NCBI GenBank assembly: GCA_965238075.1
Contig: OZ250173.1
Span: 2,368,001 to 2,432,000, forward strand
Origin: Candidatus Entotheonellaceae bacterium
Lineage (GTDB): Bacteria > Tectomicrobia > Entotheonellia > Entotheonellales > Entotheonellaceae
Length of the DNA stretch: 64,000 nt
Reading direction: 5' to 3'
The notes beneath the pieces are model-generated. The model was not told the DNA's origin, ran no database searches, and was given only the letters and a program-made list of their open reading frames with translations. Positions 1-64,000 of this stretch are shown here, one piece after another. The number at the start of each line of letters is the position of its first letter. The first letter of the stretch is position 1. Position numbers and translations under genes: made by a program.

Positions 1-475
1 GGCGCTGATCAAGCAGATGTGGCGGGAGATCGGCGTGGAGACCGAGTTGAAGAACATCAACGCCTCGGTGTTCTTCGGCGGCGACCCGTCGAGCCCGGAC
101 ACCTACCAGAAGTTCTACGCCGACATCCAGATGTACGCCAGCAGCTTCGACGGCACCGACCCCCAGAACTACTTGCAGGGCTGGATCTGCGATGAAATTC
201 CGGGCCCCGAGAACCAGTGGCTCGGCCAGAACATCCCGCGCTACTGCGACGCGGCGTACGACGAGCTGGCGAGGTCGCTTTCCAAAACTGCGGGAATCGA
301 GGAGCGCGCCGCCATGGCCCGAGCGATGAACGACAGGCTGGTTGGCTACGGCGCCTTGATCCCGCTGGTCCATCGCGGCGAGGTGGCCGCCAGGACGTTG
401 TCGCTCGGCGGCGTCCGGCACAACGCCTGGGACGCTACCGTGTGGAACATCCAGGAGTGGCACCGCCGGAAATGA
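1..475 (+). CDS. Peptide/nickel ABC transporter substrate-binding protein (family 5), C-terminal part, truncated by window start
   Basis: Frame is open from the window edge (ALIKQMWREIGVETELKN); typical family 5 C-terminus (GQNIPRYCDAAYD, WNIQEW); directly upstream of two permeases. Confidence 0.9.
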   Translation, partial: ALIKQMWREIGVETELKNINASVFFGGDPSSPDTYQKFYADIQMYASSFDGTDPQNYLQGWICDEIPGPENQWLGQNIPRYCDAAYDELARSLSKTAGIEERAAMARAMNDRLVGYGALIPLVHRGEVAARTLSLGGVRHNAWDATVWNIQEWHRRK

Positions 476-517
476 CGCGGTCTGTCCCCCTGTCCATCGA
501 GCGCGCGAGGCAAGTCC

Positions 518-1531
518 ATGCTGAGATATGCGGCCCGGCGTCTGTTGTTCTCGATCCCAACGCTGCTGGTGATCAGTTTCATCGTGTTCGCCCTGCTGGA
601 CCTGGCGCCGAACGACCCGACCGCCCAGCTTCCGCTGACGATTCCCCCGGAGACCCGCCAGACCATCCGCGAGAGCCTTGGGCTCGGACAGCCGTTCCAC
701 GTCCGCTATTTCCGGTGGCTGACACAATTCATGGTCAATGAGCCGCTCAACCTGGCCGAGCGCATGTGGGGGGTCGAGATCGGCAATTCCGCGGGGCGCC
801 TGCGCGTGCGTTCCTGGTCGACCCGCGCGCCGGTCGTGGACCTGATCGCGGCCCGGCTGCCGCAGACCCTGACCGTCGTCGGCGTGTCCTACCTCGTTGC
901 GGTCCTCATCGCGGTGCCCGTCGGCGTCTTCTCCGCCTACCGGCAGTACTCCGTCTTTGACCACATCGGCACCTTCGTCACCACGGTGGGCTTCTCGGTG
1001 CCGACCTTCTTCACGGGGACGGTCCTCATCGTGGTGTTCAGCGCCACGCTCGGCTGGCTGCCGTCGATCTACGACACGACCCACCGGGTAACGGATTTCG
1101 ACAGCTTCGTTTACCAAGTCAGGCAGATGGCCATGCCGGTGATGGTGCTCGGCCTGTTCAACGCGGCGCAACTCAGCCGCTTCACGCGCTCCGCGGTCCT
1201 CGACAACCTCAACCAGGAATACGTCCGCACCGCCCGCGCCAAGGGGCTGACGGAACCCGTCGTTGTCCTCGTCCACGTGCTGCGAAACAGCATGATCCCG
1301 GTCGTCACCGTCATTGCGCTGGGATTGCCGTCGACCTTCGCGGGAGCCATCATCACCGAGCAGATATTCCGTATCAACGGCGTCGGCCAGTTGCTGATCG
1401 GTGCCATCGAGAGCGCCGACATCCCCACCGTGCAGACCGTGACGTTCATCTTCGCGGTGCTGATCGTGGTGTTCAATCTGCTGGCGGACCTTCTGTACGG
1501 GGTGCTGGATCCAAGGATTCGCTATGACTGA
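518..1531 (+). CDS. Peptide ABC transporter permease (DppB/OppB type)
   Basis: N-terminal RRLLFSIPTLL, EAA loop (QEYVRTARAKGL), C-terminal YGVLDPRIR. Confidence 0.93.
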   Translation: MLRYAARRLLFSIPTLLVISFIVFALLDLAPNDPTAQLPLTIPPETRQTIRESLGLGQPFHVRYFRWLTQFMVNEPLNLAERMWGVEIGNSAGRLRVRSWSTRAPVVDLIAARLPQTLTVVGVSYLVAVLIAVPVGVFSAYRQYSVFDHIGTFVTTVGFSVPTFFTGTVLIVVFSATLGWLPSIYDTTHRVTDFDSFVYQVRQMAMPVMVLGLFNAAQLSRFTRSAVLDNLNQEYVRTARAKGLTEPVVVLVHVLRNSMIPVVTVIALGLPSTFAGAIITEQIFRINGVGQLLIGAIESADIPTVQTVTFIFAVLIVVFNLLADLLYGVLDPRIRYD

Positions 1532-2432
1532 CGCCGTTCCGGCCCTCGGCCCGCGGCACCGCTCGCTGGCGCGGGACGTCTGGCAGCAATTCTGGCGCCA
1601 TAAAGGTGCGCTGGTCGGTGCGGCGGTCTTCACCCTGATCGCGGCTGCAGTGCTGCTCGGGTCCGTCATCCACGGCGTCGATCCGCAATATCTCGACTAC
1701 AAGGCCAAGAGCCAGGGCATGTCGCTCGCCCACCCGATGGGCACGGATAACCTTGGCCGCGACACGTTCGCTCGGATGCTGGCCGGCGGGCGGCTTTCGC
1801 TCGCCGTGGGCATCGCCGCCATGGTTCTTTCGCTGACCCTCGGAACCTGCGTCGGCGTCCTGGCCGGCTTCTTCCAGAGGCTCGACGGTCCGCTGATGCG
1901 GCTGACCGATCTTTTCCTGGCATTACCGGTTCTGCCGCTGCTGCTGGTCAGCATCATGCTGTTCCGGGACCCGCTGCGGTCCGTTCTGGGACCGGAGGTC
2001 GGCATCTTCGTCCTGATCATCGCCGTCATCGGCATTACGAGCTGGATGCAAACCGCCCGCATCGTGCGCGGCGAAGTGCTGGCGGTCAAACAGCGGGAGT
2101 TTGTGCTCGCCGCCCGTAGCATCGGCACGCGGCCGCACCGGATCATCGTGCGGCACCTTCTTCCTAACGCGCTGAGCCCGATCACGGTTTCCGCCACGCT
2201 CGGCATCGCACAAGCAATTATTACGGAGAGTGCCTTGAGCTTCCTCGGTCTCGGCTTCCCGTCCGATTTCCCGACCTGGGGCCGGCTGCTGTACGACGGC
2301 GTGCCCTTCCTCGGCCTCACGCCGGCGCGGGTGGTCTGGCCTGGCCTGGCCATCTCCCTGACCGTGCTGAGCATCAGCTACATGGGCGACGGCCTGCGCG
2401 ACGCCATGGACCCGCGCGTGCGACGACGCTGA
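1524..2432 (+). CDS. Peptide ABC transporter permease (DppC/OppC type)
   Basis: HPMGTDNLGRD, EFVLAARSIG EAA loop, GDGLRDAMDPR; overlaps the upstream permease by 8 nt. Confidence 0.93.
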   Translation: MTDAVPALGPRHRSLARDVWQQFWRHKGALVGAAVFTLIAAAVLLGSVIHGVDPQYLDYKAKSQGMSLAHPMGTDNLGRDTFARMLAGGRLSLAVGIAAMVLSLTLGTCVGVLAGFFQRLDGPLMRLTDLFLALPVLPLLLVSIMLFRDPLRSVLGPEVGIFVLIIAVIGITSWMQTARIVRGEVLAVKQREFVLAARSIGTRPHRIIVRHLLPNALSPITVSATLGIAQAIITESALSFLGLGFPSDFPTWGRLLYDGVPFLGLTPARVVWPGLAISLTVLSISYMGDGLRDAMDPRVRRR

Positions 2433-2531
2433 TCTTGCCGGGAAATTTTCATACCGTCTTTTCTGTTACCGCACGGTATGGTAGATTTCTCCATTACACG
2501 AGAGATAGTCGCAATAACGTCATGTCCTCGT

Positions 2532-2566
2532 TGCCCCCACTGGTTCATATGGGGGCATTCTTTTTT
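2532..2566 (+). terminator. Intrinsic terminator hairpin
   Basis: TGCCCCCA-loop-TGGGGGCA followed by TTCTTTTTT. Confidence 0.75.
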
Positions 2567-2614
2567 GGCATCATCATTGTGCCTCACACCTCCTTCCCCG
2601 GAAACCAGCATCCG

Positions 2615-5206
2615 ATGTCTTCACCCCTGACGCTCCTGGAGCACTCACGCCCTGCCATACCGGTTGAGGCGATGCGCACGCTGCTGATCTGCCGCGGGCC
2701 CATTGCCTTCGAGACACTGGAGGTGTATCGCCGCCGGGGCTGGTTGCTGCCCCATGCCGTGGTGTCGTCCAAGGAATGGATTGCCGATGGGCGCCGCGCC
2801 GCGCCATGGATCGCCGACTTGCCGACCGACCACGTTCACTACGCGCAGGAATACGACGACGTCGATGCCATCCTGCACGTCGCCGCGCAGCACGGTATTG
2901 ACGCCATCTATCCGGGCTACGGCTTTCTGGCGGAGAACGCCGACTTTGCCGCGCGTGTCGAAGCGGCCGGGCTGTGCTTCATCGGCCCGACGGCGGCCAC
3001 CCTGCGCGCCGTTGGCGACAAGGATGCGGCCATCGCGCTGGCCCGGCGGCTGGACATTCCCACCATCCCCGGTGACGATGCCCTGGTCGGTTTTGCGCGC
3101 TCTGCGGAGCAGGCAGCCATTGCCGCGGAGACGGTACGCCGCACGCTCGCCATGGCGGCGCAATATCCTGGGTACCCCATTCGCCTCAAGCATCCGGGCG
3201 GCGGCGGCGGCAAGGGACAGCGGGTGCTCAGTGCCGAGGAATTGGACGGCTCGCGGGCGCCCGACGTCATCCGCGAGGCGCTGGCCAAGGTGTGGTCGGA
3301 GATGGGCGTTTCGCCGTCGCAGGCCGACGCGCGCAAGGGTGTACTGATCGAGCTTGACATCCCCCGCCCGCTGCACTGGGAGGTGCAGATTTTTGGCGAC
3401 GGCGAGACTGTTGTCCACTTCGCGGCCCGCGACTGCTCGGTGCAGAATCACGGCTACCAGAAGTTCATCGAGATGGCCCTGCACCCACAGGCCATCGCTC
3501 AGGAGATACAACGCCTCGATCCCAAAGCCGACGCCGAACGCATCGGCAGCCTGTGCCGCCGCCGGCAGACTCTGGAGCGCATTTGTGCCGACGCTCAGCG
3601 CCTGGGCCAGGCGGTGCAGTTGCGGGGCGCGGCGACCGTTGAGTTTCTGGTGGATGAGCAGGGTGAGCCGTACTTCCTCGAAGTCAACCCGCGCATCCAG
3701 GTCGAGCACGCCGTCACCGAAGGCATCGCGCGCGTGCGCGGCGAGCCAATCAGCCTCGTCGAGATGCAGCAGCGCGTGGCGGCGGGGGAGCGGCTGGCGT
3801 TCGACCAGCGTGACATCACCTGCGTCGGCGACGCCATCGAGGTGCGCCTCAACGCCTGGCACGAGGACCTCAACCCGGTACTCGGCGGTGTCGTCCATGC
3901 CTTGCGCTGTAACCTGCCGCCCGAGCTCGGCGCCTACGTCCGCATCGACGCCGGCGGCTTGCAGGCGCGCCGGCAGCCGTGGGTTGTACCCAGCTACGAC
4001 GCCAATTTCGCCCTGATCATCGTTCACGGGGCCGACCGCCACGAGACCTTGGAGCGTCTTGTCAGCGTCCTGCAGGACGGCCTGGAGGTGCGCGGGGACG
4101 ACGAGTTGCAGACCAATCTCCAGCCCATTCTGGGACTCGTAACCCTGATGCGGGCCTTGCCTGCCGAGACCGCCTTCCGCACCGATACCAGCCTCCTGTG
4201 GATGGCCCTCACGGCCATCGTCGAGACCCAGAAATCGGCCGTGCTGGCGCGCGTTCCCCGCTATCCGCGCCGCCCGACGCCAAACCATCCGGCTCTCGTC
4301 GCCCGCTTGCTGGGCGCCACGTTGGAAGCCGGTTTCGCCCATCCCAGCCGCTTGCTGGCGTTTTATCTGAAGCGCCTGACGCAGCCTCACAAGCGCCCGT
4401 TGACGACCCTTGAGGTGCTCTGGCAACTTGCCGCCAAGCTGGACGTGCCGCTATTTGAGGAGGAGCGCCGGCGCGGCCTCGCCCTGCAACGGGCCATGGG
4501 CGCGCTATGGGAGGCCGTCGGGTGTTCCGGCAAGCGGCTGAGGGCCCTCGCGTGCGCCGCCGTCGCCGGGCGTCTGGAGAACGAACCGGTCTACGCGTCG
4601 CTGCTCGAACAACTCACTGCGCCGCCTTCGAATCTGTCCGATCAGGAAGCAACCGCCCTGCTCCAGGAATTGCTTGGCTGGCTGACCGCCGAGGCGCCGG
4701 CCATGACCGGCCTCATCGAAGCCCTTGAGCGCACGCAGATTCACGACTGCCTGACGCACAACGCCGATCTTTCCCTGTCTCGTCCGGTCTATCTGCGAGA
4801 CGCGGGTGCCATTGACCACCTGACGCGGCTCCTCAGCCGCAGCCTGCGGCCCGCCGTGCTGCGTCATGGCGAACTGCTTTCTCCCATGGAAGCCACCATT
4901 TACCACTACCCGGAACCTGGCGCTCCGCCGTTTGTAGAAGTCGGTGCAGAAGTCAAGGTGGGGCAGACGCTGGCTCTGCTGGAGGCGATGAAGATGTTTA
5001 CCGATCTGCCCAGCCCGGTGGACGGCGTGGTGATGGAGATTCGGGTTGAAAACGGCCAAGGGGTGAAGACGGGCACGCCGTTGTTCCGAATCGCCACCCA
5101 CGACGCCGTGGCCGAGACCTCGGACGACCATCTGCACGGGGTGCTCGAAGCGCCGTGGCGCAATCGGTTCGGCTTGCTGGTACCCGGCGAAGCGACGGAA
5201 GCGTGA
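2615..5206 (+). CDS. Biotin carboxylase fused to a C-terminal biotin carboxyl carrier domain (acyl-CoA carboxylase alpha-like subunit)
   Basis: YPGYGFLAENADF, GGGGGKG ATP loop, FLEVNPRIQVEH, C-terminal EAMKM biotinylation site; start placed at ATG 2615 because the upstream frame crosses a terminator. Confidence 0.85.
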   Translation: MSSPLTLLEHSRPAIPVEAMRTLLICRGPIAFETLEVYRRRGWLLPHAVVSSKEWIADGRRAAPWIADLPTDHVHYAQEYDDVDAILHVAAQHGIDAIYPGYGFLAENADFAARVEAAGLCFIGPTAATLRAVGDKDAAIALARRLDIPTIPGDDALVGFARSAEQAAIAAETVRRTLAMAAQYPGYPIRLKHPGGGGGKGQRVLSAEELDGSRAPDVIREALAKVWSEMGVSPSQADARKGVLIELDIPRPLHWEVQIFGDGETVVHFAARDCSVQNHGYQKFIEMALHPQAIAQEIQRLDPKADAERIGSLCRRRQTLERICADAQRLGQAVQLRGAATVEFLVDEQGEPYFLEVNPRIQVEHAVTEGIARVRGEPISLVEMQQRVAAGERLAFDQRDITCVGDAIEVRLNAWHEDLNPVLGGVVHALRCNLPPELGAYVRIDAGGLQARRQPWVVPSYDANFALIIVHGADRHETLERLVSVLQDGLEVRGDDELQTNLQPILGLVTLMRALPAETAFRTDTSLLWMALTAIVETQKSAVLARVPRYPRRPTPNHPALVARLLGATLEAGFAHPSRLLAFYLKRLTQPHKRPLTTLEVLWQLAAKLDVPLFEEERRRGLALQRAMGALWEAVGCSGKRLRALACAAVAGRLENEPVYASLLEQLTAPPSNLSDQEATALLQELLGWLTAEAPAMTGLIEALERTQIHDCLTHNADLSLSRPVYLRDAGAIDHLTRLLSRSLRPAVLRHGELLSPMEATIYHYPEPGAPPFVEVGAEVKVGQTLALLEAMKMFTDLPSPVDGVVMEIRVENGQGVKTGTPLFRIATHDAVAETSDDHLHGVLEAPWRNRFGLLVPGEATEA

Positions 5207-5215
5207 CGGGCGGCC

Positions 5216-6553
5216 TCAGTCGGACGTATCGGAAGCGATGGGGTTCATCTCGCCGTGCGACTCGGGGAGGGTGATTTCGAGGCGTTCGATGCGCAAGTGG
5301 TCCATGGCGGTGACGTGGAAGGTGACGCCATCGACACGCGCGTATTCGCCCACCGCGGGGATGTGCTCCAGGGCTGAGAGAACCAGCCCGGCGACGGTGA
5401 CGTAATCCTCATCGGGCAGATCCAGGTTGTAGCGTTCGTTGAGCTTCTCGATGGCCAGGTCGCCCGGCACGCTGAGGTGCCCCTCCGGCGTCGCCTGCAT
5501 GTTCTCGCTGGCGTCGTCGTGCTCGTCAAATATCTCCCCGACAATCTCCTCGATGAGGTCTTCGAGGGTAATCAGCCCCAAGGTTCCGCCGTATTCGTCG
5601 ACGACGATGGCCATGTGGGCGTTGCGTTGTTGCAGGGCGCGCATCAACTCGTCCACGCGCGCCGTGGGGGGGATGAAGAACGGCTTGCGCATGATGGCGT
5701 CGAGGCTGAAAGGGCCGTCGTCGTTGGGGAAGGCCAAGAGGTCCTTGGCGAGCACAATCCCGACGATGTGGTCGAGCGCGTCGTCGTAGACCGGCAGCCG
5801 CGAGTTGCCGCTGCGGCGCACGACCTCGATCACCTTTTCCAGCGGCCAGGAGCGCTCTACGGCCCAGATATCGGTTCGCGGTGTCATGGCCTGCCGCACG
5901 CTGGTGTGCGACAGGTCGAGAACGCTGGCGATCATGCGGGCGTCCGACTCCTCCACCAGACCGTGCCGGCGGCTTTCCGAAAGCAGCAGCAGCAACTCTT
6001 CGGGCGCGTGCACACGTTCCACATGGCTTGGCGGGCGCACGGAGAAGAGTCGCAGGAAGACACTGGCGCTCTGGTTCAGGAGCCAGATCGCCGGCCAGAA
6101 GGCATACGTGAATAGCGTCAACGGACGCGCGACCCAGCGGCTGATTTGCTCCGGGTGCAGCAGTGCCAGGGATTTGGGGGCGAGCTCGCCCAAGACGATG
6201 TGCAGGAAGGTGATGCAGGCGAAGGCCGTCGTCCCTGCCACTGCGTGCGACGCCAAGCTGGCGAACGGGGCGGGCAGGGCATGAAAGGCGTGCATGAACA
6301 GGGTGGCAAGGGTTGCCTCGCCGATCCAGCCCAGCGATAGGGAGGCGAGGGTGATGCCTAGCTGGGTGGCGGAAATGTAGTCGTCGAGGTGCTGCTGGGC
6401 TTTCAGGGCGCCGCGGGCCTTGCCGTCCCCGGCCTCGGCGAGGGTTTGCAGGCGGGTGGTGCGGGCTCCGACGAGGGCAAATTCCGCTGCTACGAAGAAA
6501 GCATTCAGCCCGACAAGTGCCAGAATCGCCCAGATGCGAAACAAGACGTCCAT
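5216..6553 (-). CDS. CNNM/HlyC-CorC family protein (DUF21 + CBS pair + CorC_HlyC), putative Mg2+/Co2+ efflux
   Basis: NAFFVAAEFAL, QLGITLASL, GELAPKS, MTPRT, VVDEYGG, EEIVGEIFDEHD. Confidence 0.92.
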   Translation of the reverse strand: MDVLFRIWAILALVGLNAFFVAAEFALVGARTTRLQTLAEAGDGKARGALKAQQHLDDYISATQLGITLASLSLGWIGEATLATLFMHAFHALPAPFASLASHAVAGTTAFACITFLHIVLGELAPKSLALLHPEQISRWVARPLTLFTYAFWPAIWLLNQSASVFLRLFSVRPPSHVERVHAPEELLLLLSESRRHGLVEESDARMIASVLDLSHTSVRQAMTPRTDIWAVERSWPLEKVIEVVRRSGNSRLPVYDDALDHIVGIVLAKDLLAFPNDDGPFSLDAIMRKPFFIPPTARVDELMRALQQRNAHMAIVVDEYGGTLGLITLEDLIEEIVGEIFDEHDDASENMQATPEGHLSVPGDLAIEKLNERYNLDLPDEDYVTVAGLVLSALEHIPAVGEYARVDGVTFHVTAMDHLRIERLEITLPESHGEMNPIASDTSD

Positions 6554-6638
6554 GGAGGCCCTTGTATGCAAGGGTATAAAACGAGCCCCCTACTTACCGA
6601 GGCTCGCCCTGCGCCATCGTTCCGGGCGTATTGATGCC

Positions 6639-6678
6639 ATTATAGCCGTCTTCCGGTCAGGTACAAGTGTGCTACAAT
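6639..6678. promoter_or_regulatory. Divergent sigma70-like -10 elements
   Basis: TATAAT on the minus strand (6639-6644) toward the CNNM gene; extended -10 TGCTACAAT on the plus strand (6670-6678) toward mgtE. Confidence 0.5.
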
Positions 6679-6738
6679 CAGCCACCGTAATCTTCCGCCC
6701 TTTATTTGAGTCTGTCCTGCATGCCCGGAGCCCGTTTC

Positions 6739-8121
6739 ATGGATGGAACCCCAACGGCCCAGCCGCGGGAAATGCTGCCCCATCGCGCCCTGCCGGTGGA
6801 GGCCACCCGCCGCCTGCTGCGCCGTGAGGCATATTCCAATCTGGTGCGCTTGCTGGCCAAGCTGCACGGCAGCGAGTGCGCCGAAATTCTCCATAACATG
6901 ACGCTCAGCGAGCAGAGCAAATTGCTGGAGCGCCTGCCCGATATGGCTCTTGCCACCACCATGTTCACCTACCTCGACGAAGAGACGCGCGCCGCTCTGG
7001 TGCCGCATCTCTCTACCGCTCGCCTTGTGGCCATGGTCAAGCTCCTGCCGCCGGACGACGCCACCGACATCCTCGGCGAGATGCCCCCGGAACGCTTGAC
7101 GGAAATGCTGCATCAACTGCCCGAAGCGCTGGCTGTCCAGATCGACCGGCTGATGTCGTATGACCCGCGCACGGCCGGTGGGCTCATGACCACGCAGTAT
7201 TTTTCACTGGCGGACACGTGCACGGTCTCGGAAGCCCTGCAGCAACTCCGCAGGGCGGGGCAGGCCGAGACGGTATTCTATGTCTACGTGGTGGACAGCG
7301 AGCACCGCTTGGCCGGCGTCGTGTCGTTGCGGCAACTGGTGATGGCCGACCCCGAGAGCCGGCTGCGCGACCTCATGGAAACCGAGGTGATTCGCGTCAG
7401 CCTGGACGAACCGCAGGAGGACATCGCGCGCCTGATCACCCGGTTCGATTTCCTTGCCCTGCCGGTCGTTGATGGCCAGGGCCGCATGATGGGCATTGTA
7501 ACCGTCGATGACATCATCGACGTCATTGGCGAGGAGGCGACGGAGGACATCCTGCGCCTCGCCGGTGTTCACCCGGACGAGATGCTCGACAGTTCTTCCC
7601 GACGCACCATCCGGCACCGCCTGCCGTGGTTGTTCGTGAGCTGGCTCGGCGGCCTGCTCGCCTTGTACGTCATCAACGCCTATGAAGTCACCCTGCAAAG
7701 CATGGTCGTGCTGGCGGTGTTCTTCCCCGTGATCATCGGCATGGGCGGTAACGTGGCCACGCAATCGCTGGCTGTGGCCGTGCGCGGCTTGGCCACCGGC
7801 GCCATCGATCCGAGCAGGTTTCTCCACGCCTTGTTGCGGGAAGGCCGCGTCGGGTTGTCGTTAGGGGTGATTTATGGTGTGCTGCTGGGAGCGGTGGCGT
7901 TCGTTTGGCAGGGCACCCCGATGCTGGGGTTGGTGGTGGGCTCGGCGATCTGCGCCTCGATGACGGTCGCCGCTGTGCTGGGCGGTCTGCTGCCGCTGGC
8001 TTTCGCCCGTATCGGCATTGATCCGGCCGTGGCGAGCGGGCCGTTTCTCACCACCGCCATTGATATCATCGGCTTGGTCATGTACCTGTTTGCCGCCCAG
8101 TTTTTCTTGCTTGAAGGATAA
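6739..8121 (+). CDS. mgtE: Magnesium transporter MgtE
   Basis: TAGGLMT, CBS pair, EEATEDI, RLPWL, GMGGNVATQ, DPAVASGPFLTTAID; GGAG upstream of ATG 6739. Confidence 0.95.
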   Translation: MDGTPTAQPREMLPHRALPVEATRRLLRREAYSNLVRLLAKLHGSECAEILHNMTLSEQSKLLERLPDMALATTMFTYLDEETRAALVPHLSTARLVAMVKLLPPDDATDILGEMPPERLTEMLHQLPEALAVQIDRLMSYDPRTAGGLMTTQYFSLADTCTVSEALQQLRRAGQAETVFYVYVVDSEHRLAGVVSLRQLVMADPESRLRDLMETEVIRVSLDEPQEDIARLITRFDFLALPVVDGQGRMMGIVTVDDIIDVIGEEATEDILRLAGVHPDEMLDSSSRRTIRHRLPWLFVSWLGGLLALYVINAYEVTLQSMVVLAVFFPVIIGMGGNVATQSLAVAVRGLATGAIDPSRFLHALLREGRVGLSLGVIYGVLLGAVAFVWQGTPMLGLVVGSAICASMTVAAVLGGLLPLAFARIGIDPAVASGPFLTTAIDIIGLVMYLFAAQFFLLEG

Positions 8122-8168
8122 AAAAAGCCCCGCTGGGGCGGCGGTTCGCGCCGCACGGGCAGGGCTTT
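8120..8168 (-). terminator. Intrinsic terminator between convergent genes (possibly bidirectional)
   Basis: Minus strand reads GCCCC-AGC-GGGGC-TTTTTTT; an outer AAAGCCC...GGGCTTT pairing is also present. Confidence 0.7.
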
Positions 8169-8182
8169 GTATCGTCGCAGGT

Positions 8183-8656
8183 TTAGTGAAGGGCGCGCGT
8201 GGCGTGCGGCCAACGTTCGGCGATGGCTTCCTGTTGCATCGTCGTCAGCCGGGTCCATTGTGCCTGCCGGGCTGCATCGGGATCAATGTCGAGGAGTCCG
8301 CACAGGACCGCAAAATCCTGTTGATGGAAGACAAACGTGGCAGCTTCCCAGAAGCTATCGTCCAGGTTGTGCTCCAGGTCGTGTTGGGCGGTACGCAGGA
8401 CGGCGCCAAGCAGTTGCGCGCAGGCATCGTAGGGAACCGCCTCGCTGGGTACCGAACGGTAGGCCGTGCAGCTCGTGCAACTCAACCCCATCCAACCTTG
8501 ATCGGCAGCGGTGCCCAGACAGGTACTGTAGTGGACGCAGCTGTACTGGGCGTGTCCAACACTGCTGGCTTCTGGCTGAGGATTCGGTGTCGGGGTGGCT
8601 TCAATGGAGCCGAGACCGACGGCGGCGGGAAACGATGACAGGGATTGTCGGTGCAT
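8183..8656 (-). CDS. Hypothetical Cys-motif protein
   Basis: AGGAG 9 nt upstream of ATG 8656; CVHYSTC...SCTSC cluster; followed by a terminator. Confidence 0.7.
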   Translation of the reverse strand: MHRQSLSSFPAAVGLGSIEATPTPNPQPEASSVGHAQYSCVHYSTCLGTAADQGWMGLSCTSCTAYRSVPSEAVPYDACAQLLGAVLRTAQHDLEHNLDDSFWEAATFVFHQQDFAVLCGLLDIDPDAARQAQWTRLTTMQQEAIAERWPHATRALH

Positions 8657-8773
8657 CCCTTGCAACTCCTTAATTTAGCAGCGTTCTATCGTCCTGCATG
8701 GCAGGAGACCACCGCTTTCATAATGTGGGTAAAGGTGTGTACAAGTAATCCATAAAGGTAACACACCATGCGG

Positions 8774-9328
8774 TTATCGGCAACGATTTTCGCTCAGGAT
8801 GGCGGCGAGCGCGTCCGCGTACGCCTCGTATGTCCGGTCGTCAAAAAGGACGAATCGCACCAGTTGCGGCTGGCCATGCAGCCGCAGATAGGCTGCCACG
8901 GTGTGCAACGCGATGTGAGCGGCTTGCTGTAGTGGGTAGGCATAGGCGCCGGTTGAAAGCGAAGGGAAGGCGAGGCTGGCGCATTGCTGGGCGCCAGCGA
9001 TTTCGAGACTGCGCCGATACGCGCTTGCCAGTAACGATTCCTCCTGATTTTGCCCATCTTTCCAGATCGGTCCTACGGTATGAATGACGTATCGTGCCGG
9101 CAACTTGCCGGCTCCGGTGACGACCGCGTCTCCCGTTGGACAGCCTTGCGGATAACGTCGCTGCGTCTCTTCCATGATGCCGGGACCGCCGCCGCGGTGA
9201 ATGGCGCCGTCCACACCCCCGCCTCCGGCGAGCCGACTGTTGGCTGCATTGACGATGGCGTCGGTCGCCTGGCGGGTAATGTCGCCGGTGACCAATTCCA
9301 ATTTGCATGCGTCGATGGTTGCCTGCAT
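8774..9328 (-). CDS. Macro domain protein (O-acetyl-ADP-ribose deacetylase / ADP-ribosylhydrolase, YmdB-like)
   Basis: GDIT, AIVNAAN, GGGGVDGAIH, VIHTVGP, FPSLSTGAY. Confidence 0.93.
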   Translation of the reverse strand: MQATIDACKLELVTGDITRQATDAIVNAANSRLAGGGGVDGAIHRGGGPGIMEETQRRYPQGCPTGDAVVTGAGKLPARYVIHTVGPIWKDGQNQEESLLASAYRRSLEIAGAQQCASLAFPSLSTGAYAYPLQQAAHIALHTVAAYLRLHGQPQLVRFVLFDDRTYEAYADALAAILSENRCR

Positions 9329-9465
9329 CGCTCCTCTCCCCCTGGGTGTGATGACTCCCTGTGGACCGCCCTTTTCCTTGTTCCAACCAGTTTACCTATC
9401 GTAGAATGCCGCCCTTGAGAATGCGAGCGCAGCGTGTTGAATGCCCACCCAGGAGAAGATGATTC

Positions 9466-12400
9466 ATGCCGTTTCAGGACGTCCCCGCCAAAGTTGACGA
9501 CTACGCCAAACAGGAACACGAGGTGCTGCAGTTGTGGAAAGACACCGACGCTTTCCAAACCCTGCGCACCTTGCATGCCAGGCAGCCGAAATGGTCCTTT
9601 CTGGACGGGCCGGTGACGGCCAACAACCCGCTCGGCGTGCACCACGGCTGGGGGCGGACGTACAAGGACGTGTTCAACCGTTTCTGGACCATGCGCGGCC
9701 GGGAACTGCGCTACCAGAACGGTTTCGATTGCCAGGGGCTATGGGTCGAGGTGGAGGTGGAGAAGGAACTGGGCTTCCGGTCCAAGCGCGACATCGAAAC
9801 CTACGGCCTGGACGCCTTCGTGCGCAAATGCAAGGAGCGGGTGTTGCGGTTTGCCGCCGTGCAGACGGAACAATCCATACGGCTGGGCTATTGGATGGAC
9901 TGGAACGACCCGGATCACTTGCGCGAGTTGGCTACCGCTTTAATGGAAAATCCCTCGCAGCGCATGACCGTGCAGGGCCCTCGAGGCGAGGTGACGGACA
10001 CTGCGGAGCAATTGGTCGGGCGCCTGGGCATGCCGGACCTCGGCGGCAGCTACTTCACGTTCTCGAACGAAAACAACTACATGATCTGGTCCTTCCTCAA
10101 GCAGTGCTGGCAGCGCGGCTGGCTGTACCGCGGCGCCGACGTGATGCCGTGGTGCTCGCGCTGCGCCACCGGCATCAGCCAGCACGAGATCGTCACCGAC
10201 GGGTATCAGGACCTCACCCACACGTCCATGACCCTGCGCCTGCCGTTGCGCGGGCGGCAACGGGAATCCCTGCTGGTGTGGACCACAACGCCCTGGACGC
10301 TGCCCAGCAACGTGGTGGCGGCGGTTGGCCCGGAGCTCACGTACGTCAAGGTCAGACAGGGCGACGAGGTGTTCTATCTGTCCAAGGGAACCCTGCACAT
10401 GCTGCGCGGGGCGTATGAGGTCCTGGGCGAGATGCCGGGCTCGATGCTCAAAGGCTGGACGTATGACGGCCCCTTTGATCACCTGGAGGCGGCTCGTCAA
10501 CCCGGCGGCAACGGCGCCCTGCGGGACCTCGCGCAAGACGTGTCGGCATGCGCCGCCGAGGCGCACCGCGTTGTGTTGTGGGATGAGGTCAGCGAGACCG
10601 AGGGGACCGGCATTGTGCACGTCGCGCCCGGCTGCGGCGCCGAGGACTTCCGGCTGGGCAAGGAGCACAACCTGCCGATTCTGGCCCCCCTCGACGAGGA
10701 AGGATACGTCCTTGCCGGCTTCGGCGACTTCACCGGCCAGCACGTCTCGGAGCTTCTGGACGGCATCCGGCAGACGCTCACCGACTCGGGGCGCCTGTAC
10801 CACGTCGAGCCCTACACGCACCGTTACCCGACCTGCTGGCGCTGCGCCACCGAGCTGGTCTTTCGCCTGGTGGACGAGTGGTTCATCAACATGGACGAAT
10901 TGCGCCACGCCATGATGGAGGTAACCAAGCAGATCCGCTGGATTCCCGCCTTCGGCCTGGACCGCGAGCTCGACTGGCTGCGCAACATGCACGACTGGAT
11001 GATCAGCAAGAAACGCTACTGGGGCCTGGCCCTGCCGTTCTGGGAATGCGCTGCCTGCGGCCATTACGAGGTGATTGGCGATGACCAGGAACTCGCGGTG
11101 CGGGCGGTGGCGGGCTGGGAGGATTTCGAGGGGCACACTCCTCACCGGCCGTACATCGATGCGGTCAAGATCGCCTGCTCAACGTGCGGCGGCCAGATGC
11201 AGCGCATCACCGACGTGGCGAACCCGTGGCTGGACGCCGGTATCGTCAGCTTCAGCACCCTGGGTTACCGCACCGACCGCGAGGCGTGGCGCGATTGGTA
11301 CCCGGCGCACTGGATCAGCGAGTCATTCCCCGGCCAGTTCCGCAACTGGTTCTACAGCCTGCTGGCCATGGGCACGGTGCTGGAGAACAGCCCGCCGTTC
11401 AAGGAATGCTTCGGGTACGCCACGCTGATTGCCGAAGACGGGCGGGCGATGCATAAGAGTTGGGGCAACGCCATCGAGTTCAACGAGGCCGCTGACCGCA
11501 TGGGTGTCGACGTCATGCGCTGGTTGTACTGCGCGCACAAGCCCGAGAACAATTTACCATTCGGTTACCAGCGGGCCGATGACGTGCGCCGGCAGTTCCT
11601 CATTCCGCTGTGGAACATGTACAGCTTCTTCGTCACCTACGCGAATCTCGACGGCTGGGAGCCCGGCCGGGAGGGATTCGAGCCCGGACGCCCGGAGGGC
11701 TCGACGCCGCACAGCGACAACATCCTGGATACGTGGATTGTGGCGCGCCTCAACCAGGTCACGGAGCGCTGCACGACAAGCCTGCAGGACTCGGACACGC
11801 ACGCCGCTACCCTGGCCATCGCGGCGTTTCTGGACGATCTGAGCAACTGGTACATCCGCCGCAGCCGCCGGCGCTATTGGAAAAGCACGCACGACGCGGA
11901 CAAACACACGGCCTACGCCACGCTCCACCACGTGCTGGTGAAACTGATCAAGCTTCTCGCACCGCTGACGCCGTTCGTCACCGAGGTGATGTACCAGAAC
12001 CTGGTGCGCGCCATGCAGCCGGGGGCTTATGACAGCGTGCATCACTGCGATTGGCCCGAGGTGGATGCCGTTGTCGTGGACACCACGCTGCTGGACCAGA
12101 TGGCCCTGGCCCGGCAGATCACCAGCCTGGGGCTGGGATCCCGAGGCAGCGCCAATATCAAGGTGCGCCAGCCCCTGGCGGCGGCGTTGGCTTATGTGCA
12201 GGAGGGTGAGACGGTGTGGAGCGAGACGTACACGGCGATTGTGTGCGAGGAGTTGAACGTCAAATCGCTGCAATTTGTTGAGCACGAGGTGCAGCTGCTG
12301 AGCTATGAGGTGCTTCCCAACAATAAGCTGCTCGGTCCGCGATTGGGGGCGGTCTTGCCCCATGTACGCGCGGCGCTGACCCATATCGATCCGGGAACGG

Positions 12401-12855
12401 TAGTGCAGCAGGTGCAGTCCGGCAATCCCGTGACGCTGACCGTTGACGGTGAGGTGTTGGAGCTTGCCCCCGACGAGGTGCTCATCCGCACCCACCCCGC
12501 CGCCGGGTTGGCGGTCGCCACCGACCGCGGCGTCACCGTTGCCGTGGAAACCGACATCACCCCGGCGCTGCGCACCGAAGGCTTGGCCCGCGAGCTGGTA
12601 CGCCGGATTCAGGTCATGCGCCGCGACGCCGGATTCAACATTGCCGACCGCATCGTTACCTACGGCCTCTGCGAGGGGCCGCTGGCCGACGCTCTGCTCA
12701 CCTGGAGCGATTACCTCAAGGCCGAAACCCTCAGCACCGACCTCGTCGCCAGTGCGCCTCCCCCCGAAGCATACAGCGAGGAGCACCGTATCGACGGTAT
12801 GACCATCATGCTCGGCGTGCAGCGCCAGGCGGCTGCCGCGTCACCGGGTGTATAA
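9466..12855 (+). CDS. ileS: Isoleucine--tRNA ligase, type 2-like, with non-canonical signature motifs
   Basis: DGPVTAN, GFDCQGL, WTTTPWTLPSN editing domain, GTGIVHVAPG, DWMISKKRYWG, KVRQPL and type 2-like C-terminus (EGLARELVRRIQ). Confidence 0.95.
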   Translation: MPFQDVPAKVDDYAKQEHEVLQLWKDTDAFQTLRTLHARQPKWSFLDGPVTANNPLGVHHGWGRTYKDVFNRFWTMRGRELRYQNGFDCQGLWVEVEVEKELGFRSKRDIETYGLDAFVRKCKERVLRFAAVQTEQSIRLGYWMDWNDPDHLRELATALMENPSQRMTVQGPRGEVTDTAEQLVGRLGMPDLGGSYFTFSNENNYMIWSFLKQCWQRGWLYRGADVMPWCSRCATGISQHEIVTDGYQDLTHTSMTLRLPLRGRQRESLLVWTTTPWTLPSNVVAAVGPELTYVKVRQGDEVFYLSKGTLHMLRGAYEVLGEMPGSMLKGWTYDGPFDHLEAARQPGGNGALRDLAQDVSACAAEAHRVVLWDEVSETEGTGIVHVAPGCGAEDFRLGKEHNLPILAPLDEEGYVLAGFGDFTGQHVSELLDGIRQTLTDSGRLYHVEPYTHRYPTCWRCATELVFRLVDEWFINMDELRHAMMEVTKQIRWIPAFGLDRELDWLRNMHDWMISKKRYWGLALPFWECAACGHYEVIGDDQELAVRAVAGWEDFEGHTPHRPYIDAVKIACSTCGGQMQRITDVANPWLDAGIVSFSTLGYRTDREAWRDWYPAHWISESFPGQFRNWFYSLLAMGTVLENSPPFKECFGYATLIAEDGRAMHKSWGNAIEFNEAADRMGVDVMRWLYCAHKPENNLPFGYQRADDVRRQFLIPLWNMYSFFVTYANLDGWEPGREGFEPGRPEGSTPHSDNILDTWIVARLNQVTERCTTSLQDSDTHAATLAIAAFLDDLSNWYIRRSRRRYWKSTHDADKHTAYATLHHVLVKLIKLLAPLTPFVTEVMYQNLVRAMQPGAYDSVHHCDWPEVDAVVVDTTLLDQMALARQITSLGLGSRGSANIKVRQPLAAALAYVQEGETVWSETYTAIVCEELNVKSLQFVEHEVQLLSYEVLPNNKLLGPRLGAVLPHVRAALTHIDPGTVVQQVQSGNPVTLTVDGEVLELAPDEVLIRTHPAAGLAVATDRGVTVAVETDITPALRTEGLARELVRRIQVMRRDAGFNIADRIVTYGLCEGPLADALLTWSDYLKAETLSTDLVASAPPPEAYSEEHRIDGMTIMLGVQRQAAAASPGV

Positions 12856-12883
12856 CGATTTCGTCCGCGGGAGGAGAAAAATC

Positions 12884-14188
12884 ATGCCAATGGACAAATC
12901 CTCACCCTCGAATGCCCCGGATCTCCACGAATTCTTCGCCGCTGACCCGCTTGCAGCGGACTACACTTTCTTTGGACGCGAGTCGTACGCCGACCGGCGC
13001 GGCTTTCTGCGGGGCGCCGGGCTTGCCGCCATGGCGGCGATGGTGGGTGCAGCGATCCCGTTCCACCACAACATGCCGGCAGGATTCATCCCGGCCGCAT
13101 TCGCCGACGAGAACGTGCTGGTTGGGAAGGACGGATTGACGCTGCTGAACGACCGGCCGGTCAACGCCGAGACCCCACCGCATCTGCTGGACGACTCGAT
13201 CACCCCGACCCCTCGCCATTTCATTCGCAACAACGGCATCCCGCCATCCGAAGTGGCTCCGAACACCTGGACGCTTACCGTCGACGGACTCGTCCACCGT
13301 CCCATGACCTTATCGATTGCTGATCTTCAGTCGATGTTCGAGGTTGTCACGATGGCCCTTGCCATCGAATGCGGGGGCAACGGGCGGGCCTTTTTCAACC
13401 CGCCGGCAAGGGGCAACCAGTGGACCTACGGCGCGATAGCCTGTTCGGAGTGGACGGGAGTGCGACTCAAGGACGTGCTGGAGGCGGCTGGCGTGCAGCC
13501 CAACGTTGTCTACACCGCCCACGTCGGCGGTGACGCGCATCTCTCCAGGCAGCCGGACAAGCTTCCCATCTCGCGCGGCGTTCCGATTGCCAAGGCGATG
13601 ACGGACAACGTGCTCATCGCCTTTGGCCAAAACGGCGGCCCGATTCATCCGATGAACGGGGCGCCGCTGCGCCTCGTCGTCCCCGGCTGGCCGGGGTCGT
13701 GCTCGCAGAAATGGCTCCGGCGCATCTACCTCCGCGATGTCGTCCACGATGGGCCCAAGATGACCGGCACCTCGTACCGCGTGCCGCGCTACAAGATCGA
13801 GCCGGGCGAGAAGGTCGACAAAAAAGATTTCGTCATCATCGAACGGATGCCCGTCAAATCCCTTATTACCCATCCCGCGAACGGGGTGGAGGCGGGGCGC
13901 GCCGTCGAGGTGCGCGGTCATGCCTGGTCGGGGGACCGGACGGTCACCGCCGTCGATGTCTCCTATGACTTTGGTGCGACCTGGATGCCGGCCACGCTCG
14001 ATGCTCCCGCCAACGATGGTGCTTGGCAGAACTTTCGCGCCAACGTGGTGCTGCCCGCAGCCGGGTACTACGAAGTCTGGGCGCGGGCGACCGACAGCGC
14101 CGGGGTGATGCAGCCCCACGCCATCGACTGGAATGCCAAGGGATACCTCAACAACACGATGCACCGGGTCGCCCTTCGGGTATCGTGA
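12884..14188 (+). CDS. Sulfite oxidase-family molybdoenzyme (SoxC/SorA/SorT-like), Tat-exported
   Basis: Twin-arginine signal RRGFL, FIRNN, Mo-ligand Cys in IECGGN, GAPLRLVVPGWPG, ARATD, GYLNN; GGAGGAG RBS. Confidence 0.92.
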   Translation: MPMDKSSPSNAPDLHEFFAADPLAADYTFFGRESYADRRGFLRGAGLAAMAAMVGAAIPFHHNMPAGFIPAAFADENVLVGKDGLTLLNDRPVNAETPPHLLDDSITPTPRHFIRNNGIPPSEVAPNTWTLTVDGLVHRPMTLSIADLQSMFEVVTMALAIECGGNGRAFFNPPARGNQWTYGAIACSEWTGVRLKDVLEAAGVQPNVVYTAHVGGDAHLSRQPDKLPISRGVPIAKAMTDNVLIAFGQNGGPIHPMNGAPLRLVVPGWPGSCSQKWLRRIYLRDVVHDGPKMTGTSYRVPRYKIEPGEKVDKKDFVIIERMPVKSLITHPANGVEAGRAVEVRGHAWSGDRTVTAVDVSYDFGATWMPATLDAPANDGAWQNFRANVVLPAAGYYEVWARATDSAGVMQPHAIDWNAKGYLNNTMHRVALRVS

Positions 14189-14205
14189 GCCGGCATGGTG
14201 GGTTG

Positions 14206-14631
14206 ATGAAGACGCAATGGCCGCGGCGTGTCCTGGTCCGAGCGACCAAGTCGAGGCAGAGGGGCATCGCCTGGACTGTCGGGCGCGTTTTTGTCGATGT
14301 GATTGCCGTTCTCGTCGTTGCGGTCTGCGTGGCTGCCGGCGAGGATTCGGAGGAGATGGGAATCGTGACGGCGAGCCAATCGGAATCGCCTAACTTTGGC
14401 GTCCTCGTGGCGGGTGACGGTGCGGCAGAGACCTATGCCTATTGCATCGCCTGTCACTCCGAACGCCTTGTTGCCCAGCAGGGCCTGACCCGGCAAGGTT
14501 GGGAGGAGGTCATCGAGCTCATGGTGGAAGAGCACGGAATGGCCCCAATCGAAGCGCCCGCCCTCGCCCGGGTGCTTGGCTATCTTTCGACCCATTACGG
14601 TCCCGACCGCCCGAACTTTCCGCTGCAATAG
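14206..14631 (+). CDS. Monoheme cytochrome c, probable electron acceptor of the sulfite dehydrogenase
   Basis: CIACH heme motif, hydrophobic N-terminal segment, GM axial ligand region, YLSTHYGP; start uncertain. Confidence 0.8.
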   Translation: MKTQWPRRVLVRATKSRQRGIAWTVGRVFVDVIAVLVVAVCVAAGEDSEEMGIVTASQSESPNFGVLVAGDGAAETYAYCIACHSERLVAQQGLTRQGWEEVIELMVEEHGMAPIEAPALARVLGYLSTHYGPDRPNFPLQ

Positions 14632-14674
14632 GCGAGTTGGACGGAGGATCGGAACCGTCATGACATGAATGCCG

Positions 14675-14714
14675 ACTGAGAAAGGAACCCACTAACTGAG
14701 AAAGGAACCCACTA
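14675..14714 (+). repeat. Perfect 20-bp tandem duplication covering a ribosome-binding site
   Basis: ACTGAGAAAGGAACCCACTA twice, immediately before ATG 14715. Confidence 0.95.
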
Positions 14715-15104
14715 ATGGAAGGGCGCCGCCGCCGAGAATATTGCTGGATCTGCCGACGGGGAACCGTTCACATCTTCACCCACACCTTGCAAGAAGACGT
14801 CGCCACCGGCGAGTACGCCCTGTGCGAAGCGTGCCAGCCGTTCGACCCCATTGCCTGCCATTTCCAGGAGCGCTTCTGGCGCCTCCTTGGCTGTCCGCCG
14901 GGTTGCTGGACGTTCATCGGCTGTTTCTCTGCCGCTTGGAAACAGTGTTACTCCAGCGACCGTTACGACTCCCCCACCGACGTCGATCAACAAGAAATTA
15001 TCCGTCAATTCGACGCGCTCGAGTTCGACATCGAGGAACTGAAACAAGGCACCAAAACCCAGGCACGCGAGTGGCCCTATTGGACCCACGATTTTCCCGA
15101 ATAA
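14715..15104 (+). CDS. Hypothetical Cys-rich protein (possible zinc ribbon)
   Basis: AAAGGA RBS; CWIC...CEAC plus further Cys; stop abuts the menA stop. Confidence 0.6.
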   Translation: MEGRRRREYCWICRRGTVHIFTHTLQEDVATGEYALCEACQPFDPIACHFQERFWRLLGCPPGCWTFIGCFSAAWKQCYSSDRYDSPTDVDQQEIIRQFDALEFDIEELKQGTKTQAREWPYWTHDFPE

Positions 15105-16007
15105 TCAGCCGTAGGGCAGGAACGGGCCGAGGACCAGTGCAGCGGACAGGAGCAGGCCGAAGCGTAGGTGCAGCTGGGCGGTGCCGCGCAGGCCTTGATG
15201 CAGGTCGGGGCGCTCCGTGCTCTGGCAGACCTTTCGGGCAGCGGCAACGGCCTGGGGTAGGACGAGGAACGGGGCGAGCCAGGGCCAGGGGCCGAGGCGG
15301 GTGAGTACCAGCAAGGCGATGCTGGCAAAGGCGATCAGGAGTAAGGCGCAATAGAGCAGGATAACAGGTTGCCGGCCCCATAGATGCACGAGGGTCGTCT
15401 TGCCGCTGTGGCGATCTTCATTGGCGTCGCGGAGGTTGTTGGCGATGAGAATGGCCGTCACCAGGCAGGCGACCGGCAGGGATAGCCAGACGGCGGGCCA
15501 GGTCAGGGTTTGGGTCTGGACGTAGAAGCTGCCGAGCACCATGACCGGTCCCATGAAGACGAAGACCAGGGGCTCTCCCAAGGCCATGTTGCCCAAGGGG
15601 AGGGGGCCGGCGCTGTAGCAGTAGGCAACGCCGACGCTGGCCAGGCAGACGACGGCCAGCGGCCAGCCGGTTTGGGTCACGAGATACACGCCAATTAGCG
15701 CCGCGAGGCCGAAGCAGGTCAGCGCGCCCCGCATGACGGCGGCAGGCGTCAGCAGGCCGCGGGCGATTACCTTGTACGGCGCTTGCACCTTATGTTGGGC
15801 GGTGTCGGCGTCGTGATCGGCGTATTCGTCGGTGAGGTTGGTGCCGCACTGCACGAGAACCGAGCCGATCAGCACCAGGATGAACAGAAAGGCGTGAAAG
15901 GCCCCGGACTGGGCGGCCAATAGGCTGCCGACCAGCACCGGAACCACCGCGGCGCTGAGGGTGAAGGGCCGGATGGCCTGAAACCAGACGCGCATCGATT
16001 TCCGCAT
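15105..16007 (-). CDS. menA: 1,4-dihydroxy-2-naphthoate prenyltransferase
   Basis: AIRPFTL, NLTDEYAD, ANNLRD..ED...GKTTL; downstream of menB; AGGAG RBS. Confidence 0.92.
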   Translation of the reverse strand: MRKSMRVWFQAIRPFTLSAAVVPVLVGSLLAAQSGAFHAFLFILVLIGSVLVQCGTNLTDEYADHDADTAQHKVQAPYKVIARGLLTPAAVMRGALTCFGLAALIGVYLVTQTGWPLAVVCLASVGVAYCYSAGPLPLGNMALGEPLVFVFMGPVMVLGSFYVQTQTLTWPAVWLSLPVACLVTAILIANNLRDANEDRHSGKTTLVHLWGRQPVILLYCALLLIAFASIALLVLTRLGPWPWLAPFLVLPQAVAAARKVCQSTERPDLHQGLRGTAQLHLRFGLLLSAALVLGPFLPYG

Positions 16008-16024
16008 ACGTACTCCTGCCATGC

Positions 16025-16822
16025 CTACCAAGGGGTTCGACGATATTTGGCAAAATCCGGCTGGCGTTTTTCGAGGAATGACGTGCGCCCCTCGGTGGCC
16101 TCCTCGCTCGTGTAGAAGAGGCTGGTGGCGCCATGCGCCAGGGCTTGCAGGCCGTAGCCGTGGTCGGTGTCGGCGTTGAAGCCGGCCTTCATGAAGCGGA
16201 TTGCCGTCGGGCTCTTTGCCAAAATTTTACGGCACCAGATGGCCGTCTCTTCGTCCAACTGCTCGCACGGCACGACCTTGTTGACCAGCCCCATGTCGCG
16301 CGCCTCCTCGGCGCTGTACTGGTCGCACAGGTACCAGATTTCGCGCGCCTTCTTCTCGCCCACGATGCGCGCCAGATACATGGCGCCGAAGCCGGCGTCG
16401 AAACTGCCCACCTTCGGCCCCGTCTGGCCGAAAATGGCGCGCTCCGAGGCGATGGTGAGGTCGCAGATGACGTGCAGGACGTGCCCGCCGCCGATGGCAT
16501 AGCCGTCCACCTTGGCGATGACCGGCTTGGGAATTTCGCGGATCGTGCGGTGCAGGTTGCGGACCTGCAGGCGCGGCGTTCCCGACTCGTCGTTATAGCC
16601 GCCCTGGCCGCGGATTTTCTGGTCGCCGCCAGTGCAGAAGTTGCCATCCTCGCCGGTCAGCACGACTACGCCAATGCCGTCGTCGTACCAAGCGTCGTGA
16701 AACGCCTCCAGCATTTCGTCGATCGTGCGCGGGCGAAACGCGTTGAGAACCCATGGGCGGTTCATGCTCACGGTCGCTACGCCGTCTTCTTTTGTGAAAA
16801 TGATGTCTTCGAATGCTGACAT
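16025..16822 (-). CDS. menB: 1,4-dihydroxy-2-naphthoyl-CoA synthase
   Basis: [45 protein letters not shown]. Confidence 0.97.
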
Positions 16823-16908
16823 GTCCTACCTCATGTTCATGTGTGTGTTGTTGAAGCGATCAGTTGCAGCAAAGCATTTTCGGCTATAAACCGGCCAATG
16901 CCCCAAAG

Positions 16909-16997
16909 TGTCCTTCCGGGCTTGACCCGGAATCCAGCAACCTCTGTTCCCAGAAAAACCCTGGACTCCGGCTTTCGTCGGAGTGACGCAGACTCAA
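16909..16997. repeat. CGTC-type REP-like palindromic dimer, copy 1
   Basis: GTCCTTCCGGGCTTGACCCGGAATCCAG-spacer-CTGGACTCCGGCTTTCGTCGGAGTGACG; similar to 25216 and 32212. Confidence 0.88.
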
Positions 16998-16999
16998 CC

Positions 17000-17692
17000 C
17001 TAATCCGGTCGGATGGCGCGGTAGATATACACCACGCCGCCCGTCAGGGGCCGGGCCTGCATGTCGGTGAAATTCTGCTCCCGCATGGCCTGTATGAAAC
17101 GGGCGCCGGCGGGAAAGACCGCCGCCGTGCGGGGCAGGTAAGCGTAGGCTTCCGAGTGCCCCGACAGCCAACCGCCGATGCGCGGCAGCAGGCGGCGCGA
17201 GTAGAAGCGGTACAGGGGCCCGAAAACGGCGCCCTGCGGCTGACCAAATTCCAGCACCACGGCCACCCCGCCAGGACGCAGCACGCGGTACATCTCGCCC
17301 AAGGCCGTGGCCAGGCAATTGACGTTGCGCAGGCCGAAGGCGACGCTTGCCGCGTCAAAGGAGGCGTCGCAGAAGGGCAGACGCTGCGCGTCGGCAAGGA
17401 CAAAGGTAATGGGTGCCCGGTGCCGAGCGGCCTTGCGCCGGCCCTGCGCCAGCATGGCGTCGCAGAAGTCGGTGGCAACGACCCGTCCATCCCGCCCGGC
17501 GCGCCGGGCAAAGGCCAGTGCGAGGTCCGCAGTGCCGCTGCACAGGTCCAGGACGGTCGCGCCACGCCGCACGCCGCTCGCCGTCACCGTCTGGCGTCGC
17601 CAATAATGATGCAGCCCCAGGCTCAACACGCTGTTGAGCCTGTCGTATCGCCCGGCGATGGCGGCGAACATGTCCTGTACGGTCTCTTCCAT
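17000..17692 (-). CDS. menG: Demethylmenaquinone methyltransferase (UbiE/MenG)
   Basis: VQDMFAAIAGRYDRLN, VLDLCSGT, FGLRNV, YRVLRPGG, AYAYLP; same strand as menB-menA. Confidence 0.92.
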   Translation of the reverse strand: MEETVQDMFAAIAGRYDRLNSVLSLGLHHYWRRQTVTASGVRRGATVLDLCSGTADLALAFARRAGRDGRVVATDFCDAMLAQGRRKAARHRAPITFVLADAQRLPFCDASFDAASVAFGLRNVNCLATALGEMYRVLRPGGVAVVLEFGQPQGAVFGPLYRFYSRRLLPRIGGWLSGHSEAYAYLPRTAAVFPAGARFIQAMREQNFTDMQARPLTGGVVYIYRAIRPD

Positions 17693-17818
17693 ACGCCTCC
17701 TACGCTTGCGGACGGTGCGCAATCCCCCATGGCTCGATGCTTGCGACAACGGATATTATTCAGTATATGGAGCGGGTCGGCAATCACCTGTTCGCACGCA
17801 AAACTTGGGAGTAACGCG

Positions 17819-18187
17819 ATGACCTCAGCATGGTGCCTGCGGCTGGCCGCAGTGAGCGGTTTTCTCGTGGTTGCCCTGGGAGCTTTCGGCGCCCACGGGC
17901 TCAAGGCCATCCTGCAACGGTATGAAACCCTGGAGACGTGGCAGACGGCGGTGTTTTACCATGCGCTTCACACGCTGGTCCTGCTTGCGCTGGCGGCATA
18001 CCCCGGTATTAGCAAGGGCGTCGTCATCAGCTTCGTGTTCGGCATCTTGGTGTTTAGCGGCAGCCTGTACCTGCTGGCGGTGACCAACGTGCGCTGGCTG
18101 GGCGCCGTGACTCCTGTCGGCGGTGCAGGTCTGCTGGTCGGGTGGGCGTGGCTGTTCATCGCCGCGGGCGCGAAAATGCAGGGATAG
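17819..18187 (+). CDS. DUF423 family membrane protein
   Basis: ALGAFGAHGL, WQTAVFYH, FSGSLYLL, GAVTPVGG. Confidence 0.9.
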   Translation: MTSAWCLRLAAVSGFLVVALGAFGAHGLKAILQRYETLETWQTAVFYHALHTLVLLALAAYPGISKGVVISFVFGILVFSGSLYLLAVTNVRWLGAVTPVGGAGLLVGWAWLFIAAGAKMQG

Positions 18188-18264
18188 GCGCCGCTTGGCG
18201 CGCCGATGGGCGTGATATAATCCGTCATCCTGCATTCTCTTTCCTCCGTTAGGAATTCTCTCTC

Positions 18265-19092
18265 ATGCCCTCGTATCGCTTTTGCCGTCCGGACGATCTG
18301 GAATTGATCGTGCGGGCGATCAATCAATGCTGCCGCATCCACGAGACGGACACGCCGGAGATGACCGAGGAGCGGTTAAAGGCGCACATGACGCTGTTTG
18401 CCGTGCGCCCTGGCAATTGCATGGTGGCGCTCGAACGGCAGCAGCCGGTGGCGGCGGTCATCAGCACGCGGCGTGAGGCGTGTGCGTGGATCCAGACCCT
18501 GGGCTGCCAGCCGGCCTTTCAGCGCCGCGGCGTCGCCTCCCAGCTTGTCGAGGCGCTGGTTCGTAAAATCGCCATCCAGCGCACCCAAGACATTACGGTA
18601 GACGTTCCCGAAGATAACGACGCGGCGCTGCAATTCTTCCAGGCCGTTGGCTTCGAGGAGCGTGGGCGTTTCGTCACCCTGGAGGGCAAGCCGGACAGCC
18701 CAGGCGACCTGACTGGAGAAGTCGTCCAGACGCCGGCGGCGGAGTTGCTGAATTCCTACGAGGCGTTCCACGCTTTTCCGGCGTGCTGGGAGCGCAGTGC
18801 TGATTCCCTGGCCGGCTATGGCGAGTTGATACAGGGCTATGCCTATCGTGAAGACGGCGCGATGCGGGGCTACCTGCTGCATCAGGGCGCAACGATTCTG
18901 GACCTCGCCTGCGCGCCCGACGCAGACGCGGGTCGGGTAAGCGCCATCTTGCTGGGCCACTTGCATGCCGATGGCACGTCACCGGTCTCGCTTCCCAAGG
19001 TGAATGTGGCCGACCCGTTGTTCGATATCCTGCAGCAGCAGAGCCTGAAGCCCGCGCGCAGCTATCGCCTGATGGGGCAGAAGCTGTCCTGA
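18265..19092 (+). CDS. GNAT family acetyltransferase (probably two GNAT folds)
   Basis: PAFQRRGVASQL acetyl-CoA motif, NDAALQFFQAVGF; extended -10 TGATATAAT at about 18213-18221. Confidence 0.8.
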   Translation: MPSYRFCRPDDLELIVRAINQCCRIHETDTPEMTEERLKAHMTLFAVRPGNCMVALERQQPVAAVISTRREACAWIQTLGCQPAFQRRGVASQLVEALVRKIAIQRTQDITVDVPEDNDAALQFFQAVGFEERGRFVTLEGKPDSPGDLTGEVVQTPAAELLNSYEAFHAFPACWERSADSLAGYGELIQGYAYREDGAMRGYLLHQGATILDLACAPDADAGRVSAILLGHLHADGTSPVSLPKVNVADPLFDILQQQSLKPARSYRLMGQKLS

Positions 19093-19131
19093 GGTGCTTC
19101 AACTGCCCAAATCCAAACGAAAGAGTGAGTC

Positions 19132-19536
19132 ATGAATGGAACGACGACACGCCCTGTCATCCTGGAGGATCTGATCGAACGGATCGCATTTGAGGCGTTC
19201 GACATCGGCATTTTCACGATTTACACCAACACCGGGCGCGCCTTGCAGCGGCCGGTCAAAGACCAGTATCCGCATCTCGTGGCAGTTGGGCGGGTCAGTC
19301 AGAAGGTCGAGATTGTCGGCATGGTGGAAACCGACGAGAGTCTGCACGACCTCACTGCCGCGATGCGGCGCTGGCGTGCCCTGGACCATCTGCAAGCTGT
19401 CGCCTACCTGTACGTTCCCAAAGGCCGCGGCGCCGACGCGCGTACGCTGTGCCTGCGCGAGACCATTCGCATTTCCGATTTTCGGCACTATTGGTTCGAG
19501 GGCGAGACGCTATGCCTCGAGCGCTGCTTCGCGTGA
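19132..19536 (+). CDS. Hypothetical protein
   Basis: Fills the gap between the GNAT gene and thiI; protein-like composition; 27-nt convergent overlap with thiI. Confidence 0.7.
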   Translation: MNGTTTRPVILEDLIERIAFEAFDIGIFTIYTNTGRALQRPVKDQYPHLVAVGRVSQKVEIVGMVETDESLHDLTAAMRRWRALDHLQAVAYLYVPKGRGADARTLCLRETIRISDFRHYWFEGETLCLERCFA

Positions 19537-20724
19537 TGCGCAGGTCGGAGTTTCCGGGAAGTCACACGTGATGCGCTGCGTGCCTTCCAGAGCCAGTTGC
19601 AGCAGCGCAGGGGTGTCCAGCGCCTGCTCGGCCGCTTCAATGTCCGGCAGGGTCGTGCGGGTGGCGGGGCGGCGCGGCACGAACAGCGTGCAGCAATCCT
19701 GATCGGGCAGGATCGAGGTGTCATAGGTTCCGATGGCCTCGGCTTGCGCCATGATTTCGGCCTTGTCCATGCCGATAAGGGGACGCAGCACCGGCAGGCT
19801 ACTGACGGCCTCGATGACGCGCAGATTGCTGAGCGTCTGTGACGCCACCTGCCCCAGTGATTCGCCCGTCACCAACGCATGGGCGCCAAGTTTCTGTGCC
19901 AAGGCCTCGGCAATTCGCAACATGTATCGCCGGTAGAAGACGACGCGGTACGCCGCCGGCACGGCGCTCACGATGCGTTGCTGCACCTCGCCGAACGGCA
20001 CCATGCACAGTTTCGTGTGGTACTGATGCCGGGTCAGCAGGCGTGCCAGCGTGTGAGCCTTGCGCTGAGAGGTGCGATCCAGGAACGGGTAGCTGTGAAA
20101 GTGGACGACGTGCACCTGGCAGCCCCGCTTCATCATCCGGTAAGCGGCTACCGGCGAGTCCAGCCCCCCCGACAACAACCCCAGCAGCGTGCCGCCCGTG
20201 CCCACGGGCAAGCCGCCCGCCCCAGCCAGTTTTTCCACGTAAATCAACGTCCGCCGCGGGATCACCTCGACGTGGACAACCAACTCCGGGTTCTTCAAAT
20301 CCACCCGCGTGGCGTGGGTCTCCAGCACGTGGGTGCCGAGGGTGCGGCTGATCTCCTGCGATCCCCACGGCAGTTCCTTGAACGCCCGCCGCGCCGTGAT
20401 GCGGAAACTGCCAAAGGTGCGGCCATGCAGGGCGCGGCTGACGGCCTGCTTGACGGCTTCGAGGTCGTGCGACGCCGTCCAGCAGCGTGAGAAATTGGCT
20501 ACGCCGAAGACCTCCCGAAGCCGCTGCTCAAGTTGCTCCCAGGGAATTTTCTCCGACGCGGTCAGCAGTAGCCGCCCCGATTGCTGCTCGACGGAACCCT
20601 CGCCTAACGAACTGAGCGCTTGATGTAGGTTTCGCATCAGCGCGTGCAGAAAAACAGGCCGGTTCCTGCCCTTGAGGCCCAACTCGCCGTAATGCACAAC
20701 AATGTGGTGTCGCGTATCGTCCAT
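19510..20724 (-). CDS. thiI: tRNA 4-thiouridine synthase ThiI (no rhodanese domain)
   Basis: YGELGLKGRNR, THUMP domain, GLPVGT, LSGGLDSPVA PP-loop, TGESLGQVASQT, RPLIGMDK, DCC. Confidence 0.96.
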   Translation of the reverse strand: MDDTRHHIVVHYGELGLKGRNRPVFLHALMRNLHQALSSLGEGSVEQQSGRLLLTASEKIPWEQLEQRLREVFGVANFSRCWTASHDLEAVKQAVSRALHGRTFGSFRITARRAFKELPWGSQEISRTLGTHVLETHATRVDLKNPELVVHVEVIPRRTLIYVEKLAGAGGLPVGTGGTLLGLLSGGLDSPVAAYRMMKRGCQVHVVHFHSYPFLDRTSQRKAHTLARLLTRHQYHTKLCMVPFGEVQQRIVSAVPAAYRVVFYRRYMLRIAEALAQKLGAHALVTGESLGQVASQTLSNLRVIEAVSSLPVLRPLIGMDKAEIMAQAEAIGTYDTSILPDQDCCTLFVPRRPATRTTLPDIEAAEQALDTPALLQLALEGTQRITCDFPETPTCASREAALEA

Positions 20725-20930
20725 GAAATGTCCCTAACGCCTACCCTGTTCGGTTATAACAGGCCGTGCGATGGAAGGGGTGATAGAGGGCGCGTGGGTC
20801 AAAATTCCCTTGCGTTCCGGGGGTAAACCATCGCATTGTGACGGTTCCGTTGCAGCTCCGTTCGACGCCCCCGCTGGGCGTCAATTCCGGCTCCCGTCAA
20901 GTATTCTCTGACTCCTGAGGAGTTTGATTC

Positions 20931-22073
20931 ATGACCTTCGATGTTGAACAAGTTGATTCTGTTTTGCGGACGACCCGAGCGGTGCGGCGGCGGCTCGATC
21001 TCGAGCGTCCGGTTCCCGACGAGATCATTCTGCAGTGCGTTGACTTGGCCGAACAAGCGCCCTCCGGCGCGAATATCGCCAGCCGCCGCTGGCTGGTCAT
21101 CCGCGACGCCGAGGTTAAGGCCAAGATCGCCGAGTTGTACCGCATGGCCGGGGGGGCCAATATCATTCAGGCTGCTCAGCAACTCAAGGGCACCGGCTCG
21201 CACCGCGAACACACCGCGGCATCGAGTGCCTACCTGGCGCAGAACATGGAGCGCGTGCCGGCCCTGGTCATCCCGTCGATCTGGGGCGAGCACGACGGCA
21301 GCGGGCGTCCGGGGCTGTTCGACTCCGTCATCCAATCGGCCTGGAGTTTTTGTTTAGCGCTGCGCGCCCGCGGCCTTGGGACCGCGTGGACCACGATGAT
21401 CTTTGGCAAGCGCGAGGAACTCGTTGACATCCTGGGCATTCCCAAGGGCGTGACGCCCATTGTACTGTTGCCCGTGGCCTGGACGATCGGCACCGATTTC
21501 AAACCCACCGCCCGGCGACCGGCCGCTCAGATTACCTGGTTTGATCACTGGGGTCATACCCATGCCCAGCCTTTTGATGGCGACATCCTGGCCGCGCAAC
21601 CCGGCGTGACCGTCGAGGTTAACGTGGAGGCGCCGCCGCAGCGCCTCTGGGACCTGATCAGCGACGTCACGCTCCCAGCCCGCTTCAGCGACGAGTTTCA
21701 AGGCGCCGAATGGCTCGACGGCGACGGCCCGCGCGTGGGTGCGCGCTTCGTGGGGCGCAACAGCATGGGCGACCGGCAGTGGGAAACCACCTCGCACGTT
21801 GTCGCCTGCGAAGCACCCCGCCTTTTCGCCTGGAACGTCAGCGACGCCGAGCAGCCGAGCGCACAGTGGCGCTTCGAGTTGGACCGCGTTGGCGACTCCA
21901 CCCGCTTGCGCCAGTGCATGGCGATGGGGCCCGGCCTCTCCGGTACCACCCGAGCAATGCAGCAAGACCCCGACAATGCCATGCAGATTCTCACCGCGCG
22001 CCGCGCGACGTTGCGCCGCAATATGGAATTGACCGTTCAGGGGATCAAGCAACTGGCAGAGTCGGAGAAATGA
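20931..22073 (+). CDS. Nitroreductase-family domain fused to an SRPBCC/START domain
   Basis: TTRAVRRRL, APSGAN, LRARGLGTAWTT; C-terminal APPQRLWDLISD, GARFVGRN, FAW...WRFEL. Confidence 0.85.
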   Translation: MTFDVEQVDSVLRTTRAVRRRLDLERPVPDEIILQCVDLAEQAPSGANIASRRWLVIRDAEVKAKIAELYRMAGGANIIQAAQQLKGTGSHREHTAASSAYLAQNMERVPALVIPSIWGEHDGSGRPGLFDSVIQSAWSFCLALRARGLGTAWTTMIFGKREELVDILGIPKGVTPIVLLPVAWTIGTDFKPTARRPAAQITWFDHWGHTHAQPFDGDILAAQPGVTVEVNVEAPPQRLWDLISDVTLPARFSDEFQGAEWLDGDGPRVGARFVGRNSMGDRQWETTSHVVACEAPRLFAWNVSDAEQPSAQWRFELDRVGDSTRLRQCMAMGPGLSGTTRAMQQDPDNAMQILTARRATLRRNMELTVQGIKQLAESEK

Positions 22074-22121
22074 CCCGCAGGTCGGATTACGGCTTCGATA
22101 GCGTCATCTGACCTATCCCGC

Positions 22122-23279
22122 CTATGCTCCCCGCAAAGGCCGGAAGAAGGCCCGGATGTCCTGCGCCAGCGTTTCCGGCTGTTCAAAGGCCGCAAAGTGG
22201 CCGCCGCGCGGCATTTCCGACCATTGCTGCAGATTGAAGAACCGCTCAGCCCACTCGCGCGGCGGCCGGCTGATCTCCTTGGGAAACCGCGCCACGGCGC
22301 ACGGCACGTCGATACCCTGCCCGGGCTGAATGATCCACGGATTGTGCTGGTTCTCGTAGTAGATGCGGGTGGAGGAGTTGATCGTCTGCGTGGCCCAGTA
22401 GATTGTAATCGTCGTCAGTAGTTCGTCCTTGCTGAAACACCGTTCCACGTCTCCATCGCAGTCGCTCCAACTGCGCCACTTTTCGACGATCCAGGCGGCC
22501 AGCGCGGCGGGGGAATCGTTGAGGCCATACGACAGGGTCTGCGGCTTGGTTCCCTGGATGTGGGCGTATCCGCCTTCCTCAAGTTGCCAATGCGCCCGCG
22601 TCTCCAGAAAGGTGCGCTCCGCGGTTGTCAGGTCGCGCATGCCCGGCTGCCAGCCGGTAGGTACGCCGGACACCGAGGTGGTGTGGATGCCGATCACCTG
22701 GCTTCGGTAGGAAAAGCCCAAGCGTGCCGTTACACCCGCCCCCCAGTCGCCGCCGTGGGCGCCGTAGCGGCTGTAGCCGAGCGCCGTTGTCATAAGCTGC
22801 GCCCACAGGTCGGCGATCCGCGCCACGTTGATGCCGCGCGTGCCGGTAATGTCGGAAAACCCATAGCCCGGCAGTGACGGCGCCACCACGTCGAAGGCGT
22901 CTTGCGGGTCCCCGCCGTGGGCCGCCGGATCGGTGAGCAGGGGGATGATCTTGGACATCTCGAAGACGGTGCTCGGCCACCCGTGTGTGATGACCAGCGG
23001 CAACGGCGCAGGACCCTTGCCCTTTTCGTGGATGAAGTGAATCCCCATGCCGTCGACCGTGGTGCGGAAGTGCGCAAAGCGGTTCAGGGCCTCTTCTTGG
23101 GCGCGCCAGTCAAACCCATTCTGCCAATACGCCACGAGCTCCTTGACGTATGCCAGATTGGAACCGTAATCCCATCCCGTGTGCGGGAGTTCCCCCGGCC
23201 AGCGTGTGCGGGCGAGGCGCTCGCGCAGGTCCTGTAGCGTTTCGTCGGCAACGTGAACGGTGAAGGGTTGCACGCTCAT
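22122..23279 (-). CDS. Epoxide hydrolase (EHN domain + alpha/beta hydrolase)
   Basis: FDWRAQE, HGWP, PSLPGYGFS, GGDWG nucleophile, GGHFAAFEQP. Confidence 0.93.
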   Translation of the reverse strand: MSVQPFTVHVADETLQDLRERLARTRWPGELPHTGWDYGSNLAYVKELVAYWQNGFDWRAQEEALNRFAHFRTTVDGMGIHFIHEKGKGPAPLPLVITHGWPSTVFEMSKIIPLLTDPAAHGGDPQDAFDVVAPSLPGYGFSDITGTRGINVARIADLWAQLMTTALGYSRYGAHGGDWGAGVTARLGFSYRSQVIGIHTTSVSGVPTGWQPGMRDLTTAERTFLETRAHWQLEEGGYAHIQGTKPQTLSYGLNDSPAALAAWIVEKWRSWSDCDGDVERCFSKDELLTTITIYWATQTINSSTRIYYENQHNPWIIQPGQGIDVPCAVARFPKEISRPPREWAERFFNLQQWSEMPRGGHFAAFEQPETLAQDIRAFFRPLRGA

Positions 23280-23404
23280 CCTGATGGGTCCTCCTTGATA
23301 CGCAACTGCGCGCGTGGGTCGATGGGGCTTTCATGCCTGCGGTGGGCGCCCATGTTACGCGCCGAAATGGTTGCAAACAAGCGCCAAGCGCCGCCCTGCA
23401 TGGG

Positions 23405-23785
23405 CTACCAAATGCCCTCTGCCGGGTACGCTTCGTCCTCGCCGGGCCACGGCGGCATGCTGACGCCGACCGCCGCCAACGCCTCATCACCGTCGTTTCT
23501 GAACTGGAAGCGGGTACCCGCCGGGATGGTAATCGACACCCCTTCAAACACCTCGATGATTTCCTCGTCCGCCCCTTGCTTGCGCCAAAACCGACCCCGC
23601 CCCGCCAGGAAATACCACACCTCCTCGATGCGGTGATGGGCCACCGCCTGCGACACCTGCCCGGGCGGAAGCGAAAAATGCGCCATGCTGCCGCGCGCCC
23701 CACTGCACAAAACACGCACCTCGGAACCGTCGGGCGCCAACGCGTCCACTGCCGACGGCAGCCGTTTGGTCTCGAACCGTCCCAT
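23405..23785 (-). CDS. Cupin domain protein
   Basis: APDGSEVR, H..IEEVWYF..GRG, IPAGTRFQFRN, MPPWPG; GGAGGA RBS. Confidence 0.88.
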   Translation of the reverse strand: MGRFETKRLPSAVDALAPDGSEVRVLCSGARGSMAHFSLPPGQVSQAVAHHRIEEVWYFLAGRGRFWRKQGADEEIIEVFEGVSITIPAGTRFQFRNDGDEALAAVGVSMPPWPGEDEAYPAEGIW

Positions 23786-23956
23786 GCGTCCTCCTCCATT
23801 CATCGTGTTGCCATTGCGCAAACACCGTAGCCCGCGTCCCACATGGTTAATCCTCGCCCATAGTCACCCGACCACCCCGAAATCCGGTTGAAGCAAAGGT
23901 GCCGAGTGTGATAGGGTGGCGCCGCAATTGGCCATCTTCCAAGTGCAGGAGAAACG

Positions 23957-24298
23957 ATGATTACGTACAGATGTGTCGTACAAGAGGGTTGCGTCCCCCT
24001 CGACATCCGACCCCGTCTCGTCTCCGGCTTGGCGGGCATAACGGCCGAGGTTCTGGGTGCGGCTCCGGATGACGTGCAGGTTGAATTCAACGAGATACCG
24101 CACGGTGCCGGATACCGTGGCGGCGAACTTTCCACCACGTCGCTGGTACGCGGTGCTATCCCGCCGGGCTGCGAGCAGCCGGTGCGTGAGCAACTGCTGA
24201 TGAAAATATGCGACATGTGGTGTGAGGTAACGGGCTGCGGCGTTGATGAAGTCGTTGTCAACGCCAGCGATCAGGGCTACGCCCCTAATGTCTACTAA
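23957..24298 (+). CDS. Tautomerase superfamily protein lacking Pro-1
   Basis: AGGAG RBS; beta-alpha-beta pattern similar to the downstream gene (ITYRC..., VQVEFNEIP). Confidence 0.7.
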   Translation: MITYRCVVQEGCVPLDIRPRLVSGLAGITAEVLGAAPDDVQVEFNEIPHGAGYRGGELSTTSLVRGAIPPGCEQPVREQLLMKICDMWCEVTGCGVDEVVVNASDQGYAPNVY

Positions 24299-24315
24299 CG
24301 AGGAAAGGACTTGTC

Positions 24316-24711
24316 ATGCCGGTGTATAATTGTATTTCATCCGCTGGTGCCGTACCCATGGACGTGCGCCCCAAAATCGCCAAAGCTTTTACGGACATCC
24401 ATTGCGACAGTACCAACGCGCCGCGCAGCTTCGTGCACGTCTTCTTCAAAGAGATCCCCGAGGGCGCCGATTCCGGCTATGACACGCCGCACTACATCGA
24501 CGCCGGCAACCGCGCCGGTCGCCCAGCAGAGGTGGTGTTGAAGCTGAAGAACGACCTGCGTCAGGCATACGCCGAGAACGCCGGTGTTTCGCTCGACCAA
24601 GTTGGCGCCCGCATTGTCGAGGGTCCGGCGCGCTGGTCGATGGAGGGTGGTCACATCCTGCCCGAACCGGGTCAGGAAGGCGCCGAGTGGTACGCCCACG
24701 CGGCCGACTAA
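24316..24711 (+). CDS. Tautomerase superfamily protein (cis-CaaD-like)
   Basis: MPVY (Pro-1), IH...APRSFVHVFF, RAGR, MEGGHILPEPG. Confidence 0.85.
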   Translation: MPVYNCISSAGAVPMDVRPKIAKAFTDIHCDSTNAPRSFVHVFFKEIPEGADSGYDTPHYIDAGNRAGRPAEVVLKLKNDLRQAYAENAGVSLDQVGARIVEGPARWSMEGGHILPEPGQEGAEWYAHAAD

Positions 24712-24849
24712 CCGCCTTGCGGGTTTGAACCGCGAACGGTTTGTCGGGCAAATGCCCGAATAGGTTTTTCAAAACGCCGCACGGGAGGTCAAGCAAACGA
24801 CCTGTCGTGCGGCGTATTTGCAGGTGAAAATCAATGGAGGGATATCTTA

Positions 24850-25182
24850 ATGGGAGCACCGTTTACGGTTACCGCCGGAAATTTTGACGCCGAAGTGTTG
24901 CAATCCGATGCGCCGGTCCTGGTTGATTTCTGGGCTCCGTGGTGCGGCCCTTGCCGCGTCATCGCGCCGGCGGTGGAAGAGTTGGCCACCGAGTACGACG
25001 GCAAGCTGAAGGTGGGCAAGCTCAACGTCGACGATCATCCTGCGATCGCGCAGAACTACGGCATCACCGGGATTCCGGCGCTGCTCTTCTTCAAGGACGG
25101 CAAGCGGGTCGATACCGTGGTGGGTGCGGTCTCCAAAAACGTCCTGCAGGAGCACGTCGACGGGGTCGTCAGGGACGCCTAA
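24850..25182 (+). CDS. trxA: Thioredoxin
   Basis: DFWAPWCGPC, KLNVD, GIPALLFFKDG. Confidence 0.97.
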   Translation: MGAPFTVTAGNFDAEVLQSDAPVLVDFWAPWCGPCRVIAPAVEELATEYDGKLKVGKLNVDDHPAIAQNYGITGIPALLFFKDGKRVDTVVGAVSKNVLQEHVDGVVRDA

Positions 25183-25215
25183 CGCATTTTCGGCAAGCTG
25201 TCCAACACTCCAAAG

Positions 25216-25329
25216 CGTCATTCCGGGCTTGACCCCGGATCAGGTCCGGGGCAGGTTCCGGAATCCAGCGGTCTTGCTCCAGGCGAAACTTCTGGACTCC
25301 CGGCTTTTGCCGGCGTGACGCGGACTCAA
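25216..25329. repeat. CGTC-type REP-like palindromic dimer, copy 2, with a nested extra hairpin
   Basis: CGTCATTCCGGGCTTGACC-[CCGGATCAGGTCCGGGGCAGGTT]-CCGGAATCCAG...CTGGACTCCCGGCTTTTGCCGGCGTGACG. Confidence 0.88.
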
Positions 25330-25396
25330 TTCCAAGCCGATATGATCCGAAGCGGTTCTAGTGCGGCTACTCGTCAAGCATGGCCTATCTCTCCCA

Positions 25397-26632
25397 TCAC
25401 AGCGTCAGCAGCAGCCGTGTGGGGTCGGCGAGATGGGCCATGCTTGCGTTGAGAAACCGTTGCGCCGCGGCGCCGTCGAGGACACGGTGGTCGAACGTCA
25501 GGGACAGCGGCAGGACGGTGCGCAAGGCGATGGCTCCCTCGTAGGCGATCGGCTTCTGCATGAACCGTCCGACGCCTAGAATGGCGACTTGCGGCAGATG
25601 CAGCATCGGGGTGGCAAAGATACCGCCGACGGCGCCGTAATTGCTGATGGTGAAGGTGCCGCCCCGCAGGTCGGTCAGCGGGATGCGGCGCGTGTTGGTC
25701 AACTCGACGAGGTGCTGCAACTCCGTCGCAAGGTCCAGGAGGGATTTGCGGTCAACGTCCTTTACCACGGGAACGATCAGCCCCTCGGGCGTGTCGGTGG
25801 CGATGCCGAGGTGGTAGTAGCGCTTGAGAATCAGGTGCTGTTGGTCTTCGGCGAGTGAGGCATTGAGCGCCGGGTGCTGCTTCAGGGCAGCCACCACCGC
25901 CTTCATGATGAACGGCAGCAGGGTCAGATGGACGTCCGCAGCGGCGGCGTTGCCGCGGGCCCGCCAATCCAGCAGTTCGCTGATATCCACTTCGTCGATC
26001 GTGGTAATGGGCACGGCAGTTGTGGCCGCTTCGACCATCGCTTTGGCGATGGTACGCCGCAGGGCGGTCAGTGGCTGAAGCTCGATGGCTCCATGCCCGT
26101 CCCGCTGCGTGTCGGCGGGCTGGGCAGATGCGGTGTCCTGAGGGGCCGCTCGCAGCACGTCCTCGCGGCGGATGCGGCCGCGCGGGCCGGAAGGGGTGAC
26201 GCGGCTCAGATCGACACCGAGGTCGCGGGCCAGCTTGCGTACCGAGGGAATGGCGAGAACACGCCGGTCGGCGGCCGCGCCGTTCTCCGGCTCAGCGGCT
26301 ACCGGTTCGGGTGGCAGGTCCAGGGTTTTGGCATCCAGCCGCCCCACAACCGAGGCCGCTTCCGGCTGCGGCGCAGCGCCGGCTTCGGATCCATCCGCCT
26401 CGCCAATGACCGCCAGAATTTCCCCGACCTGAATCGTTTCTCCCGCCGCCACTGGCAGGCGCAGGATGGTGCCGGCGCGCGGGGCCGGAATCTCCACCAC
26501 GGCCTTGTCGGTTTCCACCTCCACCAGCGGCTGATCGGCCTTCACCCGGTCGCCCTGGGCTACCAGCCAGCGCACGATCTCACCTTGGGCGATACCTTCT
26601 CCCACGTCCGGGAAGCGAAATTCCAGGGACAT
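25397..26632 (-). CDS. pdhC: 2-oxoacid dehydrogenase E2 (dihydrolipoamide acyltransferase), single lipoyl domain
   Basis: ETDKA lipoyl site, E3-binding PSVRKLAR, GGTFTISN, FDHRVLDG. Confidence 0.9.
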   Translation of the reverse strand: MSLEFRFPDVGEGIAQGEIVRWLVAQGDRVKADQPLVEVETDKAVVEIPAPRAGTILRLPVAAGETIQVGEILAVIGEADGSEAGAAPQPEAASVVGRLDAKTLDLPPEPVAAEPENGAAADRRVLAIPSVRKLARDLGVDLSRVTPSGPRGRIRREDVLRAAPQDTASAQPADTQRDGHGAIELQPLTALRRTIAKAMVEAATTAVPITTIDEVDISELLDWRARGNAAAADVHLTLLPFIMKAVVAALKQHPALNASLAEDQQHLILKRYYHLGIATDTPEGLIVPVVKDVDRKSLLDLATELQHLVELTNTRRIPLTDLRGGTFTISNYGAVGGIFATPMLHLPQVAILGVGRFMQKPIAYEGAIALRTVLPLSLTFDHRVLDGAAAQRFLNASMAHLADPTRLLLTL

Positions 26633-26692
26633 GCCTAACCTCAAGCGTACACGTCATGTTGAACGAGGACCGTCTGTATCAGAGACGGGCTC

Positions 26693-27670
26693 TCAGAAGG
26701 CCAGCACGCGGTGCACGGCGGCCGCGATCATCTCAGGGGTCGGTAGATAATACTTTTCGAGTTGCGGCAGGGGGAATACGGTGTCAAAACCGCTGACGCG
26801 CTCGACCGGGGCCTCCAGGGACAACAAGGCTTTCTCGTTGATCTGCGCCACGATTTCGGCCCCTAGGCCGGCTGTGCGCGCGGCCTCGTGCACGACCACC
26901 GCGCGGCCCGTCTTCTCGACGGACGTGATGATGGCCGGCACGTCCATGGGGGACAGGGTGCGCAAATCGAGAATTTCCGGGCTGATGCCGTCGGCGTTCA
27001 GCGATTCGGCGGCCTGCAGCACGGTGTGCATCATCGAACCCCAGGCGATTACCGTCACGTCGCTGCCCTCCCGCACGAGGCGCGCCTCGCCGATGGGCAC
27101 GGTGAATGCCTCTTCCGGGATATCCTGGCGTACGGCGCGATAGATCCGTTTTGGCTCCAGGAAAATCACCGGGTCCGGGCTGCGGATGGCGCTGATCAGC
27201 AGTCCTTTGGCGTCGTAGGGCGTGGCGGGAACCACGACCTGCAGGCCGGGGGTGTGCACCAGCATGGCCTCGGTGCTTTCCGAGTGGTGCTCGGGCGGGT
27301 GAATGCCGCCGCCGTAGGGTACCCGCACCACCAGGGGGCAGGTGAAGCGGCCACGCGAACGATTGCGCATGCGGGCTACGTGGCTAATGATCTGGTCAAA
27401 AGCCGGGTAGAGAAACCCCATGAACTGGATCTCGGGAACCGGCCGCAGCCCCGCGATGGCCATGCCCACCGCCATGCCGACGATGCCCGCCTCGGCAATC
27501 GGCGCATCCATGACGCGCGCCCGTCCGTAGCATGCCTGCAGACCCTCGGTGACGCGAAAGACGCCGCCCTCCCGGCCGATGTCCTCGCCCAGTAGAATTA
27601 CGCGCTCGTCGGCGCCCAACTCCAGGTGCAGCGCCTCGCGGATGGCTTCGAGAAGGGTGCGTGTTGCCAT
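26693..27670 (-). CDS. pdhB: 2-oxoacid (pyruvate) dehydrogenase E1 beta subunit
   Basis: GEDIG..GGVFRVT, EIQF, EHHSES, PATPYDAKGLL, DLRTL. Confidence 0.92.
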   Translation of the reverse strand: MATRTLLEAIREALHLELGADERVILLGEDIGREGGVFRVTEGLQACYGRARVMDAPIAEAGIVGMAVGMAIAGLRPVPEIQFMGFLYPAFDQIISHVARMRNRSRGRFTCPLVVRVPYGGGIHPPEHHSESTEAMLVHTPGLQVVVPATPYDAKGLLISAIRSPDPVIFLEPKRIYRAVRQDIPEEAFTVPIGEARLVREGSDVTVIAWGSMMHTVLQAAESLNADGISPEILDLRTLSPMDVPAIITSVEKTGRAVVVHEAARTAGLGAEIVAQINEKALLSLEAPVERVSGFDTVFPLPQLEKYYLPTPEMIAAAVHRVLAF

Positions 27671-27675
27671 GTCGA

Positions 27676-28761
27676 TCAGCCTTTCTGCTGAACCTGGAGC
27701 GCCGCGAGCAGCGCCGCCTCTTGTTCCCGCAGCGCCGCCGACGGCTCGGCGAACATGTAGCGGAACATATCCTGTGGGGGTGGTTGCGGCACCGCCTCAG
27801 CGTCGTTCATGGCCTGCTCTACTTCCCCGGTGCACGCTTCCAGCAGCTCGTGTTCCCAGTCTTCCGACCAGGCGCCGCAGGCGTGCAGATATTTTTGCAC
27901 CCGTAGCAGGGGATCGCGTGACCGCCAGGACTCGACCTCGGCGTCGTCGCGGTATTTGGTGGGATCGTCCGCCGTGGTGTGGGCGCCGAGGCGGTAGGTA
28001 TACGCCTCGATCAGGCTCGGCCCGTCGCCGCGCCGCGCTCGCTCGACAGCCTCGTGCATGACGGCGTAAACGGCCATGATGTCGTTGCCGTCCACCCGCA
28101 CGCCGGGAAAGCCGTAGGCCAGGGCCTTCTGGGCAATGGTGGGCGAGGCGGTCTGCTCGCGCACCGGCACCGAAATGGCGTACTGGTTGTTCTGGCAAAA
28201 AAAGACGCAGGGGGCTTCGTAAACACCGGCCAGGTTCATCGCCTCGTGCACGTCGCCTTCGGAGGTGGCGCCGTCGCCGAAATACGCCACCGCCACGCTG
28301 CCGTCCTGCCGATGCTTACCCGCGTACGCCAAGCCGACGGCGTGTAAGGGGTGCGACCCGACCGGTATGGAGACGGGCAGCACGTTCACCCCGTCGGGCA
28401 TGTGGCTGCCGAACTCGTTGCCCATCCAATAGAGCGACAGCAGCTTCAGCGGTACGCCGTGCATCCACATGGCGCCGGTTTCGCGGTAGGAGCTGACGAT
28501 CCAGTCGCGCGGTTCCAAGGGGTAGGTGCTGGCTGCCATGCAGGCTTCCTGTCCTTCCATCTGCGCGTAGGTGCCGAAACGCCCTTGCCGCTGCATGGAG
28601 ACGGCTTTGCGGTCGTACAGACGCATGGTCAGCATCTGGCGGTACATCCTGCGTACCTGTTCATCGTCGAGGTCGGGACGGAGGGTTTCGTCGCAGCATC
28701 CGTCCGGGGTCAGGATGCTGACCATTTCGTCTTGCAGCGGGTCGTAGCGGTCCGCGAACAT
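27676..28761 (-). CDS. pdhA: 2-oxoacid (pyruvate) dehydrogenase E1 alpha subunit
   Basis: QRQGR, GQEA, TPP motif GDGATSEG...NNQYAIS, HTTADDP. Confidence 0.92.
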   Translation of the reverse strand: MFADRYDPLQDEMVSILTPDGCCDETLRPDLDDEQVRRMYRQMLTMRLYDRKAVSMQRQGRFGTYAQMEGQEACMAASTYPLEPRDWIVSSYRETGAMWMHGVPLKLLSLYWMGNEFGSHMPDGVNVLPVSIPVGSHPLHAVGLAYAGKHRQDGSVAVAYFGDGATSEGDVHEAMNLAGVYEAPCVFFCQNNQYAISVPVREQTASPTIAQKALAYGFPGVRVDGNDIMAVYAVMHEAVERARRGDGPSLIEAYTYRLGAHTTADDPTKYRDDAEVESWRSRDPLLRVQKYLHACGAWSEDWEHELLEACTGEVEQAMNDAEAVPQPPPQDMFRYMFAEPSAALREQEAALLAALQVQQKG

Positions 28762-28824
28762 GGAGGGTCCTCAAGAGCGGTCAGACGTGTTTAGACACCG
28801 ACGAGTTACCGTGAGTGAGGCGTT

Positions 28825-28853
28825 ATTCTAGGGAAAAGCACCGGCGGCTTCAA
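28825..28853 (-). promoter_or_regulatory. Sigma70-like promoter for the pdh operon
   Basis: TTGAAG-17 nt-TAGAAT on the minus strand. Confidence 0.6.
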
Positions 28854-28902
28854 GTACGTGCGCGGGCTTGCCGGAGCCGCCCCCGCCGCTTTTTTGCCCG
28901 TA

Positions 28903-28932
28903 TTGACTTGCTTCCCTGGCCGTGGCTATGCT
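28903..28932 (+). promoter_or_regulatory. Sigma70-like promoter for the dehydrogenase gene at 29007
   Basis: TTGACT-18 nt-TATGCT. Confidence 0.55.
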
Positions 28933-29006
28933 TCCGCCACCGAGACGCGGCGCCAACAGGGTCCTGCGCAGTGCTGAGTTGTGACAAAAGACGATAAGGA
29001 GAAATC

Positions 29007-30081
29007 ATGGCCGCTCATAAAATTGCGGTGATCCCTGGCGACGGTATCGGCCAAGAGGTCATGCCGGAAGGGCTCAAAGTGCTCCGTGCGATGCAGGAAA
29101 CGACGCCGGGACTGGAGCTTGCCTTACGAGACCTTTCCCTGGGGCTGCGATTATTACCGCGAGCACGGCTGCATGATGCCCCACGACGCCCTCAAGACCC
29201 TCGAAGCCTTTGACGCGATTTACTTTGGCGCCGTCGGCGACCCTGACCGCATCCCGGATCATATTTCGCTGAGTACGCTCATCCTGCCCATCCGCAAGAA
29301 CTTTCAGCAGTTCGCCTGCGTTCGCCCCATCAAGCTGCTGCCGGGTGTGTCCGGTCCGCTGGCCGGCAAGACGCCCGCCGACATTGACTTCGTCATGGTG
29401 CGCGAGAACACCGAGGGCGAGTACGCCGATGCCGGTGGCCGCCTGCACGCCGGTACGCCGCAGGAGGTCGCCATTCAAACGTCGGTGTTCACCCGCACCG
29501 GGTGCGAGCGGGTCATGCGGTTTGCCTTTGAGCTGGCGCGCAAGCGTAACAAGGCGCGGCACGTGACGTCGGTTACCAAATCCAATGCGCAGCGGCACAG
29601 CATGGTGTTCTGGGACGACATCTTCAAGGAGGTGGCGGCTGATTATCCCGACATCGACACCAGCAGCAACCTGGTTGACGCAGCCGCCATGAATTTCATA
29701 CGGCGCCCGGAAGCCTTTGACGTGGTGGTCGCCTCCAACCTCTTTGGCGATATTCTCACCGACCTCGGGGCGGTGATCATGGGCGGCATGGGTTACGCGC
29801 CGAGCGCCAATCTGAATCCCGACGGCAGCTACCCGTCGATGTTCGAATCGGTGCACGGCTCGGCGCCGGACATCGTCGGGAAGGGTATCGCCAATCCCCT
29901 GGCGACGATCTGGGCGGGGCAGTTGATGCTGGATTTTCTGGGGGAACGCGACGCCGCGGCGCGGCTCCTGGGCGCCCTTGAGACACACGTGCAGGCGGGG
30001 AAGGTGCGGACGCCGGATCTGGGCGGCACGAGTTGCACCGGCGCCGTCGGCGACAACCTCTGCGATATCTTGCTTCGTTAG
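29007..30081 (+). pseudogene. Tartrate dehydrogenase / D-malate-isopropylmalate dehydrogenase family gene, frameshifted (true pseudogene or sequencing error)
   Basis: N-terminus KIAVIPGDGIGQEV in ORF 29007; remainder (YETFPWGC, VRENTEGEY, NLFGDILTD, FESVHGSAPDI) in the +1 frame; deleting one T at 29124/29125 gives a 357-aa protein. Confidence 0.85.
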
Positions 30082-30117
30082 ATGCGGTGAAGCGTCCCAA
30101 GGCAGGACTTGCGGGAT

Positions 30118-30160
30118 GTGCGAGGGGGGCGCGGCGTAAAGAACCGTGCGCCCCTCGCAC
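30118..30160. terminator. Long GC-rich hairpin between convergent genes
   Basis: GTGCGAGGGG...CCCCTCGCAC outer stem; no clear U-tract. Confidence 0.5.
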
Positions 30161-30193
30161 CGCTTGAGGGTGAGTGCTGTTTAAGAGGCGCGT

Positions 30194-31882
30194 CTACCGC
30201 GTGAAGGCCACGATATGGCCGCCGTGTTCCAGGTGGCTTGCCGAGTAGCCCGCGGTGGCGCCGCCGCCGGTCAATTGCGCGATGTATTGCTTGCCGTTCA
30301 GGACGTAGGTGATCGGGCCGGACTTCGGCCTGGCACCGAGCTGAAAGGTGTACAGAATATCCCCCGTGCTGGCGTTCACGGCCTGGAACTGGCCGGTCTC
30401 GCTACCGTAGAACACCAGATTCCCGGCTGTCGTCAGCATGCCGCCGGCGTAACCGCTCTTGCCCTTCTGATCCCGCCAGACTTCCGTCCCGTTCTGCACG
30501 TCCATGGCCAGGTTGAGTTCGTAGCTGAACATGAACTCGAAAGAGGCGCCGAAATGGCGCACGTTGCTGATGACCTTGATCTCCTCGAACGTGTACGCCA
30601 TACCCATTTCGATGGCGGGCAAGTAGACGTAGCCGGTGAGCGGATTGTAGGCCGCGGGATACAGATTCACCCCGCCTGCCAGGCTGGGCCACATCTCGAT
30701 GGCGGTGCCTTCCTCAGGTACGGCGACCGGATCGATGGGCCGCCCTTCCACGTCATAGCCCTTGGCCCAGGTGATGTTGTCGGAGAACGCCACCGCCTGC
30801 TGAAACTGGCCGGTTTCCGCGTCGATGTAGTGGATGTAACCGGTCTTGTTGGGATGCACGATCGTCTTGCGGCCGTTGAGGGTGATGATAAGGGGCGTCT
30901 GCGGCACGTCGAAGTCCCACGGGTCGCCGGGAACCGCTACGTAGCGCCAGGGCACCCGCCCGGTATCGGTGTCGACCGCCACGATGCTGGCGGCGCCGAC
31001 GTTGTCCATTTTGCCGTCGCCGCGGGTTTTCGGGTTCCACGGGTAGGCGTTGGCCGTGCCGGTGTAATACATCTTCAGGTCAGCGTCCCAGGAACCGGTG
31101 ATCCAGGGGCCGGCGCCGCCGTAGTCGCGGCTGTCGCCCGGCCAACTTTCGTAACCCGGTTCACCGGGGCCGGGAATCATGTTGGCTTCATAGAGAATCG
31201 AGCCGTCCTCCTGGCTGACGCCGTAGACAAAGCCGGGCAGGCCGCCGGTATCCGTGGCGTTCATCGGCACGATGATCTGTCCGGGAATCGCCAGGGGCCC
31301 GACGGTGGCGAAATAGCCGTTGGCATCCTCGGATTTTTCAAACGCCTTGGGGTAATCGAGATACTGCTGCACGAATTTCTGCTCGCCGGTCTTGTAATGC
31401 ATGGCGTGCAGCTTCATGTCGTTCGACAGGAAGTAAATGTGCTCCCCGGCGATGGCCACACCGCGGTGCTTGCCGGTGAAGAAAGGAACGTTGTAGCCGC
31501 CGAAATCCTCCGGCAGCTCGTGCTCGTACTTCCACACCTGACGGCCCGTGGCCGCGTCGACCGCGTGAACCGTGTTGTCCTGGGCGATGTACATCAGCCC
31601 GTCGTAGTAGATAGGGGTGCACTGCGCGTCCGTGTCGCCGCCGGTGGAGTAAATCCACGCCACCCTGAGATCGCCGGCGTTGGAGGCGTTCACTTGACTC
31701 AGTGTGCTATAGCGATGCCCTGCCCAGTTGCCGTTGACGTGAAGCCAGGAGACCCCCGCCTCGGCGGCCAACATGTCATCCGTGACGCCTTGCCCCTCGG
31801 CCTGCTGCCATCCTCCAAAACCCGTGAGACATACCAACAAGGCGAGGCTTCCTAATGCCAGTCTGGTGACGATGCGGTGCAT
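30194..31882 (-). CDS. PQQ-dependent dehydrogenase (alcohol dehydrogenase-like beta-propeller), secreted
   Basis: Signal peptide; RYSTLSQVN, AVDAATGRQVW docking repeats, WITGSWD, WDFD, TAGNLVF, PITY..GKQYI; AAGGAGG RBS. Confidence 0.9.
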   Translation of the reverse strand: MHRIVTRLALGSLALLVCLTGFGGWQQAEGQGVTDDMLAAEAGVSWLHVNGNWAGHRYSTLSQVNASNAGDLRVAWIYSTGGDTDAQCTPIYYDGLMYIAQDNTVHAVDAATGRQVWKYEHELPEDFGGYNVPFFTGKHRGVAIAGEHIYFLSNDMKLHAMHYKTGEQKFVQQYLDYPKAFEKSEDANGYFATVGPLAIPGQIIVPMNATDTGGLPGFVYGVSQEDGSILYEANMIPGPGEPGYESWPGDSRDYGGAGPWITGSWDADLKMYYTGTANAYPWNPKTRGDGKMDNVGAASIVAVDTDTGRVPWRYVAVPGDPWDFDVPQTPLIITLNGRKTIVHPNKTGYIHYIDAETGQFQQAVAFSDNITWAKGYDVEGRPIDPVAVPEEGTAIEMWPSLAGGVNLYPAAYNPLTGYVYLPAIEMGMAYTFEEIKVISNVRHFGASFEFMFSYELNLAMDVQNGTEVWRDQKGKSGYAGGMLTTAGNLVFYGSETGQFQAVNASTGDILYTFQLGARPKSGPITYVLNGKQYIAQLTGGGATAGYSASHLEHGGHIVAFTR

Positions 31883-32029
31883 GACGTCCCTCCTTCGCAA
31901 AGGTGTTGGATTTGCACAGATACCACGGTTCCCTTGACTGACTTTCCCGGTGATCATCCGACATCTCCGAGTCGCCGTCACCACGTCCTGTAAAGCCCAG
32001 ATCGTATCGTCGGGCAATTGCGGGGCCTC

Positions 32030-32059
32030 ATACTACAACGCGCCTTTTCGGGGCGGCAA
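32030..32059 (-). promoter_or_regulatory. Candidate sigma70 promoter for the PQQ dehydrogenase
   Basis: TTGCCG-18 nt-TAGTAT on the minus strand, about 140 nt upstream of the start. Confidence 0.4.
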
Positions 32060-32211
32060 GTCTTTTTTTGTCCTCGCCGTCGAGGGCGGATTTCGCGAGC
32101 TCGTTTCGAGTGCCTGAGGCCGGCGTGCGGCGGTCTCTGGACCGCCCCGGTGCGGGGTAGTATAGTCGCGCCCGGTTTGACGCCGTCTTACAATACCCCC
32201 AACCCCCAAAC

Positions 32212-32291
32212 CGCCATTCCGGGCTTGACCCGGAATCCAGCGACCTCGGCCCCTGGGATGCCTTCTGGACCCCGGCTTTCGCCGGGGTGAC
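32212..32291. repeat. CGTC-type REP-like palindromic dimer, copy 3
   Basis: CGCCATTCCGGGCTTGACCCGGAATCCAG-spacer-CTGGACCCCGGCTTTCGCCGGGGTGAC. Confidence 0.88.
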
Positions 32292-32415
32292 AGCCTGAAC
32301 TCTAGGAGCCATTTTCATACCCTTACGTGGCCTGCAAGGCCATGGCGACTCCTACCCATTGATACGATACGGCTGAAATCCGCGGCTTTGGGCCGCCGCA
32401 CGGTGAGGGATCCGC

Positions 32416-33672
32416 GTGGCTCGTGTGTTGCTGTTGCTGCCGACCCGCACCTACCGGGCGCGCGACTTCATGGAGGCGGCCTACCGCCTGGGGGTGGAGG
32501 TGGTGGTGGGCTCTGAGCGCCAGCAGGCCTTTGCACCGCTGTTTCCTGGCGGCCACCTGCGGCTGGATTTTCTCAGGCCGCGGCAGGCGGTGCGGGCGAT
32601 TGCGGCGTTCTCCCGCTCGTACCCGCTGGACGCCGTTGTGGCGGTTGACGATGAGGGCACCTTGCTGGCCGCGACTGCCGCCAAGGCGCTGGGGCTGCCG
32701 CACAATCCGGTGGCGGCAGTGGCAGCGACGCGCGACAAGTACCGCCTACGTCGGAAGATGGCGGCGACGGGTCTTCTGTCGCCGCGATTCGAGCGCCTGT
32801 CGGTTGCGGATGACCCGGTTCGAGCGGCGCAGCGTATGCCCTTTCCCTGTGTGCTGAAGCCGCTCAACCTGGCGGCAAGTCGCGGGGTCATGCGGGCTGA
32901 TGATGCGGAACAGTTCGTCGTTTCTTTTGAACGGCTTGTGGCGATCTTGCGCACGCCGGACGTTGTACAGCGCAGCGGCCGATTGGCGCGTCACCTGTTG
33001 GTGGAGGCGTTCATTCCGGGTGCGGAGGTGGTGCTGGAAGGGCTCCTGGTCGGCGGCGAATTGACCGTCCTAGCCGTGTTTGACAAGCCCGATCCACTGG
33101 ACGGCCCGTTCTTTGAGGAGACATTGTACGTGACGCCGTCGCGGCTGCCAGCCGACGTGCAGGCAGACCTCGCTGCACAGACGGCCAAGGCGGTGGCGGC
33201 CATCGGGCTGCGGGAAGGTCCCGTGCACGCCGAGTGGCGCGTGAACGGGCACGGCGCGTGGCTCATCGAAATTGCGGCGCGGTCGATCGGCGGGTTGTGC
33301 TCTCGCGCCCTGCGATTCGGGGCGGGTGTGTCGCTGGAAGATTTAATTCTCATGCACGCCAGTGGCGCCGCCGTGGAGACCTGCGAACGCGAACGCGCCG
33401 CCGCTGGTGTGATGATGCTGCCTATTCCGCGGCTCGGCGTGTTGCACGCCGTCGACGGGCAGGAAGCGGCGCGGTGCATCCCCGGGATTGTAGCGCTGAC
33501 GATGACCATCGCTATCGGGCAGGAAGTCGTTCCGCTCCCCGAAGGCGTGCAGTATCTGGGCTTTCTGTTCGCCCGCGGCGACACGCCGGAAGCGGTTGAA
33601 GCCTCACTCCGTAGAGGTTACCAATGCCTGTCGTTCACCATTAGGCCGAGCACGCCCTGCCATCATACGTAA
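32416..33672 (+). CDS. ATP-grasp domain ligase of unknown substrate
   Basis: RDKYRLR, FPCVLKP...ASRGV, LVEAFIPG, GPVHAEWR, IEIAARSIGG. Confidence 0.85.
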   Translation: MARVLLLLPTRTYRARDFMEAAYRLGVEVVVGSERQQAFAPLFPGGHLRLDFLRPRQAVRAIAAFSRSYPLDAVVAVDDEGTLLAATAAKALGLPHNPVAAVAATRDKYRLRRKMAATGLLSPRFERLSVADDPVRAAQRMPFPCVLKPLNLAASRGVMRADDAEQFVVSFERLVAILRTPDVVQRSGRLARHLLVEAFIPGAEVVLEGLLVGGELTVLAVFDKPDPLDGPFFEETLYVTPSRLPADVQADLAAQTAKAVAAIGLREGPVHAEWRVNGHGAWLIEIAARSIGGLCSRALRFGAGVSLEDLILMHASGAAVETCERERAAAGVMMLPIPRLGVLHAVDGQEAARCIPGIVALTMTIAIGQEVVPLPEGVQYLGFLFARGDTPEAVEASLRRGYQCLSFTIRPSTPCHHT

Positions 33673-33687
33673 ATGCAAGGAGGGACT

Positions 33688-34974
33688 TCAGAAGATTGGG
33701 TTGTGTACCACAGCGTGTTCTCGGCCGTGACCGGTGGAGATGATGGACACCTCGCTCTCCATGATCGTTGTCAGCCGGTCGATATAACGCTTGGCGGCGT
33801 CCGGAAAATCTTTGTACGACGTCAACCCCGCGGTCGGTGCCTGCCAGCCGGGCAACTCCTCGTATATCGGTTCGGCTTCTTGCAAGACGGTCAGATCGCA
33901 AGGCATGTCCTTTAGCACCTCACCCCGGTAGCGGTAAGCGGTGCACAGCGACAGGGAGGGCAGCGTGTCGAGGACGTCCAGTTTGGTGAGCGCCAGGCTG
34001 GTGACGCCGTTATGCCACAGGCTGGACCGCGCGCTCACCGCATCGAACCAGCCGCAGCGCCGCACCCGACCGGTGGTGGCGCCGAATTCCTGTCCGCGCT
34101 CCTGCAGAATTTTCCCGTGGTTGTTTTGCAACTCGGTGGGGAAGGGACCCATGCCGACCCGCGTGGCGTATGCCTTCACGACTCCGATCACGTGCGTCAG
34201 GCGTGTCGGAGCAATTCCCGCGCCGCTGCACAGCCCGCTGCTGTTGGTGTTCGACGAGGTGACGTACGGGTAGGTGCCGTGATCGAGATCGAGGAGCGAC
34301 CCCTGGGCGCCTTCCAGCAGCAGATGCTCACCTTTGCGGATGGCCTCGCGCACCATGACGTCGGTGTCCTGCACAAAATCGCGCAGCGTGTCGGCATAAC
34401 CGGCGTATGCCTCACAGACCGTCTCTGGGTCGACGGGTGTCTGGTGAAAGAAATCACGCAGCAGGAAATTGCTCTCCGGCAGATTGGTCTCCAGGCGCTC
34501 GCGGAACTGCGACGGCGACAACACGTCCTGCATTCTCACGCCGCTGCGCGCCGCTTTGTCGGTGTACGTGGGGCCGATCCCCCGGCCGGTGGTGCCGATT
34601 TTGTGGCCGCCGCGCCGCGCCTCGCGCCCAGCTTCCAGCAGGCGGTGGTAGGGCAGCGTGACGTGCGCCTTGGGGCTGATGAACAAGCGCCCACGCAGGT
34701 CGATGCCGCGCACCTTCAGTTGTTGCATCTCTTCCACCAGCGATTCGGGATCAATGACCACACCGGCGCCGATGATGCAGCGAATGCCGGGATGCAACAC
34801 CCCGGAGGGGATTTGGTGGAAGATGTACTTCTCGTCGCCGACCACGATCGTGTGCCCGGCGTTGGCGCCGCCCTGACAGCGGATGACCCACTGAACCTGC
34901 GGGGTTAGCAAATCGACGATCTTTCCTTTCCCTTCATCGCCCCACTGGACGCCCACAATCGCCACAACTGCCAT
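33688..34974 (-). CDS. purA: Adenylosuccinate synthetase
   Basis: QWGDEGKGK, GGANAGHT, IGTTGRGIGP, EGAQG, GTYPYVTSS, GATTGRVRRCGW, TKLDVL. Confidence 0.98.
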   Translation of the reverse strand: MAVVAIVGVQWGDEGKGKIVDLLTPQVQWVIRCQGGANAGHTIVVGDEKYIFHQIPSGVLHPGIRCIIGAGVVIDPESLVEEMQQLKVRGIDLRGRLFISPKAHVTLPYHRLLEAGREARRGGHKIGTTGRGIGPTYTDKAARSGVRMQDVLSPSQFRERLETNLPESNFLLRDFFHQTPVDPETVCEAYAGYADTLRDFVQDTDVMVREAIRKGEHLLLEGAQGSLLDLDHGTYPYVTSSNTNSSGLCSGAGIAPTRLTHVIGVVKAYATRVGMGPFPTELQNNHGKILQERGQEFGATTGRVRRCGWFDAVSARSSLWHNGVTSLALTKLDVLDTLPSLSLCTAYRYRGEVLKDMPCDLTVLQEAEPIYEELPGWQAPTAGLTSYKDFPDAAKRYIDRLTTIMESEVSIISTGHGREHAVVHNPIF

Positions 34975-35003
34975 GTATTGTTCTCCGTTTCTCGCTGTAA
35001 AGG

Positions 35004-35963
35004 TCAGCCGTTGCCCAGCCCCGGCACGCCGCCGACGCTGCGAGCCGCCTTCACTGCGGCGCTCAGGGATTCGGCCACCAAGTCGGCCGCCACGATCCCT
35101 AGTTGAATGGAATCGGCGGCCTGCGTGCCTGTCGATACGGCAAACATAGTGTCGCCGTCGTACAGCGTATGGGTGGGCGACAATCCCTTGACGAAGCCGT
35201 GCTGCGCAAGTTGGGCCAATTTGCGGGCCTGCGGTTTGTTTAACTTGGCGTTGGTCGCCACGACGCCGAGCGTCGTGTTGGTGCCGGCGTCCAGACGGGG
35301 CGTCGCGCCCCGCCGTAACTGCTCGGCGGTGTCCGCCAATGCCATGCTGTCGGGTGTCTCGCGGGTGCCCGCCAGCAGCGCGCCGGTGGCCGATTCCCGG
35401 ACGTCGCCGAGCGCGTTGCAGACGACCAGGGCGCCGACCCACACGTCGTTGTCCAGTTGCGTACTTGCCGTGCCCACGCCACCCTGCATGGCCTGGGGCA
35501 TGCCGTACAACTTGCCGACCGTGGCGCCCATGCCGGCGCCGGCGTTGCCCTGTTCAACCGGGCCGGCAGCGGCGGCTTGGCAGGCGGCATATCCCATGGC
35601 AGCGTTGGGGCGTATGCCAGCCGCCCCGATGCCCAAGTCGTAGATGATCGCGGCCGGCACGATCGGCACGCAGGCGGCGGGTGTCGGGAATCCGATGCCC
35701 TGTTCTTCCAGCCACCGCATGACGCCGCCCGCCGCGTCCAGCCCGAACGCGCTGCCGCCTGCCAGGGTGATGGCGTGAATCGTCGGGGTCAGGTGCATGG
35801 CGTCCAGCACCACCAACTCCCGCGTGCCGCTCGCCGAGCCGCGCACGTCGACCCCGCCCACGGCGCCGTCCGGGAAGGCCACGACGGTGCAGCCGGTCAG
35901 CGCCTCGGTATCCTGCGCCTGTCCGACCAGCACGCCCGGCACGTCGGTTATCGCCTGCCACAT
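35004..35963 (-). CDS. Peptidase S58 / DmpA-like (P1 family) self-processing hydrolase
   Basis: ITDVPGVLVG, GGSAFGL, GNAGAGMGA, NTTLGVVATN processing site, DGDTMFA. Confidence 0.88.
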   Translation of the reverse strand: MWQAITDVPGVLVGQAQDTEALTGCTVVAFPDGAVGGVDVRGSASGTRELVVLDAMHLTPTIHAITLAGGSAFGLDAAGGVMRWLEEQGIGFPTPAACVPIVPAAIIYDLGIGAAGIRPNAAMGYAACQAAAAGPVEQGNAGAGMGATVGKLYGMPQAMQGGVGTASTQLDNDVWVGALVVCNALGDVRESATGALLAGTRETPDSMALADTAEQLRRGATPRLDAGTNTTLGVVATNAKLNKPQARKLAQLAQHGFVKGLSPTHTLYDGDTMFAVSTGTQAADSIQLGIVAADLVAESLSAAVKAARSVGGVPGLGNG

Positions 35964-35978
35964 AACGTCCCGCAATCC

Positions 35979-37316
35979 TCATCCGACATTGCTCACCACC
36001 TCGCCGATGGCCAAGCCGTCGCTCAGCCTGTGCAAGCGCACCATCGCCATCCGGTTTGACAGGTCCTCTGACGCTTCGACGCCCACCTTGAGGTAATTGT
36101 CACTGAAGCCGGTATGCAGGCCCGATTTCTCAAGACGCTCGAACAACACCCGCACCGTGCTGCCCATGGAGCCGCGATAAAATGCCGCCTTCTTGCGCGT
36201 GCTGAGTTCCCGCAGAGTGCGGCTGCGCGCCTGAATGTCGGCGGGCGGCAGGTGATCCGTATACCGTTGGGCGTAGGTGTGCGGCCGCTCGGAGTATGAA
36301 AAGACGTGGCAATAGGCCAGCGGCAGGTCGGCCAGCAGCAGGCGGGTGTTGGCGAATGCCGCCTCATCCTCGCCGGGGAAGCCCACCATCGCGTCCGTGC
36401 CCAGGCAGACGTCCGGCACGCGCGCCGCGACCCGCTGGATGAACGACGTGAAGTCGGCCCGTGTGTAACGCCGCTTCATGCGTTGCAGCACGTCGTCGTC
36501 GCCGCTCTGCAGGGGTACGTGCAGGTAGGGGCACAGCTTGGACGAGGTTGCCATCCAATCGACCAGCCCCTCGGGGATGGTGGTCGGCTCGATGGAACTG
36601 ATGCGGATACGGTCGAGGCCGTCGATGTCTTCGAGTGCCCGGATAACCTGGAGCAGGTCGTAGCCGTCGCTTGTGTACGTGCCGATGTTGACGCCGGTGA
36701 GCACGATCTCCCGGTGCCCTCTCGCGACCAGGCCGCGGGCCTCCTGGAGGATGTCCGGGAACTTGCGGCTGCGGGCGCCGCCGCGGCTGAAGGGGATGAT
36801 GCAAAAGGCGCAGGCGAAGTTGCAACCGTCCTGGATTTTCAGGTTGGCCCGCGTGTGATCGCTGTAATTGCCAATCACGTCCAGGCTGAAATCATCGCGG
36901 GCGATTTTCGTGGTGTGAACGACGCGCGGCGCGACTTCCTTTTGCGGCGTGTCGACGAGGTCTACCACCTGCATTTTGTGGGCTGTACCGACGATCAGGT
37001 CGAGCCCGTCGATGCCCCGCAGCGCCTCCTTGCCCACTTGCGCGTAGCATCCGGTGACGACTACGTAGGCGTTCGGCGAGCGGCGCAGCACGGTGCGCAC
37101 CGCTTGGCGGCACTTGGCCTCGGCGCTTTCGGTGACCGAGCAGGTATTGATGACGCACACATCGGTATCGGCGCCGTAATTGACGATGCGGTAGCCCCGG
37201 TTGGCGAACGTCGCGCTGATCGACGCCGTCTCGGCCTGATTGAGGCGGCAGCCCAAGGTGTGGAACGACGCTCGCATGCCGTTCTCGGGGCTCACCTGCC
37301 CATCCGTTGTACGCAT
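35979..37316 (-). CDS. mtaB: tRNA t6A37 methylthiotransferase MtaB
   Basis: TLGCRLNQAE, NTCSVT, TGCYAQ, KIQDGCNFACAFC, TGVNIG, RISSIEP. Confidence 0.93.
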   Translation of the reverse strand: MRTTDGQVSPENGMRASFHTLGCRLNQAETASISATFANRGYRIVNYGADTDVCVINTCSVTESAEAKCRQAVRTVLRRSPNAYVVVTGCYAQVGKEALRGIDGLDLIVGTAHKMQVVDLVDTPQKEVAPRVVHTTKIARDDFSLDVIGNYSDHTRANLKIQDGCNFACAFCIIPFSRGGARSRKFPDILQEARGLVARGHREIVLTGVNIGTYTSDGYDLLQVIRALEDIDGLDRIRISSIEPTTIPEGLVDWMATSSKLCPYLHVPLQSGDDDVLQRMKRRYTRADFTSFIQRVAARVPDVCLGTDAMVGFPGEDEAAFANTRLLLADLPLAYCHVFSYSERPHTYAQRYTDHLPPADIQARSRTLRELSTRKKAAFYRGSMGSTVRVLFERLEKSGLHTGFSDNYLKVGVEASEDLSNRMAMVRLHRLSDGLAIGEVVSNVG

Positions 37317-37437
37317 TGCTTTCTCCTGAAGCCGTCCGGCCGCCAAGGCGCGTCGGCTTGCTCGCCATCTATGGGTGCGCTACGCTTCTCACGTTACCGA
37401 ACAGGACTCTGGAATTTCAACCAAGCGAGGGATCATT

Positions 37438-38349
37438 GTGCGGCATGCCACACCCCGGCAAGTGCGCGTGCGCGTTCCGGCTACGACGGCCAACCTGGGT
37501 TGCGGGTTCGATATCCTGGGGCTCGCACTGAAAATCTACAATACCTTTACGTTGACTGTGACGCCTGAGCCGGGTTGGCGTGTCACGCTGCCGGCCGGGG
37601 TGGACCTGCCGTCTGATGGCGATAACTTGGTATTCAAGGCCGCCCACGGCGTGTTTACCAAGGTCGGCGACAAGCCGGCGGGGTTGCATTTGTCGTTGGA
37701 CATGGACATTCCGCTGGCGCGCGGTCTTGGCAGCAGTTCAGCCGCCATTGTCGGCGGCCTGCTCGCCGCCAACGTGCTTGCCGGCAACCCGCTGAAACCC
37801 GAGGCGCTGCTTGCCATGGCCGTCGAGATGGAGGGGCATCCCGATAACGTCACGCCGGCGCTGATGGGCGGTCTGACCCTTTCCTACGCCGTCGACGGGT
37901 GCCATGCATTCCTGCCTCTGGATTTTCCGTCCGACTTGAGCCTGATCGTGGCCATCCCCGACTTTGAACTGCCAACTGCCAAGGCGCGAGCCGTGCTTCC
38001 CCGGCAGATCAGCCGGGCCGACGCGGTGTTTAATTGCAGCCGCACCGCCCTGCTCGTGGCGACGCTTCAGATGAGGCGCTACGACCTTCTTTCCGCCGCC
38101 ATGGACGATCGCCTGCATCAACCCTTTCGCGCCGCCCTCGTGCCCGGTATGGAAGCCGCCATGGCCGCCGGCTATCGCGCCAAGGCGTTGGGTGTGGTCC
38201 TCAGTGGCGCCGGGCCTACCTTGGTTGCCTTGACCCGTTCCGACCCGCAGGCCGTTGCCGCGGCGATCAGCGATGCCTTCGCGGCGCACCATGTTACGTG
38301 CCGGACCCAACTCGTACAAGCCGACGTCGAAGGCGCCGTGGTCTGGTGA
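37438..38349 (+). CDS. thrB: Homoserine kinase
   Basis: VPATTANLG.GFD, IPLARGLGSSS, EGHPDN, DRLHQPFR, SGAGPT. Confidence 0.96.
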   Translation: MRHATPRQVRVRVPATTANLGCGFDILGLALKIYNTFTLTVTPEPGWRVTLPAGVDLPSDGDNLVFKAAHGVFTKVGDKPAGLHLSLDMDIPLARGLGSSSAAIVGGLLAANVLAGNPLKPEALLAMAVEMEGHPDNVTPALMGGLTLSYAVDGCHAFLPLDFPSDLSLIVAIPDFELPTAKARAVLPRQISRADAVFNCSRTALLVATLQMRRYDLLSAAMDDRLHQPFRAALVPGMEAAMAAGYRAKALGVVLSGAGPTLVALTRSDPQAVAAAISDAFAAHHVTCRTQLVQADVEGAVVW

Positions 38350-38565
38350 ACGGGGTCATCATCCGGCGCCGGGCTGCCTTGGCGAAGGCGGGATTGTACC
38401 ACAAGGGCCTGTCGCCGTTGTTGCAGTCCGCGTTCACGGCACTTCGGGGAGGCTTGACAAAGACGGGCGGCTTATGAGAGAAGGGCTGACGCGGATGCAA
38501 ACGCCGCTACGGAGTGTGGTAGTGCCGTTTAAGGGTTAGTTGCCATACGGAGAGAGGAGCACGTC

Positions 38566-39684
38566 ATGCAAGTAGAATGGCTGAAGCGATATATGACCCA
38601 GCAGCACCAGGGTTGCCAACATGAACACGCTGCGGAGGCAGAGGACGCCGCGACCGAGCAAGACGACAGCGGCGTGTCGCGCCGTGATTTCGTCAAGACC
38701 GGCGTTGCCGCCGGCATGGCTGCCGGCATGGCTGCCGGGCACGTGATCGGTAATCCCGACAAGGCCGAAGCGGCGGCGCACTGGGATTTCCCCCTGGGCG
38801 CTCAGTGGTGGCCGTCCGAATGGGGCCCGGAGGATGAGGCCGGCGCTTCCAACCGCATCACGCCGAGCAAAGTGCTGGAGGCCGCCAGTCTGATTCGCAA
38901 GGGCAAGGTTTACCGCCTTGGCATGGTACTGGAGGCTGGGGTTCCCCTGTTTGGCGCGCGGCACGTTTCGATCACCATTCCGGGCGGCCCCACCGGCGGC
39001 CCGTTTGGCGCCCAGCAACTCATGTACAACGATGAGATGTTCAGCGGCGAGATCGGCCAGGTCGGGTCGCAGTTTGACGGCCTCGGCCACATTGGCGCTA
39101 AGGTGGGCGACACGATCCGCTACTACAACGGCTTCACGCAGGACCAGGTGGGCGGCTCTTACGGGCTGCAAAAGTTGGGCGTTCACAACTGCAAGCCGTT
39201 TTTCACGCGCGGCATCCTGCTTGACGTGGCGTCCATGAAGGGTGAAGAACGGCTGCCGATCGGCTACGTCATCACCATGAACGATGTCGCGGACACGCTC
39301 AGCAAGCAGGGTATTAACGAACCCGGCGAGGGTGACGCGGTCATGTTCCGCACCGGCCACATCAGTTTGTGGATGAAGGACAACGAAGAGTACAACAAGG
39401 GCTGCCCGGGTCCCGGCGAGACGGTGGCCAGGTGGCTCGCCGAGCGCAAAATCGCCTGCGTCGGCGGTGACAGTTGGCCGGTCGAGGCCGTGCCGGGCGA
39501 GGTGGAGAGCCAGCCGTTCGCGTGCCACGTGATCTGGATCCCCATGAACGGCATCTACATTATCGAGAACCAGTACCTGGATGACTTGGCGAACGACGGC
39601 GTTTACGAGTTTGCCTGGTCGTTCAGCCCGTGGCCGGTCAAGGGCGGTACCGGGGCGCCAGGCATCTCCGTGGCCATTGCCTAA
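38566..39684 (+). CDS. Cyclase / kynurenine formamidase-like metal hydrolase with Tat signal
   Basis: SRRDFVK twin-arginine signal; WG.EDEAG..N, RGILLDV, GDAVMFRTG, GIYIIEN, GGTGAP. Confidence 0.82.
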   Translation: MQVEWLKRYMTQQHQGCQHEHAAEAEDAATEQDDSGVSRRDFVKTGVAAGMAAGMAAGHVIGNPDKAEAAAHWDFPLGAQWWPSEWGPEDEAGASNRITPSKVLEAASLIRKGKVYRLGMVLEAGVPLFGARHVSITIPGGPTGGPFGAQQLMYNDEMFSGEIGQVGSQFDGLGHIGAKVGDTIRYYNGFTQDQVGGSYGLQKLGVHNCKPFFTRGILLDVASMKGEERLPIGYVITMNDVADTLSKQGINEPGEGDAVMFRTGHISLWMKDNEEYNKGCPGPGETVARWLAERKIACVGGDSWPVEAVPGEVESQPFACHVIWIPMNGIYIIENQYLDDLANDGVYEFAWSFSPWPVKGGTGAPGISVAIA

Positions 39685-39720
39685 TTCGGGCAACACGGGT
39701 TTGTAATTCCTCCCTGATAC

Positions 39721-39762
39721 CGGGGCGAGCGTTGCATATCAGCGCTCGCCCCGCTTTCCTTT
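39721..39762 (+). terminator. Intrinsic terminator after the cyclase gene
   Basis: CGGGGCGAGCG-loop-CGCTCGCCCCG followed by CTTTCCTTT. Confidence 0.75.
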
Positions 39763-39809
39763 GATTCCCAGATCCCGGTTTCGGATTGGCACGGCAGAAA
39801 GGACGCAGC

Positions 39810-40772
39810 ATGAAATTCGGTCTGCATCTCGGCACGCGGGGCGTTGCTGCGCGTGCGGACGGCCTGCGACGGGTGGCGCAGCACTGCGAGCGTCTGGGGC
39901 TGTCGCATTTCGGCCTCAGCGATCACGTCATCATTCCGGCACGTACGGCGTCGCGGTATCCCTACAACGATTCCGGCACGTGGCCGGCCAGCGATACGGG
40001 TATGTGCCTTGAGCAGATCACGGCGTTGACGTGGGCGGCGGCGGCCACCGAGCGCATCCGGCTGCTCACCTCGGTGATGGTGCTGATGCACCGACCGCCG
40101 GTGCTGACCGCCAAGATGCTGGCAACGCTGGACGTGCTGTCCGGGAGCCGGTTGACGCTGGGGATTGGGGTCGGCTGGATGGCCGAGGAACTGGCCGTTC
40201 TGGGCGCGCCGCCCTTCGACCGCCGGGGCCGGGCGTCCGATGAGTACATCGGTGCCTTCCGGTCGCTGTGGACGGAGGACGATCCAGCCATGGACGGCGA
40301 GTTCGTGCGCTTTACCGGGGTGCGGTTTGCGCCCAAACCGGCGTCGAAGCTACCCATTTGGGTCGGCGGCGAGGGTGCGGCAGCGCGGCGCCGCGCGGGA
40401 CGCCTGGGCGACGGTTGGTATCCGGTCGGGCGCAACCCGCGCGCCATGCTGGACACCCCGGCGCTGTTTGCCGAGGCGCTTGCGGATGTGCACCGCCACG
40501 CCGAGGCGGAGGGCCGTAACCCTGACGATATCGATACCGCCATGTTTGTCCCGTGGTATTGTCTGGGAACTGAGTTGCCGCGTCCCGAAGGCGGGCGGCT
40601 GCCGTTTACGGGTTCTGCGGGGCGTATTGCGGAAGACGTGGCGGCATTTGGGGAGCGGGGGTTGAAGCACCTGATTATCGGCTTCGAGAGCGACGACCTC
40701 AGTGAGACGCTGGATCTTACCGAACAGTTCGCCAAGGAGGTCGCGGACTGTGACGCTGACAGTGCCGGCTAA
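39810..40772 (+). CDS. LLM-class (luciferase-like) oxidoreductase, probably F420-dependent
   Basis: MKFG, SDHVIIP...YPY, AAATERIRL, AKMLATLDVLSG.R, GVGWMAEE, PIWVGG, GDGWYP. Confidence 0.88.
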   Translation: MKFGLHLGTRGVAARADGLRRVAQHCERLGLSHFGLSDHVIIPARTASRYPYNDSGTWPASDTGMCLEQITALTWAAAATERIRLLTSVMVLMHRPPVLTAKMLATLDVLSGSRLTLGIGVGWMAEELAVLGAPPFDRRGRASDEYIGAFRSLWTEDDPAMDGEFVRFTGVRFAPKPASKLPIWVGGEGAAARRRAGRLGDGWYPVGRNPRAMLDTPALFAEALADVHRHAEAEGRNPDDIDTAMFVPWYCLGTELPRPEGGRLPFTGSAGRIAEDVAAFGERGLKHLIIGFESDDLSETLDLTEQFAKEVADCDADSAG

Positions 40773-41959
40773 CGACCGGTCTGCCCGGCCGCCGACAGGT
40801 AGGGGCGGGTGATGGCGCGGCCGATCACGACGTTCTGAATTTCTGTGGTGCCGTCCAGATATTGCGCCATTTTGGCGGCGGTCAAGTGGCGTGCCAATGG
40901 GTATTCGGTGCGAAAGCCGTTGGCCCCCATGGCCTGCATACAGTCGGCGATGCGACTGAGCGCCACCCGTGTGGCGAACTTCTTGGCGTGGGCGGCGGCC
41001 AGGGTATGGCGGCCCGTTCCGTCGTCCAATACCGTGGCGGCGTGCGCGGTCAGCAGCCGCGCAGCCTCCAGGTCGGTGGCGGCGTCGGCCAGCAGCGACT
41101 GGACGGCCTGGTGTTCCAGCACCGATTTTCCGAACGTGCGTCGTCCGGCTGCGTGTTCCATTGCGACTTCCAACGATCTCCCCAGCATGCCGCAGCACAT
41201 GGCGGCAACCGCGATGCGAGCGAAATCGACTCCGGCCAAAGCCGCCTTGAATCCCCCGCCGGATCCCACCAGAACGTCGTTCGCGCCGACGCGGCACCCC
41301 TCGAAACGAAATCCGCCGGTACCGAGCGCGTGGCCGCCCAACAGGCGATAGGCGGGTTCCCGGATCACCCCCGGGGCGCCGGCTTCCACGATGAAGCAAG
41401 CAATGCCGCGCCAGCCGGCCGACGCATCGGTCTGGGCATACACGCTCAACAGGTCGGCGGTTGCGGCGTTACTGACCCATGCCTTGACGCCGTCAAGCCG
41501 CCAGTCACGACCATCCCGCCGTGCCGTCGTGGTAATCGCCGCCGCGTCGCTTCCGCCTTGCGGTTCGGTGAGCAGGAAGGCGCCGATCTGTTCGCCGGTG
41601 ATCAGTCCGGGTAGCCAGCGCTCCAGTTGTAGAGTGCTGGCGTTGCGCGTAATGCCGCGTGCCAGGTTGTTGTGCACGGTCAGTGCGAACGCTGAGGCCA
41701 TGCAGGCGGCGGCCAGGGCTTCCACGACCAGAGCCATGGCCGGCATGCCAAGCCCGTGGCCGTGCATGGATTCCGGCACGGTCAGGCGGCACAGCCCGCG
41801 CGCGGCGGCCTCCCGGAAGGCTTCTCTCGGCACACCGCCCGCTTCCTCCCAAGCGCCGGCATTCGGTTCGATCACGCCGTGCGCAAATGCCCGCGCGGCG
41901 TTCACCACATCCTTTTCACGATCTGAAATCGGGGGCATGACAGCGGCAAGACCGTTCAT
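40769..41959 (-). CDS. Acyl-CoA dehydrogenase family protein
   Basis: FLLTEPQGGSD, GVKAWVSN, RRTFGK, QAMGANG; catalytic region reads YLDGTTEIQ. Confidence 0.9.
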   Translation of the reverse strand: MNGLAAVMPPISDREKDVVNAARAFAHGVIEPNAGAWEEAGGVPREAFREAAARGLCRLTVPESMHGHGLGMPAMALVVEALAAACMASAFALTVHNNLARGITRNASTLQLERWLPGLITGEQIGAFLLTEPQGGSDAAAITTTARRDGRDWRLDGVKAWVSNAATADLLSVYAQTDASAGWRGIACFIVEAGAPGVIREPAYRLLGGHALGTGGFRFEGCRVGANDVLVGSGGGFKAALAGVDFARIAVAAMCCGMLGRSLEVAMEHAAGRRTFGKSVLEHQAVQSLLADAATDLEAARLLTAHAATVLDDGTGRHTLAAAHAKKFATRVALSRIADCMQAMGANGFRTEYPLARHLTAAKMAQYLDGTTEIQNVVIGRAITRPYLSAAGQTGR

Positions 41960-42068
41960 GGCAGTCCATCAGAAACAAGGTTGGCAGGGTCGGGAGCGTA
42001 GGCCGTGATGTCAGGAACCGCCGGGAGGAGGTCTCGGCAACGTCGAATGCGGGTAGGACCGAGCGGGA

Positions 42069-42152
42069 TGCCGAAGGGGGGATTTGAACCCCCACGCCCG
42101 GTGAGGCACCACCCCCTCAAGATGGCGTGTCTACCATTTCCACCACTTCGGC
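42069..42152 (-). tRNA. tRNA-Leu(GAG), CCA not encoded
   Basis: Minus strand GCCGAAGTGGTGGAAATGGTAGACACGCCATCTTGAGGGGGTGG-variable arm-GGGGGTTCAAATCCCCCCTTCGGCA; follows secG. Confidence 0.96.
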
Positions 42153-42199
42153 ATATTTGTACGTCTGGAAAACGGGTTTCCGAGACGGAAAGAAGGCTC

Positions 42200-42229
42200 A
42201 GCATAGCGCCTGCGCCTGGCCATTGTCAA
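42200..42229 (-). promoter_or_regulatory. Sigma70 promoter for tRNA-Leu
   Basis: TTGACA-18 nt-TATGCT on the minus strand. Confidence 0.7.
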
Positions 42230-42257
42230 CGGCTTTCTCGGGCTGCCTGACCCCCGG

Positions 42258-42614
42258 CTATTGCGTTGTTTCTTCCTGAGCCTCAGGCGCGGGTGCGTTC
42301 TCCAAAGCAATCGGAGGCGCGGGCACCGCGGGTTGGCCGGTGGCGGCCGGGGCCTGATCCATAATCACTGAACTCTGGCCGCGGTGGGCGGAAAAATAGG
42401 CCAAGCCCAAAGATGTGACCATGAAGACAGCAGCGGCGACAGTCGTCAGGCGCGACAGGAACGTCGCCGGGCCGCGGCTGCCGAAAATGGTTTGCGATGA
42501 GCTGGCGCCACCGAACGCGGCGCCAATGGACTGGCCTTTGCCGACCTGCAGCAGAACGGTGAGGATGAGAGCCAGGGCCACCAGGACGTGGACCACGATG
42601 AGCAGGATGAACAT
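42258..42614 (-). CDS. secG: Preprotein translocase subunit SecG
   Basis: VLLQVGKG..IGAAFGG, FGSRG..TFLSRLT; located between tpiA and tRNA-Leu. Confidence 0.95.
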   Translation of the reverse strand: MFILLIVVHVLVALALILTVLLQVGKGQSIGAAFGGASSSQTIFGSRGPATFLSRLTTVAAAVFMVTSLGLAYFSAHRGQSSVIMDQAPAATGQPAVPAPPIALENAPAPEAQEETTQ

Positions 42615-42627
42615 GTTATGACAATCC

Positions 42628-43398
42628 TTACGAATAGGTCAGAAGTTGGATGAACGAGTCGACATCAAGGCTTGCGCCGCCTACTAGGGCGCCATCGATA
42701 TCTTCCTCGGCCATCAGAGCGGCGATGCTGTCCGGGTTGACGCTGCCGCCGTACTGAATGCGCACCGCCTCAGCCACCTCGGTTCCCCAGCGTTGCGCCA
42801 GCAAGTCGCGCAGATAGCCATGCGCCTCCTGCGCCTGCTGTGGCGTGGCGCTCACCCCCGTGCCAATGGCCCACAACGGCTCGTAGCCCAAGACGATGCG
42901 GGGCATGACGTCCGCCGAACACGACGCCAAGCTGTTCTGTATTTGCCGCTTGAGTACGTCGAAAGTCTGCCCCGCCTGCCGCTCGTCGAGCGTTTCCCCA
43001 ATGCAGACAATCGGTTGCAGCCCAGCCTGCAACGCGGCGGATACTTTTTTATCAGCCATGGCGTCCGTTTCGCCGAACCCTTGCCGGCGTTCGGAATGGC
43101 CGATGATGACGTGGGAACAGCCGACGTCAACCAGCATGGCAGCAGAAATTTCGCCCGTGTACGCTCCCGCGGGCTCCCAAAACAGGTCCTGTGCGGCCAG
43201 CCGAAACGGTGTCGCGCGCAGGCGGGATCGCAGGGTGGAGAGTGCCGTGAACGGCGCCGCTATGACGGCTTCAATGGTGCCGGGGTCGGGGCACCGATTC
43301 AAGAGATTGTCGGCGAACTGCCCGGCCTCCTTAAGGGTTTTGTTCATCTTCCAATTGGCGGCAATGATGGATTGACGCCCGCTTGGGTTGTTCGGCAT
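42628..43398 (-). CDS. tpiA: Triosephosphate isomerase
   Basis: ANWKMN, GAYTGEIS, GHSERR, YEPLWAIGTG, YGGSV, LVGGASL. Confidence 0.98.
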   Translation of the reverse strand: MPNNPSGRQSIIAANWKMNKTLKEAGQFADNLLNRCPDPGTIEAVIAAPFTALSTLRSRLRATPFRLAAQDLFWEPAGAYTGEISAAMLVDVGCSHVIIGHSERRQGFGETDAMADKKVSAALQAGLQPIVCIGETLDERQAGQTFDVLKRQIQNSLASCSADVMPRIVLGYEPLWAIGTGVSATPQQAQEAHGYLRDLLAQRWGTEVAEAVRIQYGGSVNPDSIAALMAEEDIDGALVGGASLDVDSFIQLLTYS

Positions 43399-43414
43399 CG
43401 CAGAGTCCCCCGTG

Positions 43415-44815
43415 TCAGGCGGCTTTGGCGCCGTGATTGGCGACGTAGTCCACGAGAATATATTCCCCCAAGCTGGTGGGAGAGGCGAAGAAGGCCCGCC
43501 CGCGGTTGACCTTGGTCAGTTCGCTCACAAAACGCTTCATGGGGCCGTTCTCTCCGAGCATGAAGGTGTTGATGGTGATCCCGCGGCGCGTACAGCGTTT
43601 CGCCTCCTTCAGCGTTTCCGTCAAGGTTTGGGGCGATGGCGGGTATTCGAGACAGATGCTGCGGCCGCGCATATGGGCGGTAGGCTCGCCGTCCGTTATC
43701 AGGATGACCTGCTGGTTTCCGGCGCGCTGTTGGTTGAGGAGCCGCCCGGCCACTTGCAGCCCCGCCTGGATGTTGGTGAAGGCCGCCGGAACGCTGGCCC
43801 GCCCGAACGCGGCCTCGGCGGCGTCGACCTGTACGTTTACGAACCCCAGTGGATTGCGGTACATGGTGCGGTAAAAGTGGGGAAAGAAACCCAACGGCTT
43901 GGGAGACAGGGAGGGGATGTCAGCCAATTGCAATTCCTGGGCGTACGTGCAGAACCCGACGACGTGCAACCGGTCACGCGGGAACTGGGTGCGGATCAGG
44001 GCATCGAGGGCCAAGGCAACCCGTTTGGCGGCGGTGAAACGGCCGTAGCGCGCCATCGAGCCGCTCATGTCGAGCAGTAGTACCGTGGTGCAGCGGACGG
44101 CCGACTCGGTCTCGTAGACCTCGAAGTCCTGCGGTGCCAGGCGAATCGATGTCCGCCCATCGGCGCGCTGCGCGGCATTCATGATCGTCCGTCCCAGGTT
44201 GATCGCAAAAGCATCTCCAAACTGATAGGGCCGACTGTCTTCCAACCGTTCGCCGCCTACCCCGTTCCGTCGTATGGCATGCCCGCCGAACGAGCCGCGC
44301 CGCAGGGAGGAAAAGACATCCAGCATGGCGCGTTGGGCAATGCGGCGAATGCCTTGCACCGTCAGCTCGAGCCGAGTTCCGTTGCGATCTACGTACCGCT
44401 CCAGGCCTTTGGTCAGTTCCTTGAATACACACACTTGACGCCGCGCTTCATTTCCCATTATCTTTCTAACCAGATCATCGTCGATGGTATCCGCATCGCT
44501 GCCCCAGAAAACGCTATCCAGCATCCTGTCAAGTCTATCCATTTCCATGAGCCACCAGTCCCGCGCCATGTCCTTTGAGTCGTACTCAGCCTGTGCCTGT
44601 TGCCGCATGTCGAACAGTCGGTCGCGGATGTCCCGCAAGCCCGGAACGAAGCGGCCTCGTCGGTCGGTAAAACCCTGCTGCATCAGAAGCCGTAGGGCCT
44701 TCCGCAGATCGCCGTGTTCAATGATTGAGTCGGCGATGCCATCAAGCACGTCTTCGGGGTCGGGGTGGAAACAACCGAGAGAGGTATTCCAGGCGGAGTA
44801 GCGATAGCGCCGCAT
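43415..44815 (-). CDS. VWA domain protein
   Basis: MIDAS elements DMSGSM, TNIQAGL, ITDGEPT; N-terminus RYRYSAW. Confidence 0.85.
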   Translation of the reverse strand: MRRYRYSAWNTSLGCFHPDPEDVLDGIADSIIEHGDLRKALRLLMQQGFTDRRGRFVPGLRDIRDRLFDMRQQAQAEYDSKDMARDWWLMEMDRLDRMLDSVFWGSDADTIDDDLVRKIMGNEARRQVCVFKELTKGLERYVDRNGTRLELTVQGIRRIAQRAMLDVFSSLRRGSFGGHAIRRNGVGGERLEDSRPYQFGDAFAINLGRTIMNAAQRADGRTSIRLAPQDFEVYETESAVRCTTVLLLDMSGSMARYGRFTAAKRVALALDALIRTQFPRDRLHVVGFCTYAQELQLADIPSLSPKPLGFFPHFYRTMYRNPLGFVNVQVDAAEAAFGRASVPAAFTNIQAGLQVAGRLLNQQRAGNQQVILITDGEPTAHMRGRSICLEYPPSPQTLTETLKEAKRCTRRGITINTFMLGENGPMKRFVSELTKVNRGRAFFASPTSLGEYILVDYVANHGAKAA

Positions 44816-45039
44816 GCTGCTGGGGCACCTTTAGGCCAAGACCGTACACCAGAGTGAGGTTCTTCGTGTTAACCGGACGCGCATTTTGGCCGTTGCACCT
44901 GCCGAAGTCAACCTGCGGCCCGATTCTGGCGTCATCGACACGAATTCGCTAAAGTTTTCTAGGCGTTTGAGTTGACAGGTTTTATATTATTTTGGGTTTG
45001 TCGTTCCTGCCCTTGTAGCCGTTACATGGAGAACGTGAG

Positions 45040-45339
45040 ATGAAAAGTGCCCTTGAATTGGCGATGCAAAAGGTGAACGCGCGCCAGGATCGGGCGCCTG
45101 TGGCGTCGTTGACGGAGGACCAGCGTCGTGAGATTGGTGAGTTGCGTAAGCAGTGCGCGGCAAAGATCGCCGAAAAAGAGATCATGATGCAGGCTGAGAT
45201 ACGCCGCTTGGTGCGTGAACGACCACCGCAGGAAGCCGTAGCAAAGGTTTACGAGCTTCAGACCCAGTTCCAGGAGAGCAAGAAGGTGCTCCAGGAGAAG
45301 TTGGAGGCTAAGGTCTCGGCGCTCCGAGACGCGTCATAG
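45040..45339 (+). CDS. Small helical hypothetical protein
   Basis: GGAG RBS; MKSALELAM start; charged coiled-coil pattern; first gene of an apparent operon. Confidence 0.75.
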   Translation: MKSALELAMQKVNARQDRAPVASLTEDQRREIGELRKQCAAKIAEKEIMMQAEIRRLVRERPPQEAVAKVYELQTQFQESKKVLQEKLEAKVSALRDAS

Positions 45340-45349
45340 GAGGGAAGAC

Positions 45350-47458
45350 TTGGCAGAGCAACAACCTTCAGGACCAAAGCGGCGTTGGGTTTGGTGGATG
45401 TTTGCTTGTCTGGCAGTGTCAGTCTGTTTGTCGCCTATCGGCTTGCATGCGGCTCAGGGGCGGCAAGCCGACACGCTGTTTCCGCTACCCAAGTCGCTGA
45501 AGCCCAGCGTGGATTTCTGGATATACGCTTTCGCCAGGCTGGAGGGCGGCACGGGTTTGCTGCATGATTCCCGTGATCTGAGCATCATCTATCAGAAGTT
45601 GAACAAGTTGCCGCGTGGCAAGGAACGTCGCAGGAGCCTGATCAAGCGGACACGTAATTATTACAAAGGCATTCTGGAACGGCTGGCGCGCGGTAAGCGC
45701 CAAGGGTTGACCCGTGACGAGCGGCGTGTCCTGTCGATGTTTCGGGGCAAGCAGACCGCGGCAGCGTTTCGTAGGGCAGCCCAGCAGGTGCGTTTTCAGG
45801 GTGGCGTGCGGGAAGCGTTCATGGAGGGCTTGGTGCGTTCGGGGGCGTATTTGCCGATGATGGAGTCGATTTTTGAACGCGCGGGTCTGCCGAAAGAACT
45901 GACCTTGCTGCCTCACGTCGAGTCGTCCTTTCGCAATGATGCGCGTTCCAAGGCCGGTGCCGCGGGCATTTGGCAGTTCATGCCGTCCACAGGCCGCCGG
46001 TTTCTGAGGGTCAACAAGAGAGTCGATGAACGCCACGACGTGCGGCTGGCGACCATTGCGGCCACCAAACTGTTGAAGGAGAATTACAGCCTTCTGGGCA
46101 CTTGGCCCCTGGCGATCACGGCCTACAATCACGGCGCCTGGGGCATGAAGAAGGCGGTGGCGAAGACAGGCACGAAGGACATTGGCAAAATTGTGCAGCG
46201 TTACCGTGGACGCGCGTTCGGCTTCGCATCGCGAAATTTCTACGCCGAGTTTCTTGCCGCGGTTCACATAGCGAAGCATTATAAAGCGTACTTCGGTAAC
46301 ATCCGATTCGCCGAGCCTCCGACAAAGACCGTTCGGCCGCAGCATTACCGGGTGCAGCGGGGAGATTCACTGCGGCGGATCGCCAAGCGTTTCGATACGA
46401 CTGTCAGCGCCTTGGCGGCCTTGAATAATCTGGAGCGACTGCACCTGATCCAGATTGGCCAGATATTACGTATCCCGGTAGAACATGATCGTTACCGGGT
46501 ACGTCGCGGCGATACCCTGGGGCGCATTGCCAAACGCTTTGGCACCACCGTCGACACACTGGTCGCCATGAACAACATGGACCAGGCACATTTCATCAAG
46601 CCGGGTCGGGTCCTGCTCGTGCCGGCTGGACAAACGGCAGCGTCGCCAGCCGTTCACGAGCCGGTGCAACCGCAGACACCGCAGCACTATCGGGTACGTC
46701 GCGGCGATACCCTGGGGCGCATTGCCAAACGCTTTGGCACCACCGTCGACACACTGGTCGCCATGAACAACATGGACCAGGCACATTTCATCAAGCCGGG
46801 TCAGGCCTTGCTCGTGCCGGTTGGACAAACGGCAGCGTCGCCAGCCGTTCACGAGCCGGTGCAACCGCAGACGCCGCAGCACTATCGGATACATCGCGGC
46901 GATACCCTGGGGCGTATTGCCAAACGCTTTGGCACCACCGTCGACGCACTGGTCGCCATGAACAACATGGACCAGGCGCATTTCATCAAGCCGGGTCAGG
47001 TCCTGCTCGTGCCGGGCGGACAAACGGCAGCGTTGCCAGCCGTTCACGAGCCAGTGCAGCCGCAGAGGCCGCAGCGCTACCGAGTGCGGCCCGGTGATTC
47101 TCTGAGCGTCATCGCGGCGAGCTTCAACACCACCGTAGCGACGCTGGCGATGGTGAACGGATTGTCCAAGCCCTACCTCATCAAGCCGGGGCAGGTCCTC
47201 GACGTGGCGCAACCGATGCCGCTGCAGCGCTACCGGGTGAGACGAGGCGACACGCTTGGGCGGGTGGCGAAGCGTTTCCGTACCACCGTGGCGATGTTGG
47301 CGGCGCTCAATGGTCTGCGGAAGCCCTATTTGATCAAGGCTGGTCAGACCCTCGTCATCCCGCAACTCCGTTCTCAGACTTCGGACGACGGCACCGTCAC
47401 CGGGATGCGTTTTCCCGGTGAAGACTTGCGGGCAGGTCTTTGGGTGGCCGCGGCATGA
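45350..47458 (+). CDS. Lytic murein transglycosylase (SLT, MltD-like) with six LysM domains
   Basis: Signal peptide; HVESSF, AGAAGIWQFM, AITAYNHG; six YRV..GD.L..IA LysM repeats. Confidence 0.9.
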   Translation: MAEQQPSGPKRRWVWWMFACLAVSVCLSPIGLHAAQGRQADTLFPLPKSLKPSVDFWIYAFARLEGGTGLLHDSRDLSIIYQKLNKLPRGKERRRSLIKRTRNYYKGILERLARGKRQGLTRDERRVLSMFRGKQTAAAFRRAAQQVRFQGGVREAFMEGLVRSGAYLPMMESIFERAGLPKELTLLPHVESSFRNDARSKAGAAGIWQFMPSTGRRFLRVNKRVDERHDVRLATIAATKLLKENYSLLGTWPLAITAYNHGAWGMKKAVAKTGTKDIGKIVQRYRGRAFGFASRNFYAEFLAAVHIAKHYKAYFGNIRFAEPPTKTVRPQHYRVQRGDSLRRIAKRFDTTVSALAALNNLERLHLIQIGQILRIPVEHDRYRVRRGDTLGRIAKRFGTTVDTLVAMNNMDQAHFIKPGRVLLVPAGQTAASPAVHEPVQPQTPQHYRVRRGDTLGRIAKRFGTTVDTLVAMNNMDQAHFIKPGQALLVPVGQTAASPAVHEPVQPQTPQHYRIHRGDTLGRIAKRFGTTVDALVAMNNMDQAHFIKPGQVLLVPGGQTAALPAVHEPVQPQRPQRYRVRPGDSLSVIAASFNTTVATLAMVNGLSKPYLIKPGQVLDVAQPMPLQRYRVRRGDTLGRVAKRFRTTVAMLAALNGLRKPYLIKAGQTLVIPQLRSQTSDDGTVTGMRFPGEDLRAGLWVAAA
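46493..47077 (+). repeat. Three near-identical 195-bp tandem repeats (LysM + linker)
   Basis: Units start at 46493, 46688 and 46883 and differ by only a few substitutions. Confidence 0.95.
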
Positions 47459-48486
47459 CGGCGGTACTCGATCCGCCGAGCCGACAGTGGGGTGTGAGTT
47501 ATTTCGGGGTCCGAAATCCGCAGCATTTTCAACGGGATCTCGACGATATTGCCTGCCTCGGTTTTACCTACATCGTCTTTACCTTCTCCGAAAACGACCA
47601 TCGGTTTTACCAAGGCAGCGTAGCCGATTGCGTGCGGCTGACCCAAGAGCGGGGTCTGCAAGCTTACGTTGATCCGTGGGGCGTGGGCGGCATGTTCGGT
47701 GGCGAGGCGTTCACGGAGCGCGGCGCATGGGACCTCGAGGGCCAGCAGCGCCGCAGCGATGGCCGATCCTTGCCGCTTCTGTGCCCCAATTCGGACGAAG
47801 CGAGAACATATCTTGTCCGGTGGATCGACACGGTGGCGACCGTTTTGCAGGCCGATGCCATTTTCTGGGATGAGCCGCATTTTTATCTGCCGTTTGGCGA
47901 GGCGCGTGCGCAAGGTCTGTGGGGCTGCTGCTGCACGCGCTGCAAAGAGCGCTTCACGTCTGCTTATGGCAAGCCATTTCCCTGCACGGAAACACCTGAC
48001 GTTCGGCACGCCAAGCAGGCAGCCATCGCCGACCTTCTCGGCGACATGACGACGGAGGCCGGCGAGAAGGGCTTGCGTAACATCGTTTGCCTGCTTACCG
48101 ACCCCGATACCCTGGATGATCTGGAAAAAAAATGGGAACCGTACGCGGTCATGGCTCATATCGACGTGTTAGCGGCTGACCCGTATCCGTTTTTCTATGG
48201 CCGTGACATCGCCACGACACGGGTGTTTTGCGAGGCGCTGCAGCGCCTCGGCAAACGTTACGGCAAAGCGACCCAGATGTGGGTGCAAGGTTTTCGCGTG
48301 CCGCAGGATGCGGCGCCTTTGCTGGGACAGGAGATGTGCCTGATGGCAGCGTGCGGCATGCGTGATATTGCCATGTGGAGCTATCTGGCAACCGCCTACA
48401 TGGCGTCCCACGCCTGTGCCCAGCCCGAGCAGGTGTGGCAGGTGTTCACGCAGACGATGGCCGAACTGAGCGCTGGAGAGGAATAA
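47455..48486 (+). CDS. Putative glycoside hydrolase-like TIM-barrel protein
   Basis: ATGA overlap with the upstream gene; FWDEPH, CCCTRC, ADPY, WVQGF. Confidence 0.6.
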   Translation: MTAVLDPPSRQWGVSYFGVRNPQHFQRDLDDIACLGFTYIVFTFSENDHRFYQGSVADCVRLTQERGLQAYVDPWGVGGMFGGEAFTERGAWDLEGQQRRSDGRSLPLLCPNSDEARTYLVRWIDTVATVLQADAIFWDEPHFYLPFGEARAQGLWGCCCTRCKERFTSAYGKPFPCTETPDVRHAKQAAIADLLGDMTTEAGEKGLRNIVCLLTDPDTLDDLEKKWEPYAVMAHIDVLAADPYPFFYGRDIATTRVFCEALQRLGKRYGKATQMWVQGFRVPQDAAPLLGQEMCLMAACGMRDIAMWSYLATAYMASHACAQPEQVWQVFTQTMAELSAGEE

Positions 48487-48489
48487 ACG

Positions 48490-49851
48490 ATGCGAGCAGA
48501 ACCGAATCCAGCCTCGGACGGCACGCCTTATCGCGCCTGGTTTCAGTGCATTGCGGGCTGTTCCGAGCAATACAGCCTGAAGGACATCATCTACCGGTGC
48601 CCACGCTGCGGCAACCTCCTGGAGGTGCGCCACGACCTGGACCGCTTGCGGCAGAGCACCCCGGACGACTGGAAAAAACTCTTCGATAAGCGGTATTTGC
48701 GGACCCAGTGGCCCTACGGCAGCGGTGTCTGGGGCAAACGCGAATGGGTCTGTCCGGGCGTTGCGGATGCCAACGTCGTGTCTGCCTTCGAGGGTGGCAC
48801 CAACCTATTCTGGGCCGAGCGACTGGGTAAGCAGATCGGCGTGCCTGAACTGTGGATCAAGCAGTGCGGCAACAGCCATACCGGGTCGTTCAAGGACTTG
48901 GGCATGACGGTGTTGGTGTCGATGGTGCAGCAGATGATCGCGGAGGGCAAAGACATACCGGCGGTGGCGTGCGCCTCAACCGGCGATACCTCCGCGTCGC
49001 TGGCTGCCTACTGCGCCGTCGCCGGTCTGCAGGCCATCGTTTTCCTGCCCAAGGGCAAGGTATCCAACGCCCAGCTGATTCAACCCATCGCTCACGGCGC
49101 CTTGACGCTGTCGCTGGATACGGATTTCGACGGCTGCATGGCTCTCGTTCAGGAAGTCTGTTCCCGCCATAACATCTACCTCGCCAATTCGATGAATTCC
49201 TTGCGTATCGAGGGGCAAAAGACCATTAGCATCGAGCTTGTGCAGCAGTTTGACTGGGAGGTGCCGGATTGGGTGATCATCCCGGGCGGCAATCTCGGCA
49301 ACGTGAGCGCCTTGGGGAAAGGCTTCATGATGATGCGCGAGTTGGGATTGATCTCGAAACTGCCGCGCATCGCCTGCGCCCAGGCGCAGCGTGCCAACCC
49401 GCTGTATCTGAGCTATTTGAAGGGATTTGAAGACTTTCAGCCGATGCAAGCGCAGCCGACGCTGGCGAGCGCCATTCAGATCGGTCATCCGGTGAGCGTG
49501 CAGAAGGCTATCGCTACGTTGCAGGCATTCAACGGCGTGGTGGAACAAGCGACCGAAGACGAGTTGGCCAATGCGTCGGCGCGGTCGGACCGCACGGGGT
49601 TATTCAATTGCCCTCACACCGGCGTGGCGTTGGCCGCCCTGTTCAAACTTGTGGAGAAAGGCTACATCAATAAGGGCGACCGGGTCGTAGTCATTTCCAC
49701 GGCCAACGGTCTGAAATTTCCCGAATTCAAGATTCGCTACCATGAATCCCGCCTTGCCGACGTAACCCCCCATCACGCCAACCTGCCTGTGGACCTCCCG
49801 GCTACGTACGACGCGGTACGGGAGGCGATTATGCGGACGTTCGAGCGTTAA
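48490..49851 (+). CDS. thrC: Threonine synthase
   Basis: [12 protein letters not shown] lysine, [29 protein letters not shown]. Confidence 0.95.
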
Positions 49852-49865
49852 ACCGCACAACTCCG

Positions 49866-51185
49866 TCAGGACTGGTAGTACTCGATGCCCAAGTGGGTGA
49901 TCTGATCCTCGTCCCGCAGGTAGCGCAGGGTGTTCTTCAGCTTGGTGAGCTGGATGAACAAATCGTGCTCTGGGTATAGGAACGAGGCGCACATGGGGCT
50001 TTTGAAATAGAAGGAGAGCCATTCCTGAATGCCGCTGAGCTGGCTGCGCTGAGCGAGGTCCATGAATAGCACCAGGTCGAGCATCAACGGCGCCGCCAGG
50101 ATGCTGTCGCGGCACAGGAAATTGATCTTGATCTGCATGGGGTAATCGAGCCAGCCGAAGATATCCACATTGTCCCAGCCTTCCTTGTTATCGCCGCGCG
50201 GCTTGTAATAGTGGATATGTACTTGGTGCTCGTAATCGCCGTAAAGATCCTCGTTGAGTTCCGGCTGCAGGATGTATTCCAGAACCGACAGCTTGCTGTA
50301 TTCCTTGGTGCGGAAGGACGACGGGTCATGCAGCACGTCGCCGTCCCGGTTGCCTAGGATGTTGCTCGAAAACCAGCCGTGCAGGCCTAGTTGACGTGCT
50401 TTGAGTGCGGGTGCAAGGATGGTTTTCATGAGCGTCTGGCCGGTTTTGAAATCCTTGCCGCACACGGGTACACGCCGGTCGTCAGCTAACTCCAGCAGCG
50501 CCGGAATATCGACGGTCAGATTCGGCGCGCCATTGCCGAAGGGCACGCCAGACATCAGCGAAGCGTAGGCGTAGATCATGCTGGGCGCAATGGCCGGGTG
50601 GTCATTCTTGAGGCCGTCCTCGAAGTTGCGCAGCGTCTTGTGGACCTCATCCAATTCCATAAACACTTCGGTGCTGCCGCACCACAGCATCACCATGCGG
50701 GTGGTGCCGTGGCGGCCCGAGAAGGTTTCGATGTCTTCCATCAACTGCATCGCCAAGTCGTATTTATTCTTCCCCGTTTTGACGTGCGGACCGGATAAGC
50801 GCCGCACGTAATTCTGATCGAAAACGGCCTTCCACGGCCGTAGTTCCTGCAGTTCTGTTCGCACGGCTTCCAGGCGCGACGGCTCGATGACGCCGGCATG
50901 CATGGCGGCGTCATAGGCGTTTTCGGCGAAGAGGTCCCAACAGCCGAAGACGAGTTCGTCCAGGCCGGCCAGAGGAACGAAATCTTTGATCAGGGGGCTG
51001 TTATTTTCGGTGCGTTTCCCGAGGCGGATGGTTCCGTACTGCGTCAGCGAGCCGATGGGCCGGCCCAGGCCCTTCTTAATCAACTCGATACCCGCGATCA
51101 AGGTCGTACTCACGGCACCGAGGCCCGGAAGCAAAACGCCGAGCTTGCCCCGAGCTGGTGCGATGGCCACCTGCGACTGCTCCAT
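49866..51185 (-). CDS. ino1: Myo-inositol-1-phosphate synthase
   Basis: GLGAVSTT, GKDFKTGQT, NILGNRDG, RGDNKE, CRDSILAAP. Confidence 0.94.
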   Translation of the reverse strand: MEQSQVAIAPARGKLGVLLPGLGAVSTTLIAGIELIKKGLGRPIGSLTQYGTIRLGKRTENNSPLIKDFVPLAGLDELVFGCWDLFAENAYDAAMHAGVIEPSRLEAVRTELQELRPWKAVFDQNYVRRLSGPHVKTGKNKYDLAMQLMEDIETFSGRHGTTRMVMLWCGSTEVFMELDEVHKTLRNFEDGLKNDHPAIAPSMIYAYASLMSGVPFGNGAPNLTVDIPALLELADDRRVPVCGKDFKTGQTLMKTILAPALKARQLGLHGWFSSNILGNRDGDVLHDPSSFRTKEYSKLSVLEYILQPELNEDLYGDYEHQVHIHYYKPRGDNKEGWDNVDIFGWLDYPMQIKINFLCRDSILAAPLMLDLVLFMDLAQRSQLSGIQEWLSFYFKSPMCASFLYPEHDLFIQLTKLKNTLRYLRDEDQITHLGIEYYQS

Positions 51186-51416
51186 AATGGATTGTCTCCT
51201 TTTGTCTGCCGTCTTGGAAGTCGGGTTGTAAATTCGGGGAAATGTGCGTTGCGATACACCTGAGATGCAGGAGCGCTATCAGACGCTATTTGTTGGCGGA
51301 AGCGTTGATAATAGGCGAATTGCCGCGTGTTTGCAAACCATGCCCGGGGCCGTCCCAGGATGCAGCCGGTTACTCGACGAACCCGTCAGCATACGAAGAA
51401 TTATCGAGGGGGAACT

Positions 51417-52571
51417 ATGGATTTCACGCTGGACGATACCCAACGACAGCTGCAAACGACGATGCGGCGCTTCGTGGACAACGAGGTCATCCCGGTTGCC
51501 AGCGAATACGAGCATGCCGATGCCTACCCCGACCCAATGGTCAAGCAAATGGCGGAGATGGGTCTGTTCGGCTGTATCCTGCCGACCGAATATGGCGGCG
51601 GTGGGCTCGATTACGTGAGCTACGCCATTATCTGCGAGGAACTGTCGCGGGGCTGGATGAGCTTGGCGGGCATCCTCAATTCTCATCTCATGATGGCTTT
51701 GATGACCTGTTGGTATGGCACGGAGGTCCAAAAGCAGACCTATGTGCCGGCTTTCGCAACCGGCGAGCGGCGCGGTGGGCTGATGCTAACCGAAGCGAAT
51801 GCCGGCTCCGACGCCGCCGCCATGCAGACGACCGCCATCCGGCAGGGTGACGTGTACGTCGTCAATGGCAGCAAAATGTTCATAACCAACGCCGAACGCG
51901 GCAACACCTTCATGCTGCTGGCCAAGACCGATCCGACGCGGCAGCCGCAACACCGGGGCATCAGCGCCTTCCTGCTGGATAAGAGCCGTCCCGGTTTTCG
52001 GGTCGGGCGGCGCATCAAAAAGCTGGGCTACAAGGGCCTGCGAACCTGTGAGGTCATTCTGGAGGATTGCCAGATTCCGAGAGATTGCTTGATCGGGGAA
52101 GAAGGCCACGGCTTCCGATACGTGTTGTCGGCGCTTGAGGTCGGACGTATCAACGTCGCCGCCCGCGGCGTCGGCATGGCGCGCGCTGCGTTCGAGGACT
52201 CGATTCGATACGCCCAGCAGCGGGAGCAATTCGGACAACCCATCGCCAATTTCCAGGCCATTCAATTCAAGTTGGCCGACATGGCGACGGCAATCGAGGC
52301 GGCCCGGTTACTGACCTTCCAAGCTGCCGCCAAAAAAGACCGCGGTGAGCGCTGCGACTTGGAAGCTGGAATGGCAAAACTCTTCGCCAGTGAGATGTGC
52401 GAGAAAGCCGCCTCGGAAGGTATTCAGATTCACGGGGGGTACGGCTACACGGAGGAGTTCGCGGTGGAGCGGTACTACCGGGACGCCAAATTGCTCACCG
52501 TCGGTGAGGGCACCAGCGAGGTTCAGCGGCAGGTTATCGCCCGGCGTCTGCTGGAGTTGTATGCTATCTGA
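51417..52571 (+). CDS. Acyl-CoA dehydrogenase
   Basis: LTEANAGSD, NGSKMFITN, KLGYKG, REQFGQPI, QIHGGYGY, GEGTSEVQR. Confidence 0.93.
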   Translation: MDFTLDDTQRQLQTTMRRFVDNEVIPVASEYEHADAYPDPMVKQMAEMGLFGCILPTEYGGGGLDYVSYAIICEELSRGWMSLAGILNSHLMMALMTCWYGTEVQKQTYVPAFATGERRGGLMLTEANAGSDAAAMQTTAIRQGDVYVVNGSKMFITNAERGNTFMLLAKTDPTRQPQHRGISAFLLDKSRPGFRVGRRIKKLGYKGLRTCEVILEDCQIPRDCLIGEEGHGFRYVLSALEVGRINVAARGVGMARAAFEDSIRYAQQREQFGQPIANFQAIQFKLADMATAIEAARLLTFQAAAKKDRGERCDLEAGMAKLFASEMCEKAASEGIQIHGGYGYTEEFAVERYYRDAKLLTVGEGTSEVQRQVIARRLLELYAI

Positions 52572-52583
52572 CTCTATCCGATC

Positions 52584-54539
52584 TTACTTCTGTGCCGCTT
52601 CAACAGGTTCGCTGACCTGGGCGGGTTCCTGCTTGGCGGCCCCGTCACTCTGGCCTGCCTGACTTGAGGCGCGCCGTCGCCACCAGCCACGCGCGCGGCG
52701 CGCCAGACGGCCGGCCGTCTGGCGGCCAGAACGCGCGCCAGCCTTAGCAACCGGCGGTTCGCCGTTGCCATGACCTTCCAGACGCCTCGACCCCGAATTG
52801 AACCGCCAGAAAATCCGCCCACGCGCTCCAGCCTGGGGTGCCGCCACCTCGGCGTTGACGACAACGGGCGGCAGCGGGGTTGGAGCCACCTCATCTGCCG
52901 GTTTTGATGCCTGTGCTTCCGGCTCTTCCACACGAGCGCCGCGCCCGCGGCGTCGATACGTAACGCTAGCCGTCGAACGAGCCGGGGATTCCTTGCTTTC
53001 CTTAGCCGTTGCTCTTTCAGTCGCCGCAGCCCCTGCCTCAGGTGTGGGGGCCGCGCGCCTGACGAATTCCATGGTGTGCTCGTTCTGCCGTGCTAACGGG
53101 TTGCCGACCAGATTGAGCGTCAGGTTGTATTCCTCTTCCAATTGGGCGATTTCCTTGCGTTTCTGATTCAGCAGGTAAAACACCACGTCCATCGGTAGTT
53201 GCGCGTTGACGGCTGCCAAGGTGTCCTTGGCAGCTTCCGCGCGAATCCGGCGCAGAACCGAGAGCGCAAACGCCACCGCCGAGCGGATCAAGCCGCTGCC
53301 CTCACAATGCGGACAACTCTGATAATTGCCCTCGAGGATGGTCGGTTTAAGCCGCTGGCGCGACAATTCCAGCAGGCCGAACTGGGAAATGCGCCCCAAC
53401 TGCGTGCGTGCCTTGTCCCGCTTGACCGCCTGCCGCAGCGTCTTCTCGATTTCCTGGTTGTGCTTGGCGTTGCGCATGTCGATGAAGTCAATGACGATGA
53501 GTCCGCCGAGGTCGCGCAAGCGCAACTGCCGGGCGACTTCCTGGGCCGCCTCCATGTTGGTCTTGAAAGCCGTCTCCTCGATCGTCTTTTCCCGTGTCGC
53601 GCGCCCCGAATTCACGTCGATGGCAACGAGTGCCTCGGTCTGGTCGATGACGATGGAACCGCCCTGCTTCAGATTGACCTTATGGCTGTATACGGTTTCC
53701 AACTGCTCCTCAAGCTGGTACTTGGCAAACAGCGGCTTTTTCTCGCGGTACAGCTTCACGCGGCCGTGGTATCGCGGCATCACCGCTTGAAAGAAGTCCC
53801 GCGCGCGGTAATAGACCTCGCGGTCATCGACTAGAACTTCCTGAATGTCGGGTGTGAAATAATCGCGGATGGAGCGGATCACGAGATCCTGTTCCCGATA
53901 GATCAGAGCAGGGGAGGGGGACTGTTGGCTCTTGTCTTCGATGCTGGTCCACAAACGTTGCAGGTACGCCATGTCGCGTTGCAACTCGGCTTTGTTACGA
54001 TTCAGCCCGGCGGTTCGTACGATGATGCCCATGTTCGGGGGCGGTTCGAGCTGGGTGACGATCTCCTTGAGCTTCCTGCGCTCTTCCTCATCCTCGATTT
54101 TGCGCGAGATGCCGCCGGAGGTCTCCGATTCGGGCATGAGCACCAGATAGCGCCCCGGCAGGGAGATATAGGTGCTGAGGCTGGCACCCTTGGTGCCCAG
54201 TTCCTCTTTGACGACCTGTACGATGACTCTCTGGTTGCGCTGCAGCACGTCCTGTATGCGGGGACGGCGCTCGCGGTCTTCCGCTGATTTGCCGTCGTCG
54301 TTGAACCACCGGGCGTGAATCTCGCCAATGGGCAGGAAGCCGTGTCGGTTGCCGCCGTAATCTACGAACGCCGCTTGCAAGCTCGGTTCGACTTTGACGA
54401 TAACGCCGTTGTAGATGTTGCCTTTGTTCTGCTCCTTGCTGGCCGTCTCAATGGTGAACTCTTCCAGAATGCCATCTTCGATGATGGCGACGCGGCTTTC
54501 TTCCTCGTCCGCGACGTTAATGAGCATCCGTTTCTTCAT
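52584..54539 (-). CDS. rne: Ribonuclease E (Rne/Rng family)
   Basis: MKKRMLIN, S1 domain, IDVNSG, RLRDLGGLIVIDFIDM, CPHC Zn-link, disordered Arg/Ala-rich C-terminus. Confidence 0.92.
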   Translation of the reverse strand: MKKRMLINVADEEESRVAIIEDGILEEFTIETASKEQNKGNIYNGVIVKVEPSLQAAFVDYGGNRHGFLPIGEIHARWFNDDGKSAEDRERRPRIQDVLQRNQRVIVQVVKEELGTKGASLSTYISLPGRYLVLMPESETSGGISRKIEDEEERRKLKEIVTQLEPPPNMGIIVRTAGLNRNKAELQRDMAYLQRLWTSIEDKSQQSPSPALIYREQDLVIRSIRDYFTPDIQEVLVDDREVYYRARDFFQAVMPRYHGRVKLYREKKPLFAKYQLEEQLETVYSHKVNLKQGGSIVIDQTEALVAIDVNSGRATREKTIEETAFKTNMEAAQEVARQLRLRDLGGLIVIDFIDMRNAKHNQEIEKTLRQAVKRDKARTQLGRISQFGLLELSRQRLKPTILEGNYQSCPHCEGSGLIRSAVAFALSVLRRIRAEAAKDTLAAVNAQLPMDVVFYLLNQKRKEIAQLEEEYNLTLNLVGNPLARQNEHTMEFVRRAAPTPEAGAAATERATAKESKESPARSTASVTYRRRGRGARVEEPEAQASKPADEVAPTPLPPVVVNAEVAAPQAGARGRIFWRFNSGSRRLEGHGNGEPPVAKAGARSGRQTAGRLARRARGWWRRRASSQAGQSDGAAKQEPAQVSEPVEAAQK

Positions 54540-54713
54540 CTAAACCTTCTCTGATGCAGGATCTGCATGGGGTGGGTAGTTGTGGGTATCCGGTGTTGGG
54601 ATGGCCGTTGCCAAAACGAATTGTGGGGGCGATTCACAACCGCGTAGCATAAATGTGAGGCGCATGCAAGTGTAACATGATATCTGCGTAGTGCAAAATT
54701 TGGCGCCGTGGTG

Positions 54714-55109
54714 TTAAGGCTGGGCATACTCGATCAGGACGCCGTGGTTGGACTTGGGGTGCAAAAAGCAGATCATGCCCGCCAGTCCGGCGCGCGGCTG
54801 CTGATCGATCAGCCTCACGCCGCGCCGTTTGGCGGTTTCCAACTCCTGACTGACGTCGTCCGTTTCGAAGCACAGATGATGCAAACCCTCTCCCCGCTGG
54901 GCCAGAAAACGAGCCACTCCGGTTCCCGGCGCGACCGGTTCCAGCAACTCGATCTCGCTCTCACCAATGGTCAGCAGGGCAGCCCTGACGCCCTGATCCT
55001 GGATGATCGCTTCCTTGTGAACCGGCAGGGACAGGGCGTCGCGGTAAAAGGCATAGGCCTCGTCGAGGCTGCGTACCACGATGCCGATGTGGTGGATTTT
55101 GGTCAGCAT
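54714..55109 (-). CDS. mce: Methylmalonyl-CoA epimerase (VOC fold)
   Basis: IHHIGIVV, IELLEP, GEGLHHLCF, FLHPKS..GVLIE. Confidence 0.88.
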   Translation of the reverse strand: MLTKIHHIGIVVRSLDEAYAFYRDALSLPVHKEAIIQDQGVRAALLTIGESEIELLEPVAPGTGVARFLAQRGEGLHHLCFETDDVSQELETAKRRGVRLIDQQPRAGLAGMICFLHPKSNHGVLIEYAQP

Positions 55110-55136
55110 GGTATCTCCCCGCTGCTTGGCGCCGGC

Positions 55137-56222
55137 TCAGCCGATATAGCCCCGGTGCACCAACAACTCTGCCGTCAGGACCGTGCCCTTGGCGGCGCCC
55201 ATCTTGGTATTGTGTGACAAGAGCACGTATTGCAGGCCGTTCTCGAAGGCACTGTCAGCCCGCAAACGGCCCACGCTGGTGGCCATGCCGTCGTCCAGCG
55301 CGCGGTCCAGGCGCGGCTGTGGCCGGAACGGATCGTCGTGCACGACGATGAGGCGCTGCGGCGCGGAGGGCAATCCCAGCCGAGCGAATTCCGCGCCGAA
55401 ACAATTGAAGGCATCGCGCGCCTCGGACACCGTGGCCGGCCGCGCGGTGAGGGCTAGCACGCTCTCGGTGTGCCCCTCCAGCACCGGCACGCGGGTGCAC
55501 GTCGCACTCATGCGAAGCGCGGCCGGCTGCAGACCGTCCGCCGTATAGTGGCCGAGAATTTTGCACGTCTCCCGCTGCACTTTCTCTTCTTCTTTGGCGA
55601 TGTAGGGAATGACGTTGTCGATGATGTCCAGGCCCAGAACGCCGCCATGGCGTCCGGCGCCGGAGACGGCCTGCAGCGAGGTCATGACGACGGCTTCCAG
55701 GCCGAAGCGCTGCGCCAGGGGAGCCAGGGTGATGGCCAACCCGACCGTGGTACAATTCGGGTTTGGCGCGATGAATCCCCGCCAGCCGCGCGTTTTGCGT
55801 TGGTTGTCGATCAGCCCGATGTGATCATCGTTGACGCCTGGCAACAGCACCGGCACGTCGTCGTCGTAGCGAAAGGCCGAGGCCGTGCTGATGACCGGCG
55901 TGCTGCGTGCGTATTGGGGCTCGAGCGTCTGGGCGGCGTCCGATTCGACGGCGCTGAAAATCACGTCGAAGCGCGCTGCGTCGAGGTCGGCGGCGTTTTC
56001 CACGGGCAGGTCAAAGATGTTGTCGTCCGGTAGGGCTTCGGCGTACCACTGCAGGGAGCCGTCGGGGGCGTCCCGCAGCGCCTCGCCATACGAACGGCCC
56101 GCCGAGCGCCGTGACGCAGCCAAGGCGGCAATGGTAAACCAAGGATGCCGTTGCAGAGCCAGAATGAACTGCTGTCCGACGATACCAGTGGCGCCAACGA
56201 TGGCGGCCTTGAGCCTGCTCAT
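55137..56222 (-). CDS. asd: Aspartate-semialdehyde dehydrogenase, archaeal/eukaryotic-like subtype
   Basis: GATGIVGQ, NPNCTT, QAVSGAG, CTRVPVLEGH, RPQPRLDR, SHNTKMGAAKG. Confidence 0.88.
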   Translation of the reverse strand: MSRLKAAIVGATGIVGQQFILALQRHPWFTIAALAASRRSAGRSYGEALRDAPDGSLQWYAEALPDDNIFDLPVENAADLDAARFDVIFSAVESDAAQTLEPQYARSTPVISTASAFRYDDDVPVLLPGVNDDHIGLIDNQRKTRGWRGFIAPNPNCTTVGLAITLAPLAQRFGLEAVVMTSLQAVSGAGRHGGVLGLDIIDNVIPYIAKEEEKVQRETCKILGHYTADGLQPAALRMSATCTRVPVLEGHTESVLALTARPATVSEARDAFNCFGAEFARLGLPSAPQRLIVVHDDPFRPQPRLDRALDDGMATSVGRLRADSAFENGLQYVLLSHNTKMGAAKGTVLTAELLVHRGYIG

Positions 56223-56363
56223 GTCACCTCGTCAATCTGGAAAAATGGATGCGCTTCAACCTGGCAGGGAGGGCGCTTGCTTCGCCCCGGAGGCTTTGCG
56301 AGAATGGCCGCCCTCGGTGTCGTGGAAGGGAATCGTAAACGCGCAAGAACAGCGGAGGACGCC

Positions 56364-58208
56364 ATGCACGGATACCATGGGCGCATACTGAATGTCAATC
56401 TGAGCAGTGGCCAAGTCGCCATCGAGACGTTCGATGAGACGTTTGCCAAGCAGTATCTCGGCGGCAACGGTTTTGCCATCCGTCTGTTGTACGAGCGCCT
56501 GGCCGCGGGCATTGATCCCCTGGCGCCTGAAAACGTCATCGTTTTTGCCGTTGGTCCCACCACCGACACCACGGTTCCCGGCGCCACGCGCTGCTGTGCC
56601 GGCACGAAATCCCCGCTTACCGGCTTGTTCTTCGACACCACCTTTGGCGGCATGTTCGCTGCGGTCCAGAAGCGCAGCGGCTTCGAGGCCATCGTCATTA
56701 CCGGCCGCGCCGCCGAGCCCGTGTACCTGTTGGTGCACGAGGAAGGCGCCGAGATCAAGCCCGCCGGCGATCTGTGGGGGCGTTACACGCAGGAAACCAA
56801 CCACGCCATCCGCGATCGTGAGGGAGGCAACGTGGAAGTCTGCGCCATCGGACCGGCGGGCGAAAACCGCGTGCGCTTCGCCTGCGCCGTGCATACCTGG
56901 GACAAGAGCCGCGACGGGGTTGCCGGACGCGGCGGCCTCGGCGCGGTGATGGGTTCCAAGCATCTTAAGGCGGTTGCCGTGTCGGGCGGCCGCAAGACCA
57001 GCGTCGCCGACCCTGACGCCATCAAGACGCTGCTGAGTGAAACTCGTGAACCGATGAAGGTCGGCACCGCGGCGCTGAAGAATTACGGCACGACGATTCT
57101 CGTCAACATGGTGAACAAAATCGGTGCCCTGGGGGTGCGCAACCTGCAGACCGAGTGGTACGACAAAGCCGATGCCATCTCCGGTGAGACCTACAAGGCG
57201 GCCTATTTCGACAAGGACACCACCTGTTTCAAATGTCCGGTGGCCTGCGGCAAGGACTTTCACGTGGACGACGGTGAATACGCGGGGACCCGCTGGAAGA
57301 TGCCGGAATACGAGACGATTTTTGCCCTTGGCTCCATGCTGGACAACGCCCACAAGGGGTCCATCGTCAAGGCCAACGAGTTGTGCGATCAGTTGGGCAT
57401 GGACACGATCAGCCTCGGCGTCACCCTGGCGTTTGCCTTCGAATGCTTTGAGAAGGGCTTATTGAGCCGTGAACGCGCCGGGCGCGACCTCAATTTCGGT
57501 GACTACCACGCGATCCTCGATCTCATCGAGGACACGGCTTACCGGCGCGGTTTGGGGGACCTACTGGCCGAGGGCTCGGTGCGCTTGGCGGCGCGTTTGG
57601 GAGGCGAGGCCAGCCGTTTTCTGTACGCCGTCAAAGCGCTGGAAATGCCGGCCCACTCCGCCCGCGTGCTCAAGGGCATGAGCCTGGGCTACGCGACCTC
57701 CACGCGCGGCGGCAGTCACCACGACACCCGCCCGACGCTGCAGTACGGCACCGAGCACGACAACACGACGCCCGACGGCAAGCCTGAATTCGCCGTGCAC
57801 AACCAGCATTTCACCGCCGTGGGCGATTCGCTGACGCAGTGCCGCTTCGTCAGCGAGCGCGGCTTCGGCGGCATGCTGAACGAGCACTACCCCCGCATGA
57901 TCAACGCCGTCACCGGCTGGGACCTGTCGCTGGATGACGTCGAGCGCATCGGCGAGCGCATCTGGAACCTGGAACGGGCCTTCAACGTGCGCGAAGGCAT
58001 CGGGCGCGAGCAGGACGTACTGCCGTATCGGGTTATGCACGAGCCGGTGCCTGAGGGCATGCACAAGGGGATGCACTGCCCGCCGGACGAATTGAACGGC
58101 ATGCTGGACAGCTACTACGCGCTGCGCGGCTGGACGCCTGACGGCGTGCCGACCCCCGAGCGGCTGCAGGCCCTGGAACTGGCCGAACTTGTCCAAAACG
58201 GTAAGTAA
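56364..58208 (+). CDS. Tungsten-dependent aldehyde:ferredoxin oxidoreductase family protein
   Basis: KSPLTG, IGPAGEN, GRGGLGAVMGSK, CFKCPVAC, EYET, CDQLGMDTIS, YYALRGW; GGAGG RBS. Confidence 0.93.
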   Translation: MHGYHGRILNVNLSSGQVAIETFDETFAKQYLGGNGFAIRLLYERLAAGIDPLAPENVIVFAVGPTTDTTVPGATRCCAGTKSPLTGLFFDTTFGGMFAAVQKRSGFEAIVITGRAAEPVYLLVHEEGAEIKPAGDLWGRYTQETNHAIRDREGGNVEVCAIGPAGENRVRFACAVHTWDKSRDGVAGRGGLGAVMGSKHLKAVAVSGGRKTSVADPDAIKTLLSETREPMKVGTAALKNYGTTILVNMVNKIGALGVRNLQTEWYDKADAISGETYKAAYFDKDTTCFKCPVACGKDFHVDDGEYAGTRWKMPEYETIFALGSMLDNAHKGSIVKANELCDQLGMDTISLGVTLAFAFECFEKGLLSRERAGRDLNFGDYHAILDLIEDTAYRRGLGDLLAEGSVRLAARLGGEASRFLYAVKALEMPAHSARVLKGMSLGYATSTRGGSHHDTRPTLQYGTEHDNTTPDGKPEFAVHNQHFTAVGDSLTQCRFVSERGFGGMLNEHYPRMINAVTGWDLSLDDVERIGERIWNLERAFNVREGIGREQDVLPYRVMHEPVPEGMHKGMHCPPDELNGMLDSYYALRGWTPDGVPTPERLQALELAELVQNGK

Positions 58209-58216
58209 ACGCGGGC

Positions 58217-58603
58217 ATGCAACTGACCGTTACGACGCATATTTTTGGCTTGCCGACCGGCCAACGCACGGTGCCGGTGTCCGTCACGGTGCCGTCGGCG
58301 GGCCTCAGCGTGCGGGAACTCATTGCGCGGAAGATCGAGCAGGAATTTTCGGAGTGTGCCGACCGGCAAAGGCCGGGGCTCAGTGGGGAGGCATTTTCGT
58401 CCGAAGAGCTTCTGGGAGCTGTGCCGCTTGCCCTTTGCAGCGACGCCCGTGAGGAAGTCGAACGCGCTCAGCGGGCGTTTGCGGCCCGCGAGTTCATGGT
58501 GGTGATCGATAACCAGCGGGTCTGCGACCCCGACGAAGTCCTGTCCCTCAATCCGGACACCCGCGTGGAGTTCATCAAAATCCTGCCCATGGTTGGGGGA
58601 TAA
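58217..58603 (+). CDS. Ubiquitin-like (MoaD/ThiS-type C-terminus) protein, enlarged
   Basis: Ends VEFIKILPMVGG; starts 8 nt after the AOR stop. Confidence 0.75.
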   Translation: MQLTVTTHIFGLPTGQRTVPVSVTVPSAGLSVRELIARKIEQEFSECADRQRPGLSGEAFSSEELLGAVPLALCSDAREEVERAQRAFAAREFMVVIDNQRVCDPDEVLSLNPDTRVEFIKILPMVGG

Positions 58604-58609
58604 CCTGCC

Positions 58610-59959
58610 TCACCGTACCTGGATTCCTACCTCTACCATCATCCCCGGTTTCAGCAGATTGTCCGGGTTCTCAACCACGATGCGTACCGGAATGCGCTGC
58701 GTCACCTTGATGAAGTGCGCCGACGCGCTGCCCGCTGGAATGATGGCGAATTCGGACCGTGTGGCGGCGCCGATCTGGTGCACTTGCCCCTGAAATGACT
58801 GGTCGGGATAGGCGTCCACCGCAATGTCCACCGGTTGTCCCAACTGCACTTGGCGAATCCGCGTTTCCTCGATGTTGGCGCTGATCCATACGTCCTGCGG
58901 GTCATTGACAATGGCGATCGGTTGTCCGGCCCGAACGTGCTCGCCGCTGTCAGCAATCGCTTGGCTCACGGAGCCGGTCACCGGACTGTGGATGACGGTC
59001 TTTTCCAGCCGCAGGCGCGCCAGGGCGAGCTTGGTCTCGGCCTCCTTGATCTTGGCGCGGAGGTCCTTCAGCCCCTCAGCCTGTGCCATATTGCCCAGAC
59101 GTCCCACGTCCACCGCCTGGGTCTTCAGCGCTTGCGACTCTTCGACTTTCTGCTCTTGGGTGCGCACGCTCTCGAGACGCAGTTGCACGCGCTGGCTTTC
59201 GTCTCTCGCCCTTTGCAGCAGCACAAGGTCCTTATTCAAACGTTCTTGTACCGATTGGTACTGGGCCAGAGCGAAATTGTAGGCTGCCGTCACTTGGTCC
59301 CGTTGCTCGGCAGCGATGATGCCGTCCTGGAACAGACGCTCGGCGCGTTCGCTCTCGGCTGCTGCCACGTCGAGTTGTGCCTTGGTCCCCGCTAACTGGG
59401 CTCTGGCCTCCTCCACGGCGGCCTCTTGTCCCCGCAATTCAGCCTGGACGCGTTTGTTTTCAAGTTGCGCAGCGCCCTGCACTTCGCTCAGTTGGCTCTG
59501 CGAGGCGCTCAAGACGGCTTCGGAAACTTCGATGTTGCCCTCGGTCTGGGCCTGCGCCAATTCGTGCTCGATCTCGGCGCGGGCCAGTTGGCTCTGCACC
59601 GCTTCCAGAGCAGCCTGCCGCTGTGCCACTTCCAACTCGTAGAATTCCGGGTCGATACGGGCCAACAGGTCGCCCTGCTTGATCGGCTGCCCCGCCTCGA
59701 TCGGCACGCTCAGCAAACGCCCCGGAACTTCCGCACTCACCGTTATCAGCGTGCCCTTCACGCGCGCGTCGTCTGTCGACACGTGACTCAGCGTGTACAG
59801 CCACCACTGCACGCCGAAATAGCCGCCGACCGCCAGCCCCAGCACCAGCAGCGGAACGAAAATGCGCCAACGCGAGCCGCGCTGGCTGAGGGGCGGCATC
59901 GGCGCCGACCCACCAGCGCGAGGCGAGGGGGTGTCCAAGGGAGCGTTATCTTCAGCCAT
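58610..59959 (-). CDS. HlyD/EmrA family periplasmic adaptor subunit
   Basis: STDDARV, long coiled coil, ANIEET, VDAYP, FIKVTQRIPVRI, LKPGM. Confidence 0.9.
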   Translation of the reverse strand: MAEDNAPLDTPSPRAGGSAPMPPLSQRGSRWRIFVPLLVLGLAVGGYFGVQWWLYTLSHVSTDDARVKGTLITVSAEVPGRLLSVPIEAGQPIKQGDLLARIDPEFYELEVAQRQAALEAVQSQLARAEIEHELAQAQTEGNIEVSEAVLSASQSQLSEVQGAAQLENKRVQAELRGQEAAVEEARAQLAGTKAQLDVAAAESERAERLFQDGIIAAEQRDQVTAAYNFALAQYQSVQERLNKDLVLLQRARDESQRVQLRLESVRTQEQKVEESQALKTQAVDVGRLGNMAQAEGLKDLRAKIKEAETKLALARLRLEKTVIHSPVTGSVSQAIADSGEHVRAGQPIAIVNDPQDVWISANIEETRIRQVQLGQPVDIAVDAYPDQSFQGQVHQIGAATRSEFAIIPAGSASAHFIKVTQRIPVRIVVENPDNLLKPGMMVEVGIQVR

Positions 59960-60234
59960 GTGCTGTTTCCTTTGTTATCAAACTTCGCTCGGCATGATGC
60001 GAAAGATTGGGGATGAGTACCGGAGGGTTTGCGAAGCAGTTAGAGGCGGTTGGGACAGCCTCGGAGCATGATGCATTATCAACGATGGACGATAGCTTAA
60101 CACAGACGGTTGTTGCAAAGGGCCGGGTTGATTTCCTGATGGATCGTTGATAACTGCTCATTTGTGCATTATATTGACGGCATGAATCCGCGTTACCAGA
60201 CCCCAGTCAGCCCATTCATGCGGGAGGGGTGAAC

Positions 60235-61314
60235 ATGGAACCTGACGCAAGAGACCCTCAGGCGGCCATTCGTGGGCGCGGCACCGGCTCGAATCCCCGT
60301 AACCGTTTCGAGCCGCTGTTCTATGCCCCGGACCCCGACAGCGAGGTGCCGCCAGACACCGTCTTTACGACGGAACTGCTCCGCGACACCTCACAGTCCA
60401 TCTTGGCCTACAACAACAGCCCGGACATCGGCTTTGACGCCAGCATCAACGCGTACCGCGGCTGCGAGCACGGCTGCATTTACTGCTATGCCAGGCCGAC
60501 CCACGAATATCTCGGGTTTTCCGCCGGCCTCGACTTCGAGACCAAAATCCTGGTCAAGCCGGAAGCCGCGACGCTCCTGCGCCGGGAACTGTCGTCGCGT
60601 CGTTGGAAACCGCAGGTGGTGGTTCTGAGCGGCGTCACCGACCCTTATCAGCCCACCGAACGCCGCCTGCGGCTGACGCGGGCCTGCCTGGAAGTGCTGG
60701 CGGAATTCCGCAACCCGGTGGCCATCATCACCAAGAACCACCTCGTGACCCGGGATATTGACGTGTTGGGTGAATTGGCGCAGTACCAGGCGGCATCGGT
60801 GGCGCTGTCCGTTACCAGCCTGGACAGCGGGCTCAGCCGTGTGCTCGAACCCAGGGCCTCGCACCCCCAGCAACGACTGGCGGCTATCGAGGAATTGTCG
60901 CAGGCAGGCGTGCCGGTCGGCATGATGGTGGCGCCGGTCATCCCGGGACTGAACGAACACGAGATGCCTGCCATTATCGAGGCCGGTAAGCAAGCCGGTG
61001 GGCAGTTTGCCGGCTACACCACGCTGCGGCTGCCGCATGGGGTAGCGCCGCTGTTCGAGCGCTGGCTGGATCAGCACGCGCCGAACAAAAAGGCCAAAAT
61101 CCTCAACCGCTTGCGCAGCCTGCGTGGCGGCAAGCTGAACGACAGCCGCTTCGGCAAACGCATGCGCGGCGAGGGGCGATACGCCGAGCAAATCGCCGCC
61201 ATGTTCGCTCTGGCCTGCCGCAAGGCGGGTCTGGTCAACAAGCCCCCGAGGCTCTCGACAACCGCCTTCCGTCGCCCCGTAGAGGGAGGGCAGTTGAGGC
61301 TGTTCGACGGGTAG
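60235..61314 (+). CDS. PA0069/Rv2578c-like radical SAM protein (spore photoproduct lyase-related)
   Basis: GRG..SNP.NRF, NAYRGCEHGCIYCYARPTH, TDPYQP, RMRGEG, QLRLF end. Confidence 0.92.
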   Translation: MEPDARDPQAAIRGRGTGSNPRNRFEPLFYAPDPDSEVPPDTVFTTELLRDTSQSILAYNNSPDIGFDASINAYRGCEHGCIYCYARPTHEYLGFSAGLDFETKILVKPEAATLLRRELSSRRWKPQVVVLSGVTDPYQPTERRLRLTRACLEVLAEFRNPVAIITKNHLVTRDIDVLGELAQYQAASVALSVTSLDSGLSRVLEPRASHPQQRLAAIEELSQAGVPVGMMVAPVIPGLNEHEMPAIIEAGKQAGGQFAGYTTLRLPHGVAPLFERWLDQHAPNKKAKILNRLRSLRGGKLNDSRFGKRMRGEGRYAEQIAAMFALACRKAGLVNKPPRLSTTAFRRPVEGGQLRLFDG

Positions 61315-61484
61315 CGTCCCGCTGCGCTGGTTGATCCGTTCCACAGCATTCCGTAATGATTCCCTCATGTGGATCGTCTATAGTCCATAATAGCCGGACA
61401 AGGACGCAGGCGGACCTCCCTGTGGCGTGTACGGTTGCCCGATCGGTTACTTCCCACTGCAATGCCCCAATAAGGAGAACTCCC

Positions 61485-62003
61485 ATGAAACGACGCAGCG
61501 CGTTTATCCTGGCCGGATGCCTCGTATTTTGCCTTGGCGTGACCTCCGTCAGCGCCATGTCGCACGGTGGCGGCCTGCCGCGGGTGCCGGTTATGACGAC
61601 CGAACTCGCCGAAACCATCGCCATCACCTGCGACGAGTACGCCAAGAAGCAGGAAGGCTGGCGCGCCCTGAACATCGCCATTGTGGACGACGGCGGCGAG
61701 CTGTTCTATTTCCGCCGTGACCCCACGTCGTTCAAGGGCAGCATCGAGATCGCCATTAACAAGGCGTGGACGGCGACGCGTTTCGGCTTCCCGACGCGGG
61801 CCATCGGCGGCATCGTCAACCGCGAGCCCGGCAAGGTGCACGGCATCCAGTTTATGGATCGGCTAATCATTTTCGCCGGCGGGTTGCCGATCATTGCGGA
61901 CGGCACGGTCATCGGCGGAGTTGGCGTCAGCGGCGCTACCGGCGATCAGGACGAAGAGTGCGCCCAGGCGGGGCTCGATGCCGCCAAGGACATGCTGAAG
62001 TAA
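61485..62003 (+). CDS. GlcG/HbpS family heme-binding protein with signal peptide
   Basis: AIVDDGG, IAINKAWTA, GGLPI...IGGVGVSG...DEECA; AAGGAG RBS. Confidence 0.88.
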   Translation: MKRRSAFILAGCLVFCLGVTSVSAMSHGGGLPRVPVMTTELAETIAITCDEYAKKQEGWRALNIAIVDDGGELFYFRRDPTSFKGSIEIAINKAWTATRFGFPTRAIGGIVNREPGKVHGIQFMDRLIIFAGGLPIIADGTVIGGVGVSGATGDQDEECAQAGLDAAKDMLK

Positions 62004-62059
62004 TCGTGGCGTCAGGGCCGGGGCTGTGATGTCGTCTCGGCCTTGTTTCGCGGCGTGAT

Positions 62060-62371
62060 TCATTCTCCCTGCCAACGATAGGCCTTCAAATCAACTCGGT
62101 CGTTCTCGTCGAAGACGACGCCCTCCGACTCCAGCAGCAGCCGCTGAATGAGCGGGCTTTCAGCGGGGAAGCGCGGGCTGATCTCACCCCGATGGTTGAT
62201 GACGCGCTGCCACGGCACGTCCGTGCCGCGCGGCAGATAACGCAGTGCATAGCCCACCGCGCGCGCTGATCGCGGGCTGCCGAGCAGCGCCGCCACCTGC
62301 CCGTAAGTCACCACCTTGCCCGGCGGCACCTGCTGAACCAATTCATACACCTGTTCGTAGAAATGTCTCAT
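62060..62371 (-). CDS. Alkyltransferase-like protein (ATL/YbaZ-type, MGMT family)
   Basis: VPPGKVVTYGQVA, ARAVGYAL, PWQRV in place of PCHRV. Confidence 0.9.
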   Translation of the reverse strand: MRHFYEQVYELVQQVPPGKVVTYGQVAALLGSPRSARAVGYALRYLPRGTDVPWQRVINHRGEISPRFPAESPLIQRLLLESEGVVFDENDRVDLKAYRWQGE

Positions 62372-62459
62372 GACGGCCTGCGGGGGTTCGTTTGCGCCAA
62401 TAGCGGCGGTAGGTTACGGTATGTCCCTGGCGCGAAAAATTTCCCGTGTGGAGAACGGA

Positions 62460-63917
62460 ATGGAACTCTACGAACTGCGGCACGTGGTGAATCTGGCGCT
62501 GGACGTGATTGCCGGGGACTCATCGTTTCTGGAGGCCGAGGTCTGCGCCTCCTGGTGCGAACAGCAGATTGCCGAGTTGAGCCACGATACCGCCCAGCCC
62601 GAAAACGCCGGGCCATCCCTGCGTGACGAAACGGCTTGCGGTTTCAGCATCCTCCTGGTCATGGCCGATGGCGCCGGTCGCAAAGTCGGCTTCGGTGTCG
62701 ACCGCGACGACCTCACTCGCGACAGCATCGCCCTGGCGTTGGAAATTGCCAAACAGAGCGCCGTTGTCGATCCGGGTTTTACAAGCCTGCCGAAGCCGCC
62801 GGAAGCGATCCCAACTGCCCCCATGCTGCACGATCCGGCGGTCATGAGCCTGTCCGACGATGCCGTCGCGGGGTTGGCCAGCGAAGCGCTGGACGGCGCC
62901 CTTTCGACCTTCAGGGAAGCGGCTGTTGAGGCCCCGTTCCGGATCAGCGGCGAGGTGTGCAGCCGCACGGAATTGCTGGTGGTCGGTAATTCGCACGGTT
63001 TGTTGGCCGAAGATACCTCAACTGCCCTGTTCGCCACTCTGCATGGGTATCTCGGCTCGCAACAGAGCCACGGTGTCGGCAGCCACAGCGCCACGCATCT
63101 CAAGGACTTCTCACCGCACGATGCCGGCGTCGAAGCGGTCACAGAGGCGTTGCGGGCACGCGACGGCACGGCTTTGCCGGCTGGCGAGTATGCCGTCATC
63201 TTCGGTCCTCGGGCCGTTGCCGACCTGTGCCAGGATATCCTGCTGCCGGCCCTCAGCCTCGATACCCTGGCAAACGGTATCAGCCCCTTTGAAGGTCGAT
63301 TCGGTCAACAAATCACCAGCACCTTTCTGACCGTCGCCGATGAAGGTCGCTTTCCCGGCTTGGTCGGCAGTCGCACGATAACCGGCGACGGTTTGCCCAC
63401 CGGCAGCACCACCCTGATCGCCGGCGGTCGTTTGACGGGTTTTCTGGCCGATGTCTATCATACCCAGGCCATGGCGCCGAAGTTCGGTCCGCTGCCGCCA
63501 TACAACGGCATGCGGCACGCCATGTACGGTGAAAGCTTTGCCATGCGCCCCGGTATTTTCCCCACCAACGTCATCTTCGCCAGCGACACAGCCGTGTCGC
63601 GCGATGCGCTTGTGGCGCCGATAACGAACGGCATTTACGTCGGTGGCCTGTGGGCCACGGCATTCCGGCGCGGCGTGGCGCCCGGCGACTTCATCAGCAC
63701 GATCGTCGGCCCTTCCTTCCACATTCACGAAGGCAAGTTCGCCCAACCTCTGCAACCTCGCGTGCTGCATATTCAGGACAATGTGCTTGACGTGTTGCAA
63801 CGCCTTACCGGCCTTTCCACGCTACGGCGTCCGGTCGTGCTGACCAGCGGCCAATCCGTGGTGCTGGCGCCCGAGTTGCGGTGCAGCCGGGTTTCGTTTG
63901 TTCAGCGTCGAGGATAG
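62460..63917 (+). CDS. TldD/PmbA family protein (PmbA/TldE-like, no HExxxH motif)
   Basis: GEYAVIF.P.AV, G.QI.S..LTV.D, DGLP, PTNV, GDF; metal motif absent. Confidence 0.8.
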   Translation: MELYELRHVVNLALDVIAGDSSFLEAEVCASWCEQQIAELSHDTAQPENAGPSLRDETACGFSILLVMADGAGRKVGFGVDRDDLTRDSIALALEIAKQSAVVDPGFTSLPKPPEAIPTAPMLHDPAVMSLSDDAVAGLASEALDGALSTFREAAVEAPFRISGEVCSRTELLVVGNSHGLLAEDTSTALFATLHGYLGSQQSHGVGSHSATHLKDFSPHDAGVEAVTEALRARDGTALPAGEYAVIFGPRAVADLCQDILLPALSLDTLANGISPFEGRFGQQITSTFLTVADEGRFPGLVGSRTITGDGLPTGSTTLIAGGRLTGFLADVYHTQAMAPKFGPLPPYNGMRHAMYGESFAMRPGIFPTNVIFASDTAVSRDALVAPITNGIYVGGLWATAFRRGVAPGDFISTIVGPSFHIHEGKFAQPLQPRVLHIQDNVLDVLQRLTGLSTLRRPVVLTSGQSVVLAPELRCSRVSFVQRRG

Positions 63918-64000
63918 CGAAGCGCCCAGCCGAGTTGCCGGGCAATACCGCGCAGCCGCCGCACGTCGCGTCGTTCGAGGCCGGTGCGCTCGAAAATACG
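63902..64000 (-). CDS. C-terminal fragment of a probable TrmJ/LasT-type RNA methyltransferase, truncated by window end
   Basis: Minus strand reads RIFERTGLERRDVRRLRGIARQLGWALRYPRR*, resembling the TrmJ C-terminal helix; only 32 aa visible. Confidence 0.5.
   Translation of the reverse strand, partial: RIFERTGLERRDVRRLRGIARQLGWALRYPRR

Follow-up and report, generated by a model that had tools for sequence, protein, structure and literature searches.

Swapped HIGH motif and remodelled KMSKS loop as inherited hallmarks of a type 2 isoleucyl-tRNA synthetase in a Candidatus Entotheonellaceae bacterium

The window analysed here is a stretch of 64,000 nucleotides from Candidatus Entotheonellaceae bacterium (assembly GCA_965238075.1, contig OZ250173.1, positions 2,368,001 to 2,432,000 of the forward strand), in which the open reading frame list places ileS at 9466..12855 (+ strand, ATG start), encoding a 1129-residue type 2 isoleucyl-tRNA synthetase (IleRS) that is the sole one of its genome. 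The frame scored 672.9 bits against the NCBIfam equivalog TIGR00392 (cut-off 621.4), which identifies it as an IleRS, and 344 bits against the valS model, under that model's own cut-off of 612.1. Pfam recognised tRNA-synt_1, Anticodon_1 and DUF5915, with the anticodon-binding domain (PF08264, 95.3 bits) at aa 755-906 (11728..12183, +) and DUF5915 (PF19302, 153.1 bits) at aa 924-1120 (12235..12825, +), the latter forming a type-2 C-terminus where IleRS1 has a zinc-binding one; Pfam listed no other C-terminal family. The translation also holds an intact WTTTPWT (10279..10299, +), which we take to be the threonine-rich editing-site motif of CP1 and whose T273, T274 and P276 do not vary across a 34-row clade alignment, as well as cysteine pairs, seen in both the translation and that alignment.

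An AF2 model of the protein (mean pLDDT 90.5) found its top fold matches in Priestia megaterium IleRS2 (Foldseek, 8c8v/8c8w, TM 0.84 on target) and also matched T. thermophilus IleRS, with Foldseek ranking the IleRS structures in the same order as a phmmer search against solved structures (PmIleRS2, E 1.2e-189; T. thermophilus IleRS, 4e-175; PmIleRS1, 7.6e-59). Together with the DUF5915 C-terminus, these structural neighbours and the tree neighbours, which are IleRS2 and not IleRS1, bear out the original prediction of a type 2 enzyme. P. megaterium IleRS2 (PDB 8C8V, 8C8U, 8C8W) is thus the best match in both sequence and fold, and one of its mutants carries an identical GVHH in the same place, yet it shares only 32% identity with the window enzyme and its wild type has HVGH and KMSKS. 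It also lacks an insertion of about 46 aa at residues 149-195 (9910..10050, +), which is visible as a break in the phmmer alignment (query 150-196 against chain 147-147), lies between the first Rossmann-fold half and CP1, and is predicted by AF2 to form a helix, a beta-hairpin and a helix (block pLDDT 91-96). An insertion of about 50 residues was seen in 31 of 80 named relatives, as counted from a table.

At the HIGH position, the enzyme carries GVHH (G57-H60; 9634..9645, +), a version of the class I HIGH/HXGH motif in which positions 1 and 3 have traded places. In the phmmer alignment these residues lie without any gap around the motif on the HVGH of wild-type P. megaterium IleRS2 (8c8v, 8c9d) and on the identical GVHH of the engineered mutant 8c8w, so that the Gly comes first and the two His third and fourth within the HXGH site itself, as G/AXHH is defined. 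H59 and H60 are invariant in the 34-row clade alignment and G57 is at least 90% conserved, and G/AxHH was read in 119 of 121 proteins (the query and 120 homologues), the search pattern having failed on the remaining 2.

The second altered signature is AMHKS (A661-S665; 11446..11460, +), which aligns on, and replaces, KMSKS, here too with no gap near the motif; nt 11416-11490 translate to YATLIAEDGRAMHKSWGNAIEFNEA. The positions originally given for both motifs match the translation exactly. Relative to KMSKS, the first Lys is lost and the Ser has become His, and the second, catalytic Lys is retained as K664: it pairs with its KMSKS counterpart in the phmmer alignment, and the clade alignment shows it at least 90% conserved. 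Counting along the alignment's chain numbering, which reproduces the published His582 and Lys593, places T653 (11422..11424, +) at the position of PmIleRS2 His582 and PmIleRS1 Phe586, the residue that stacks on the adenine or monic acid part. Because the same GVHH and AMHKS letters recur in 5/5 other genomes of the genus and in 2/2 genomes of a second genus, they are neither chance strings nor read errors.

The altered loop is widespread among relatives, with xMHKS (x being P, A or E) found in all 121 proteins of the query and its 120 closest homologues. Among 80 named species loci, which span Chloroflexota, Planctomycetota, Patescibacteria, Bathyarchaeota, Fidelibacterota and others, xMHKS is present in 68, and the third loop residue is His in 73. 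The AMHKS changes are therefore a lineage-wide remodelling of the KMSKS loop common to hundreds of enzymes in many phyla, and no private compensation. A literature search found no relevant mention of xMHKS: the text and one supplement of PMC10485003 do not contain MHKS, although its Fig 2b, an alignment of KMSKS motifs from ancestral nodes, may show the variant uncommented, and the text of PMC13752280 does not mention the KMSKS motif.

Around ileS, the genomic neighbourhood is chromosomal and conserved. Its divergent neighbour is a gene for a Macro-domain protein (8774..9328, -; PF01661), which adjoins ileS in 5/5 same-genus loci and 2/2 second-genus loci, and downstream lies a molybdopterin oxidoreductase gene (12848..14188, +; PF00174 and PF03404), which, read from its listed GTG start, shares 8 nt with the end of ileS and which sits beside ileS in 4/5 same-genus loci. 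Transposase, integrase and plasmid genes were absent from the 15 neighbouring ORFs, and the GC content of ileS (0.645) is close to the 0.63-0.64 of its flanks; the non-mobile context originally proposed thus holds for the gene as it stands today. A search of positions 1-25000 of the window gave no Rfam match at gathering score for a T-box or other leader RNA 5' of ileS. A profile search of the 3.35-Mb genome (one contig, 93% complete) returned only one ileS above cut-off; the other three matches were considered as a second copy and rejected as ValRS (952.9 bits), LeuRS (1045 bits) and MetRS (872.7 bits).

To place the enzyme, we turned to the published description of IleRS2 in PMC10485003 (Brkic 2023, Nat Commun 14:5498), whose main text reports G/AXHH in 86 of 163 bacterial IleRS2 and a minor IleRS2 clade with a GXHH-carrying ancestor (node 747). 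In our trees the query groups with IleRS2, inside a clade (clade A) of 31 of the 118 tree rows, all of them xxHH, with support of 99-100. At the level of description, clade A fits the published account of the minor clade as the smaller one, entirely GXHH and with Chloroflexi and Planctomycetota sequences among its members; from the all-GXHH state and the Chloroflexota and Planctomycetota content we infer that the two are probably the same. The window IleRS most likely belongs, then, to the minor clade with ancestral GXHH. This runs against the suggestion that GVHH is a special property of this organism, since by that account an entire IleRS2 clade descends from a GXHH ancestor and the motif is common among bacterial IleRS2. 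GVHH and AMHKS are real, and this gene has inherited them as hallmarks of a large enzyme lineage that had been described before.

It had also been proposed that AMHKS is a compensatory change, one that restored catalysis once GVHH had replaced the canonical HIGH motif, and the distribution of loop and motif across the 118 tree rows speaks to this directly. In 25 rows the third loop residue is His, and this is the case in none of the rows that keep the first Lys (0/76). In favour of compensation, the His never accompanies HxGH (0/35) and is present in 19 of the 31 xxHH rows of the minor clade. The loop change may also have followed the swap, because the earliest-branching row of the minor clade combines GVHH with KMSKS in our midpoint-drawn, unrooted trees. 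In the major clade, however, 30 of 31 xxHH enzymes retain the first Lys and the loop His is absent from all 31; xMHKS is not required for GXHH. Nor is replacement of the first Lys by His obligatory, given 15 rows in clades A and B that have neither (e.g., PFSKS, PMSKS). Published kinetics, as given in the main text of PMC10485003, point the same way: the IleRS2 of Deinococcus radiodurans, naturally ALHH, resembles canonical enzymes in catalytic efficiency, and engineered GVHH swaps into KMSKS enzymes impair KM or kcat by no more than about 10-fold. Moreover, the same type of loop, EMHKS, accompanies an unswapped HxGT in 120/120 crenarchaeal IleRS, and a single clade for all 19 His-bearing rows (a group named after the tree had been seen) was rejected at p-AU 1.6e-12. 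A test of co-evolution between the loop His and either the HIGH state or the first Lys was non-significant; because it found only 4 informative independent pairs on supported branches, with a median p of 1, we claim a nested pattern and no significant co-evolution. The loop is thus uncoupled from GXHH, and we regard compensation as unlikely.

Two further readings concern the gene as a whole. Were it a dedicated resistance or self-resistance copy, recently acquired and mobile in the manner of mupA/mupB or of a producer's immunity ileS, one might expect its partial matches to the MupA and MupB NCBIfam models (522 and 521.3 bits) and a gene phylogeny at odds with the host phylum. Those scores lie far under the models' exception cut-offs of 1900, however, and this is the only ileS in its genome, with flanking genes conserved across the genus, a GC content near that of its flanks and no mobile genes close by; the same type also occurs in two genera, which indicates an old transfer, so that a recent resistance copy is very improbable. 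The deviation of both class I signatures from the textbook consensus could alternatively mark a decaying or catalytically dead paralogue with eroded motifs. That this is the sole ileS, as a full-length open frame with a confidently predicted fold, a conserved H59, H60 and K664, motif letters identical across genus relatives, an editing motif and cysteine pairs makes this reading scarcely credible. The frame at 9466-12855 is instead very probably the only functional housekeeping IleRS of its host, most likely of the minor IleRS2 clade, with inherited swapped motifs.

For such a housekeeping IleRS2, the link between G/AXHH and mupirocin hyper-resistance on which the original prediction drew is real in PMC10485003, whose main text reports that G/AXHH raises the mupirocin Ki up to about 1000-fold and that the third-position His sits where the first His of canonical enzymes would be, takes over its part in forming Ile-AMP and clashes with mupirocin. 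Hyper-resistance of the window IleRS, predicted from major-clade enzymes and engineered mutants, is a fair extrapolation. The third-position His of GVHH would take the role of the first His in Ile-AMP formation and would clash with mupirocin; strong insensitivity is therefore predicted from the role and clash published for the GXHH form. Where it is present, the His at loop position 3 may stand in for the lost first Lys, because it occurs solely in loops without that Lys. It might also add to inhibitor insensitivity, because it lies beside the backbone NH to which the carboxylate of mupirocin binds in IleRS1. Taken as a whole, the original prediction is partly supported: it is borne out as regards a type 2 enzyme, a sole copy, a non-mobile setting and the published resistance link, and is not supported as stated as regards an organism-specific trait and a compensatory loop, while hyper-resistance of the enzyme itself is an extrapolation.

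Comparison with characterised enzymes shows how far this extrapolation reaches. The IleRS2 of D. radiodurans (ALHH) and of Streptomyces griseus, as described in the main text of PMC10485003, share with the window enzyme the type 2 architecture, a HIGH motif swapped at positions 1 and 3 and the status of sole housekeeping copy, and their published hyper-resistance mechanism should carry over. In contrast to them, the window IleRS most likely lies in the other, GXHH-ancestral clade and is marked by AMHKS, by a Thr at the His582 position and by the 46-aa insertion, with only 31-35% identity to its major-clade relatives. The plasmid-borne, mupirocin-resistant MupA and MupB are type 2 relatives as well, but the window gene is chromosomal. 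The window gene is accordingly one more housekeeping IleRS2 with a published swapped HIGH motif and no special natural resistance determinant. Its GXHH-ancestral clade, which spans Chloroflexota, Planctomycetota, CPR bacteria and several archaeal groups, combines an altered KMSKS loop, mostly xMHKS, with the loss of the stacking residue, aromatic or His, that contacts adenine and monic acid elsewhere. Because this clade apparently has no characterised enzyme in the literature, the mechanism as published was worked out in active sites of another make-up.

The crenarchaeal enzymes (Aeropyrum camini, Stetteria hydrogenophila, Acidilobus, Staphylothermus and relatives) share with the window IleRS the missing first Lys, the His at position 3 and the second Lys of the loop. 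They differ in their unswapped HxGT, in an 'HGF' before the loop as in IleRS1/IleRS-A, and in forming a separate clade; the relatives of the archaeal xMHKS query were Crenarchaeota, not Micrarchaeota. As judged from alignments and trees, crenarchaeal IleRS appear to have gained EMHKS independently of the bacterial-dominated minor clade, and this independent gain would give the loop a bearing on class I synthetase enzymology and on sequence-based prediction of mupirocin sensitivity. We tentatively suggest, as a speculation that is less likely than not, that xMHKS is an undescribed convergent solution of the KMSKS loop with at least two origins, one in the minor IleRS2 clade and one in crenarchaeal and other archaeal IleRS, occurring only without the first Lys and with an already non-canonical HIGH (GXHH/HxGT). 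The His, directly ahead of the NH that holds the mupirocin carboxylate in sensitive enzymes, may replace the phosphate or loop-closing role of that Lys and act as a second, independent determinant of insensitivity to natural products of the mupirocin type. PMC13752280 reports that one archaeal IleRS-A, MaIleRS-A, is unexpectedly mupirocin-resistant, without an explanation, whereas WaIleRS-A, another of the three archaeal enzymes assayed there, is sensitive, and we infer that the crenarchaeal IleRS correspond to its IleRS-A clade. If true, the convergent-loop suggestion could bear on this unexplained resistance of an archaeal IleRS-A.

The new point of this analysis is a probable horizontal replacement of ileS. 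The evidence on the host phylum is thin: the GTDB phylum is small, with only 17 species genomes, and in the cluster of a homologue with 88% identity two proteins come from MAGs labelled Candidatus Tectomicrobia, MAG labels being of a kind that can err. On these grounds an Anaerolineae host, to which the names of homologues had pointed, was rejected. Within the 17-genome phylum, genera g1 and g5 have GVHH with AMHKS, g3 and g6 have HYGH with KLSKR, and g4, g7 and g8 have IleRS1. The query group is sister to Anaerolineae sequences with 100% local support, inside a Chloroflexota-dominated clade. The ileS of the window is probably an old horizontal replacement of IleRS1 from a Chloroflexota/Anaerolineae-like donor, and we take the transfer to be old because the same IleRS type is present in two genera.

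Translation of the window frame recovered both altered motifs where the original prediction had placed them. The ileS gene occupies positions 9466-12855 of the forward strand as one long frame of 1129 aa, in which GVHH forms residues 57-60 (nt 9634-9645, among the 24 protein letters, not shown, encoded by 9604-9675) and AMHKS forms residues 661-665 (nt 11446-11460, within 11416-11490, which translates as YATLIAEDGRAMHKSWGNAIEFNEA). The protein scored 672.9 bits against the NCBIfam ileS equivalog (cut-off 621.4), fell far under the cut-offs of the ValRS, LeuRS, MupA and MupB models, and possesses tRNA-synt_1, Anticodon_1 and the type-2 C-terminal domain DUF5915. Searching all PDB chains with phmmer ranked four Priestia megaterium IleRS2 entries at the top (E 1e-187 to 1e-189), followed by Thermus thermophilus IleRS (E 4e-175), with IleRS1 structures at ~1e-57. 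The alignments were gap-free around both motifs, such that GVHH pairs with HVGH of the wild-type P. megaterium enzyme and with GVHH of its engineered hyper-resistant mutant (8c8w), while AMHKS pairs with KMSKS. GVHH thus stands at the HIGH position, and the enzyme is indeed a type 2 IleRS with a swapped HIGH motif. Counting from the chain numbering of the phmmer alignment, a count that recovers His582 and Lys593 of PMC10485003, His663 falls at the position of Ser592, K664 is the second, catalytic Lys of the loop, and Thr653 lines up with His582; in IleRS1 the corresponding residue is Phe586, which stacks against the monic acid moiety of mupirocin (PMC10485003). An AlphaFold2 model from a 34-row alignment (mean pLDDT 90.5) matched wild-type 8c8v and mutant 8c8w at TM 0.84 and the T. 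thermophilus structure 1ile at TM 0.92, both on target length. Relative to P. megaterium IleRS2, the window enzyme also carries an insertion of ~46 aa (residues 149-195, window 9910-10050) that is predicted to fold as helix, beta-hairpin and helix (block pLDDT 91-96); of the named relatives, 31/80 (from Chloroflexota, Bathyarchaeota, Planctomycetota and other groups) have a form of it ~50 residues long, and it is missing elsewhere in the clade.

This gene appears to be the sole ileS of its host. The genome, a single contig of 3,352,321 bases and 93% complete, was checked for a second ileS and yielded none over the model cut-off; three weaker matches were ValRS (952.9 bits), LeuRS (1045 bits) and MetRS (872.7 bits). 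Conservation across relatives speaks against a dead or eroded gene, which might also show altered signatures: H59 and H60 never vary in the clade alignment, conservation reaches at least 90% at G57 and K664, and the editing-site threonines and cysteine pairs are likewise conserved. Both motifs are identical in 5/5 further genomes of the genus and 2/2 of a second genus, so this explanation is for practical purposes excluded. The ValRS of the same genome (L119:1085-4510, reverse strand) is 1142 aa long against an 860-position model that it matched in 3-4 separate stretches, and it therefore contains one or more large insertions.

The G/AXHH swap of HIGH was already described by Brkic et al. 2023 (PMC10485003), and GVHH here is therefore a known, frequent state. 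Their 379-sequence tree held 86 bacterial IleRS2 with G/AXHH and 77 with HXGH, in two clades, of which the minor one had an ancestor (node 747) that was already GXHH (PMC10485003). The natural ALHH enzyme of Deinococcus radiodurans had a mupirocin Ki of 6.6 mM, which dropped 823-fold once HVGH was restored, and introducing GVHH into the enzymes of T. thermophilus and P. megaterium raised Ki ~200- to 430-fold, with KM or kcat impaired by at most 10-fold; in the swapped motif the third His occupies the site of the first and would collide with mupirocin (PMC10485003). By analogy, the window IleRS is predicted to be hyper-resistant to mupirocin, a reasonable extrapolation to its clade. The text of that paper mentions no KMSKS-loop change, and the string MHKS is absent from it and from one text supplement, the motif alignment of its Fig. 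2b being unreadable.

To establish how far the loop variant extends, we evaluated three samples. Among the 120 closest homologues (65-97% identity) plus the window IleRS, G/AxHH was found in 119/121, the other 2 not being readable by pattern, and xMHKS, the loop that lacks the first Lys, has His at position 3 and keeps the second Lys, was found in 121/121 (PMHKS 69, AMHKS 37, EMHKS 15). A second sample took the best 150 rows from 1.84 billion representatives searched by HMMER without filters, aligned with the window IleRS, and kept 118 full-length rows with both motifs readable (33 were dropped for being <900 aa or for gaps at a motif). With motif columns excluded, FastTree and an IQ-TREE analysis of a 64-row subset both revealed three groups, clades A, B and C. 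Clade A comprised 31 rows including the window IleRS, all xxHH: 19 had His at position 3 of the loop, 9 lacked both the first Lys and the His (e.g., PFSKS, RISKT, PMSKS) and 3 kept the first Lys. Clade B held 19 rows (3 HxGH and 16 HxGT or HxGN, with xMHKS in 6 of those 16), and 7 of its 13 looked-up rows had named clusters, all archaeal. Clade C (68 rows) corresponds to the major IleRS2 clade together with eukaryote-like enzymes, and its xxHH rows kept the first Lys in 30/31 and had the loop His in 0/31. For the third sample, one genome per GTDB species was scanned with the clade A alignment, giving at least 598 relative-encoding stretches among at least 600, and loops were read in the best 80. 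Here 68 had xMHKS (E 28, P 28, A 7, D 3, G 2), 5 more had the position-3 His in other loops (PMHKN, EMHYS, EMHGS twice, VIHKT), 3 had no loop His (KFSKT twice, RMSKT) and 4 were unreadable. These loci, mostly from MAGs such that single labels may be wrong, were assigned to seven Chloroflexota classes, Thermomicrobiota, several Patescibacteria phyla, Planctomycetota (including Kuenenia stuttgartiensis and Planctomicrobium piriforme), Bathyarchaeota, Nitrososphaerota, Nanobdellota, Woesearchaeota, Fidelibacterota, Acidobacteriota, Actinomycetota, Armatimonadota, Cloacimonadota, Myxococcota and Clostridia. The window IleRS belongs, as an ordinary member, to a large lineage that is already published and from which both motif states are inherited; what interest remains attaches to the xMHKS loop as a convergently evolved class rather than to this gene. 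Several odd states were also seen: two Actinomycetota MAG loci (L097, L104) and protein P0235 carry AVHT or AIHT in place of HIGH with loop EMHGS, and thus are without the catalytic second Lys. Two further states each stand alone in the clade: a Chloroflexota MAG locus (L051) has GVAH with PMHKS, and an Actinomycetes MAG locus (L075) has GVHH with EMHYS, without the second Lys; these last two may be errors, paralogues or real variants.

Searching with an archaeal xMHKS row of clade B (P0193) listed 120 proteins at 51-100% identity, with named relatives from Desulfurococcales, Acidilobaceae, Aeropyrum camini, Stetteria hydrogenophila, Caldisphaera, Staphylothermus, Pyrodictiaceae and Thermoprotei. 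All 120 of the listed relatives have EMHKS and 119 have HxGT (one was not readable by pattern), and the loop is the housekeeping state in cultured hyperthermophiles; 'HGF' precedes their loop, as it does in IleRS1. An IleRS-A clade of archaea, near IleRS1, was defined in a 2026 paper, and one of its members, MaIleRS-A, proved unexpectedly mupirocin-resistant (PMC13752280); we infer that clade B is this clade. A constraint that made the 19 His-bearing rows of the 64-row set monophyletic, a group named after the tree was seen, cost 772 log-likelihood units (p-AU 1.6e-12). Given the separate clades and the rejected constraint, sequence comparison indicates that the xMHKS loop arose at least twice.

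That the AMHKS loop compensates for the swap, as had been suggested, was not supported: in the major clade, xxHH enzymes function with an unmodified loop, in natural proteins and in laboratory-made swaps alike, and xMHKS also arises without a HIGH swap. A paired-lineage test of loop against HIGH, with 4 usable pairs on supported branches, gave a median p of 1, and the evidence argues against a specific loop-swap coupling. What recurs in clades A and B is a nested pattern: a non-canonical HIGH motif is the common background, a subset has lost the first Lys, and the His is confined to that subset; overall the loop His occurs in 25/118 rows, in 0/76 with the first Lys and in 0/35 with canonical HxGH. 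Our preferred, though doubtful, reading is that the His, two residues past the lost first Lys, might take over part of that residue's role, and any such replacement would not be obligatory because 15 rows lack both residues. The His also directly precedes the backbone NH of the second Lys, to which the mupirocin carboxylate is hydrogen-bonded in IleRS1 and from which it lies 4.1 A off in IleRS2 (PMC10485003), so an effect on inhibitor binding is conceivable.

Homologue names by themselves would suggest an Anaerolineae host, a reading set aside because the GTDB phylum of the genome is so small (17 species genomes, 3 families, 8 genera) and because the cluster of an 88%-identical homologue holds two MAG proteins labelled Candidatus Tectomicrobia. 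Evaluating this phylum revealed three kinds of ileS (loci L009-L016, L022, L023, L025, L030-L033). The GVHH plus AMHKS gene occurs in genera g1 (6 genomes) and g5 (2 genomes), a type-2 ileS with HYGH and KLSKR (~33% identical) in g3 and g6, and IleRS1 in g4, g7 and g8, genera that between them cover all three families. As each of the 5 phylum genomes tested has one ileS over the cut-off, these kinds point to repeated replacement of an essential gene. Horizontal replacement is usual for synthetases. In a tree with named loci, the window group is sister (100% local support) to Anaerolineae and Chloroflexota sequences, inside an almost entirely Chloroflexota clade. The simplest reading is that, long ago, the ancestor of g1 and g5 exchanged an IleRS1 for a horizontally acquired ileS of Chloroflexota type, a direction that rests on an unrooted tree and MAG labels.

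The non-mobile context proposed for the gene was confirmed, with no mobile-element gene among the 15 ORFs around ileS. These have ordinary functions (ABC permeases, a biotin carboxylase fusion, CNNM and MgtE transporters, a Macro-domain protein, a molybdopterin oxidoreductase, UbiA, enoyl-CoA hydratase, ThiI and others), and GC is 0.645 in ileS against 0.63-0.64 in the flanks. The Macro gene adjoins ileS in 5/5 same-genus and 2/2 second-genus loci, and the oxidoreductase in 4/5 same-genus loci. No Rfam family, T-box included, was found in window 1-25000. The listed GTG start of the oxidoreductase overlaps the final 8 nt of ileS (window 12848-12855); possible explanations are co-transcription of the two genes or a true start located further downstream. 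A 923-aa frame (window 2435-5206, forward strand) joins biotin carboxylase N-terminal and ATP-grasp domains to a C-terminal biotinyl/lipoyl domain, with the ATP-grasp match split into two stretches.
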